Source of the DNA: Zygnema circumcarinatum SAG 698-1b | Lineage: Eukaryota; Plantae; Zygnematophyceae | DNA: 64,000 bases | Direction: 5' to 3' | NCBI GenBank assembly: GCA_037447605.1 | Contig: CM074806.1 | Span: forward strand, 3,410,001 to 3,474,000 | Part shown: positions 1-64,000 of the stretch, piece by piece | How the letters are laid out: every line of letters starts with the position of its first letter | Numbering within the stretch: position 1 is the first letter of the stretch | Notes under the pieces: model-generated | The model's input: the letters and a program-made list of their open reading frames with translations, nothing else | Database searches by the model: none | What the model was told of the DNA's origin: nothing | Position numbers and translations under genes: made by a program

Positions 1-2859
1 GTCTGGTTTGATGCCCCAATTGGTTACATTTCCATTACGGCAAATTACACTGACAAGTGGCGAGAATGGTGGAATCGTCCGAATGATGTTGAACTGGTGC
101 AGTTCATGGGAAAAGATAATGTCCCATTTCACACGGTATGAGCAACAGTGTGGAAGTTCAACTTAATTCAGCATCGGCTGCCAGTGCAGTTTCATGTTCT
201 TGTGAAATAACGTGTGATCAGCGTGCCGGATCGCTAAGTTCCTTCACCCAAAAAGAGCACATTTTAAAAAATCTCCTGGAAATTCTTAAGTGAAATATCT
301 TATCTGCCATTGTGATCCGTTGGTCCATTATTCCAACAGGTCATTTTTCCCTGCACGCTTTTAGGAACGAACGAGCCATGGACTCTCATGCGAACAATAA
401 GTGTGACGGAGTACTTGAACTACGAAGGAGGGAAATTTTCAAAGAGCCGCGGAGTGGGTGTGTTTGGGAACGATGCAAAGTCAACTTCGATTCCCGTCGA
501 AGTGTGGCGGTATTACCTTCTTACCAACCGGCCGGAGGTAGTGTTTTAACTTCAACCACAAGTGGGTGACTTTGTCTCAAGCAGCTGTCTGCTTCCAAAT
601 GTAAAACTCGTTTGTCTGTTTGTCTTATAAGGGGCAATTGGTTTCATATGTTTCTGCTTGTTCTGACAGTGCAGGCAGAAGCACGTGCTATATTTGTATC
701 TTTGTATCTTTGTCTTTGCTCTTTTTGTTCCCTGTGCTTAATTTGTCCTGAAGTTGTACTTATTCTGCAGGCTTCCGATACCGTTTTCACTTGGTCGGAT
801 CTCCAAGCGAAGCAGAACAACGAGCTGCTTAAAAATTTGGGAAATTTTGTGAATAGAGCGCTTGCATTTTTGGCAAAGCCACCAGGTAAAGATATGGCCG
901 CCTGATTTCTCAGATCTTGTTGAGAATTTCATACATTAAATACATCATAAATCAGTCTCTTGAGTGTGCAGTTTGAACAAATTGTAGACACAGAATGTCT
1001 GCATGACGCCAGTTTATGATGAACTCTTTTATCCGTTAGTGCGAGCTACATGTGAGTGAAAATGTAGTTGATTGTCTATTTTTATCCGTTTGTCGTATCA
1101 TGGAAATTTTCAGGTGAAGGATACGACTCAATACTTCCAGATGCTCCGCTTCAAGTAGACGAACTGACTTCTTCATTGGGCCAAAAAGTTGGAGAGGCCG
1201 TACAGGAGTACGTGGATTCCATGGAAAAGGTGGGGTTCCATGTCCTTCCCTCCGTAAAACCGTCCATTTGGCAGCTTTCCCTTTCGCAGTTGTTCAATTC
1301 TCTCTGAGGGGTCATGCTGTTTCTGTGCAGGTCAAGTTGAAAGCTGGACTGAAGACAGCCATGCACATTTCCAGCCTGGGAAATGTTTACCTTCAAGACT
1401 CCAAATTCTGGAAGCTGTATAAGGAGAACCCTGCTCTATGCGGACTCGTTTTACGGACTTCAGTTGGGGTGGTTCACTTGCTCGCAACAGTGTTGGAGCC
1501 CTTCATGCCATCTTTCTCCCTAAAGGTCTGCCTGCTTCCAATCGTATGCATAGTCCTGCTCCTGCAAATAAAAGGGAAGAGAGAGGGTAATCCCTCCCTT
1601 GGTAATCCGTGCAAAACTAATCCCTATGTCTCTTTATCTCGTTCTCTTTTTTCCCTTTTTTTTTTTTTTTGCAGGTTCTCCGTCAGCTGAACCTTCCGCC
1701 GTCCTCTCTGCAGCTTTCTGAAGAAGATATGCAGCGAGCTTTTCGACCGTGGGAGATCATGCCACGTCAGCATAAAATCGGACGGCCTGAGCCGATTTTC
1801 TCCGAGATGAAAGACGAAGAAGTCGAACACTACAGAAACAAGTTTGCGGGCAGCCAAGCGGAACGGGCAGCCGCGCAAGCTGCCCAGCAAAAGAAAAGTG
1901 AGCAGGGAGGCAAGGCAGCAGTGGCTTCGCAAGAAGTCGGGCAGAAGGAAAAGAAAAAGGGCGGAAAGGCGGAGAGCCATGGGGACGAAAAAACGGGCAG
2001 CGAAAAGAAAGGAAAAGGAAGTTCGGAGGGAGGAGGCAAAGAGTCAAAGGATGGGCCCGTCGACGTTTCTCGCCTCGACATTAGGGTTGGGAAAATTGTG
2101 AAGGTGCAGAAACATCCGGATGCAGACACATTGTATGTGGAAGAAATCGATGTTGGCGAAGAAAGTGTGCGGACGGTTGTGAGCGGGCTCGTGAAGTTTG
2201 TTCCCATAGAGGCGATGCAGGTAAGGCCTTAAGGAGGAGTTGCTCCGGACAAGTGCATGACAAGGGAATGTTAGGGTTTGTGTCTTTTTTTTTGTGTTTG
2301 AATGGGGAGAAAATTGACGCATGCAATCGTCGAGGATCAACCCTCTGTCGGGGCTTTTTGAGTGGAGGGTTGTTGACTTGCCTCTCTTTTTGTGACAGGA
2401 CCGCCTCGTGTGCGTTCTCTGCAATTTGAAACCGGCCAACATGAGGGGGATAAAATCGCATGCCATGGTTCTTGCGGCATCCAATGCGGAACATACCAAG
2501 GTCTTGAACTGGCATTGAACCCTTGCACCCTTCATCATCCCTCTTTCTCTCTCTCTCTCTCTCTCCCCCCTACACTTTCTGCCTCTAACTCTCCCACTCC
2601 CCGTCCCTACCCCCTCTCCCTGTTGCAGGTGGAACTCGTTAGTCCCCCCGAGGGCTCCAAACCGGGCGAGCGAGTGACTGTATTAGGGTTTCCAGGAGAG
2701 CCGGACGCGCAGCTGAACCCAAAGAAGAAGGTGTGGGAATCCGTTCAACCGGACCTGAAAACTGATTCCAACTGCGTGGCCACATTCAAAGGGTCGCCGC
2801 TGACCACGGCTTCCGGCACGTGCACAGTGGCCTCTCTCACACAGGCTTCCATCGCATAA
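1..2859 (+). CDS. MetRS: Methionyl-tRNA synthetase, cytosolic type with C-terminal EMAP/tRNA-binding domain; 5' partial. Exons 1-135, 340-537, 771-885, 1114-1229, 1331-1525, 1675-2220, 2399-2500, 2629-2859
   Basis: Translations [40 protein letters not shown] (KMSKS-type loop), [38 protein letters not shown] and [14 protein letters not shown]; all junctions GT-AG with consistent phase. Confidence 0.96.
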
Positions 2860-4889
2860 GGGCATGAAACAGGTAGAGGGCTGATACTATTTTTCTTGTA
2901 TCTTGAGTTCGTAGAAGGCTTAAATGCGTTATTTTTCTTTTTGCTACGCCGGATTGGGCGAAGGGGTTGCGGGTATTTCGAAGAAGAGATAGGACGGTTC
3001 TTCTATTTTTATGTCATCAAGTTTTGTACAAGCAGCTCTGCCTTCTAAATTTTGACCTTTGACGTGGGCTTCAATCTGTCACGGTGTTCACGGTGTTCGG
3101 TCTGTCCGGGATGTGTGCATGGAGGTCCCCTTTTAGCGTTCTTTAATATTCCGATATAATGCATTCGTAGCTTTCGCCTTAAGTTCAAGATGAAGCTCTT
3201 TACGTACTGGTATGGTCGAGCGCGCGTCGGTACCGTAATATCTGGCGAAGGTAACTCCCAGTATAACGTTAGTGCTAAGCCCGCTCAAATGGAACAGCGC
3301 TTTGAAATCAATGACCATGAATGTGCAGTCTATTTGTAACACTAAATAAAACAAGGATAACAGGTCGCCAGCCCCACATAGGCAACACAGCTTTGGTGGC
3401 GGTATCGCCAAACTTTCTGCACGCGAAGGGAGTGGTCGGTATGAAGTTGGGGGGCAACGAATGACGAAAAGCTGGGAAAGCTTTTTCTATGGCGAAACGT
3501 GACATGCGCATGTGTGGCGACTTGAATGGAATGCCCGTCACCGCGAGGCTTCAACATGGGACTTCATGTCGCTGTTATACAATGTTGCTGGTGATGTCGC
3601 CGGGGCTTGTGCTGGATGGGCATTAGGACCGGTCAATGCAGTGATCTGGCATTGCCCCGCGCAGGGCAAGTTTGTGTTTCTTTATTTGCTTATTGAGTTG
3701 AGAATGCACTAAAAAAGGCTGGAGAAGCTAAAGTATAAACCATAAATAAAGTGATAAGTTCAGAACAACTTAATCGCTAAAGCGTCTAACTTTCAAATTA
3801 GCACTATTTCGATAAAGTAAAAACGCAAATACCCCCCCCTGAACTCCAAATAAACTAACCACCGAACCCCAACCACCAAATAAATCGAATTCAACTCCAA
3901 AAAAACTACCACCCCCCACCCTCCTACCTATGCTCCAATATATTCCATTGATCTCTTGCTCTCTCCCCCTCTCTCTTCTCTCTCTTCCTCTCGATCTCTC
4001 TCTCTTTGTCTTTGTCGTTTCTCTTTGTATATCTCTCTCGCCCTCTCCCTTCCTCTCTCCCCCTCTCGCTCTCGCTCTCTCGCTCTCTTTCACTCCCTCC
4101 TCTCGCCCTCCCCCAATTCCCCTTCAAATCCACCTTCAGCCACAGGGCAGTGCCAGCTGCCACGGCCCGGGCGGGCTCGTTTGTCGTATCCAACTGAAAG
4201 TCGCCGGCAGCCTAATGCCGTACAGTCCGTCGACTTCAATTTTGAAGCTTCCTGGATGCTGTCCGCAGCCCGCAGTACGGCCGCTGCATGTGCCCGTCGT
4301 CTCGTGCGACTGCCGGCCCTTCCCATGCGCGACATCTGCCGACCCTCCGCCTCTCCCATTGGCGGCCGCTCACAACGATATTTCTCGCACAGAACTGCGT
4401 TCCGTGGTGTGCTGCCAATCGCGAGATATCAGCGAGCCGGCCAGTCGGACAAAAACATCGTACGGCAAAGCCACGTCACCGTCAGTCTGCCTGCCGACAA
4501 CCGCCCGAGGTGAGGTCCGCACCAGAAGACGACAAGAATAGTTCGGCACGTCAGACAACAAAAATCGAGCGGAAGTTTTTTATTTCTTGTCCTTTTCTTC
4601 TTCCACTTCTTCCATATACTGAAGATGTCCGTATGCGGCGTGCCATCCTCCCAGAGAGCGTCAAACTTACCGAAATTTCGACCGGAAGATGCTGATGATT
4701 TTTTTTGACCCAGCGGCCCCCGAAACCGCGAGCGGATATTACCGCGGGACCGGGGCCACGTGGCGCGCGCTCACGGGCTCGCTCCCGCACGCGTGAACCT
4801 CGCGGGGAGGGGCAGGCACTGCGCGCCGGCCGGCGCGACGCCTTAAAGCGGCGCAGAAGCTGCACGAAGGGAAGCAGCTTGCCGGTCGC

Positions 4890-5020
4890 GCTCCCGCTCC
4901 CGCTCCCTCTCCCTCTCCCACTCCCTCTCCCTCTCCCTCTCCCTCTCCCTCTCCCTCNNNNNNNNNNCCTCTCCCTCTCCCTCTCCCTCTCCCTCTCCCT
5001 CTCCCTCTCCCTCCCTCGCT
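4890..5020. repeat. (CTCCCT)n hexamer tract directly upstream of the P450 start, interrupted by a 10-N gap at 4958-4967
   Basis: Seen directly in the sequence. Confidence 0.9.
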
Positions 5021-5040
5021 CTCCCCCTCCTCCGCCCGCA

Positions 5041-6905
5041 ATGGAGTCCTTGAGCTCGCTCGAAGTCCTGCGCCTTTCCGCCCTTCAGGATCTCTCTCCC
5101 CCGTCCTTGCCTTTGTGGCTCCTTCTCGGCGCGGTGCTCCTCCTCGCGGGCCCCGCGCTGCTGCTGCTGCGGCCATGGCGCCCCCGCGCCCTGCCTCTGC
5201 CGCCCGGGCCGCGGCCATGGCCGGTCGTGGGGAGCATTCCGCTCATCGCCTCGGACCCCCTTCCGTACCGCGTCCTGGCGCGGCTCGCGCGGCGGTACGG
5301 CCCCGCCATGTGCGTGCGCGTGGGCGGGCGGCCGGTCCTCGTCGCGTCCTCGCCCGCCGCCGCGCGCGAAGTCCTCCGCGAGGCCGACGGCGCATGCTGC
5401 GACAGACCGGGCCTCGAGCTGCCGGGGATCCTCTCGTATGGAGGTGGGCGAGGGCGGGAGTGGATGCGAGCAGATGAATGGGAGGGAGAGAGAGGGGTGG
5501 GAGGGATGGGAAGGTGGGGGGAAAGATAGGGGGAGGAAAGAGGAGTTGGGGGGGGGGGGGGGGGGGNNNNNNNNNNGGGGGGGGGGACGAGGCAGATAGA
5601 AGGGAAAAAATGTGTGAAGAGAGGGGGAAAGAGATGGAGGGGAAAAGTGAGTGATGACGAGGTACAACTAACTCGATGTTGTTCTAAGGATTGATGAGGG
5701 GCTCCGGCTTTCTTGGTGCAGGACAAAACGTTGTTTTCGCAGCTGCAGGACCACATTTGAAGAGGGTTCGCAAACTGCTGGCTGTTAATATGCTCACTAA
5801 ACGTAACATAGAGTTGTTGAAGCATGTGAGGCTGGAGGAGGCTCAGCAGATGTGCGATGCCGTCACTCTTGAAGCCGCCGCACAGAATGGGCTTGTAAAA
5901 CTTCGGAGCCACATAAAATTCGCTTCCATTAATCACGTAATGCGGGCCGCCATCGGAAAGAGTTTTCAGCACAGCCTGCCCGGACAACCCAATGAGGAAG
6001 GAGACAAGTTTATAGAGTGGGTCGAAGAGGCGTTCCTGTTGGTCGGTGCTCTGAACATATCTGACTTCCTTCCCTTTTTTAAGCCTTTCGACCTAACAGG
6101 ATTTGCAAAGAAAGCGCGCGAGTTGCATGTACGCATGAGCGGCTTTTTTAGGGCTCGTCTTGACGAACACAGAGAAAGGTTGGCCAGGGAAATCGAAAAG
6201 GGTGAGAAAGACTCGTTAGTGAGAGACCTTTGCGATGCAATGCTTATGGCGGATGAATCGGATCGGGTTGGAGATGAAGCCATGCTGGGCGTGCTAACGG
6301 ATATAGTTATTGGGGCATCGGATACGACTGCTGTCACGGTAGAATGGATCATGTTGGAGCTCATACGACATCCCGACAAACTGCTGAAACTGCAGAAAGA
6401 AGTTGACAATGCATTTGAGAAGGGAGAGGCGGACGAGCTTGAGAGTCGGCTGATCGAATTGCCGTATTTGAGGGCAGTGGTAAAGGAGACACTGCGACTA
6501 CACGTTCCCCTTCCGTTGCTTGTGCCACACCAAACAACTGAGCGAGTGACTGTAGGGAACGGAAAGTACTCCGTGCCAGCTGGCACCATGGTGCAGGTGA
6601 ATGTGTGGGCCATAACGCATGACCCGCAGGTCTGGCCTGAACCCTTTGACTTCAAACCTGAGAGGTTTCTTGAACAAGATGTGGACTTCCGAGGGAGCGA
6701 TTTTCGCTTTTTGCCATTCGGAGCAGGGCGGCGGATGTGTCCTGGAATCACTGTTGGAAACTTGATGTCTTCGCTCATGGTTGCCCATTTGGTGCATGGT
6801 TTTGATTGGACGGCCGGATCGGAGCCTATCGACAATCGGGAGAAGATGGGTCTCAGCCTGACCCCTCTGAAGCCATTAGAGGCTGTGGCCACACCTCGAA
6901 AGTAA
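5041..6905 (+). CDS. Cytochrome P450, CYP71 clan (A-type); exons 5041-5443 and 5722-6905, ~528 aa
   Basis: N-terminal hydrophobic anchor, PPGPRPWPVVG hinge, I-helix IGASDTT, KETLR (ExxR), PERF, heme motif FGAGRRMCPG; single phase-1 GT-AG intron with total length divisible by 3. Confidence 0.95.
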
Positions 6906-7994
6906 GGGGTCATGACGGGCCAGACGAGTCAAACGGGAGGAACAGTGCATGTGAATGTTAAGATAATACTACCGAAAAATCGGATGTAAATAAGGGTTCG
7001 TGTGTATAAGGGAACAGTGTGTGAGTAGCCAAGATTACGAAGGTTTTGAAATGCGCCAAGTAATAGCTTTTCCGGGAATTGTAGCTTCAATGTGTGGGGT
7101 GTGATGTATACTATGAGCAGCCTCGTTTGGTCGGAGAGGATAGAGCATATGGTGGCCAATATGGCCATTGCAGTACCAATGTTGCATAAAGAGAATGCAA
7201 GCAAGAGCTTGAGTTGAAAAACCACGATGTACTTGAGAGGGGATGAAGGGGTGTCCCGACTGAAAGGGAGGTAGTGGCTCTTGTATGAGACATGACAATC
7301 TTTCCAGTTTCCAACGTGGTTCCACAACTTCACTAAGCATACGCTTCTTCCTGACAATTTCCAAGATATGCAATGTCTGCTTTAAGCTATGAACAATAGT
7401 TGACAGTGAGCATTGTGGACGGTGGATAAAATTATGAGCGCGCATGGAAACAAGGCTTGAACGGGGCTAGAAAGGCATTCTGCGCAGCACACAAGGCATG
7501 CTCCTTGCAGAAAAGACGTTGATTTTTTCGAGTTTGTCGTGTCATGAACAGCAGGGCATGGTGCTACTACGCGATCTTGTCCGCCCTCAGCCGATGAAAC
7601 TATTGTGCGCCAAAACATGCAAAGCAAGTTTATAAGACAACAGTTCATGCGGTGCAGACTGCTCACACATGTTCAAACTGAAGGTCGGGGCACGCTGACT
7701 ACTGACGATAGCAAAGCATGTCCAAGATCTTTAGTGATAGTGGGGGAACAAATTTACATTATATTTACACTCTGTACAGATGACGTTGCTTGCGGCCTTC
7801 TCAAGCGAGAGGGCTACTACGGCAGACACACTGAACAGTACATTGTCTGCCAACAGTCGTACACATCCTCTAGCTGTCCCTAAAGCTGCAGCTCTGCACA
7901 AGGATACGCAGTAGGACCCACACTCAAACACTAAATCAATAAGAGCAAAAACAAAGAGGTAAAAGCAAGATTAAAAAAACAAGTAAAGACATGC

Positions 7995-13763
<5,769 letters not shown>

Positions 13764-13938
13764 CTCTTCTTCTGTTCTGCCAGCGCTCGCCCTAAACCTA
13801 AAACCAGCCCTAATTCTAACCCTAATCCCAACCCTAACCGCTACCTCCCCACCCCCCTCGTCATCCTGAACCACTTAGTCGAAGGGGAAGCCAAGGGAGG
13901 TGTCTCCCCATCTCGGCTCTCACGTCTCAGAAGCTTCC
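13764..13938. promoter_or_regulatory. Very short bidirectional intergenic region with telo-box-like AACCCTAA repeats between BCKDH E1a and the lumenal protein gene
   Basis: Divergent ATGs at 13763 (-) and 13939 (+); CCTAAACCTAAAACC...AACCCTAATCCCAACCCTAACC at 13790-13838. Confidence 0.6.
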
Positions 13939-16201
13939 ATGGCGGCCACGTCGCATCATGTGTACTCCTCCACGTGGCTCTCGCAGCCTCTGCCGCGTGG
14001 CCACCTTGTCACTGCTCACAAAATGCCGCGTGGTCCGGTCATGGCGGCCGTGCTCCAAAGCTCGGAAAAGCAGTTATCCCCAAATTCGAAGTCGGAGCAG
14101 CTAACAAGGAAAAGCTTGACGGTTTCTGCTGAAGCTTGTGATGATGTCTCGGAGGGAAGCCATGGCCGCAGTCTTACTGGAGGCTTTGAGCTCTGCACTC
14201 GGAGGGGTGCTCTGACGGCGGCTGTCATGGGGCTGCTCGCTGCTGAAGGAGAATGGGGACACGTGGACGCGGCGCAAGCCTTCACTCTAGGGATATGTGA
14301 GGCTGTGGAACAGCATTTTTTGGCACTTACTTGCATGTCTCACATGCTCGGTATAGATAGAAGTTATCGTCTCTCGTCCTTTCCCTCTCCCTCGTCCTCT
14401 TCAGCACATTTCGTCCCTGTACGCTCTTTACACCTCCTTCGTCACGGGCAAACAGCTCGGCTCGGTGTACATTTTGTTTTTTGTTGCCAAATTCCAGTTT
14501 TGGACTTCGACTTCTTCAGTAGAAATGTTTCAGTATCCGGAAATGTAGCAATCACTTTCATTCTCGCGCTTATTTTCTTGGCTTAGGGCTTTTTTTGTTG
14601 GGACGCATGCAGCTGGCCCCAAGGAATGGCTGAAGGAGCAGAAGAAACGGACAGCATTTAATCTCTACAAGCCAATTTTGGCTTCTCGTGCGGAACTGGA
14701 CACGGTTGCCCAACTCATCGGTAGGGTTCAACCTTCTCATCCTAAAACAGTGTCCTAAATTTATGGGTTGCAGATTATGGCAGGATGAACTCAATGCTTC
14801 ACTGCCAACCTGCAGGTGCATGTAGAATATGAGATTGTTCCTTGCACAATGTCTATCCCAAACATGAGGGTTCCACCGGAATATTGTATGAACCTCCACT
14901 GCCGTTCCATGTACATGAGGGCTGGAGCACTCAAAATTCACCGCAAGTCTGCATTCTTCGATGAACTTTGGTCTATCTCTCTCTCCCTCAGCCCTTTCTC
15001 TCTCTTCGCATGTGGTCTCTCTCCTCTCCCTCTCTCCCTCTTCTCTCTCTTTTCCATTCCCAGAGAGCAGTGGCGGAGAGCCGGCAGTGTTTGAGGATGC
15101 CATCCTGCGGGTGAAGACGGCTGCGCGGGACTGTCTCCCATTGGAGGAAGGCTCCCTGCTGGCCTTCCAGGCCAGTACGGGAATTGAGGTGCAGTACGGC
15201 CCTGCTCTCTCTCCCCTCCCTCTCTTTCTCTGTCGGTGAAAGGCCCGTTAGTCAGAGGTTGCCGTCTTCTGCGTCTTGTCCCCCATACAAGGAGGTAGTC
15301 CTTGAGGTCAAAGCAGATCTGAGTGCTTCTCTCTCATCCAGAGCATTGATTGATATCCTTTCTACCTTTCTCTTTGAGAAAATATGTCACAGGTGTGCAC
15401 GTTCAAGCTTATATTAAAGAATGCCGCATCACTTTTGGAGAATGATGACGAAACAAAAATTGCAGGAGAAGAAAGATTATCTCAACTTATCTCGTGAGTT
15501 TTCTTCCGAATGCTTATACTTTAGTTTGAAAAGCACCCAGTGCAATAACTGGAATTTAGATGTTGGGACGTTTCTCGTCGTTTTAAAAAAAAAAAATACG
15601 TATCTCATTTTTCTATTTCTGCCAACGGTAGACCCCACCAATATATAAGATGTAATAATAATAATAATATATATATAATATATCTAGAATATAAGGTTGG
15701 GTTCAACCCAACCTCATATCCTACCGCTTTGGACAACTAAGCACCTGGACAGAACTAAATAATATTTCCTTGACATAAATTGCGTTCAGGTCGTTCGGGA
15801 ATTTAGCGCGTGAATTGAAAGAGCAATCCGAGGCGTACGACAAGGACAGGTCAGACACTCACTCCTCTTGCCCATGTCGCACGCGCGCCTGCCTTTTTTT
15901 TTCTCAAAAAATCTAGTTCGTTATTATTGCAATACACCCTTTCCGTTTTAGAGTGTGTTGCACTGAAATCAGCAGATGCTCTTTGGCGCGGGATGTTGAA
16001 AAAGTAAGATTGATGTAATGTGAAAAGTTCAACATGGTAGCAAACGAGAGAGCATTTTATAGAAGAAAAAGTTGATATTTGAACTTGCTCTTCTTGCGGC
16101 GCAGAGGCAAAGCCCTCTCGGTGGAGGCCGTCCGCGGCGCGCAGTCGGCCCTCGACCGCTTCCAAGACGGAGTCAAAACTGTGCTCGGGATCGCCCTCTG
16201 A
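13939..16201 (+). CDS. Conserved green-lineage protein with a bipartite chloroplast/Tat thylakoid-lumen signal. Exons 13939-14296, 14613-14720, 15064-15188, 15393-15493, 15790-15849, 16105-16201
   Basis: Ser/Thr-rich transit peptide, then TRRGALTAAVMGLL...AQA (twin-Arg, hydrophobic stretch, AxA). The mature part FTLGISGPKEWLKEQKK...AARDC...FQASTGIEVCTFKLILKNAASLL resembles an uncharacterised plant protein family from memory. Splice phases are consistent. Confidence 0.85.
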
Positions 16202-17419
16202 GGCCTCCCAGCCCCTCTTTAGTCCATGCTTTAGTCAACCAGTTTTGGCCAAAAGTGGTCGAGTGCGCCGATTCATTTCCCTTTTTTGTTTTTCCTTTAT
16301 GTTATGTGCGTTTGTGCGCCAAGCAATAAGCCACAATTGCAAGGATTCACCCAACGACTAGCGGTGGAGCACAAATGCGCTGAATGGCTTTGATGTCTCC
16401 CTCTTTCTCTCTCCGGCCCCTCCATGCCTATGCTGCCCTGGGCAGGTACCTACCGTACTATACCCTGCAAGAAAGAGACAAAAGAGATGGTACGGCCATC
16501 AGCCGCCGCACGTGCAAGAAAGCTTCCAGCAGCCTCGGCCAGCAAGTGCCAGCCTGCAAACTGTGAAGTCGAAATCGTCCACATATAGCCCGCAACGCGA
16601 TTTTTAACTGTGACTGTGAGCATGGAGACGGCGTTTCTGTGTCCAGCGCAGCGGGAATGTTCTCGAGCGCGCCGACCAGCGCAGTAGCATCGATACTCGG
16701 CTCAGTATTCACTGAGGGCCTAAGGCTGCCTTTTCGCGCTCCGAGTTTACTCAACTCCATTCAAATTTTGCTCCGTGGTTCAACTTTGCTGATAAATTTC
16801 TCGCTTCCGAACGGTTGAAGTTCAACAAGTTAAGTCTGGTATAAAAACTTCGTTGCGGGGATGAAAAAAACAACTTTCCGCCTCAGTTTCCGCCTCCAGA
16901 GCTTGTAGCAGTCAAGGAAAGTCGGCCCATGAAAGCGCACCCCGAGGCCGACCACGAGCATGCGAGCCGCGCGCTGCGCTGCCCGCCACCCCCCGCCTCG
17001 CCTCCACGACGACGCGGTTCGAGCAGCAGGCGAGCAGCCAACCCGCCGCGACGCGAAGGGAAGGGCGGGAGGGGGGGCGACCACCCGCCGGCTGGCCGCT
17101 GTTCTGTTACAGTTCCCGTCCAGTTCGGTGGCGGTCGAACGGCGGAGCTGCTGTTCGCTGTTCGCAGTTTGTGGAAACGGCGCGCAAGAACGGAACGGCC
17201 CGGCACGGAACAGGTTTCGTCCGCCCTGAGGACAGCCCTCAGGGGCTTTCATTATTTTGGAAAGCCCGATGTCCGTCGACTTTGCTCCAGGACACGCCAC
17301 GTGTTGCCTGTACGGTAGATAGTGTGAAGCGGCATGTGCTCACACCAAAGCGGAAAACTCACTTGGATCGTTTCTCACATAGAAACTGGTATCATTTGAA
17401 ATTCCGGCTGGTTGCAAAA

Positions 17420-18190
17420 AGGACGGCAAAGGGAGCGAGAGGATAGGCGGAGGAGAGGGGGGGTGGAGGGAGAGGAAATAGGGAGGGGGAGGAGTGGGGG
17501 GGGGAGTGGCAGTAGAGGGGTAGGGGGGAGGGGGAGGGGGGAGGGGGGAGAAGAGGGAAGAGGGAAGTGGGGAGAGGGGAAGGGGGAGGGGGAGGGGGAG
17601 GGAGGGAGGAAGGAGGGAGGGAGGGAGGGAGGGAAGGGGAGTGTGGGAAGGAGGGAGGGGGGGAGAAGAGGAAGCAGGGACGAGGGGGGACAAGGGACGG
17701 GGAGGGGGAGGGGGGGAGGGGGAAGGGGGGAGTGTGGGAAGGAGGGAGGGGGGGAGAAGAGGAAGCAGGACGAGGGGGGACAAGGGACGGGGAGGGGGAG
17801 GGGGGAGGGGGGAGGGGGGAGGGGGGAGGGGGAGGGGGAGGGGGGAGGGGGGAGGGGGAGGGGGAGGGGCGAGAAGAGGGAAGAGGGAAGTGGGGAGAGG
17901 GGGAAGGGGGGAGGGGAGAGGGGGGAGGGGGGATGGAGGAGGGGGGAGGGGGGAAGGGGGGGAGTGTGGGAAGGAGGGAGGGGGGAGGGGGGAGAAGAGG
18001 GAAGTAGGACGAGGGGGGACAAGGGACGGGGAGGGGGGAGGGGGAGGGGGAAGGGGGAGGGGGAGGGGGAGGGGGGAGGGGGAGGGGGAGGGGGAGGGTG
18101 GAGGGGGAGGGGGAGGGGGGAGGGGGAGGGGGAGGGGGAGGGGGAGGGGGAGGGGGAGGGGGAGGGGGGAGGGGGGAGTAAGAGGGGGAG
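17420..18190. repeat. G-rich polypurine tract of (GGGGGA)n with interspersed higher-order 35-70 bp units
   Basis: Unit GTGTGGGAAGGAGGGAGG...GGACGAGGGGGGACAAGGGACGGGGA at ~17641, ~17731 and ~17963; GAGAAGAGGGAAGAGGGAAGTGGGGAGAGGGG at ~17548 and ~17871. Confidence 0.92.
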
Positions 18191-18614
18191 GTTGTGTCTT
18201 CCGTCTGGTTGGTTGGAGGGGCTTTTATTTTATGTGTATAGTAGACCCTCGCAGCCCCTCGAACGCCACAAAGGAACTGTGTGTCCATGCATTGCCCACT
18301 CGGTTGCAGTTTCTTGAAGCGCGGACCAACCCATAAAGCACGATTCAATCCAGAAAAAAATATCTTGTATATATATACATATTTGTTGCACATTAAGTGC
18401 ACCATACATGCACTGCTTCGCCACACTGCGCCGTCGAACTACCTACGCCTACCGCAAAAGGACTCTTCTGTTGCAGAACGGCCCACCCCTCCCATCCGCT
18501 ACCAACGCGAGCACGCGCCAATCCCACGAACAAAACGCGCTTAACAAAGGAGCGCTGTGAGAGAGCCAAATCCCCCGCGCTCGGTCGCTCGAGCGGGCGA
18601 GCCCACAACCCTGA

Positions 18615-18648
18615 TCGCGTCGCGTCGCGTCGCGTCGCGTCGCGTCGC
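18615..18648. repeat. (TCGCG)6 pentanucleotide repeat immediately 3' of the root-cap gene stop codon
   Basis: Seen directly. Confidence 0.9.
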
Positions 18649-21600
18649 CTACTGCAACAGCGCGAAGCTCTTGACGCTCTCGCCGAGCATGTTCCGCGCG
18701 GCGGAGGACGCGAGCTCCGTGGCGCGCTCCGTCCCCTGCACGCGCTCGCGCGCTCGGACGAAGCGCGCGAAGAGGCAGTCCGCGCGGAGGAGGCCCGAGG
18801 AGCGGTAGCTCGCCACGCTGCCGTCCAGAAACCCTTCCGCGTCGTCTCCCGGCACCACTTCGGCCCCGAAAACCTCACTGTACTCCAGCTTTTGATTCGC
18901 ACTGCCACCCACGCGTCATTCTCAGAACAACGTGTCAGTCAAATGTATCCTGTGCATAATTGGGCTCTGATAAAATACAAAGCAAAGCACGGCATGACTC
19001 GTTGCAGGTAGGGCGAAATAATGCGAAAGGAGAGGGGTTTCGCTTGATGTCTGTCTGCACTCACAGTCTATCCTTGTGGTCGGAGCGGAAGGTCTGCCCT
19101 AAAACCCCATGCGCATTGTCCGACAAGTCGGCCACCGGCATTTCAAAGTCGAAGTGCACAACGCCGTCCGTGGGGGTCCTCAACATCGCGATTTCTGGCC
19201 GCAATGTGAGCCTCAAACTCAGCACATCCGCGACCTTGATGTGGAACACATCCACAAAGTCATCGCCGCTGCGCCTCTTCGCCGCGAGCCACTTCACTTC
19301 AATGTCGCCATTGGCGCGGACGGCAGAGTCTCCCGCCTGCCCGAGCTCCACATCCTGACCGTCGATCATGAGGCGGCCCAGATAGCCGCCATCGTACTGC
19401 CACCTGGCGCCTTCCCGTGCCGCCAGCAGGATGGTGTGGTGGCCCCAAAGGACGCCGATTTGGCGGATCCATGTGAGGGCCTTGTGCGGGTTGCTGCCCC
19501 ACCGCCCGTAACGGCCGCCATAGAACACGTTGATGTGGAGGTGGGCGTCGCTGACGAGGCAAAAGGTGGTGTTGGGTTCGCCTGCTCGCAATGCACGCAT
19601 CCACATCCATCAACTTTGAAGAATTTGCAATTTCTCACCGCTACCTGTATTACCATTAAGCAATGTTCAAAGGTTTCATGCTGAACACTGAAGAAAAGAT
19701 GGAAACGCAAAAACTGTCAACCTTACATGTTATTACAGATCTTAAAAGCCATACCTGAAAAGTCGAAGCGGGAGCCATCGGCCCCAGTGTAGTGGGGGTC
19801 TCCCACTCCCCCGGGAGAGGGGGCAGACGCGGCGGGGCAGCTCGCGTCCCGGATGGAGGGGGCGTAGCACGCCTGCACGCCCAGGCTGATGTCGGCGGAG
19901 GTGGAAGCCAAGTTCGTGAGAGTCACGGCGCTGATCCATGCGTTACCCTGGAGAGTAGTGATAAGGGGGAGGAAGAGTGAGAGGCAGGGAGACAAATAGG
20001 ACGAGGGAGGAAGAAGGAAGATTGCGTGGGAGGGCAACCAGGAAAGTGGATGGAGAAGGAAGTGTTGAGAGAGGAGGATAAACGAGAGAAAGGTTGGGCA
20101 GAGCGAAAACGAGGCGGAGGGGCGAGGGGCAATACAGGTAAAAAGAATGACTAGATAAAACAGGGAAAGGAAAAAGACGGAAGAGTTAAAAGATTGGAAA
20201 CGAGAAGCGAATAGAGAGTAAAAAAGGCAGAAACTAGGTCGTCAAAGGGTGAGAGACACAAAGGAATAGACAGAGGCCGAAGGAAAAGGAGAAGGAGAAG
20301 CAAACGGAGAAAAAGGCGGTCGAAGAGTAAAACGAATGAGACGCAGAGTGAGTGAGTGCGAGAGAGAAAGGGAGTGAGAGAAAGGGAGTGAGAGAGAGGG
20401 AGCTGACCAGCACGCCTCCGGAGCTGCACTGGCCGTTGTTGAGGATGTTGACGGGGCAGAGCCCGCTGGAGGCCGTCACGTAGCAGCCGTCGATCTGCGC
20501 GGTCGCGATCTGGCCGCTGAGCGGATTGCCGCCCACGAAGAGCGCGCTCAGGAACTTCGCGTTCGCGGAAATGAGCGCCGATGTGCCCGTGGCGCCGCTG
20601 ATGGCGACCTGCGGGCATGCGCGCATGCATCCCCAAAGGTGAGGCGGAGAGAGGCAGGGGGAGGGAGGAAGGGAGGGGGCGAAGAATAGGGAGACGGAGA
20701 GAATCATCGAAATTCAACATTTATGGTCAAGGAACTGATTAACAAAAAAAAAAAAATCCTATACTACAATGAATATTCTCCTATTGAAAACATCACTTTA
20801 TTAGTTTATTTATTGACTTAGCATGATTGTGTTAGTGAGTGGTACATAGTTCATGAAGAGCATGTAGTTGTTTCGGAGTCTAGTTTTCATGCTTGTCTAG
20901 GATCTACACATCAGGTGGAGCATGTGGCGCATTCTGATTGGCCGCTGCATAGGCGCGGAGCGCTGTGATTGGTCGTGTTACGTGGCGCTCGGAGATGTAC
21001 GTGATTGTACGGACGGGGAGCTCCAGAAAACTCGCGGCGTTCCTTACGCCGGAAAATCATTGGCTTGCAAGGCGCGCAGTGGCGTGACGCGACGGAGAGT
21101 GTTCCGGAAGTCACGTCACACTGTGACTGATAAATTACGATGCAAATGAGTGAGCTGTAACCCTTAGTGCAGGCTGCTAGGTGCAGAGTAGAGGCTTGCC
21201 AGTGTGTGGTGAAGCTTTACAGCATAAGGGGGACACTCTTGTAGTGGAGTAGAGAAGCGCAGGAGGGGCTCTTGTTGTGTTCTTGTACTCCGTTTTGAAG
21301 TTAAGAGTTTTCAGCATTTGTGCATTCTCTTATCTTCTGAATCTTCGATCTGTTCATTCATTCTTTGCTTGGGGCAGTCTTTGCTTTGTGAGTGTGATTC
21401 TGTGTTTCCGCAAGGCTGGCGTCTCCTAGTCCAAGGAGTAGTGGGATGTCATCCTCGGAGGGATCCTCTACTAGGACCGGAGGCTCCACATCTACAAGTG
21501 GTATCAGAGCTAAAGACCGAGCAGAAGGTGATGACGATCGGAAGATTGGAGTGCCATTGTTTGATGGCCATAACTACAAGACGTGGAGGTGGCGAATGAA

Positions 21601-24600
21601 GAAAGTGCTGTTGAGCCGAGACCTACTTGGAGTTGTTGATGGCACGGAGGAGAGACCAACCACCGGTGCTGAAGATATCAAGGAGTGGCTTCGAAAGGAC
21701 AGGAAAGCTCAAGCACTTATCGCCTTAACTGTGAAGGATGAGCAGTCGCTTGCACTGCAAGAGTTAGAGACTAGTGCTGAAATGTGGAAGAGTCTAGAGG
21801 ATGTGTATGATGTCAAATCTCATACCACGGTTGTCCACTTGTACTCAGAACTAGGTAATTTGAGAATGTCCGAAGATGAAGAGCTGGCAGATTATATGCA
21901 GAGGTTCGATAGCTTGATGCAGAGGTTTGCCCTTGCAAGTAAGCCGTTGGACTCAGATCATAAGATCAGCGTCTTCTTAGAGGGTCTGCCCAAAAGATTT
22001 GAGTTTGCTGTCATTTCCATTAAGACACTTCTCACTACTGCCAATCTAACCATAAACGAGGTGAAGGGCAGAGTGAGGGAGGAGGATGAAAGGCAGGCAA
22101 AGGCTAAGGTTTCGAGTGACAAGGTGCTGGCGCTAAGGTGGTCGCAGCAAAAGCACAAAGGAGGGGGGAGACCCAAGGTGGACAAGCGCAGCTCGGGACT
22201 GAGTTGCTACAACTGCGGAAAGCCAGGACACGTGAAGACCAACTGCCCGGAGCTGAAGAAGGATAATGCGAGTGGAGCAGGCCCTTCTAAGTTAGCCGCA
22301 AAGGAGAAGGTCAAAGGAGCGTGTCACAAGTGCGGGAAGTTTGGCCACTTCAAGGCAAACTGTCCTGACGGAAATTCAGAGAAGACTCTAATGGCTGCTG
22401 AAGGCGAGTATTCAGAGTTTGCGAATGGAATCCAAGTGCGGGATTATGGATTGAGGCCTTGGCTGATTGATTCGGGAGCATCCAAGCATATGTGCGTGGA
22501 TGAGTCACTTTTCGTGGAGAAGAAGGCGCTGCAGCATGCACGTTCTGTTTATTCTGCCACCGGAGATGGAGTTGAGGTGACGCAAGGAGGATCGGTCGAG
22601 CTGGAGGTACTCAATGGGGGTGTAGGGGCAGTGCTGACCATAGGGAATGTGCTGCACACCCCGGGACTACAGAATAACTTTCTTTCTGTGAGTCAAATCT
22701 GCGAGGAAGGCTGCAAGGTGTGGTTTGATAGAGTGGCGTGCGCAGTAGTTGACGAGAATACCGGGAGGACCCTATGTAGAGGCATGCAAAAGAATGGCCT
22801 TTATTATCTGAATTGGGGTGGGAAGCCGGTGGAGGTGGTCAATTCAGTTGAAGAGGACCCCAAGGTGAGACTCTGGCATCGCAGACTTGGACACCTTGGA
22901 TTCAGAGGTTTGAAGCGCCTTGCAGATGAGAAGTTAGTCAGAGGATTGGATGTGGAAGGTGTTAGGGGAGAAGGACACGGGACTTGTGAAGATTGTGTCG
23001 CAGGAAAAGCTCATAGGCGGCCGTTTGGTCAAGGAGCGGTGGCGCAAATCTCTCGGGAGAGATTGGAGCTGGTGCACACAGACTTGTGCGGCCCTGTTAC
23101 CCCTACAAGCAAAGGTGGAGCTAACTATTTCATCACCTTTCTTGATGATTGCTCAAGGAAAGTATGGGTGAAAACGCTCACCAAGAAATCGGAAGCTTTT
23201 CAGGCCTTCAAGGAGTGGCAGCTGCAGGCCGAGAGGGAGACAGGGATGAAACTAAAAACTCTAAGGTCAGACAATGGTGGAGAGTACACTTCTCACCAGT
23301 TTAGAGATTACCTGAAGTCCCTCGGAGTGAAACATGAGTTCACTGCCCCTTACTCTCCTCAAAGTAACGGAGCTGCTGAGAGGATGAATAGGACGCTAGG
23401 AGATATGGCAAGGACTATGCTGAATGAGTCGCCATTTCCGCTATCGTTTTGGGCTGAGGCGATCACGGCGGCAGCGTATATTCGGAACAGGTGCCCTACA
23501 TCTGTCTTGAAGGATAAAGTTCCGGAGGAAGTGTGGACAGGCAAGAAGCCGACTGTTGAGCACTTTCGAGTTTGGGGCTCAAAGTGCTTTATTCACGTTC
23601 CAAAGCACAAGCAAGCGCAGAAGTTCAGTCCTCGATCTGTGGAAGGATACTTCCTTGGCTACAATGAAGATAGCCAGACTTACCGGATCTGGAACCCAGT
23701 CACAAAGAAGGTGGAAAGGAGTCGTGACATAATTGTGCAAGAATTCCACAAGCATTCAGAGAAGCTGGATGGAGAGAAGGACGTGAACACGAGAAGGCTT
23801 GTGTTTCCATGGGTTCCAGAAGATTCAGGAAGGGCTGAGGAAGCAGCATTACCACGGCCAGATATTCAGCATAGCCCACCGATGGAGCATGTCACTAATC
23901 CGCTAGATTCTGTACCTGAGGAGGGACCGCTTGAGGAGGAAGCACCCGAGGAGGAGGAGCCATCAGCGGACTTGCAGGTGCAGCCAGCAGAAGAGCGAAG
24001 AGAGGAGCCAGGATTCACTCCAAACTATGAAAGGAGGAGTGATCGTCCAACGAGGCAACCTGGTTGGTTGGCAGACTACCATCAACCACCATATTGGAAG
24101 GCAAAAAGGACGAAGAAGGTCAGAACACCTAGTGACTCAGCTGACTTTGCTGGCATTGCTGCATGCATGATGGCTCATATTTCAGAACCTCAGAGTTATG
24201 CGGAAGCTTTGCAGGGTGAGGATGCTGAAAAGTGGAGGACAGCAATAGATAGTGAGCTGAATAGTCTGAAAGAAAATGGAACCTGGAGGTTGGAAGAGCT
24301 TCCTAAGGGTAGGAAAGCTATAGGTTGCAAATGGGTGTTTAAGGTGAAGCGGAAGGCAGATGGGAGCGTAGATCGCTACAAGGCCAGGCTGGTTGCAAAG
24401 GGGTATAGCCAAAAAGAGGGCATTGATTACTCGGAGACTTTTGCACCAGTAGTTAAGTTCAATTCCCTTAGATCACTCATTTCAATTGCAGCAGCGGAGA
24501 GAATGCATGTCCATCAACTTGATATAAAGACTGCATTTCTCTATGGAGATCTAAGTGAGGAAATTTATATGGAGCAGCCGGAAGGTACAGTGGTGGAAGG

Positions 24601-27600
24601 ACAAGAACATCTCGTATGCAGGCTGGTAAAGAGTCTTTACGGCCTCAAGCAAGCACCCCGGATTTGGTACCAGAAGATAGACGATCTTTTACGGAGGAAT
24701 GGGTACAAGCGTTTTGAGTCAGACCACTTTGTCTACAGCAAAGGTATCGGGAAGGAGCTGCTATACGTGGGCATTTACGTGGACGATCTGATCATTGTAA
24801 GTTCCTCCATGCAAAGCATTCAGAGTCTGAAAGATTTGATGAAGGAGAACTTCCAGATGACAGATTTAGGAGAGGCCCAGTATCTGTTGGGAATTCAGCT
24901 CAAGAGGGGGCGTGATGGTAGCTTGTTCCTTTCCCAGGAGAAGTACGCTAAGGATGTCTTAGCAAAGTTTAGAATGGACAAGTGCACTCCATGCACAAGT
25001 CCCATGGATATGTCACAGAGGCTTTCAGAATCAATGTCACCCCAGTCTCAAGAGGAGGTGAAGAAAATGGAGAATGTGCCATACAGATCTGCCATTGGAA
25101 GCCTGATGTACCTGATGATTGGCACGAGGCCAGATCTTGCTAAGGCCGTCAGCGCAGCCAGCAGGTACATGCAGTTCCCTGGGGAGCGGCATTGGGAGGC
25201 GGTGAAGAGAATATTCAGGTTTCTGAAGGGGACTGTGGACTATGGGATTAAGTTTGAGGCAGGGAGTGGAAGTCAAGTGTATGGTTATACGGATGCAGAT
25301 TGGGGAGGGGATGTAGACACTGCTAGATCCACCTCAGGATACGCATTTGTGAACAGCGGTGGAGTTGTGACCTGGAGCTCGAAGCTTCAGGATTCCGTGG
25401 CGCTCTCAAGTACTGAGGCTGAGTATATGGCCGCCTGCCATGCAGCCAAGGAGGCCGTCTGGCTGCAGCAATTCTTCGAAGCGTGTGAGCGGCCCCAACT
25501 CCCCTTGAGGCTGTTAACTGATAACCAGTCTTCTATGACTCTGATGCAGAATCCTGTTTTTCATAAGAGGTCAAAGCATATTAGGATTCAATATCACTTT
25601 GTCCGTGAACTTGTTGTTGAAGGAAGGATAGCTGTGGATTTTGTTCCTACAAAGGATCAAGCAGCTGACATGCTCACTAAGGGGGTCAATGGGGAGACGC
25701 TGTGGAAGAACAGCATGCTTCTAGGATTGGGGCCTCTTAGGAACTAAGTACCAAGAGGGGGAATGTTACTGAGTGGTACATAGTTCATGAAGAGCATGTA
25801 GTTGTTTCGGAGTCTAGTTCGCATGCTTGTCTAGGATCTACACATCAGGTGGAGCATGTGGCGCATTCTGATTGGCCGCTGCATAGGCGCGGAGCGCTGT
25901 GATTGGTCGTGTTACGTGGCGCTCGGAGATGTACGTGATTGTACGGACGGGGAGCTCCAGAAAACTCGCGGCGTTCCTTACGCCGGAAAATCATTGGCTT
26001 GCAAGGCGCGCAGTGGCGTGACGCGACGGAGAGTGTTCCGGAAGTCACGTCACACTGTGACTGATAAATTACGATGCAAATGAGCGGGCTGTAACCCTTA
26101 GTGCAGGCTGCTAGGTGCATAGTAGAGGCTTGCCAGTGTGTGGTGAAGCTTTACAGCATAAGGGGGACACTCTTGTAGTGGAGTAGAGAAGCGCAGGAGG
26201 GGCTCTTGTTGTGTTCTTGTACTCCGTTTTGAAGTTAAGAGTTTTCAGCATTTGTGCATTCTCTTATCTTCTGAATCTTCGATCTGTTCATTCATTCTTT
26301 GCTTGGGGCAGTCTTTGCTTTGTGAGTGTGATTCTGTGTTTCCGCAAGGCTGGCGTCTCCTAGTCCAAGGAGTAGTGGGATGTCATCCTCGGAGGGATCC
26401 TCTACTAGGACCGGAGGCTCCACATCTATGTTAGTGTACATAGTTAGTTCAGATTAGCATGTTTGTGTTGGCGCTTAGTTCCTAGGGGTGTGCTTCTAGG
26501 TGTGACATGTATGGGGACGGACTTACTTCAGCGTGCACGCGGCGGCGAGACCGACCGCGCAACCGTACGGATAGTATGGACCGTACAGACCGNNNNNNNN
26601 NNCGGCTGTGCCTACGAAGCGCATGCGGAAGAAAGCACGAAAGAATGCCCAGGATCATTCTGCATCATTCTCAGGTGACATGGACATGATTGCCCATTGT
26701 TACATGGCCCATGCTGTTGAGCCTCAGACTTACGGGGAAGCTGTTGAGGGGCCAGATCAGATCAAGTGGCAGGAGGCCATTGATAGCGAGTGGAACAGTC
26801 TGATTGAGAATCAGACTTGGCGCCTGGAGAAGCTCCCACCTAGGAGGCGTGCCATCGGCTGCAAATGGGTCTTCAAGGTTAAGAGGAAGGCGGACGGCAG
26901 CATCGATAGGTACAAGGCGCGACTTGTGGCCAAGGGCTACAGTCAGAAGGAGGGGATTGACTACACAGAGACTTTCGCTCCTGTGGTGAAGTTCAACTCC
27001 CTCCGCTCCGTCATTTCTATTGCAGCCGCAAAGGGAATGCATGTCCACCAGTTGGACATCAAGACTGCTTTCTTGTATGGAGATCTTGATGAAGAGATAT
27101 ACANNNNNNNNNNAAGGAGCTCTTGCAGGAGAATTTCCAGATGACTGACCTTGGAGAGGCCCAATATCTCTTGGGGATCCAGCTGAAGAGGGGGCCAGAT
27201 GGTTCGCTATTCCTTTGTCAAAGGAAGTATGCAGAAGATGTGTTGCGGAAGTTCAACATGTGGGAGTGCAGGCCATGCACAAGTCCCATGGAGGCTGGAG
27301 TTCGCTTCACGAAGGAGATGTCCCCGTCTACAGAGGAGGAGGCAAAGGCAATGGCTGGAGTGCCATATCGATCTGCGATTGGGAGCCTCATGTATTTGAT
27401 GACAGGCACGAGGCCTGACCTTGCGAAAGCCGTGAGCACGGCAAGCAGATTCATGGAGAACCCCGGCGAGGAGCATTGGGAAGGAGTCAAGCGTATATTT
27501 CGGTTTCTGAAGGGAACTGTGGATTATGGCCTCAGGTTTGAGAGGGGGACTCGCAGCCGAGTCTATGGCTATACAGACGCTGACTGGGGAGGGGATTTGG

Positions 27601-28460
27601 ATTCATCCCGCTCCACATCTGGATACGTTTTCTTGAATGCAGGTGGGGCCATCACGTGGAACTCCACCTTGCAGTCTTCAGTGGCCCTCTCCAGCACTGA
27701 AGCAGAGTATATGGCAGCTTGCCATGCAGCCAGGGAGTGTGTGTGGCTGCGGAACTTCTTTGGGGAGTGTGAGCGGCCTCAACTCCCCTTTTTACTCTTC
27801 ACGGACAATCAGTCCTCTATTGCTCTAATGGGGAATCCGGTGTTCCACAAGCGGAGCAAGCATTTCCGGATCCAATACCATTACGTGAGACAGGAGGTGA
27901 GAGAAGGACTTGTTAGTATCAAGTTCATTGGAACCAGGGAGTAGGCGGCCGACATGCTGACGAAGGCAGTCAGTGGTGAGACCTTGAGGATTAATTCGGA
28001 TCTCATTGGGCTGGGGCCTCTCAGGAACTAAAGTGCCAAAGAGGGGGAATGTTAGTGTACATAGTTAGTTCAGATTAGCATGTTTGTGTTGGCGCTTAGT
28101 TNNNNNNNNNNGGAGGTCGAGGGTGCCGCTGAAGGAGCCGTCCCAGCACTTGTCGCAGAACAGCGATCCCACAATGGAGCTGCCGCTCTGCGCAACGCGC
28201 ACACAGAAAGGAAATTAGGACCAAAATGGGGGGTTTTAGGGGCTGGAACTATGATACAGTTGTGTCCATTTCATGAAGGTCTAACTGCCAAAAATGTGAA
28301 TACCACGACAAGCCTTTCCACAAGTTTTTACTTCTAGTGCTGAATTAGAATTTGTGCCTTTTGCGAAGCTTGATCGTACTGCGGCGGGCAGAAAGGACTG
28401 GAGCAACGCAGCGCAGAGCAGCCCAACGACCGCCGCCCAACTCCTCCCGTTTGCAGCCAT
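18649..28460 (-). CDS. Secreted protein: signal peptide, Ole e 1-like N-terminal domain and root-cap/LEA-like (vWD-like, GDPH) domain. Exons 28380-28460, 28187 to the gap at 28111, 20408-20608, 19755-19947, 19065-19581, 18649-18901; both copia elements lie between exons 2 and 3
   Basis: MAANGRSWAAVVGLLCAALLQSFLPAA; IVGSLFCDKCWDG; GDPHYTGADGSRFDFSG; FCLVSDAHLHIN; TWIRQIGVLWG; AHGVLGQTFR; YRSSGLLRADCLFARF. The link between the two 5' exons and the rest crosses an N-gap and is inferred. Confidence 0.8.
20830..21496 (+). repeat. 5' LTR of copia element 1
   Basis: Direct repeat of 25764-26428; starts TGTTAG and ends TCTACA; the left flank 5-mer is GATTG. Confidence 0.95.
21446..25747 (+). CDS. 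Copia Gag-Pol polyprotein (Gag with two CCHC knuckles, protease, integrase, RT, RNase H), 1433 aa
   Basis: CYNCGKPGHVKTNC, CHKCGKFGHFKANC, WLIDSGASKHM, HRRLGH..CEDC, SDNGGEY, AERMNRTL, YVDD, YTDADWG; order PR-INT-RT-RH. Confidence 0.97.
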   Translation: MSSSEGSSTRTGGSTSTSGIRAKDRAEGDDDRKIGVPLFDGHNYKTWRWRMKKVLLSRDLLGVVDGTEERPTTGAEDIKEWLRKDRKAQALIALTVKDEQSLALQELETSAEMWKSLEDVYDVKSHTTVVHLYSELGNLRMSEDEELADYMQRFDSLMQRFALASKPLDSDHKISVFLEGLPKRFEFAVISIKTLLTTANLTINEVKGRVREEDERQAKAKVSSDKVLALRWSQQKHKGGGRPKVDKRSSGLSCYNCGKPGHVKTNCPELKKDNASGAGPSKLAAKEKVKGACHKCGKFGHFKANCPDGNSEKTLMAAEGEYSEFANGIQVRDYGLRPWLIDSGASKHMCVDESLFVEKKALQHARSVYSATGDGVEVTQGGSVELEVLNGGVGAVLTIGNVLHTPGLQNNFLSVSQICEEGCKVWFDRVACAVVDENTGRTLCRGMQKNGLYYLNWGGKPVEVVNSVEEDPKVRLWHRRLGHLGFRGLKRLADEKLVRGLDVEGVRGEGHGTCEDCVAGKAHRRPFGQGAVAQISRERLELVHTDLCGPVTPTSKGGANYFITFLDDCSRKVWVKTLTKKSEAFQAFKEWQLQAERETGMKLKTLRSDNGGEYTSHQFRDYLKSLGVKHEFTAPYSPQSNGAAERMNRTLGDMARTMLNESPFPLSFWAEAITAAAYIRNRCPTSVLKDKVPEEVWTGKKPTVEHFRVWGSKCFIHVPKHKQAQKFSPRSVEGYFLGYNEDSQTYRIWNPVTKKVERSRDIIVQEFHKHSEKLDGEKDVNTRRLVFPWVPEDSGRAEEAALPRPDIQHSPPMEHVTNPLDSVPEEGPLEEEAPEEEEPSADLQVQPAEERREEPGFTPNYERRSDRPTRQPGWLADYHQPPYWKAKRTKKVRTPSDSADFAGIAACMMAHISEPQSYAEALQGEDAEKWRTAIDSELNSLKENGTWRLEELPKGRKAIGCKWVFKVKRKADGSVDRYKARLVAKGYSQKEGIDYSETFAPVVKFNSLRSLISIAAAERMHVHQLDIKTAFLYGDLSEEIYMEQPEGTVVEGQEHLVCRLVKSLYGLKQAPRIWYQKIDDLLRRNGYKRFESDHFVYSKGIGKELLYVGIYVDDLIIVSSSMQSIQSLKDLMKENFQMTDLGEAQYLLGIQLKRGRDGSLFLSQEKYAKDVLAKFRMDKCTPCTSPMDMSQRLSESMSPQSQEEVKKMENVPYRSAIGSLMYLMIGTRPDLAKAVSAASRYMQFPGERHWEAVKRIFRFLKGTVDYGIKFEAGSGSQVYGYTDADWGGDVDTARSTSGYAFVNSGGVVTWSSKLQDSVALSSTEAEYMAACHAAKEAVWLQQFFEACERPQLPLRLLTDNQSSMTLMQNPVFHKRSKHIRIQYHFVRELVVEGRIAVDFVPTKDQAADMLTKGVNGETLWKNSMLLGLGPLRN
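21499..21510 (+). other. Primer binding site complementary to initiator tRNA-Met
   Basis: TGGTATCAGAGC 2 nt after the LTR end. Confidence 0.95.
25764..26428 (+). repeat. 3' LTR of copia element 1, lacking its terminal CA
   Basis: Follows the PPT at 25753-25763; matches the 5' LTR up to ...CACATCTA, then switches to element 2. Confidence 0.95.
26429..28101 (+). mobile_element. Second, related Ty1/copia element (element 2), largely hidden by three N-gaps; RT/RNase H fragments with a premature stop at 27942-27944
   Basis: LTR start TGTTAGTGTACATAGTTAGTTCAGATTAGC at 26429 and again at 28050 after PPT AAAGAGGGGGAA; RT motifs CKWVFKVK, RYKARLVAKG and HQLDIKTAFL; ends LGPLRN* like element 1. Confidence 0.93.
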
Positions 28461-29744
28461 TGCTCCGACTCTCGCTCACTCTCCTTCCTACGTCGCTCTG
28501 TCTATCTCTTTCTTTCCCTCCCTCTCCCTCTAACTCTCCCTCCCTATTTCTCTCTCTCTCTTCCTCCCTCTTTCTCTCTCTCTCTCCCTCCCTCGCTCTC
28601 TCTCTCACTTGCAGCAGCAGCAGCAGCAGTCGAGCGCGGTGCCGTTCCCCTCCGCGCCGGCGCCTTTGTGCGCCCCCGCGCAGCTGTCCCTTTTGTCCGT
28701 TTGCGGAGCCGCCGCTGGCGAACAGTTACGGCGCCACGTGGAGTTACGCCAGTGGCGCTTCGCCTCCACGTGGCACGTTCGCACTTGCGGCGACGCAGCA
28801 GGGGCGGCTCCGCCCGCCCTTTGTCGTTTTGCGCCTCGTTCCGCTGCGCGCTGTTTGGCCGCTAGCTGTGGGCGCGGCCGTCCGTACTATACTAGGCGCG
28901 GACGCGAGAACTGTAACAGTAACGACACGGAACGGCTGGCTCGCCAACATTATGTATTTTGGAAAATGGTGTTTACACATCTTTTTGGGCTAGATACACA
29001 CCCTATTTTGCCGGTCGATTTTTATTTTGGGCTGTTTTGGTAGTGGGGTTTCTTTTTATTAAAGGTGTGTTTCTCGACAAAAGCTGTGTAAATCGTAATT
29101 CCCTAATTTTATGAACTAGTACGGTGTTCATGAATGCGGTACGTTCGATACGCTGCCGATATCCTATTTAGATATCGTATCGGACGGTGAGGAGAGGCCA
29201 CGCCCCGCGGAGCATGTGACCTGTCTGGCGGCGCAGCACGGCGACCGCGCATGTGCCGCGCGCGCTGTCGCAGTCCACGCTAGCTGAAGCAGGAACATGG
29301 AGACAGAGGGCAGCAGGCTTCGGATAGCAGGAGCGGCCTTGGCCATGGCGGCAGGCGTGCACATTCTGCCAGCTGGCGCCGTGAGGCGCTTCGGCAGTGC
29401 CGCGGCCCATGCTCCTTCCTCCGCCCGCCGTCCTCTGGTCGCCGGCCGCAGCAAGCCGCAGGCTTTCTCTGCCGCCATTTGCCGCCTCCTCCTTCATCAG
29501 GAAAGGCCGCTCAACTGGCTTCCCTTCTCGTGACAGGTGTCAGCAGGAGAGACATTTTCCCCCTACTGTGAAGTATTTGTCAGCCATCCTTCATCCTACA
29601 GTGCGTTTGCAGCCAGCAAGTCGACATTTCCACAGTGGCAGTGCCGTTGTTTGGAAAAGGAGTTCCTCACATTCCTCCGCAGTTCCTTTTGTCCGCCTAA
29701 CTGACCCTGAAAGACTTGCAAAAAGTGAAATTTCTGGCGCCCTG

Positions 29745-32700
29745 ATGGCTGCCAAGGCTCCATCTATCACCGAGAACGAAGCGGTGCAGGAGGCGTGTGC
29801 CCTTGTTTCAGAGCTCTGTCGGCAGTTTTACACCCTTGGATGGGTGACCGGAACAGGCGGCAGCATCACGACGAAAGTGATCGATGAAAGCAAGAGTAAT
29901 GGAGAGCGCTTGATCGTGATGTCGCCCTCAGGTGATTGTCGTTTGCTTACTTAAAGCAACAGTAAAGTTGGCGAGTCGGAATATTTATCTTCAATCTTGG
30001 GCCCACAATACATAGCTCATTAATGATGCATTTACTTTCGGGCAGATTCCTGCATTGTTTTTTAAGCTGCAAGTTTGAACTAGGGAACTTTAACGAGGGC
30101 AAACTATGGTACATGTCAATGCCTTCTGTGCCAGCTCACCCCTACGCGAGAATGTATAAAATGGAAAGAATCCTAGTTATTTATTCGGACAGTATCGAGT
30201 ATCCGCTAGACTTCACAAAATGCAGCCCAATCATAGATCGGAGTTTTCAAGCATTGAATAGCATTGTCAAAGGTCTCACTAACTTGTTTCTATTCATTCA
30301 GCACATAGTTGCAATGTTGTTGAAAAAAAAATATAGGACAAAAGACTGGGGAATCATCCAGTTTAAGCTAGTTTGAAGAATATTAAAGGACCACTCCCAC
30401 AGTTTAGATCCACTTGTTGCACCGCTAGGATGTTTGAATTTTAAGAGACCACTCCATTTTTAAAAGATGGTTGAATTAGAGTTGATCAGCCGTATGTACT
30501 GCGTTTTTATTTTTGATCTCGCCCGCGGCGAGAGTGAAGGGGAAAACTGGGAAGACTTAACTGAATCGTGTAAGAGTGCTGCATTTGTGACTTGCCAGGT
30601 GTTCAAAAGGAAAGGATGCTTCCTGAAGACATGTATGTGATGGACCCTTCTGGAAGCATCCTATCGAGTCCGAAGCCTAAGCCATCACCACATAAGCCTC
30701 CCAAATGCAGTGAATGTGGTCCTCTTTTTCTTAAGGTGAGCGCTTTCTAAAGAACCTTGAGGGAATGCAAACAGACTAGAAGAACCTAGCACCAATGCAC
30801 CAATCGAACCACTTGAGTAAAAAAAAGTTTGTGGGATAATAAGTTTTAACATATCGGATGTATGTTTCTCCTTTACCATTTTGCGTAGGCCTATCATATG
30901 CGCAATGCGGGAGCGGTTATCCACAGCCATGGCATGGAAGCTTGTCTGGCCACGATGATTGAACCCGGCGCTAAGGAGTTTCGAGTGAGTTACATTCAGA
31001 ATCATTTAATGAATTCCAGTTTTTTTTTTTCATTTTCATCAGCAACATGTGCTTAACGCGTCTTTTTGTCTCGTTGTATTTGGACAGATTACACACATGG
31101 AGATGATCAAGGGGATCACAGGCCATGGTTACTACGATGAACTTGTTGTGCCCATCATTGAAAACACCGCTCGAGAATATGAGCTTACAGAGTCTCTCGC
31201 AGAAGCGGTACAAAGCCTTACCTTTGCCGCTGTGAGGATAATCTTTCGGTTGTGGAGTGTTCACTGAGGAAACATTCTATTGTGGTGACTGTGCACAGAT
31301 TGCGGCGTATCCAAAAGCGACAGCTGTTCTTGTACGAAATCATGGGATTTATGTCTGGGGTGACAACTGGATTCAAGCCAAGACGCAGGTAGGGGGCCAA
31401 CAACTTCAGACATCTCGAAGGAAGATCCAAGATTCTTCACCTTTTTTGGGTTTTTTTCTGTCCTTCACGTACACTGAATTGGTGAAGTAACCTTGAATAC
31501 TGTATTCCTCTGCCATGTTGTCAGGCTGAGTGCTATCACTATCTATTTGATGCGGCTATCCGCCTGCACCAAATGGGGCTTGACCCAGCTGACCCTCTTC
31601 ACGGTCCCGTAAGGAAGAGCACCAATGTTGTTGCACCACATAGTGTGCAAACCAATGGAGTGTCGCCACATGGCATGAAAAGAAGGAAACCAGAAGCAGG
31701 CACAAATGACTCATATCCGGTACGCCACCGCTACAGCTGATTTCCGGGTTTTTTTTTCTTTGAGTGTAGGCTCTGTGATAGAGAGATGTTCTTAATCGAA
31801 TATTTAATTCGTGTAGCTATCTGTCAAGTATCTAACCGTTCTCGTCTTTCGTGGGTTGGATGTTGTTCTCTCCAGCCCTTCATTCTATTGGATATTGAGG
31901 GCACCACAACGCCTATTTCATTCGTGTCAGACGTTCTTTTTCCATATGCTAAATCCCACGTTGGGGAGTTTCTCCGAGCAACATTCGACTCTGTGGAGAC
32001 GAGGGAGGATATCAAAGCACTACGCCAGCAGGTAGCCCAAAGATGTCCGCTACTTCTCCTTAAGCTGATGTCTGCTACGTGTCTTGGACTATCTTATCTA
32101 CATTCCATGCTGCAAGTGCCCATGTCAATCTCTAGAAGCATTGATGTATGCGGACTGAATAGGGGGGAATTCCATATATAAATTTCAACAGGGTATTGGG
32201 GCTGTGGGAGGGTTCTGTAGGTTGAGTCCGACCTTGCTGCAGGTGTTCCCGGGGCAGTTCCTATTCCACCAGACGAATCTGGAAGAGATTTGGTGATAGC
32301 AGCCTTGGAGGAGAATGTTGCGGCAATGATTGCAGCAGATCGGAAAGTTGGAGCTTTGAAACAATTACAAGTGTGTTGGTCGACCTGTGCTTTCCGTGAG
32401 ACAGAAAAGCAAGCTATGATTTGTCCGCTGTTCTGGTGATCGTGGCGGCGCCTGTCAAGTGGTTTTAGGGGAGGAGAGGGAGTGGTTAAACCTAATTTTG
32501 ACAATTTATTTGGTTGAAATGGCATCCAGGGCCATATTTGGAGGGTAGGCTATTCGAATGGGGAGCTGAAAGGAAGATTTTTTGACGACGTGCCAAAAGC
32601 CTTAGACCAATGGTTTGCAGCCGACAGCAAGGTGAGGTTTTGAGAATTGCGATTGGCACACAGACTCATCTGCCAGCAGAAAGGTTTGTGGTTGATGTGG

Positions 32701-33590
32701 TTGGTTGGTTACTGTACGGATTGGGTGCTTCAGAAATTTCAATATCCATTTCTCCATCAACTGCGTCAGGGACAAGTTTCTCTGAATTAAAAGAGGGTTT
32801 CAAGGGGCTGAACTTTATCTCTAGAACTTGTTTTTTTGTGGTACAAACTTGACGATGGAGACCCAACTGACCGATGGAAAACATTTTGGCCCTCACCTTC
32901 TCACTCTATCTCTCCGTCCCTTTCTCTCTCTCTCTCTTTCTCTCTCTCTTCTTTTCAACAGATTTACATCTATTCAAGTGGAAGTCGCGAGGCCCAACGA
33001 CTCATTTTTGGATACACCGATTTCGGAGATTTAAGAAAGTATTTGTCGGGCTTTTTTGACACTACCACTGGGTATAGATCTCAGCCCAATGCTCATTGCG
33101 CCATTTTGTTGTGCGGAAAGCTTTGCGTACTGATCTGGGCCAAACCTCACTGTGTGATTAATCCAAATGACGATTCACGCACTTGTGGATGTGTAGGCCA
33201 AAAAGGGAAGTTAAGAGCTACTCCGAAATTGCACTTTCGCTGGGAGTTGATGATCCCTCCTCGATAACTTTTGCAACTGATATCTTGGAAGAAGCAGAAG
33301 CTGCAAAAGCAGCAGGTAAGCGTTGATACATGTTCCCCCTTTTTTTCTTTTTGAAGCGACTAAAACCGGCATGGGAACCACGAATGTCTCGTTTTGAGCC
33401 GTGATGGACTGTAGTTTGACTCCCTCCTGCTTTCGTTCAACCTTTGCTCTCCTTTTTTTCTGCTCTTTTCTGATACGATGCTGTTTGAGGCTGTGCAGGT
33501 TTTGAAGCTGTTCTCCTCTCCCGACCCGGCAACAAGCCACTGCCCTCCAGCCATGGCTTTCGGGTGCTCTCGTCCCTTATGGAATTATGA
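29745..33590 (+). CDS. DEP1: Bifunctional methylthioribulose-1-phosphate dehydratase / enolase-phosphatase E1 (Met salvage). Exons 29745-29931, 30599-30735, 30889-30984, 31088-31207, 31299-31388, 31525-31719, 31876-32031, 32221-32370, 32530-32631, 32962-33071, 33197-33315, 33499-33590
   Basis: [63 protein letters not shown] (HAD motif I), [24 protein letters not shown]; phases are consistent. Confidence 0.95.
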
Positions 33591-34293
33591 GCATCAGGTT
33601 TTGTATTTTTTAGAGAGGCAGGACTACCAACCGAGTGATTAGCTATCAATGGCCCATTTTTGATCGACCACTATTAGGGCTGAGTTTGGTACTCCGTACT
33701 CTGGTTTGAACCACAAAAAAGGTTGATCTCCACTACTCCTTGTCTCAAACTGTGATTTTTGAAGCAGTGTGCGGTGGTTGAATACTCCGTCTATTTTGTA
33801 ACGATCGATTTATGCTTCTCATCAACTTTTACTGGACTGCTCATAATGCTCTGAATTGCCTCATTGCTACGTCAAGAATAAAACGTTCCCAGGATGCAAC
33901 AACTTCACAAGGATAGGATGGGGCGTCATGGAAGCTCCTTCTGCGAAATTGACTCACGTACGCACTGCTCTCATAGGCACTTAGGCGAAATGGTTTCGAC
34001 AACTCCATGCTTTGGAACAAAACTGGTAAAAACCCTAAAAGCCAGCGTAAAAGGACGAACTTTGGAGACCCGAGTTTTCGTGCAGTCCGAGCTATCGCTG
34101 CGAGCCTTCTTGGTCAAAGTTATAACCAATAATGACCGACGGACTTGACTGGCTGACTAACCATGGCTAAACCAAAAACCAAACCAAACTGAACCTCGTT
34201 TTGGCTTCGGGAGGGCAAGGCCGCAGGGTTTCTATGCCGGTCTGTTCAACAGCCAGTTCAGTCCAGCTCAGTTCAGTTCAGCGCAGTTCTCCT

Positions 34294-34357
34294 CACATGT
34301 GTCAGGAAGCCACGTGTCGCATCCTGAGAGCGCTTGACTTTGGTGCTGCCACGTGGC
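34294..34357. promoter_or_regulatory. Paired G-box/ABRE elements ~250-290 bp upstream of the SSL start
   Basis: GCCACGTGTC at 34309 and GCCACGTGGC at 34348. Confidence 0.55.
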
Positions 34358-34600
34358 AAATGGAATCTTCCTTCAGGACCCCCGAGGACCTCGATAAAGT
34401 CAAGAGCGGCTCCCGCTTTTGGGCCCATGCTGAAGCTCTGAGGAGGCGTGGGGGAAGGCGAGCTTCTTCAGAAGGGCGCTGAAGGTGAGGGCGAGGAAGT
34501 AAGGATCTATTAAGGCAGAGAGTGATCTTGTGCAGAGATAGTGTGGTCGGGCTCACTTTGTTTCCTCCCCTCTTGCCGCTGCTCCGCCGCTTTACTCAGG

Positions 34601-36956
34601 ATGCGGCGGAGAAATGTAGGCAGCGGTGGAAGGGAGGAGGAGGAGGAGGGCTTAAAAAGAGCCTCCGAGGGGGCCGACGGCAGAGAAGAGGAAGCGGAGG
34701 ATGTGCAGGAGGAAACAGAGGATGAGGCCGAAGGCACGCCCAGCACTCAACTCGATGGCATCAAAAAGGAGGAGCCATACGACATTTCAAGTGATCCTTA
34801 CTTCGCGCGTTACTTCTCTCAGACACCGACCGAGGTCACCTTCAGCAAAGTGCGGCCTTCCTTGTACATTCTTCTGCTTGGAGTGAGCTTAGCGCTTCTA
34901 GTGTCGCCTATATTGTCGCCCATCCATTCCGCGCCATACCATCCGCAGCAAATCCCTCTGCGCGAGGGGATATTTGAGCCCAATGACGAACTTTTAAACG
35001 CGCGTAAGCTCGCAATAGGTCAGCTTCCCGGATGTGAAGATTTTGTTATGACTCCCGATAATTTATCCTTTCTGTGCGGCTCTAAAGATGGATGGATTCG
35101 ACGAATGTGGATGAATGAAACTGTGGAGAAGTACTTGTGGATTGGAAGCCAAGTGTTGGGTCTCGAGTGGGCGGCTAACGGAGACCTAATAGTGTGCGCC
35201 ACAAGTAAGGTAAGCCATTTGTAACGTTTAAAGTATAGTTGTAAATCCGTGATTAAGCCTTTGATTGAGATTTACCAAGATGAAAAGGTTAGTTTGAGCT
35301 GAAGTTACAGCGATAATGCAACATTTGGGCTTACATTGTGCACTGGCACCTGTCGCATTTCTTGGAGTGCACTGTGCATGGCCTTTTGGACTGTTTAGGG
35401 AAGTGAATCAAACTGCTGCCATCGACGTATGCTCGTTAAATTTCAAGCGATTGTGAGCGTTTGACAGAATGGGTGTTCCCCGTACTGTTATTGAATGCAT
35501 CCTTTCAGGAAAGACTGAGCTACTAGTTTTCTTCGTTGGTCTATTTTTTATACGAGAACACTGCTTGACTTTAACAACTATCTTGCGCCCCTCTTGATTA
35601 ACCTTACTGACGCTGTGCAGTGGACATTATTGCTTTATATTGTTCAGATTATAATGGAAACTCTTTTCTTTTGCAATGTCAGGGTCTTCTGTCCGTGACT
35701 AACGACAAGAAGATAACAGTATTGGCAACTGGATCAAAATTTCGACCTTTCAAGTATGCACATTCTTATCGACCAATGCCGGAATTCATGGTTTTGCAAG
35801 GGATTGCAAGGATTTAAGGAAGAAAAGTTGAAAATCCAACGTTTAAGGCCTGAAATTGCTGAATTAGAGAGGTCAAACAACAAATACTATTTTATAATAT
35901 TGTATCAGATGGCAATTCTAACGCTTTCCTTTGAATAGTGAATGTGATTCTTTCTATATAATTTGTGGCCCTCAGTCGCTTTGCGGCTCTGCACTTGCTC
36001 GTATATGCAGGATAGTGGACAATGTCGCTGCTGCGAGTAGTGGGCGGATCTTCTTTTCCGACGCTTCTGAAAAGTTTCCCGTGGAGAAGTACTATCTCGA
36101 GGGCCTGGAAATGGGTCTTAACGGACGCCTTCTGGTTTACGATCCTAAATTTAAACTCACTGACATAGTAATCGAGAGCCTCGCTTTTGCAAATGGTGTT
36201 GCACTCTCTAAAGACGAGGATTTTGTCCTTGTAGCAGATACATATCGGTGAGTCGAGCCATGCCCCTTTCTATATGCATCGGGTGTTTGTCATGTTATTG
36301 TTGGGTGGTTTGACAGGCCTTTTTTTAAATATTCAGGCTGATTACGTGACTTTTTGACTCCCGTTCTCTTGCAGAACTCGTATTATCCGCTACTGGTTAA
36401 ACGGGACGAAAACTGGTACTGCAGATGTCTTTCTGGATAACCTTCCCGGATACCCCGATAACGTGAATTCAAACGAAGACGGAACATTTTGGATTGCCCT
36501 AGCAAGTGTAAGTCAGCCTTGCTCAAGCTTTGCATTCTGTCCTGGAGCACTGCTTTTAGCCCAATTTGTGGCAAGATCCTGAGAGATTGTTGGTATGATG
36601 TCTAGATGGAGACTTATTCCATTCTTCCACATTTCAGCACATATGCTGAGAACACGACCAGTGGCCCTCCTGTTGATTTTCAAATGATGCAGAGGAGGAG
36701 CGAGACTTTGGACTTCTTTCAACCGCTTCCGCTAGTAAAGACGGCGCTGTCTAAGTTTCCAGCGTGGACGTGGATGGGGTTTGCCGAGACGGGGGGATGG
36801 CTCTTAAAGGTGAGCCAAGAGGGGGAGGTGATCGAAAGCCTGGAAGACTCCAAGGGGAAGATTTTCCGCTTCCTGACCAGCGCCAGGGAGTACGGCGGCA
36901 CTCTTTACTTCAGCAGCTGGCAGGGAGACTACATTGGAGCTCTCAAGCTCTCGTGA
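34601..36956 (+). CDS. Strictosidine synthase-like / APMAP-hemomucin-like type II membrane beta-propeller protein. Exons 34601-35209, 35683-35753, 36011-36247, 36375-36507, 36693-36956
   Basis: Acidic N-terminus, TM segment LYILLLGVSLALLVSP, GCED, IFFSDAS, GRLLVYDP, LAFANGVALS, FLDNLPGYPDNV, FWIAL. Confidence 0.92.
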
Positions 36957-37784
36957 GCATTTAGGATTTAGTGTTAGGATTTAGGGCTTTAGCAAAAGGT
37001 ATTGTTCAGGGTCAGAGCTCTAGGGCTCTCGTGATGCTGCTACCTTGAGCCATGTAATGATGACCCCTGCGGGGTTCCCTAATGCCGTACTGGTCATGTT
37101 TGCAACAGAGAGAGAACTTCAATTTTTAAGGGTTTTCTGTCAATGAGATGGGCACGTAAATCTTGTCGGAACGAGATCATTTTTTTTTGTAAATGAGCGG
37201 AGTTGACTTCAAATTTCTTGCGGTGCAGTGCCTCTTGTGTTGGGACATTAAAAAAAACATCTGCTGGGCGAAATAAAAGGGAAAAGATTAAGAGAAACCA
37301 TTTCCATGGAACACTACAAAAGGAATTACATTAACGACCTTTTCCCTGTACATGTTACCGGAAGGTCTCTACCAAAAACAGTACCTGTGAACCTGCCCCA
37401 CCTTTCTAAGCAGATCCTATGACCTAGCCACCTGCCATGGTGAGCATTATTCCTATTTCTACTACACGTTTCCTGCAACAATCCTGCGCCCCCCTCCCCT
37501 CCCCCCCCCTCACACACCAATCTTTTCCCTAAGAAAATCGCTGGCCGGGCAGGGTGCCCTCCGCCGAGAGTAATCGCCGCCGATTACGTCTGACATCTTG
37601 GAGATATCGAGTTAAATAAATTGCAAACCCTCCGTGATTGTTTTTCCATAAATTAGGCACTAGAACCCCACTCCTGTTGGGCCTTCCACTTACGAGATGT
37701 AAGGCTGCAGCTTTGGTTCCTCCGCATTCTGATTTCTATCGAGACCTGTCCAAGTTGAGCCTCTTCCAAGGGCAAAGACGGCAC

Positions 37785-40700
37785 TCAACATTCAGACCTG
37801 CATGTTTCCTCTAAGATTGTTTGTTTGGCTACATCTGGAACATCTTCCTTGGGATCTTCTGCCTCGCCATTGCCTGCTGGTGGTTGGACTGCCACATCCT
37901 CGCCAGATAGGACTGCCGGTTTCTCCTCACAATCTGCCTGCGCGGTTTTTGGAGGACTATTCATTGCCTCCGAAAAAGCATCGATAAGCTGCTCAGCCAA
38001 GCTCGGCAAGTCCTCTCCCAGCGCTTCAATGAAAACAGTGACGGTACTTTTCTGCTCCGCGGAAGCGTGTACAGTCAGCCAAGAGACCAGCTTTACTTGG
38101 ATTTCCTTGGTCATGTGTCCCTCCTGCATCAGCTGTCGAATCATGCGGATGTTCTTGATCTGCTGTGCCTGCTATTGCCCCCCAACGGAAAATCCGTCAG
38201 ACATATCAATGAGTAGCTGGTCTACTCCTAATGGTAAAGGCCAATTTGCGACAGTCTTTCATAATGTAAAGTCGGTTTAGTTCAGCATTCGGTTTGGTCC
38301 CAGTTCTGGGTCGACTTTGATTGAGTTCGGTTATACATAAAGTCAGTTGGGCAGGGTTGGGTTCATTTCAATCTGATCCACTCAACTCTGTATCGTTTCA
38401 CTTCGGTCAGTTCAATTCGGAAACGTTTGTTTCCCCACAGCTACAGCTCTGTACTGTTGTGTGCAAGACTCACCTTAGAAGCACCAGCAGCATCCATTGA
38501 CGCAGTAAGACTTTCGTCAGGCACTCCTTCTCTTGCACTTGCTTCAGCTCCAGTCTGCGCCCACTGGCAAAGCTGCCATTAGGTCTAGAAACAACGCATC
38601 ATCCTTCCACTGCATTTCCTGCTGCCGTCAGCCCTGCACGCGCAGGATGAATGCCAGCTTCCAGCAGCTCCCATCCATTGAGCTCGAAGGACAATCAAAT
38701 GATTAATCTTTACACAGCAAGCAAGCTTGAAAATGACAGTGTGCAGGTCCTGGATGTTCTATACTTGCAGGCCTCATTGATCCAAACGAATAGACAAATA
38801 AACAAATCTAGTTGAAGAGCCGGGACCAATCCTTTGCCTTCTATCACGTCCAGCGGCAAACCTAAAGCACTGACAGCCGGAGAATTGTAGAGAGTTTCGT
38901 GTTTAGGCTACCGTAGAAGTCACATTTGTTAGCCGAACAACTCACATATACTGAAAAGAATGCTATGACACAACAATGTGCCACGACTTACGTCAACAAT
39001 AGGACCAGAAAATGGTCAGAAATGCAGGAGTTGATAAATACAAAGTATTAATGATCATCTGAATGCCAGTACAAGCTTCCACGAATACACGATAACTGTA
39101 TTTTGGATATTGCACCCGCCAAACAAGCAGGATCACCAGAATAATTGACTTCATGGTTTCCTGATCTCAAGACGAGCACTAATCAACAAAAAGACAAAGA
39201 AGTCGATCAACTCCAAGGATCGAAAGGCGATGTCAACCTTGAGCACTTTCCAGTCCAATCCATCCCTCCAAACTTTGTAACGCAGAACTCAAACCTACTG
39301 AACAAGGGGATTTTCTCAAGTGTTTTCTGAAAGTACGAACAATGCTATCTTCCGTGCAACCATGTCATCCTCGTTAAACTTGACCTGACTAACCCTGTCG
39401 ACCAGCAAAGTGGAATCGGCCATACCTGGTGCTCAGTCTCAGGTGTGACCCGTGCATCTCCATCACCTGCGCTCATGGAACTGTCGGCGGCATTCGCAGT
39501 AAGGTCGGTGCCAACAAGCTGAGACGCTGAAGACACTCCACTGGGGGCTGTAAGCTGAGTAGGCCTTTTTCGTCTCGGTCTTTGTGCTGCAAAAACAATA
39601 TGTTGCACACACGAAGAAAATTCATGGTCAAGAGGAGGAACAGAAGTGTGAGATGATGGAAGAGTGTAAAGATTAGGCATGCTTCCCCGGGAATTCGCAC
39701 GAGCTGAAGCAAAAAACCTTCAACACACTCCTGAAAAAAAAGGGAAAACTCGGGTGGCAACATTGATTGACAAAAACACCAAGACTCATAATCTCATGAT
39801 CTCCTGTTGGAATGCCATATATCAATAGCTGTCATGAACATGTGAGTGTAAACCTTCAAGCACAGAGACGAAGTTTCAAAGTGAAGAAAAATAACACAAA
39901 CCTGACACAGCTGTCTCACATCTGGCCTCTTCCGTTGCAGTTCCCTCCACTCCGGCTGCTGTGACTGCCGCCACTTTAAAGACGTAGACAGTGCCAGGTT
40001 CAAGTCCCGTCACTGTCACAGCAGTCATATAGGGAGGCGTGCACGGCGGAGGCCCATATGTACTATCGCCTACCTTCTTATGCCATACCTTGTAGCCTGT
40101 GATCGCCCCAACACCTCTTCCACTGAACCCATGCGGTGCCTGGTCCCATCATCCATCCATCCATCCAGGCCATAGGTATCATATTCTACGAAAAATACAA
40201 CTATTATTAAGAAGAAGGGAAGTCAAGGCATCTCTGCTTTATGAAACAATGGCAAAAACTGAACAAGGATACGAGGATCTAAATTCAAAGAATAGAGCAG
40301 TATAAGAGCTACCAACAACTCATATGTTGCTCCTTAGAATGAACAATCTTGCCATTCCCCTTATCTGAGTATTCAAACGCGAGGTAACGAAGGTCGCTTA
40401 CTGTCCATTTTACAACAACTGAAGTCGGCCGAATGTCAGCAAATTGCAGCTCTGTTGGTGGAGATAAAGACTGATCAGAATCGTTCGTCTTCACCAACAT
40501 GCCATCATTTTCTCGAGCAGATCCTGTGAAATTGAAAAAGAGAATGATCAAGAATGATCATCACTGAAATTCCTAGAAGTCAAGAAGCACGTAGTTTATC
40601 TCTGCAAGCAAATTCCACCTTGTCAGCTCATAAGAAGATACCCTTTCCAAAGATACACCTAGGCTCAACATTTCATTGCCCAGAGTAAACAGTAAGATAG

Positions 40701-43700
40701 AACTGGAAAATCCGTTTCTCGTCCAATTCAAGTTGGATCAAAAAATTCTGAACAAAAACGCTTCCTTCAAATGAACAAATTCAAAAGACGTATTCACCCG
40801 ATGCCGGTTGGCAGCTTGAACACAGCCATTTCCCCGTGGGAACATCTGCCAATCCCACGCAATCGAGGTGAAACGCTCGTTTGCAGGGCACGCCATCGCA
40901 CATGAGAAGTGTGCCCCCATCGCCACACTGAAAGCATTCCGAATCACTAATATCTCCAGCCTCTGCGTCCTCTGAGATAGCTGGAAATCGCATGTCCTCT
41001 TCGACTTGACTCTCCATATATTCGAGAATGTTGCCCAGAATCGCTTGCACCTGAATCATAGCACTCGTCCATCATCACGTCTAAGAACCCAGGAAGTTCC
41101 TTTATTTATGGCAAAATCACTAAAGAAGGCTTTTGACATACAAAATGGTCCACAACGCAGCAATTTATGAGATTAGTTGCCCAGTATTCAAAACTAGGCG
41201 CTATTTCACAGAACCGTTATTATAAACTGTCTCAACGCAGCAAGTTGTAGATTATCCAGATATCTCGTGGCCAAGAAATCCACAAAAATAAGGTGAATCC
41301 GCATAATCTCTCCCCTTATTGAATGGCCCAGTGCTAGACTTGTTCTACCTGAATTCGCACGCTTCTTTTTGCAATTACCGCACAAATACAGTGTAAAGTG
41401 AATTCAATAATTCGAAAATGCGCATTCCACTAGAAAACTTTGTTTCCCCCAGAACTAGGATCCACCTGGAAAGCCCGTGGCAGAAAGAGTGGAATACCTT
41501 GAGAGCAGCAGAATGGCGCCTGACTGCATCCTTTGCGCCCTGCAAAGACCCGTTCCATCAAGACATTGAGTTGTGCCTACAAAATGCCATCTCTAACCGC
41601 TGCAGCATCACTACTCAGCAAACCGTTTAACGGTTTCTCTCTTCCTTGATGGGCTCTAAAAATGGGTATAGCCATCTGTTCAACTGACAGGGAGCCCAGC
41701 TCTTGACGAACTCAGTTCTTACTAGTTCCTCCATTAAGTGTCTGGCATCCGTGCATATTTCTCAGTTTCTTTAAAGCAGTAGTGACGCTCAAAAATAGGA
41801 AAAGTAGTTCGATTCATCCAAGCCAAAGGGTTTCTTCAGCTGAAGAACTTGGGAAAGGCAAATAAGGTGGAACTACACCTGTGGGAAAGAAATGGAACCA
41901 ATCTCCATTTCCAATGCCTGGACTGCAGCATTGATCTGTTGCAGGCACAGAAAGGGCACAAAGGAAGAACAAAGAAAATGAGAGCGTATACACATACTTG
42001 TCTTCATGTAACAGCGGAAACTTCCTCCACTATTGTTGGACCTCTTTCCGCTGAAGCAGCAAAACTACGTTAGAAAAACTCCATTTAACTTCTATTTGAT
42101 ATGTCTATCATATGAGTTGTACAAGCACCTTTAGGACGAACAATACAACAAGGAAATACACCGTCTTTATGAAAGCAAGATGCTTAAGAGGGGACTAGAG
42201 AAGTTTGCTTTTATCTATCTGACAGTTCAATTGAATTTGACTTCACTCGCACATGTCTGCAGTACTTGCAAAAGCCAGACAGTCTATTTCCTGCAATAGA
42301 AAGAAAAAAAAGCTTTTCATTCTAAGATCGGCTTCAGAAGGAAAGGAGAAATAGTTTGGTCTCTCGTTGCCCTGAAAGAGAAGTATCAAAACTAGCGGGA
42401 CGTACGTGTTGCATTAATTAGCACCGAAAGTACAAACTCAAGAAGTAACTCTCTCATATAGCGGTTACTATTGTGGAGTCTGGGCATCAACTTGGTCTGA
42501 CATACTCTCAGCACCTCTCTGTTACATTCCACTTTTCTTCTACGTGAAAAAAACGGAAAGGCTGCGAGATACAGAATTAAGAACTCAAAAAATAAGGGCA
42601 CACGGGAAGCTCCATAAGTCTTACCTGTAGGCTCAACGATTGGAACCTTTCTGAGCCTTTTAGCAGACGCTGTGCTAGATGGAGCTTAAGCCGCAGAATC
42701 TCAACTATTCGCGCCTCATGGGCTGCCTCCAAGATCTCTCGAATGGACCTGTTCAATGCAATGCAGACTTCAGGATGTGCATGGGTAAGGCCAAATATAC
42801 ATGTGGAAAATAATACGACTATGACGCATCGCCATCATTGAGTACAAGTACAATGCAGATGTACTTCTTTAAACCTATTTTAGAAGAAGATGCTAAAGGC
42901 TATAAGGATCATCGGTTGCATAAGGAGCCTCCAGTTCCGAGATCACCAAATGGTTCGAGGCAACCTAAGTTTCCCTAGACTTTCCACTTTCCTCTCCATT
43001 CCCACCCCGACCACCCCTTTCCACCATCAGTAATGAGAGCAATATACCTATACAACCTATTGCTTTTGCCTTCCATAGGGCATCTACGGCAGTGATTAGC
43101 ATCAGGTTTGACGAGTCAATGCGGCAGAAATGCATGGACACCTGCCGTCTTGGACCAAAGTAAAACAAAATCACTGTATCCAGCGAATAAGAAGCCCTGT
43201 TATCGCAAATACATCAGCAACCAGAACTGCTATATAAATTTCCAAAAAATTGATTTATTCAGTTAGTAACCATCGCCCTCTTTCAAAGATCGTATGATAA
43301 CAAAATCGCACTAACCAGAAGTAGCAGAGAATTTCGGCACTATCCCTACGTCCACACCTGAGCAGGCTGACAGTTGTTCCACAAGCCCCACAGCGATAAC
43401 TCGCGTCCAATGTAAGAGGGCGCCCTTCAACGTGAGCCGAAACACCTGCAAGCTGGCGGTTGCACGCACACTCCAAATGGACCCAAAGTCTGCATCCTGA
43501 TTTTGGACATCGAATCCATTCCCCCGAGCCATCTTTGGTTCCGCTTGACTGAAAACAACAAGCACAATAGGCAGTAATAAAGGGTTAAGGGTGCAAATCA
43601 AAGAGGGTGGCATACAGGTCTTCACATCATTATCGCCAGCAGTATCTGCAAAACATCCTAGAAGTGCTGGTGTTCTCAGTCTCAGAAAGATCGCCGTTGT

Positions 43701-45806
43701 TCTTAGCACACCTTTTCCATAGATAAACACCTGACCCTTATCAACAACATTAAATACCGACAGTTAACATCAGCAATACGGACGAAAGTTCACCTATGCT
43801 GGTCACAGAAACCATGCACGCCTTTCAATACCACCAATGATTTCGCAACTAATTCAGGTAAACTGCCTAGCTCACTTGCTTGCTCTTGTTCAGCATTATG
43901 TATTTCAGATACAGTCATTTCGAGGAAAGCGCTCGGCTTAGTATATCCAGCTCCTGAAGAAACAGCTTAGATTAGTAACTTACTTGATTGCAAACATAAC
44001 AGTCGCAATTGGTACAGAACTCTTCATCTTCTGCTAATACCCGTCCACAACCTGAAGGACATATGCCATGGGGATAGTGTGACTCGTCTTGCACTCGCAT
44101 CACTCGATGCAACATTTCTGTGTCTTGCATCTTGTTCCTAATTCTTGCACGCTGCCTTCGAAGGGCCTCCATGCCTGATGGAGTAGGAGGGAGGGACTCA
44201 GATAGAGGAGAACCCCTCGAATCCAAGGAGATATTTCCACCAGTTCCTGAGCGAACATAGCCAGACACACTTAACTTTTGCTTGCCGTTTGTTCGGTTGC
44301 CACGAGAATTCATGTCCATACTTCCATACATTCCTATTACATGGGAAAGCGATCCAGATGACTTTAGCTTCTCGTGACCGCTCACTACAGGAGATGTCCC
44401 CATTTCATTAGCCTCATAGCCTGGTACAGTCTGTTCTCCTTCGAGAACTGCTCCTTGAGCTGTCCAATCACCTGTCCTGACAGTCCCAGCATTGAACGCC
44501 ATTCGCTGATTGTTCATAGGTGGATCTTCAGGATAGACCCATTGGTTACTCATGCCCATTGATCTAGGACCCGCCATCACATCATACACATGATTGGAAG
44601 GACTGCTTGAATACAGCTGGGATGCCATGTCCACATCTACTTGATTCATAAGAGTATAAGCGCCATTCATCGTCATCACATCTCCACCTCCCTCTTCCTC
44701 TGCAGAAGTCTCATACTCCTCGGAGCCAACTCCTGGCGACTCTGAGCTCGCTCCTTGAGTTATCGGAAAACCGCCAACATGGTAGCCACTCTCCTGGTCA
44801 GGTTTCAGATGAGACAACCTGGGAGCCCGCTGGTTGTATGGACCTTTCCCTGCAAACACCTGCATACCGCTCAATGCACGTCTATAAGTGTGATTGAAAG
44901 GCTTCAAGCACAAGCTTGCTGCTGATCCAGAGAAACAGTTAACATTTTGCTTGTAGAGAATGTCGCAATAATCATAACATGTACTAGCAAGCAATGATCG
45001 AAGATCATACCTTAAATAGCCGGCTCATAAGGTGCAGCTTGCTGAGTTTGTGTTTCACATAATTCATGCCAGTCTCCTGCCTCAACATCTCACATATATC
45101 CAAATTGCTCAGGTTGTGAAGCATTTTTGTACTGTGCCAATCTCCATTGGCTGCAAATCGAACCAGCCCCCCTTGCCTCTTCGGTCAGGGAAAGGCTTCA
45201 AGCCAAGAAGTAGGTCAATGCAACTTACGGACATGCTCTGCGGGGTGCTCATGGACAATTTTTTATGGAAGGCACCAACTTTGGAGGATGTCGCCACTAA
45301 ACTAAGTTTAAGAATAGTATCGGCGGTAAACCACAAAAAAGAATTTTTAATGGTTACAGATACGTCACACTGTCATTCCAAAAACGATACACTAAAAACT
45401 CTTGCGCGCTCCAAAGATAGAGTCCTTCAAACTATTTCCAAGACCAGATTCATATGCTTGCCTCAATAACGAGCCATTTACTTTATAGGTGTGTCTAAAA
45501 TAAAGTTCAGGAAAAGCATTCCTGGTATGAGGTTCAGGCACAGCAGCTCAGACCTGCAGCAACGATGACATGCCTAGGGGGGAAAACTCCCATTCCAGCA
45601 GCAGCTGCCCTTCTCCTTTTCTTCCCTTTCTTCGCTTTCCTTAAATCCTCTGTGTCCGCAGGAGTCCTCTTCGCCATGGCTGCCTGGTAAGTAGGGACCT
45701 TCACAACAGCTGGCGCATTCTCTGTTCTCACTACTGCCGCTTCCTGCTGAGCCGTGGAACCACCCATGGCTGCTCGCCGCTTAGCAGCTCCTGTCAGGGA
45801 GGTCAT
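37785..45806 (-). CDS. VIN3/VRN5-like (VEL family) PRC2 accessory protein: VIN3-type zinc finger/PHD, four-helix bundle, an extra canonical PHD, FNIII and C-terminal VEL domain. Recognised exons include 45554-45806, 43984-44849, 43358-43548, 42625-42748, 41879-41935, 40798-41050, 40402-40523, ~39920-40070, 37785-38168; some internal exons unresolved
   Basis: EEFCTNCDCYVC / EWIRCPKSGCRLWVHLECA...LDASYRCGACG; EILRLKLHLAQRLLKGSERF; LQFADIRPTSVVVKW...GLEPGTVYVFKV; IRQLMQEGHM...KLVSWLTVHA...VTVFIEAL..DLPSLAEQLIDAFSEA (VEL). Confidence 0.88.
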
Positions 45807-47789
45807 CCACTTACTCCGACTGGAACAAGATATCCGCAGTCCTTCAAGTTAATGCTGAGTTCCTTGAACAGGAACCTATTCATTTCCATCTGCGATAAGA
45901 CACAACGACTTCATACAGCCATGAGGCACTAGCATTGGGGCAGGTACTCTATCCCCCTGGCAGCAGCATCTGCCTTGATCACCTCCGTCCCAAGAAGACG
46001 ATGTATTGCTATATGTGCGAGCCCCCTCCTGCAGCAGCGCAGCAGTCCATTGCCACTCGCCTCGCCTCAGTCAACCACTGTGCAGGCTTCGGCGCTCCGC
46101 CGCTTCAGCCATCGACCAAAAAATTTAAGGGGTGGGTCCACTTTCCCACGTCCCAGGCGGAAACTTTCTGACGCCATACGCCTCCCGCGCTTACAAGGCT
46201 GCCCTCAGCAAGTTTGTGAAGGAAAACCTCACTTGAAGGTTTGGGAAACGTTGGAATTAATTATATTTTACTAGAGACCAATTACGCGACGCCACGTAGT
46301 CCGAGATCTTATTAATGCACAAGCTCCTGCCTTTTTGCTCCAAACCAAATGCGAGTTTTGGTTTTTTTCAAAAACCGAGATTTTTACTGCCAACAGTCCT
46401 GGTTTGAAAACTGCAAACCGAGTTTGCGAAACGCAACGAAGCCCCCTAAACATTTTTTTTCTTCATTTTTTTTCTGTTCACTGATTCAAAGTGTACGTAT
46501 TCCGCATTACCGATCTGCACAGTACTTGTTCCGATCGCACTCTCGCTTCAAAGGATCGCGCAAAACGACAGCACTCGGGCAGATTAAAAAAAAAACTATC
46601 CGAACGCGAGTCGCGTATTTTCTCCCGGCGGGCAGCGCCGTGCGCGCTTCCGATTGGCCAAAGCCCCGCCTTCGCCGGAAATGAAGCGGCGGCGCCGGCG
46701 ATCGGCGGGCGGCCGGCAGGCGGCCGCGCCGCCGGGCTGTGGGCGCGATCCGACCGTTCATTTGGACGGTGAGATGGGCGCGGCGGCGGCCCCCGGCCCT
46801 GCATGGCAGGCCGCCCGGCGGTGCCTGCCGGGGAGGGACCGGCGGGGTCGCGGCCGGTCGGCGAGCTTGGGCCAGCACGAGTGTGGGTCGAAGGGAGCAC
46901 AGCAAAAAGAGCAAAGCAAAGCTGCCGTACTGAGAGGGAAGAAAGGAGTCAAAAGCGTCTCTACTGACGCCGTCTCACTGATATATTGAATCCCAAAGGA
47001 CGGGATGGACAGGCAGACACAAGGTGATTACATGAAGGTAACATGAACAATGGACAGTGTTCAACACGAGATTGCACGGTTTAGTCTCATGCCTCCGAGG
47101 TCAAATAGCCATTTCTTGGAATAGTCTGACTGAGGCTTCACTGCACAGATTTCGACAGGAGAGGTGATTGTCTACGACAACTGAACCAGAAAGGTCAGCC
47201 AGTGAGCTGACGAGAATGGAGTAACCTACAGCTGGAACAGAGTAACAATAAATTGGCCTTTCGGACCCCGAGCAAAGCCCAACAGTAACTACCGAGGTTC
47301 TTCGTCACTATACATCACTTTTGCCCCGCCCGTCCCACCGCCACCGCCGCCTCCTTTCTTCCCACTGGAACTGGAACGGATGAATGAGATCTAAAAGGAC
47401 CGACCAAAAAAGGAACAAACCTGCCCGTACTATACCCTCAATTCAAGAGTCTCCGCTTTAGGACACCAAGGGCCTCCTGACATAAACTAAAGAAAGAGTG
47501 CTTTTCTCCCCTACACAAGAAAGTGAATTCCACGAACTACAAGACCGCCGAGACTTCCCCACCTCTTTCAATTACCCTATAGCCAGGCGCAAATGTACAG
47601 GAAGAAAGGAAGGTTTGGCGACAGAGCCTGCACATTGCCTCCCAACCAGATGACTCCACTCCTACTCAATGCGTTTGTATGCTCATCTCCCGCTCTTCTC
47701 CGGTTGTGCAGAAGGGAATGATGCTGTCATTCTCATGTAGAGCGCCTTCAACAGGAGCAAGTGGCTCCACGTAAAACCAAACGATCCAT

Positions 47790-50700
47790 CTAGATCCTCG
47801 ATGACGATGCTGCCGCAAGTTTTGATTTGAGATCTACGACCACAACACTAATGTTATCGCCACTCCCCCTCGCTAAGGCCAACTTGGTCAGCACCGTTGC
47901 AGCCACAGCTGCGCCCGGCCCCTCCATCTCTTCCGCGTCCACACTCGCAGACGAGCCTTCACCACCTGAGCTCAACCCGTGTTGTTTGGCGAGGCAGCGT
48001 CGAGCGATGTCGCATGCAGATTCATTGGACATAACATCCCACAACCCGTCGCTGGCTAAAATTATGCACTCATCATCCTCCGTTCTCTCTGTAAATGTCA
48101 CTTCAGGTACAGCAATAACATAAGGCTTTAAATATCTGTCCCCTGCAATGCCAGGAACCCATCCACAGCATTTAGTCAGGCACAGTCCCTTGAGTTGTGC
48201 CTTCACGAGTAGAAAACTCATACAATATCCATCTATCACCGTCAGACCTTTCAGGAAGTTTTTTCTAAAAAAAAAAAAATGACCATCATCTCCATTGCAT
48301 TGAGTAAAAATCTATCACAGCCTTACAGCAACGTCATGCTGGAAGCAAATGCAAGGGGACTTCTCTTACAATAAACATACACAAGCTATATATGTTCTTC
48401 ACGGCTAGGATCTGCAGCACTTACCAATTGCTCTGGACATGGCTAAGACACCCAGAACGCGATATCCATTCCAAAAAATGACTCGCCCGCCTGCTGCCTC
48501 CACCCTCCTCATCTCATCTTCGCGTTCCGGCTGTTCAACAAGGGTAAACGATGCAAGTTTCACCTTCAGTCATCATATTCCCCGTACAGAGGATAGAAAC
48601 GCAAAAATTCAAAATGGGGTCTATTTCCGAGTTTTATTAACTCTGGTTGCCATATAACAAGTTCATAAAATGAAACAATAACTTACACCAATGGATATCG
48701 AAATAAAATTGATGTGTCTAAACATAAACAGCTGAAGATCAAGCTCACAACATTGTTGGAACCCTAAGGAGCAGTATAATATTGCATACACTAATCAAGA
48801 CACTTCCAACTGCTGAACCGGCGTACTCATACTCATCATATTCGAACGGCATGGAAGGCATTGAAGCATCAACACACCTTATGATCTATAGAGAGTGGGA
48901 ATGCTCTCCCTCCCCTTGACAGCACAGCTCGAGAATCTCCAGCGTTAGCAACAATAATTTGTGAAACTCCGACGACCGCCACAACTGAAGTTGATCCAAC
49001 GGTCTCAGGGGCAATAGGCTCATGCTGGCATCGACTGCCTTTCTCACACGCGCCCGGCGGATAGCAGTGACCACTTATCTCAGCGTCCATTCTGAGAAAA
49101 GATGATGTCATGGCTTTGCGCCAGTGACTCTCCATAGGAAACTTTTCGTTGGTTGATGACTGGGCTAACGACTGCTTCAGCTCTTTGGTCAAAACGTTAT
49201 GTAGTCTCTCCGCGCAATAAATGGCAGCCTGTTATCAACCGAAAACACGATTCATCAACACACGACTTTTGGCATGCAGTTGGCATCGTTGTCTGAATTA
49301 AAATAAAACACCAAACAGAAAGGAAACAAAAACGAAACATAACATGAATGCAGTCCAAACAGATAACACGGTGAAAAGCCAACCCAATCAAAGTCGCCCA
49401 TCACAGACACCCTTTTTACCCTCTTGATTTCAAAGTGATGGCACTCCAAAAAACAGAAAAGTAGATAGTATGGATTAAGGTGATCAGATATCAAAAAAAC
49501 AAAATCACGATAACGAGCTTTCAGACAATTTACACGAACTTCGAAAGAATTTTCCTTCTGTGAAAGACTCAGGAGTGCAGTGCAGGAGAGTTAACGACAC
49601 TGTGCAGAAGAATCAGTGCAATAACGTGAATCACAACTATAGGATTCACGGGGAAACAAGAGAAGGTCCACTTTGAATAGGCATAATAATGAACGGCGAT
49701 GAGCCCAGACAAGATTTAAATAACTCCGACCAAAAAAGAAAACAAAGCATAGACAATGTACAAGAAGTGCAGCAATAAACACTAACTAGCACACGCTTTG
49801 GGGCAAGGGCCACAAAAGACAACTCTAGAATCCACCAGAGGAAGCAACCAAAAGCAAGAACCACCTACTCGACCTGGCTTCTCATACGAAAAACAAATAT
49901 TTGGTTGAAAATGGACCTGTGAATTCCCCCACACCACGTTCCATGCTGACGTACTCTGAAGCTAGAATATAACATTTTCTAATTTGCGCTGGTTTTGAAA
50001 ATTCAATTGTGATGACTGTGCATTACTGAGCGTCTGTGTATTTTCGGTCTTGCTTTGCAGGAATCAATACAGAATATGGACCTCCTCCCCGCCCTCTCTT
50101 TCTCCATCCCCAAGGCCAGCCTAGGAGTATTTAAAAAAAAAAAAAAAAAAGGGGGGGTCGTACAACAGCCTCTTCCAACTGAGCATCCTGTCTGCACCTT
50201 ACTATACGAGAACTCACCTGGCTGCCACCGTGACCATCATAAACTGCAAAGAAGTGGAGCTGGCAATTATTGCCTTCTCCACCACCTCCAGCTTTGCAGC
50301 CCACATCACTCCCACACGGGACTGTCGTGAAGGTCGGAACGATCGCTACAGCATCCTCCATTTCACGCCGACGGCCACAAAGGGACAAAGTGCCATGTGA
50401 TGGGCACTCGTCTGCGGCAAAGTCATCAACCCTTCCACTAACGCACGTACTCACGATTGGCACATGCTCAGCAGCAGCCGAAACAGTTTCATCCATAGGG
50501 CTTGATGTTGGAGCCATCGCAGGAAAAGTATTTCCTTGCACCATATCTATATCTACAACACTGGCTTGCCGCAATATGCTTGAAATTGTCTGAGGAACAT
50601 CAATGACTTCATCACCTTCAACATCCCTGCTCGATGCGCCTTCACTGCTGGAGGTGCTACCACTACTGCTGCTACTGCTGCTGCTCAAATCGTCGCCGTT

Positions 50701-51749
50701 AGCGACAACTCTGTGCCTTCGGAATCTATTCTTTGACGACCTTGTCCCATCAGCCTTTCTTTTTGTGACAGCCTCTAATCCAGAAACAACTTGTGAATCA
50801 GAAAATTGCCCATCAGCGAAAGGTTGTGGCTCCAGCATCGACCCAATACCCGAGTCAATTGCCATATCTACTCTACCAAAGATGTTAGGGTCGTTGATAA
50901 GGCAGTTCGGAGGAGATTTTGAGAAGGGCACATCCGTTTCCTCTATGGACAATGACTCTGATGCGACGAGCCGTGAACGCTTATTGTTGACGTGCCCAGA
51001 AAGAGCCCCGCTGCAGTAGCAAGGCAAACGTTTTAGTCGCAAAATCATTTTTACAGCAAGCCATCAGCTTATCCCGCCCATACAATCCACCCATGAAAAT
51101 GCGCAACAACAGAATTGTGTATGGCAAAAACAAACATCGCCACTAGCTAGAAAGACTACAAGAGTAACCCTAATTTACTGGCAAAGAAAACACATAGGAG
51201 ATCAGAGAACGTGAACATCCCATTCACCAAAATGAAGCAACTAGAAGTATAGCAAAACGTGCAAAACAAAGTAGCTGTAACTTCCCGGATTCAACCAAAA
51301 TGGCAGAGGAAGTGGCTTTCACTAGCGTATCAATATGCGTTCAGCGTGTTCCAGCTACAGGAGCATAACTCTTTCTAAAACTTTAACCAAAGTGAATGGT
51401 GATCAAATGGAAACACAAAAAGAGCTTGGCGGATGCAGATATTTTTTTCCTCTAACGAAAGAAATTCACTGATTGCCACAGACGTCCAAGCTAATGGTCC
51501 TCTGCAGAACCGCAGAACTTCAGCAACTGTGACCTCGAATACACGTCCTGGTGCGGAGCAGAGTTATAACCACAACTAGCTTTAGAATTACCTGCAGTTT
51601 AACATTTTTGAACGTCGGAGCTCCATCCTCCTCCTCCTTGCCGCTATGGAACTTATCGGCTCAACAGGGCCAGGGGAAAGCTCGACGAATACAGCAGGAG
51701 TTGAAGGCGCCACGGGGAGAATCGTGTCTACTGTCGCCATGGCTTCCAT
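47790..51749 (-). CDS. Clade A protein phosphatase 2C (ABI1/HAB/AHG3/HAI-like). Exons 51592-51749, 50218-51010, 48878-49228, 48425-48530, 47790-48142
   Basis: [11 protein letters not shown]-terminal motif, [95 protein letters not shown]. Confidence 0.95.
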
Positions 51750-52043
51750 GGGCAAAGAGCTGTCAGCAAGAACTAGAGAAAGTCTAGCGAAAGGAAACCC
51801 TACCAACCGGAATCTGCAATTATAACTTATCTAACTTATTCTCCTCGCTTCACTCACCTAATTCTTATGACTCCCATACACACATTTGCACAATATTTCG
51901 CCTAATCGGTTGCTGTTTCAATCTTGTCTATCATGTGCCTGCATTTCCCTCCTTCCAGGCCTCTCCCCCTCCTCAGAAGCGCGCGCAACCTAACTCCACT
52001 TGCCAGTTCAACCCTGCTCGGTAGCTCACTGCTTGCAGGGAGG

Positions 52044-52109
52044 GCGATGTGATGTTGTGCCGCGATGTGATGTTGTGCCGCGATGTGATGTTGTGACCGC
52101 GATGTGATG
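52044..52109. repeat. 18-bp tandem repeat GCGATGTGATGTTGTGCC, ~3.6 copies, upstream of the PP2C
   Basis: Seen directly. Confidence 0.9.
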
Positions 52110-52659
52110 CGCGCACGGCCAACATACGCTACCCGTCCGTACACACGTGTCCGCCACATCACCGCCCGTGCCCGTGCCCGCCCGCCGCGCAGGGCGGCTG
52201 CGGATTCGGACATTTTGACGGCTAGCGCACGTCCGCGGGACACCTGGACGCAAGCCCACGCCGCCGCGTGGCTCCGCGGCGAAACCGACAAAGGTCCCTT
52301 TTTGTCGGCGGGCGGCGTGGCGGACCTTGGAGCAGGCCGACAGCGACTTGGGCGGACACAGTACAGTACTAATACTTGATAATGTCAACGCGCGCATGCA
52401 TGCGTCATACCAATGCCCTTGTTGGAATATTTTCCGGTCTGGACCGCGCGCTCACAGCCCGCACGAGGCGGTCAGTCCACGGAAGCGCACTTTGTAGGGC
52501 CGCCGGCAGGCACGCAGCCATGCACAAGCATGCACGAGCGTGCAACATCGGGAAGGAGAGCCCCAAGAAGGGTTTTGGCACTAAGGGGGAAATAAATATG
52601 AAAAATAAAAAAAAAATAAAAATAATAATAATAATAAAAATATAATAATAATAATAAGA

Positions 52660-52737
52660 ATGTGGCGTTGATCTCACGATGGCGATGATGCCATCAAATG
52701 TACATGGACAAAAAATCATCATGGGGAACCACGAGAA
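52660..52737 (+). repeat. ~78-bp dispersed direct repeat, copy 1 (copy 2 at 56941-57013)
   Basis: ATGTGGCGTTGATCTCACGATGGCGA...CCATCAAATGTACATGGAC...GGGAACCACGAGAA; about 4 substitutions and 2 small indels between copies. Confidence 0.88.
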
Positions 52738-53786
52738 ACTGGCCACAAAGGAACTAAGGGCATATAAAAAAACTATGGGCGTATGGGCGGAAATCTACTT
52801 CTAGGTTCAACAATGCGGCCTTAGAAACAGCCGCAAAGGTCGCCGATGATTGTACTCCAATCTTAGAAAACCTCTTGCCTCCCCCTCCTCTTCCCCCTCC
52901 TTTCTGCACGCAGCGACCATTGCACTTGCTGCCGTTGCCTCTGCTGCGGCCATGTGGCACCCACTCGTTTTTTTTTCCTGTGGCGTTTCTCGCTGCATTG
53001 CTCTGTCGTTCTTTTCTGTGTGCCTTTTTGTTTTTTGATTTGTTGTTGTTTTGCCTTGTGGTATTTTCGATCGGCTGGAGGGCCCACTTGCACATACGCA
53101 AGCTTCGCTCCCTATTTCGGTGGGGCGACCGTACGGTCCATCCGTATGGTCGTCCGTGCGGATTTTTCAGCTTTTCACATATTCCAGAGCTCGACAATTT
53201 TCTGATGGTGCGATAGATTTCCCATAGTGCGACAGGTGTGCGATTCTCTTTCTACTGCGTCAGCCTGCGGCATTGCACGTGCGACGTGCGCACGACCACT
53301 GTTCCCATGTCGGTCGCCGCGTGCCCGCCGGCCCGTTCCGCAGTCGTCGCATGGAACCGCTCCGGAAAGCCCTCCGAGAGGGCACTGCACAAAATTTGCA
53401 GGGAGGAGACCCTTTCTTTTTTCGCTCACTATATTTTTTTGATATATTTTTTTTTCCCTTCCGGTCCCCCCTTCCACGTCCCCGCAGGCCCAGCGCTGTT
53501 CGGCGCCACAGGCCGCCGCCTTTATTGCGGCGGCCAGGCGGGGGGGACGTCCGTACGGCCTTGCGTGGACCTGGGGTCGGTTCGAATGATTGGCGGATAC
53601 GTGTCGAGCGCGCCGATCGACAGCACACCTTCAAGCAGCCCGCTAGCGACAAAAGGGTCCGCGTGGCGCCATCCGGTCCCCCGCCCGCCCGTCGTCAGTG
53701 GAGGGACACGATTCCCGCAGTAAGATTTGGACGTCGCCGCGTCGCGACAAACTTGAATTTAAAGACTTTTTTGGATGCATAAGAAA

Positions 53787-54485
53787 GGGGGCGACTATTT
53801 ACAGTGTACGGATTCTGAATGTAGTGTACGATTTCGCCGGGCAGCAAAAAAAAGGTTTTTTTGCCGAAAAATGCTGTTTCACACTTTTCAGAATAGATAC
53901 AGACCTTTTATCGTCGGATGTACGGATGGTGATTTGAAATGTACGAAGCGCGCGCGTCTACAAGGTGTAAGGGCGCAACACGTGGAGCGACATGATTGGC
54001 CGGGACAACATATGACGTGTCAAGTATGTTTGGGACCGTGACGTGACGAAACGAGACGCGACAAAAGTGGAGTCCGCGGACGGCAGTCGGAAATGGCGGG
54101 AAAAAAACTGACAGATTTTTCCTGAAACACGCTAAGTTATGTGCCCTATCTTTTTCTGTCAGTTTCAATCCCCGCCATTTCCGACTGCCGTCCGCGGACT
54201 CCACTTTTGTCGCGTCTCGTTTCGTCACGTCACGGTCCCAAACATACTTGTCACGTCATATATTGCCGCGACCAATCATGTCGCTCCACGTGTTGCGCCC
54301 TTATACCTTGTAGACGCGCGCGCTTCGTACATTTCAAATCACTATCCGTACATCCGACGAAAAAAGGTCTGTATCTATTCTGAAAAGTGTGAAACAGCAT
54401 TTTTCGCCAAAAAAAACCTTTTTTTTGCTGCCCGACGAAATCGTACACTACATTCAGAATCCGTACACTGTAAATAGTCGCCCCC
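53787..54485. mobile_element. Non-autonomous Mutator-like foldback element (MITE) with ~315-bp TIRs and a 9-bp TSD
   Basis: Ends GGGGGCGACTATTTACAG...CTGTAAATAGTCGCCCCC; the arms are near-perfect reverse complements; CATAAGAAA duplicated at 53778-53786 and 54486-54494. Confidence 0.94.
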
Positions 54486-55042
54486 CATAAGAAAATGTTC
54501 TTTTGTACACCTAAAGATGCCGTACGGTGCTATATCTTTTTACAAGAAAAAAAATGCTCAAAGATACGCCGAATTTCAATCCTGGTCCCACGGTGTCGCA
54601 AAGTTGAAGTTGACCTCCGATAAAGGCCCGCCGTCATTTGGCCGTTTCCATGCTCGACCGCCCGTTCCAGTTCCTCAAGGTGCAAACCAGCCCCACGGAT
54701 AGGGTTGGGGGCACGGTCCCCCTCCGACCCGTGCCCCTTTTTCGTGCCCCGTGACGTGACTGCATTGAGCAATTCAAATCGGCCCCAAAAAGAATATAAT
54801 ATTTAAAAAACGGCACGGATGAAGGTACGGAAAGTACAGATGAATGTACTAAACGTACGGATCAAGGTACAAATGTACGAAAAATATGAAAAGTACGGAC
54901 AGTACTCAACACAACTCTCAAAACTGAGGATCCAGCACAGCACAGTTTTTTAGCTTTTAGTTCTCACCTCTCAACTCTCCTTATGCCACTTCTCACTTGT
55001 ATTACCCCTCTTATCTCTTGTCTGCCTCCCACTCCTCACCCT

Positions 55043-55050
55043 GAGAGAGA

Positions 55051-55093
<43 letters not shown>
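55043..55093. repeat. (GA)n microsatellite
   Basis: Seen directly. Confidence 0.9.
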
Positions 55094-55097
<4 letters not shown>

Positions 55098-55405
55098 AAT
55101 TGAAAATGGAAATCGGAAATGTGGAATGTGGAAATCGGTCTTCTATTTTCAACACCCTCCCAAGAGTCTCCCAAGTCTCTGGTGTGTTAAGCAGGTCGTG
55201 AAGACAACAAAATCGAACAGATTTTTGCGTGTTACTATTACTGTACACATAGTTACTGAGTGAGATCAATGCCAAATCATTTTACTGAGTGCTTTTTCTC
55301 TCTTTTCTTTTTTGTTAGAAAGAGATAGTTGCGATGCGGAACTGAACGCTGTCTTCAATCGTCACCGGCCCGGGCCCGGTCGTACGAGGTAAGCGTCACG
55401 TGACA

Positions 55406-55524
55406 GGGGGCACGGGGGGGCACGAAATATATGGGGAAAATTTTTGGAGGCGTGCCCCGGGCACGGACGGTCAAAAATGGGGGGCATGCCCCCCCCCCGG
55501 GCATGCCCGTGCCCCCGTGCCCCC
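55406..55524. mobile_element. Possible tiny inverted-repeat element (GGGGGCACGGGGGGCACG ... CGTGCCCCCGTGCCCCC)
   Basis: Terminal inverted repeats visible; no TSD found; a related GGGGGCACGG...CCGTGCCCC motif occurs at ~54706-54750. Confidence 0.4.
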
Positions 55525-55744
55525 AACCCTACCCACGGAGGTCTTCCGCACGTGCGACTCCAGCATGGAGGCCGTAAGGCCGACGGCGGAATCGCCTCCA
55601 ATAAAAAGCACGCCACGCTATTGCCACGTGGCCATGAGATACATCTCTGGCTCAAATTCCTGCCACGTGGCGGCAGGTCGAATCATTCGCTCTGTGGTCG
55701 CCACGTCGAAGTCGCTCCATCGTTTATACATTCCTTTTTTTTGG

Positions 55745-56686
55745 AGAATGATACTGCACCCCCCCTGGATATACCCCCCCCCCTTTCAAAATTTTACCCT
55801 CCCTTTTTGGATATCCCGCCCCTTGTTTTGGAAATTTCACCCCCTATTTTGGATATCTTGCCCCCTTGTTCTGGATATTTCGGGAGGAGATATCCCCTGC
55901 CTTCCCCTCCTCTCCTCTACTCTTGTCGGCTTCTCATGTCCACACAAATGCTACCAACTGAGTATGAGACCCGCGATGAGCTTGTACAAGTCATCACCGA
56001 GCACTACAAGCACGAAGGAGTTCACATCAAGATCGGCAGGCATAACGACAAATTTGGCTGCAACTGCGGTGGTTCGATAGTTTTGGCTGTCAAACCACCG
56101 CAGTTGCAAAACCCCCACCCGGTTACGAAGAAACGAGGTTGATAATCAACCGGGACAAAAGCCATTTTAATTACGTTGAGTGTAAAAAAATGTTCCACTT
56201 GCAAGCAACCAGGTCACAACTTAAGAATTTGCCTTAATTAGGGGGTTTACAATCCTAACCCCAAAACATAGAGTAACGATTGCCCCACATCGGTGACCTT
56301 CGCGGCTGCATTCGGGGCTGCGTTGTTGCGCTTAGGCCTAGTTTAATTTAGTTTTCTACTCCTAGTTCTTTTATTTTGTGTTTAGCTCCTTTGTGACCAG
56401 TTTCTCGTCGTTCCCCATGCTGACCTCCTCCATGTTCATTTGATGGCCTCACCGTCGTGAGATCAATGCAAATCCCCGTTTCTTTTGTTGCACGACGTTG
56501 GAAGTTAGTAGTGAAAAGGATAAAACGGGGGGCGGGATATCCAAAATAGGGGGGGTGAAATATCCAGAACATGGGGGCGGGGTAACCAAAATGCGAGGGC
56601 ACATTTTTCAAAAAGGGGTGGGATATCCAAAATGGGCCCTGGGGGGGGGGGGGGGGGGNNNNNNNNNNATGATGCAGTATCATTCT
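55745..56686 (+). mobile_element. Internally deleted DNA transposon (MULE/FAR1-like derivative) with inverted subterminal TTTTGGATATCC repeats
   Basis: AGAATGATACTGCA (55745) and TGCAGTATCATTCT (56673-56686); subterminal arrays 55760-55870 are inverted relative to 56527-56658; a gap at 56659-56668; no clean TSD. Confidence 0.7.
55948..56241 (+). pseudogene. MULE/FAR1-like transposase remnant with two in-frame stops
   Basis: MLPTEYETRDELVQVITEHYKHEGVHIK...LQNPHPVTKKRG**STG...KKCSTCKQPGHNLRICLN*, all in one frame; the CxxC-x4-H-x4-C knuckle after NPxxV..RG is typical of MULE C-termini. Confidence 0.65.
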
Positions 56687-56940
56687 TCTTTTTTGTTTTT
56701 GGTTAGGTTCGACAAACCGTGCAATCGACCATGCAATCGATTTTACCGCCGGCCAGATTGGTGGGCAGCAAACGAGTTTGACCCTAATACCTGATTAGGA
56801 CGAGAGGGGGGGGGGGGGAGGGGGAACAGGACAATCGGTCATTTTAAACAGCTTTGCATCTGACATGAAACCCTTCAATAGAAGTCGAATGTCTGGAGTC
56901 TGGGTCCATGGAGAAGGGTGATTTAAACCCCTACAGAGAG

Positions 56941-57013
56941 ATGTGGCATTGACCTCACGATGGCGACGCCATCAAATGTACATGGACAAAATCATCATAG
57001 GGAACCACGAGAA
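56941..57013 (+). repeat. ~73-bp dispersed direct repeat, copy 2
   Basis: Matches 52660-52737. Confidence 0.88.
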
Positions 57014-57822
57014 TCAAAGCACCTCATAGCTGCACTACCTGCACGTCTCCGCATGCTTATTGGTCTGATAGGTCCAGACTCCTGAATGAATCACCCATCC
57101 CTAAATAGCCTAAGCATTTTGTCTCCATGTTACGGGCAGTAGGTCCAACGGCGTCCGTATTGAGCAGAAGAGAAAAGGGTCAGCGCTTTGGAAACTCCAC
57201 AAACTCAGTAAAGGCCAGGGCACCGCAAATGAGGACTTTGAAAAACGAGGGAACAGGGCGCCGCCCTCTGCCTGCCATTCCCAGGAACAAACCGCATCCT
57301 TTTCAGGTGAATCAGCTCAAAAGCACATTGTTTTCGGAGAAGCAACCGGCCGGAATTACCAGTTTCCCTCGCGACGGCAAGAGTGCTTGAACCGCGTGAA
57401 TAGGTGAATCAACGATTCAGCTTAAACAATATTCATGAGATCCCCTTCCTCTTCATGAGACCCTCCCGTGATTGCTGACAATGGTACACTTCTTCGCCCT
57501 GCCCACACTTCTGACCCTGACATGCATGAAATGTAAAAGAATTCCGCAAAACAGCCATTCCCTGGGCAGCCAAAGTAGCAAAAACTGAGAACAACCACTA
57601 AGTGACCCGCATTGGCTGCAATGTTTAACATTATTAAACAATACCTTGCAAGATGTTCTAGTGTAATTTGCATAAGACCAAATCTAGAGAGGGGCCGGAT
57701 CAAAGAAGTAGATACGTCCAGTAGTTCTGCTACTTCACGCATTACGGGGACCCACCTGGGGCGAGGAGGGCAGCCAACACGCCGAGCAAAAAGTGACCTC
57801 CCCAAGCAAGCTCCATCCATAC

Positions 57823-59430
57823 CTGAACAAATCCAAAATTGGGAGGTTCAAAATGTTGTGTCAATGAGCCAACAGATGCTATGCCTAATAGAATCCCTCT
57901 TACAAGGAGAAAAGAGAACGGTTGGGGAGAACGAGAGTGAAAAAGCAACACGCCCACAAGAGATGCATACACCATACGCCACTGACGCAGCTATTTGCCC
58001 TACAAAGTCAAGGACAACAAGGGCGCTGTGTCATCTCCTATGTATTAAACCTCCAGGTATTACCTGCAGAAACCCTACGACGTCGGCCGGAAGCAGCTCC
58101 TGCGAACTCCGACCAAATGCGACAACTGTGAGCCCAACCATTCCGAGCGCCACCACTTGCTGACTCGCTGTCAGATCGAGGGAGACCAGCACTCCCTTAC
58201 TCTCTCCCTCCTTAAAGTCGCCGTCTTTCCCCGCTACTCCACCCGTCACGTCGTTTCCAGGCTCCAATTCCAACGCATTTCCCTCTGCCCCACCCTCCAC
58301 TGCTTGGTTTTTGCTAACCGGCTTCTCAGGTTTCTGGGAAGCCACAAAAAAGGCTTTTTCGCCTGCTAGGAGGTCCTCCCTGTCTGCCCTGGACAGAGAT
58401 AGAGCAAAGCCCGAAATGGGGTCAGCAGGACGGCCAGGAAAAGACGATCCAACCATTCTTCCCTGCCAAGGGTCTCAATCTCGACGTTGCTTAATGAACT
58501 TGGCTGAATTCAAAGAGCTTCGAAGGGTCAGAGCTGCAAGAGACGGGTCTTAGTTTTAGATCTATCCCACAGCGTATTCCCTGGAACAATAATACCTTGG
58601 TGAAAAATCCTCAGCAGTCCTCAGCAATCCTCAGCTCTATATCTTTGCTGTCCAAAAAAAGACGCAGCTATGAAGAAGCTTTGAGGAGATCAAAGTTTTC
58701 AAGGGCCCAAAAATGTTTAGGAAGCACCTGATAGATTGATGAAGCCTGGGCCTCCGTCAGCGTTGGAGGGAGGGGGAGGTCCAAATCCGCTTCGCTGATC
58801 CTCCTGGTTCGCCTGCCCTGCGACCAAGTACGCTCGAAATTGTCATGATGCAAATGGGAAGGTATGACGGAACGATAAAAAAAGGCGCGAAAAGAAAGGG
58901 GGAATACAGCCGCAAATAATAAGAGAAGTGAAACGAGGAGAGGGGGGTTTGGTGCAAGCATTAAAATAATTAACGTTCATACGACACCCGGTGGAGAAGG
59001 TAAGGTATCAAGTATGCCAAAGTGAAAGGGAATACGTGATGTCGTGAAGGAAAGAACGGAAAAGAATATGAACCGAGGCCACACACCGATGCTTATAAAC
59101 TATATAACACTGACGAGACAACAATGAGATGCCATAAAATTGATTAGTAAAGCGGATGGGAAATGTACGAAAGCAACACTGTGAAACAGGCCCTAATTCT
59201 TGAAAGCTGAATGAGACAATAAAGAATCTTCAGGGAACCATCAACTCTTTTCTTCCCAACCCACCCCTCAAATCGTCAGCCGTTTCTTCCCTTCCTAGGA
59301 ACATTCATCAACCCTCGCTTCCCACCGTCTGCCGCCTTCACTTCCATTACATACCGAGCAGCCACCGGATCTTCTCCATACTGTCGCCGCCACCTCCCTG
59401 CCCTCCTCCCATAGCTCCTCGCACCTTCAT
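57823..59430 (-). CDS. Putative uncharacterised membrane protein; tentative exons 59355-59430, 58728-58817, 58500-58533, 58114-58388, 57978-57999, 57823-57898; 3' end unresolved
   Basis: Phase-consistent GT-AG chain giving MKVRGAMGGG...MEKIRWLLG...VVALGMVGLTVVAFGQIAASVAGILLGIASVGSL; no family recognised. Confidence 0.45.
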
Positions 59431-59611
59431 GGCCTTCCCTCTGCCCTCTGCCCCCTCATATTTCACCACCCGGACGCCCCTTCCATCCCGGCATCTATGG
59501 CTGCCCCCCCCCCAGCTGTCTCCCCTCCGCCACCCCGCTGAAGCCTCCCTGCGTCCTCTCCCCACAGCCGTGGCTGCCACCGCTCCTCCCAACCGTCCCC
59601 CGTGCTGAAGC

Positions 59612-59789
59612 GCCACGTGGCAGCCATAGCTTTCCCTGTACATGGGGTTGGGGCGCAGCTTCCTGCCTGGAGAGCGCGCCACGTGCCCACCCTCCCACCG
59701 AGGGGCCCGCGAGGAAAGGGCTCCTACTTCCGTACAGGTTGTGCCCCTACGTTCGTACACGTATGGTACGGCAAAGTACGGTATTGTAC
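59612..59789. promoter_or_regulatory. Bidirectional promoter segment with two G-boxes and five GTAC cores
   Basis: GCCACGTGGC at 59612, GCCACGTGC at 59678; GTAC at 59732, 59755, 59766, 59776, 59786. Confidence 0.5.
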
Positions 59790-59891
59790 GGTCCTTTCAT
59801 CTGGTTGCGTTCGTGAAGTAGCAGGAGGTTGCCGCCCTTGTGGCTGCGGGAAGTCGTCAGCAAAGGAGACGGTGACGCGTCTCCGGCAGCC

Positions 59892-62800
59892 ATGGCGGGC
59901 AGCTCGCGGCACCGCCTCTTCTCCTTCCTCGCTCTGTGTCTTCTTCTTCTTCAGCTGCTGGCAGCTGTGAGAGGGACACGTGGCGTGCTTCTGCCCTACG
60001 GAGACGTGGAGGGGGCGCCATGCGCGGAGGATGCGCGGGTGACGGAGTATCTGGGGGTGCCCTTCGCCATGGCGCCGCTTAGAAGGCTGAGGTTCAGGTC
60101 TCCGATTGCGTTCCATGGGAGATTTCCGGGAGGGAAGCTGCTGGCCACTAGGCCTCCGCCTGCGTGCCCACAATTTCGGCGCTTTGATAAAGATATGGTG
60201 ATGTCAGAGGTGAGGGGCTTGGTGTTGGGATTAGGGTTTGGATTATTTAAGCTGCGCTAGCTGTTTTCTTGAATTGGGTTGGAGGGACTAGACTTTTGAT
60301 TTATTGTGTCAGTGCCTTCATCGTAGTTAGGGTCACGATTAGAGCCAGGGTTAGGGTAGGAAAGATTTAGGGTTCAGGTTTAGGTCAGGTTTAGGTTTAG
60401 GGCTAGGGTTAGCTTGAGAGTCATTGTTTGGGTTAGAGTTAAGATTAGGGATTGGTTCGGAGTAGGTTGGATGTTGGTTCGGGTCATCTGAGCTGTTCAT
60501 CTGCTCCATCACAATGTAGCTAAGTGATGAAGTTGTCGTTGCCATGAACATGAGTGTTTTCTCTAGTGAAGGTTGTAACTTTGGTGTCCTCATCGCCAAC
60601 ATATCCCCAACCTCTTGTCGTTCATGACAAGTTCTGAATTTCCATCGTTCAAAAGTTTGATGTATCATTTGGGAAATTAGCTCGTTGCCTGCTAGAAGTA
60701 AAAAAGTTACAAATTTCTCCAGTCCCGCTGGTTAACGTAGGACTTTCGTTGGTGTAGGATTGTCTCTTTTTGAACATCTGGGCGCCTTCGAATTTGACGC
60801 TTGGCAATTTACCGGTCCGAGTGTTCATCCATGGCGGTGCATGGGCCGGCTGCTCCGCGTCTCTTCCCCCTTTTAGCGGCTGTTATTCCACAGCGTCAAC
60901 TCAAACCATCCTTGTGAACGTTCAGGTTTGCTGGAACTTCTTTTCACTGAAGCTCTGATGTTCCTTACGTCGTATAACTCTTACTCCGTAAATTTACGGA
61001 GTTCATGGCTAATACATGTTGTTGTAAGCATGCTGCCCATCCGTGTGGTTGCGAAGCCTTCGCAGCATTGTATTCTAGAAGAAATCTGGCAAGAACTGGG
61101 TTGTTGTTCCGGCTCATTTGAAGAACGTATGCGTGTAGTATCCTTCATTTCAGTTAGTTAGTTGTTTTTTGTTCCTTACATGTCTAGATAGCTAAAAATT
61201 TATAGAAAACTGAGCGTGCCGTTCGACGTGTTTGTTCACATGACTATTGTCTCGAGCTTTTAGAACGTTGCAAAATGGCGGGAGGTTTGCAGTACAGGCT
61301 GAATGTGCTGGGGTTCTTAGCGCATCCAGGGACATATTCTGAATCGAAGTCCACTGGCAATTGGGGTGGGTCTTCTCCCCATCTTACTAAACGTGGACTC
61401 TCTCCCTCTGCACTTGCCTCCTTACACGCTTCCTTCTCTCGCTTCCCTATCGTTTCTCTTCCCCTTATATTCCGCTCTGCTTTGCATCCATCAACTTTAT
61501 CTCAAGCACCTCTCATCTTGCTTGCATCCGCTTGTGTGGAGCAGGCATTCAAGACCAACAGTTGGCATTGCAATGGGTACAGCGCCACATCGCTGCGTTT
61601 GGGGGTGATCCTTCACGTGTGGTAATATCTGGCCAATCAGCTGGTAAGTTTTTTACATTGCTCTGTGTGCTGACTCTCGATAAATTGATACGATACCAAC
61701 CTGTTGCCTGCTACTTTCGTTGGTCCCCCTTCTTCTCTATGTGTATGATATCAGGACATGTAAACTATATGGGATGGAAGATTTACAATTTATTTGGCAC
61801 TTGTATCTTGCTGAATGACTGTGCAGGTGCGTGGGCAGTAGCTCTCCACATGAGCCTCCCATCATCGGCCGGTCTTTTTTCGGCCGCCATTTCAGAAAGT
61901 GTCCCTGGTTGGGATTTTGCCACTTCTGAAGAGGTACGTACTTCGTCATACTTGTTATAATAATTTCCTTGGGACAGAATGGGTTGAGTAGGCATATTGG
62001 ATCTTTGTTATGCTTTTGTTTTGTCATGTTTCACGAGTGAACTTAGATATTGATGTGTTATATCCCATTTGGAGGGCGGTGGCAGGCATATGTTAACACA
62101 TGGAAAGTGATGGCGGCTTTGGGATGTCCTCGCGATGCTTATGCGGAAGTACAGTTGGCATGCTTGCGGAATGCCGGGTTGGACCGTCTAATGGGGGCAA
62201 TGCCAAGGTTCAATTTGCTTTATCTTTCGGAACCTCAAAACCAACTCTTTGCGCCGGTGGTCGATGGAACTTTCATTGAGAGTCAGATTTTGGAGACCTT
62301 GAAGAGTGGAAATGTCAATAAAGGTAAACAGTTTAGCAAACTGTATGGCCAGTGGATACTTTGTAATGTTTAGGGCTGTACCTTCAAGTCCGACTGCTTG
62401 TTGATACCGGCGAATTTTGAACACATTCAAACGATTTTGCCTACATCCCTATTTCTTATCCCTCTTTTCTCTGCCATTGTTGTGCTTTTGGCAGTTCCCT
62501 ATTTGATTGGGAGTAACAAAGATGAAGGCCTTTTCATGGTGGGCGGTGCATTTACTGACCTTAATTCGCTCAGCGTAAACGACATCATTCAATTTATTGC
62601 AACGGTTTATCCATCAGCAAATTATTCTCGTGTGTTGGAAGCGTACCCTGAATCAGATTATGCAGGTCCTACTTCACAACCTATTATACCTTCGGAAGTC
62701 AATCTAATCGTTGCCATATTTCCACGTCGTTTGTGTGATCAATCACATTTACTTTCGCTTGGGTACACTTTGTCCGCCATTCTCCACCATTCTCTCAACC

Positions 62801-63533
62801 ATTCTCTGAAATTTACCTGTTTCCTCATGTATGTATGTGCTGTTGTCTGCAGCCTATGAAGCCCCTTCATATCGTCGGCTCGCTCACATGTGGACTGACA
62901 TTTATATGACATGTCCACTTGACCGGGCAGTGCGGATGCTATCTATGCAAAAGGTTCCAATCTATCGCTATTGGATGACACATGTGCCGAGCTGCCCATA
63001 TCGGGATCTAGGTTTGGGATCTGGAGGGGTGGCGCATGATGACCAAATATTCTTTGTGTTCAACAACACTAAAAGTTCGTTCCCAAGTAGACAATGCACC
63101 TTCACAAAGGTATGAATTTTTTTTTTTTCTTTTTTTTTTTCGTTTCGTTTTGTGTTTTCGCATTCAAGCAGCTTTCTGATTTGGCAGGTCAAAGGAACTT
63201 TCTCAGAATCTTCTTCGTCTTCATGTCCCGTACTCCTTTTAATTCTCAATTGGATTCTGGATGGAGCAGGACGAGCAAGATCTTGCCAATCAGATTGTCT
63301 TCGCTTGGGCAGCCATGGCCCGTGATGGCCATCCCTCGGTGCTCGATGGCATTGTGCCATGGCCGACATGGGACCCCATGAGGCAGCAGACCATGATCCT
63401 CGACATGCCTCTGCAATCATCTAAACTGGATTTCCAACAGCGGTGCTCTGTGTTTCGCCAAGAAGCGGTGTTCTTGGCTGATGGCATCTCTTCTCATAAT
63501 TCAGAAACTCACCCTACCAAAGAGGTGGCGTGA
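59892..63533 (+). CDS. Secreted type-B carboxylesterase/cholinesterase-family alpha/beta hydrolase. Exons 59892-60209, 60758-60925, 61293-61365, 61545-61643, 61827-61933, 62086-62323, 62495-62665, 62853-63109, 63270-63533
   Basis: Signal peptide; [14 protein letters not shown]; ACPQ...[12 protein letters not shown]; VFIHGGAW; [10 protein letters not shown]; [29 protein letters not shown]; GQSAG (Ser), SNKDEG (Glu), [11 protein letters not shown] (His); [10 protein letters not shown]. Confidence 0.93.
60328..60450 (+). repeat. Degenerate telomere-like (T)TTAGGG repeats in intron 1 of the carboxylesterase gene
   Basis: TTTAGGG at 60366 and 60396 among TTAGGG/TTTAGG variants. Confidence 0.7.
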
Positions 63534-64000
63534 CATCATTTTTTTTTTTTTTAGCTTCTGCGTTCTTATTCAGGGTATATTACTTCACCGGTATTTCCTC
63601 CTTCCGATTTAGGGTGTGCCTTTTGGTTTGCCATGTAATAAGACAAGAAGTTCTAGACGAGAGTCATGTGTAGATTTAAAAATATGAGGGTCAAGTTTCC
63701 AAAGTGGCATGAGTACAAAAGCTTCTGCATATGGAACAAATTTGCATTGGTGCTCGTGTTGAATGAATGGGAGTCCAAAGACAACACTTTCACAAAGCAA
63801 GAATTAACCCTTCGTCTCTTACTATGCTTATTGGGACCCAAATTACAGACGTTTAAGGGCACAACGTTTGCAACAGGCGACCTTCAAAAAAGAACCGAGT
63901 CACACCTTTATTAAAACAAGACCTTAAAATCAAAACAAGCTAAGCTAGGGACTCTATCCATCTAACTTCTACGATTTTTTTTGACAAGCAAGCACAACTG

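Follow-up and report, generated by a model that had tools for sequence, protein, structure and literature searches.

The window, a stretch of 64,000 nucleotides of Zygnema circumcarinatum DNA, carries on its minus strand one transcribed locus of 13 exons that encodes a VIN3/VEL-family protein of 973 aa, with a reading frame that is open across every junction (Table 1). The domain order is an N-terminal motif, a zinc finger, an atypical PHD finger and a four-helix bundle, an extra PHD finger (here called PHD2), FNIII and VEL.

Table 1. Exons of the VIN3/VEL-type gene and the core of PHD2 (positions in the window).
Feature	Position	Strand	Content
Exon 1	45554..45806	-	Start codon at 45806; basic KKGKKRRR; PRHVIVAA at end
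Exon 2	45011..45150	-	Conserved N-terminal motif NGDW...LSKLHLMSRLFK; AG/GT borders; junctions inferred
Exon 3	43984..44859	-	Long low-complexity region, then zinc-finger start of the VIN3 PHD superdomain
Exon 4	43358..43548	-	Atypical VIN3-type PHD finger; both junctions in RNA
Exon 5	42625..42748	-	Four-helix bundle, helices 1-2; RNA junctions
Exon 6	41879..41935	-	Four-helix bundle, helix 3 (INAAVQALEMEIGSISFPQ); RNA junctions
Exon 7	41498..41539	-	42 nt, 14 codons in frame, within the four-helix bundle (GAKDAVRRHSAALK)
Exon 8	40798..41050	-	253 nt: last bundle helix (41050-41009), acidic linker, extra PHD finger
PHD2 core	40811..40951	-	Residues I595-C641, Cys4-His-Cys3
Exon 9	40402..40523	-	Linker and first FNIII strand (from about 40461)
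Exon 10	39902..40139	-	Main part of FNIII; RNA junctions
Exon 11	39426..39586	-	Disordered linker, basic stretch RPRRKRP; RNA junctions
Exon 12	38474..38554	-	Linker; RNA junctions
Exon 13	37785..38168	-	VEL domain (about 38159-37962), acidic tail, stop codon 37787-37785

Transcript support and family membership

Transcript support consisted of assembled RNA contigs, among which minor isoforms could stay hidden. Exon 8 was spliced to its neighbors through GT..AG introns, with the same borders at 41050 and 40798 and both junctions present in contigs from four runs and two studies. The VIN3-type finger, four-helix bundle, PHD2, FNIII and VEL were linked by single contigs that included the exons adjacent to exon 8: X4 contig 21 contained the bundle, PHD2, FNIII and VEL, and X2 contig 11 ran from PHD2 back into the 5' exons. 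The preliminary description had proposed one transcribed VIN3/VEL gene whose reading frame includes a canonical PHD finger between the bundle and FNIII, and these contigs bear it out. Its splicing path, from 41879 through exon 8 to 40523, was correct as to the reading frame and the join to 40523, but the join to 41879 is not direct, as exon 7 lies between. The junctions of exon 7 (41538|41878 and 41048|41496, expressed as cut offsets) were found in four of four runs with GT..AG ends confirmed. Exon 9 was joined to exon 8 by the RNA junction 40522|40797 and to exon 10 in X4 contig 21, again with GT..AG ends confirmed. Weak RNA contigs also covered introns of the gene.

At the 5' end, the model drew on P0002, a transcript of a different public run with a single 1039-aa ORF that is about half identical and shares the layout. 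The 3' junction of exon 3 (43984|43548) was present in four RNA runs, and its 5' border was placed by alignment to P0002; the zinc finger begins in this exon at about 44061-43984 (CPSGCG...CDCYVCNQ). The exon 1-exon 2 junction was deduced by homology to P0002, not from reads: splicing from a GT donor into exon 2 keeps the frame and gives the PRHVIVAAANGDW of P0002. Exon 2 is 93% identical to P0002, and its motif is similar to the one at the N-terminus of land-plant VEL genes (L008, ORF 4196-4624). The peptide of exon 7 is identical in P0002.

Searches against Pfam confirmed the VIN3-type finger, FNIII and VEL domains that had been read from the sequence at the outset. Exon 4 matched PHD_Oberon (PF07227, E 1.5e-8, 35 bits, cut-off 28.8), exon 10 matched fn3 (PF00041, E 1.4e-8, 35.2 bits, cut-off 25), with a weak match to the start of fn3 in exon 9, and exon 13 matched VIN3_C (PF23380, E 3.3e-11, 43.5 bits, cut-off 27). 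The tripartite PHD superdomain (zinc finger, atypical PHD and four-helix bundle) is present, with 62-74% identity to P0002. FNIII follows the superdomain and VEL lies at the C-terminus, the two further features by which the VIN3/VEL family was recognized. The VEL domain aligned without gaps to the VEL crystal constructs of Arabidopsis VIN3 and VEL1 (E 4e-10); in this alignment, the Arabidopsis VEL head residues R554 and R556, and I575, are replaced by Q, K and V. Association with PRC2 is known for Arabidopsis VEL proteins only (PMC7615239); for the algal protein it is assumed by analogy with Arabidopsis.

The extra PHD finger and its conservation in a second protein

The peptide encoded on the minus strand at 40798-41050 had been described as a complete Cys4-His-Cys3 PHD finger, and this was upheld. 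Exon 8 matched both PHD-1st_NSD (PF23011, E 4.7e-12, 46.3 bits, cut-off 27) and PHD (PF00628, E 3.9e-7, 30.4 bits, cut-off 24). All eight zinc ligands are in place (C600, C603, C612, C617, H622, C625, C638 and C641 in the 973-aa numbering) with canonical PHD spacing, and they are invariant, together with W636, in an alignment of 55 sequences. An AlphaFold2 model of PHD2 had a mean pLDDT of 81 and a PHD fold. A chance pattern of Cys and His residues was rejected as a reading of PHD2. The finger is separated from the last bundle helix by an acidic linker of ~20 residues that lies wholly within exon 8.

Sequence matches of PHD2 in the PDB included NSD2/3 PHD5, AIRE PHD1, CHD4, PHF12 and BHC80, and the same set headed the list when the PHD2 model was run through Foldseek, where 4gng and 2l75 were among the fold matches. 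The ATXR5 PHD was also a PDB sequence match. Both searches agree with the initial placement of PHD2 in the class of AIRE PHD1, BHC80 and CHD4, and put it nearest to NSD2/3 PHD5, AIRE PHD1, BHC80 and CHD4 PHD2. The NSD2/NSD3 PHD5 fingers gave the best sequence match (E 1e-11 to 1e-13, over a single finger) and the best fold match, and share with PHD2 the spacing CX2C-X8-C-X4-C, including a four-residue loop between Cys3 and Cys4 (CDGVPC versus CDRKFC). Unlike the NSD fingers, PHD2 has no adjoining C5HCH, ends in a CxxC ligand pair rather than a CxxHxC continuation, has Ser instead of Asp two residues before Cys1 (Cys1-2), and resides in a protein that is not a SET methyltransferase.

P0002 matched PF07227, PF23011, PF23376 (Fn3_VIN3) and PF23380; its residues 451-634 matched the VIN3 PHD superdomain structure 7QCE along the whole length of the latter (E 7.5e-13), and it also matched VEL structures. 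The two proteins share 74% identity in PHD2 and in the four-helix bundle, and 24-32% in the linkers that flank PHD2. In the N-terminal half of PHD2, which forms the H3-binding face in related fingers, 20 of 20 residues are identical. By these sequence identities, PHD2 is conserved in P0002 as strongly as the remaining folded domains. A HMMER search with exon 8 found P0002 among the best 150 of 2461 matches, a depth at which a more diverged PHD2 would be invisible. A shared-5-mer index queried with P0002 residues 440-645 and 440-770 returned nothing beyond P0002, which reflects the limits of the index rather than an absence of relatives; with residues 371-1021, the results were swamped by titin-like fn3 repeats. 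The two-PHD VEL protein belongs to a known family, of which it is a real and, it appears, undescribed variant.

Comparison with flowering-plant VEL genes

Arabidopsis VIN3, VRN5 and VEL1 have the same N-terminal motif, zinc finger, atypical PHD, four-helix bundle, FNIII and VEL in the same order. The preliminary description held that angiosperm VEL proteins have no additional PHD finger, and this was the case in flowering-plant VEL genes from metagenomes (L008 and L002), where the bundle leads directly to FNIII. The algal gene and L008, a Brassicaceae-type VEL1 locus, each have a phase-1 intron about 23-27 codons 5' of the first FNIII strand. In the algal gene, the exon that terminates the bundle closes at its 3' end with ~70 extra residues, comprising the acidic linker and the PHD finger, whereas the flowering-plant genes have a short Pro/Ser linker alone. 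The algal protein also differs from Arabidopsis VIN3, VRN5 and VEL1 in a long stretch of disorder inserted ahead of the zinc finger, and from Arabidopsis in the Q/K pair that replaces R554/R556 of the VEL head.

Beyond the gene in the window, the two-PHD layout was found in one further sequence, P0002, among the protein and metagenome collections searched; the finger may be ancestral or may have been gained within one lineage. The metagenome scan gave no match to the exon-8 alignment and flowering-plant-like genes only with the VEL alignment. A search of the ESM Atlas returned ordinary streptophyte VIN3-like clusters, each shown with at most three Pfam families, so an extra PHD could not have appeared there. 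It is conceivable, but in our opinion distinctly unlikely, that the VEL protein of the streptophyte ancestor combined an H3K4me0 reader with a polymerizing VEL domain that restricted Polycomb nucleation, by avidity, to chromatin lacking active marks, and that land plants later deleted the finger within the exon 5' of the phase-1 intron, targeting having passed to other factors. If the finger was ancestral, its loss in land plants would explain the histone-blind PHD superdomain of VIN3. That the atypical PHD of VIN3 is reported not to bind H3, as stated at the outset, agrees with the literature on the superdomain (PMC9640981).

The putative H3-binding face and models of function

Residues of PHD2 were mapped onto AIRE from the residue numbers in PMC2261226 and the ungapped spans of the PDB alignments, by which D613, P632-G634 and A620 are the putative equivalents of AIRE D312, P331-G333 and A317, whose roles in H3 binding have been described (PMC2261226). 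AIRE PHD1 and BHC80 (PHF21A) share with PHD2 the motif ...C..C.DGG.L..CD...AFH..C....P.G.W.C..C. The Asp after Cys3 that binds H3R2 (D613) and the P-x-G that anchors H3A1 (P632 and G634), with W636 for the H3 N-terminus, are retained in PHD2, and the position of the cage Trp is occupied by a small residue, A620 (KRAFH), as by A317 in AIRE, so that there is no aromatic cage. PHD2 differs from AIRE and BHC80 in two extra residues between Cys3 and Cys4 and in the position two before Cys1. In AIRE, this residue is D297, which contacts K4, and the D297A mutation lowers binding about 25-fold (PMC2261226); in PHD2 of both the window protein and P0002 it is Ser (Ser598, SDSEC). Of 129 related fingers, 97 (75%) carry Asp or Glu at Cys1-2 and 11 (8.5%) carry Ser; NSD2, NSD3 and CHD4 PHD1/2 have an acidic residue there. 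The acidic residues before Cys1, which had been considered a match to the AIRE class, are therefore present as D597 and E599, which flank Ser598, but not at the K4-contacting position. Likewise, the likeness to a class of H3K4me0 readers stands, but carries no guarantee of that activity, as NSD1 PHD5-C5HCH binds H3 weakly and non-specifically (PMC4838375). As a set, the putative R2-contacting Asp, the A1 anchor and the absent aromatic cage would suit a reader of unmethylated H3K4.

With moderate confidence, we infer that PHD2 functions in the variant VEL protein as a docking module for the H3 N-terminal tail, which, through the avidity of VEL polymers, would hold PRC2 on chromatin free of H3K4me3. 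The tail would dock as on NSD3 PHD5, AIRE PHD1 and BHC80, adding a strand beside the first beta-strand of PHD2 (GTLLMC), with H3A1 anchored by P632-G634 and W636 and H3R2 paired with D613; K4me3 would be disfavored because PHD2 has no aromatic cage. Head-to-tail polymerization of VEL would turn the weak contact of a single finger into avid binding, and thereby retain the protein, along with whatever PRC2 it carries, on chromatin without H3K4me3. In flowering-plant VEL proteins, the PHD superdomain does not bind histones and a module like PHD2 is missing. The VEL domains of the algae Chara and Spirogloea are reported to polymerize (PMC7614096), which makes avidity plausible. Two observations count against the mechanism: the equivalent of R554 in the VEL head is Gln, and PRC2 association is carried over from Arabidopsis. 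Against H3K4me0 reading in particular stand Ser598 in place of AIRE D297 in both proteins and the lack of specific H3 reading by NSD1 PHD5-C5HCH.

The same features can be read in other ways. PHD2 might be a protein-protein interaction finger instead of a histone reader, either recruiting a zinc-finger or chromatin partner, as NSD1 recruits Nizp1, or folding with the acidic linker onto the basic patch of its own superdomain. NSD-type PHD5 tops both lists of matches, and NSD1 PHD5-C5HCH (61-64% identity with the NSD2/3 modules) binds its zinc-finger partner Nizp1 at about 4 uM (PMC4838375); the canonical K4-contacting Asp is Ser, and a conserved basic surface on VEL PHD superdomains is documented (PMC9640981). 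However, Nizp1 binding needs the adjoining C5HCH of the NSD module, which is absent here, and D613, P632-x-G634-x-W636 and the beta-1 strand are intact and invariant in both homologues. We consider this reading possible, if on the unlikely side. Were PHD2 to bind the H3 tail, it could still read something other than K4me0, such as the free N-terminus and R2 only (that is, K4-blind), K9me3, as do NSD3 PHD5-C5HCH and CHD4 PHD2, or a variant or modified residue. The Ser at Cys1-2 would abolish the salt bridge behind the K4me0 preference of AIRE and BHC80, the NSD3 module is described as H3K9me3-preferring (PMC4838375), and 4gng and 2l75 are in the fold-match list. We regard such a specificity as unlikely, given on the other side that the second finger (C5HCH), missing here, takes part in K9me3 recognition by NSD3, and that D597 and E599 beside Ser598 might still disfavor methyl-lysine.

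It is highly improbable that the two-PHD protein is not really made, with exon 8 belonging to another gene, being an optional cassette, or arising from an assembly or annotation artefact. Isoforms missed in contig assembly and the weak contigs over introns leave some room for this, but the junctions were identical in the four runs from both studies, with multi-exon single contigs on either side, and the independent P0002 transcript encodes the layout in one ORF. Exon 8 also carries the last bundle helix, so that its loss would disrupt the superdomain, and because 253 nt is not divisible by three, skipping it would change the frame. A separate gene and a cassette exon were rejected on the shared junctions and the contigs that span exon 8 and its neighbors.

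H3-tail docking by PHD2 would have counterparts in the known PHD proteins of H3K27 methylation. In plants, the H3K27 monomethyltransferases ATXR5/6 have a PHD that reads H3K4me0, and ATXR5 is a plant precedent for coupling the two (PMC5499861); in metazoans, the Polycomb-like proteins, which are accessory to PRC2, carry Tudor and PHD readers (PMC8788455). Only the functional logic is alike, namely an H3K27-methylation machine or accessory factor with a built-in sensor of the absence or presence of active marks: the architectures are unrelated, without VEL, FNIII or four-helix bundle, and the resemblance is analogy, not homology.

Among the PRC2 accessory factors of plants, VEL proteins have been studied most, yet their own PHD superdomain binds no histone tails (PMC9640981), which leaves the way they reach chromatin to be explained. 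An algal relative with a conventional PHD finger of the H3-tail type beside the polymerization domain is a natural experiment. A finger restricted to a single algal order would be another case of PHD domain accretion, which is common in chromatin proteins, and of modest interest; an ancestral one would alter the view of how land plants came by their VEL architecture. Should PHD2 read unmethylated H3K4, the protein would offer a simple recombinant system for reader-plus-polymer avidity, and such avidity would be one evolutionary route to Polycomb nucleation.

The exon for an extra PHD finger and its transcripts

Translation of the minus strand from 41050 to 40798 (exon 8) yielded VQAILGNILEYMESQVEEDMRFPAISEDAEAGDISDSECFQCGDGGTLLMCDGVPCKRAFHLDCVGLADVPTGKWLCSSCQPAS, the second half of which is a complete Cys4-His-Cys3 PHD finger, here called PHD2, as the preliminary description had proposed. 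Pfam assigned the exon to PF23011 (PHD-1st_NSD; E = 4.7e-12, 46.3 bits) and PF00628 (E = 3.9e-7, 30.4 bits), both above the curated cut-offs, which rules out a chance pattern of Cys and His residues.

More than half of the words sampled from the 8.2-kb gene region were present in five public sequencing runs, and contigs assembled from four of these, belonging to two studies, were placed on 38100–44099. The RNA label of the runs was only a guess, but contigs without introns show canonical splice ends, and the runs are therefore RNA-derived; weak contigs that continue across introns are pre-mRNA or DNA. Nine joints were found, all CT..AC on the plus strand, equivalent to GT..AG on the gene strand, with the dinucleotides confirmed. 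A tenth intron, also with GT..AG ends, was visible in contig 21 of run X4 and was left out of the joint table owing to a short repeat. The RNA contigs matched the previously proposed borders of exon 8 exactly, and the predicted joint from its 3' end to 40523 was seen. The exon had also been expected to splice in frame directly between 41879 and 40523; this was correct on the 3' side, but on the 5' side a 42-nt exon, overlooked before, intervenes between 41879 and 41050. Contig 21 of run X4 (1635 nt) links the four-helix bundle, the finger and FNIII and extends in the direction of the VEL exon, and contig 11 of run X2 (2370 nt) leads from FNIII and the finger back to the 5' exons. A low-depth X2 contig at 40389 ended in 30 GC-rich letters (TCCGGGACGG...) that did not fit the window and is probably chimeric there.

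Exon 8 is 253 nt long and encodes the final bundle helix as well; its loss from the transcript would cause a frameshift and cut the superdomain short. Joining the RNA-supported exons, with two 5' junctions set by homology to P0002, a second protein of the same layout, and by GT/AG sites, gave a gene model of 13 exons and 973 codons, in which exons 1–3 are supported by homology rather than reads. The VEL domain and the crystallized constructs of Arabidopsis VIN3 and VEL1 could be aligned with no gap (E ≈ 4e-10). The N-terminal motif, more conserved than any other part of the protein, resembles that of flowering-plant VEL genes (4196–4624 in L008, a locus recovered from metagenomes); it has no Pfam model, and no assigned function was found in the literature searched.

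Features of the window and domains of the two-PHD protein, in N- to C-terminal order
Feature	Position	Pfam or other detail	Identity to P0002 (%)
Start codon (ATG)	45806		
1. Basic stretch			
2. Conserved N-terminal motif	45011–45150 (exon 2)	LSNLDICEMLRQETGMNYVKHKLSKLHLMSRLFK	93
3. Long disordered region			
4. Zinc finger + VIN3-type PHD (PHD1)		PF07227, 35 bits	62
5. Four-helix bundle			74
6. Acidic linker		~20 residues	
7. PHD2	I595–C641		74
8. FNIII		PF00041, 35 bits	68
9. Linker between FNIII and VEL			
10. VEL	38159–37962	PF23380, 43.5 bits	51
11. Acidic tail			
Linkers			24–32
Stop codon	37787–37785		
42-nt exon	41539–41498	GAKDAVRRHSAALK	
Tenth intron	40140–40401		
Pure (GA)n microsatellite	11889–13551	1.66 kb, ~833 copies, 96% matches	
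Degenerate CCCTAAA-like array	13792–13837		
Open frame, plus strand	21446–25747	1433 codons, within 18649–28460	

Elsewhere in the window, the microsatellite accounts for the extreme purine skew of the 12–14 kb bin. It is directly followed by a short array of units akin to the plant-type telomere repeat. A long open frame lies on the plus strand.

Conservation and origin of the two-PHD layout

When 1.84 billion cluster representatives were searched exhaustively by HMMER with exon 8, 2461 hits were returned, and exactly one of the best 150 also fits the rest of the model: P0002 (1039 aa), from a 3.9-kb transcript contig (L001) of run SRR8128907. Its domains follow the same order (PHD_Oberon, PHD-1st_NSD/PHD, fn3/Fn3_VIN3, VIN3_C). 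Residues 451–634 match the VIN3 PHD superdomain structure 7QCE (E = 7.5e-13), and solved VEL-domain structures are matched as well. The two proteins are ≈52% identical over aligned residues, or 43% with gapped columns counted. Both proteins begin PHD2 with the same 20 residues, ISDSECFQCGDGGTLLMCDG, and the equivalent stretch forms the H3-binding face in related fingers. These residues and the segment identities argue that PHD2 is constrained like a folded, functional domain. The GC3 of the coding sequences (47% in the window vs. 39%) suggests that the genes come from two species; P0002 may otherwise be a paralogue of the window gene.

Scanning metagenomes with an alignment of VEL domains yielded seven VIN3-like loci from plants. 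In L008, of Brassicaceae VEL1 type, the zinc finger, PHD and bundle share a single ORF ending ...VQKLCSSALESLETIATTPPDVAALPSPRSSKMQQ, and the next exon begins FNIII; Pfam detected only PHD_Oberon, Fn3_VIN3 and VIN3_C, and no extra PHD. L002, arranged in the same way, likewise lacks the finger, and gene layout and Pfam thus agree with the earlier view that flowering-plant VEL proteins are without it. The nearest Atlas clusters are streptophyte proteins of 649–740 aa with these same three families, in a listing that shows up to three per cluster.

The intron before FNIII is in phase 1 in both L008 (5266|5348) and the alga (40798|40523), and lies 23 and 27 codons, respectively, upstream of the Phe in the first strand of FNIII. 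This intron may be conserved and mark the site where the finger was inserted or deleted. If it is the same intron, PHD2 would represent ≈70 codons inserted into, or deleted from, an exon at its 3' end, and not a shuffled exon. Such an event would be compatible with either direction of change: the finger may be ancestral and later lost, or may have been gained in one algal lineage. No donor gene was identifiable among the matches listed, where the closest fingers are scattered across eukaryotes and, besides P0002, come from a chlorophyte, an oomycete, a glaucophyte and an Impatiens IDM1-like protein.

Structural class and putative function of PHD2

The solved fingers closest in sequence are PHD5 of NSD2 and NSD3 (single-finger E ≈ 1e-11 to 1e-13); AIRE PHD1 (E = 6e-11), CHD4, PHF12, BHC80/PHF21A and WSTF are also near. 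An AlphaFold2 model built from 55 related fingers (mean pLDDT 81) retrieved NSD2 (9gbf), NSD3 (4gnd–4gng) and AIRE (1xwh/2kft) first in Foldseek, followed by BHC80, TRIM66, CHD4/5, TRIM24/33 and MOZ.

In AIRE, D312 pairs with R2 of H3, the P331–G333 carbonyls hold the H3 N-terminus and A317 stands in place of the cage Trp; D297A raises the Kd from ≈5 to ≈150 µM, and D312A abolishes binding (PMC2261226). When these residues were mapped from the numbering used in that paper and the ungapped alignment spans, D312, P331–G333 and A317 were found to be kept as D613, P632–G634 and A620, whereas D297 is replaced by Ser598, between D597 and E599. Asp or Glu occupies this position in NSD2, NSD3 and the two CHD4 fingers, and in 97 of 129 related fingers; 11 of the 129 have Ser. 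The proposed membership of the AIRE/BHC80/CHD4 class thus holds in outline, by sequence, fold and the kept residues, but not at the D297 position: as aligned, the position that contributes most to K4me0 selectivity carries a non-canonical residue. The PHD5-C5HCH module of NSD1, 61–64% identical to those of NSD2 and NSD3, binds H3 weakly and non-specifically and is used to bind another protein (PMC4838375). Class likeness alone does not decide what PHD2 does.

We propose that PHD2 would act as a docking module for the H3 N-terminal tail, probably disfavoring K4me3 to some degree, and that the weak contact of a single finger would be multiplied through VEL polymerization. VEL domains of algae are reported to polymerize (PMC7614096). 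The polymerization residues R554/R556/I575 of Arabidopsis VIN3 (PMC7614096) correspond to Q/K/V in the window protein. R554, a head residue and part of the polymerization-dead RR>AD mutant, is replaced by Gln here but retained as Arg in P0002, and at the tail residue I575 the two proteins have Val and Phe, respectively. If the protein associates with PRC2, the logic would be like that of ATXR5, whose PHD recognizes K4 in the unmethylated state and thereby keeps H3K27 methylation away from loci carrying H3K4me3 (PMC5499861).

Algal VEL orthologues (Chara, Spirogloea) have served in alignments and polymerization assays (PMC9640981, PMC7614096), and the text of the literature searched makes no mention of an additional PHD finger in VEL proteins. 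The putative function of PHD2 is plausible, if unproven; the two-PHD protein itself is real, expressed and conserved, and as a variant of the VEL architecture it appears to be undescribed so far.
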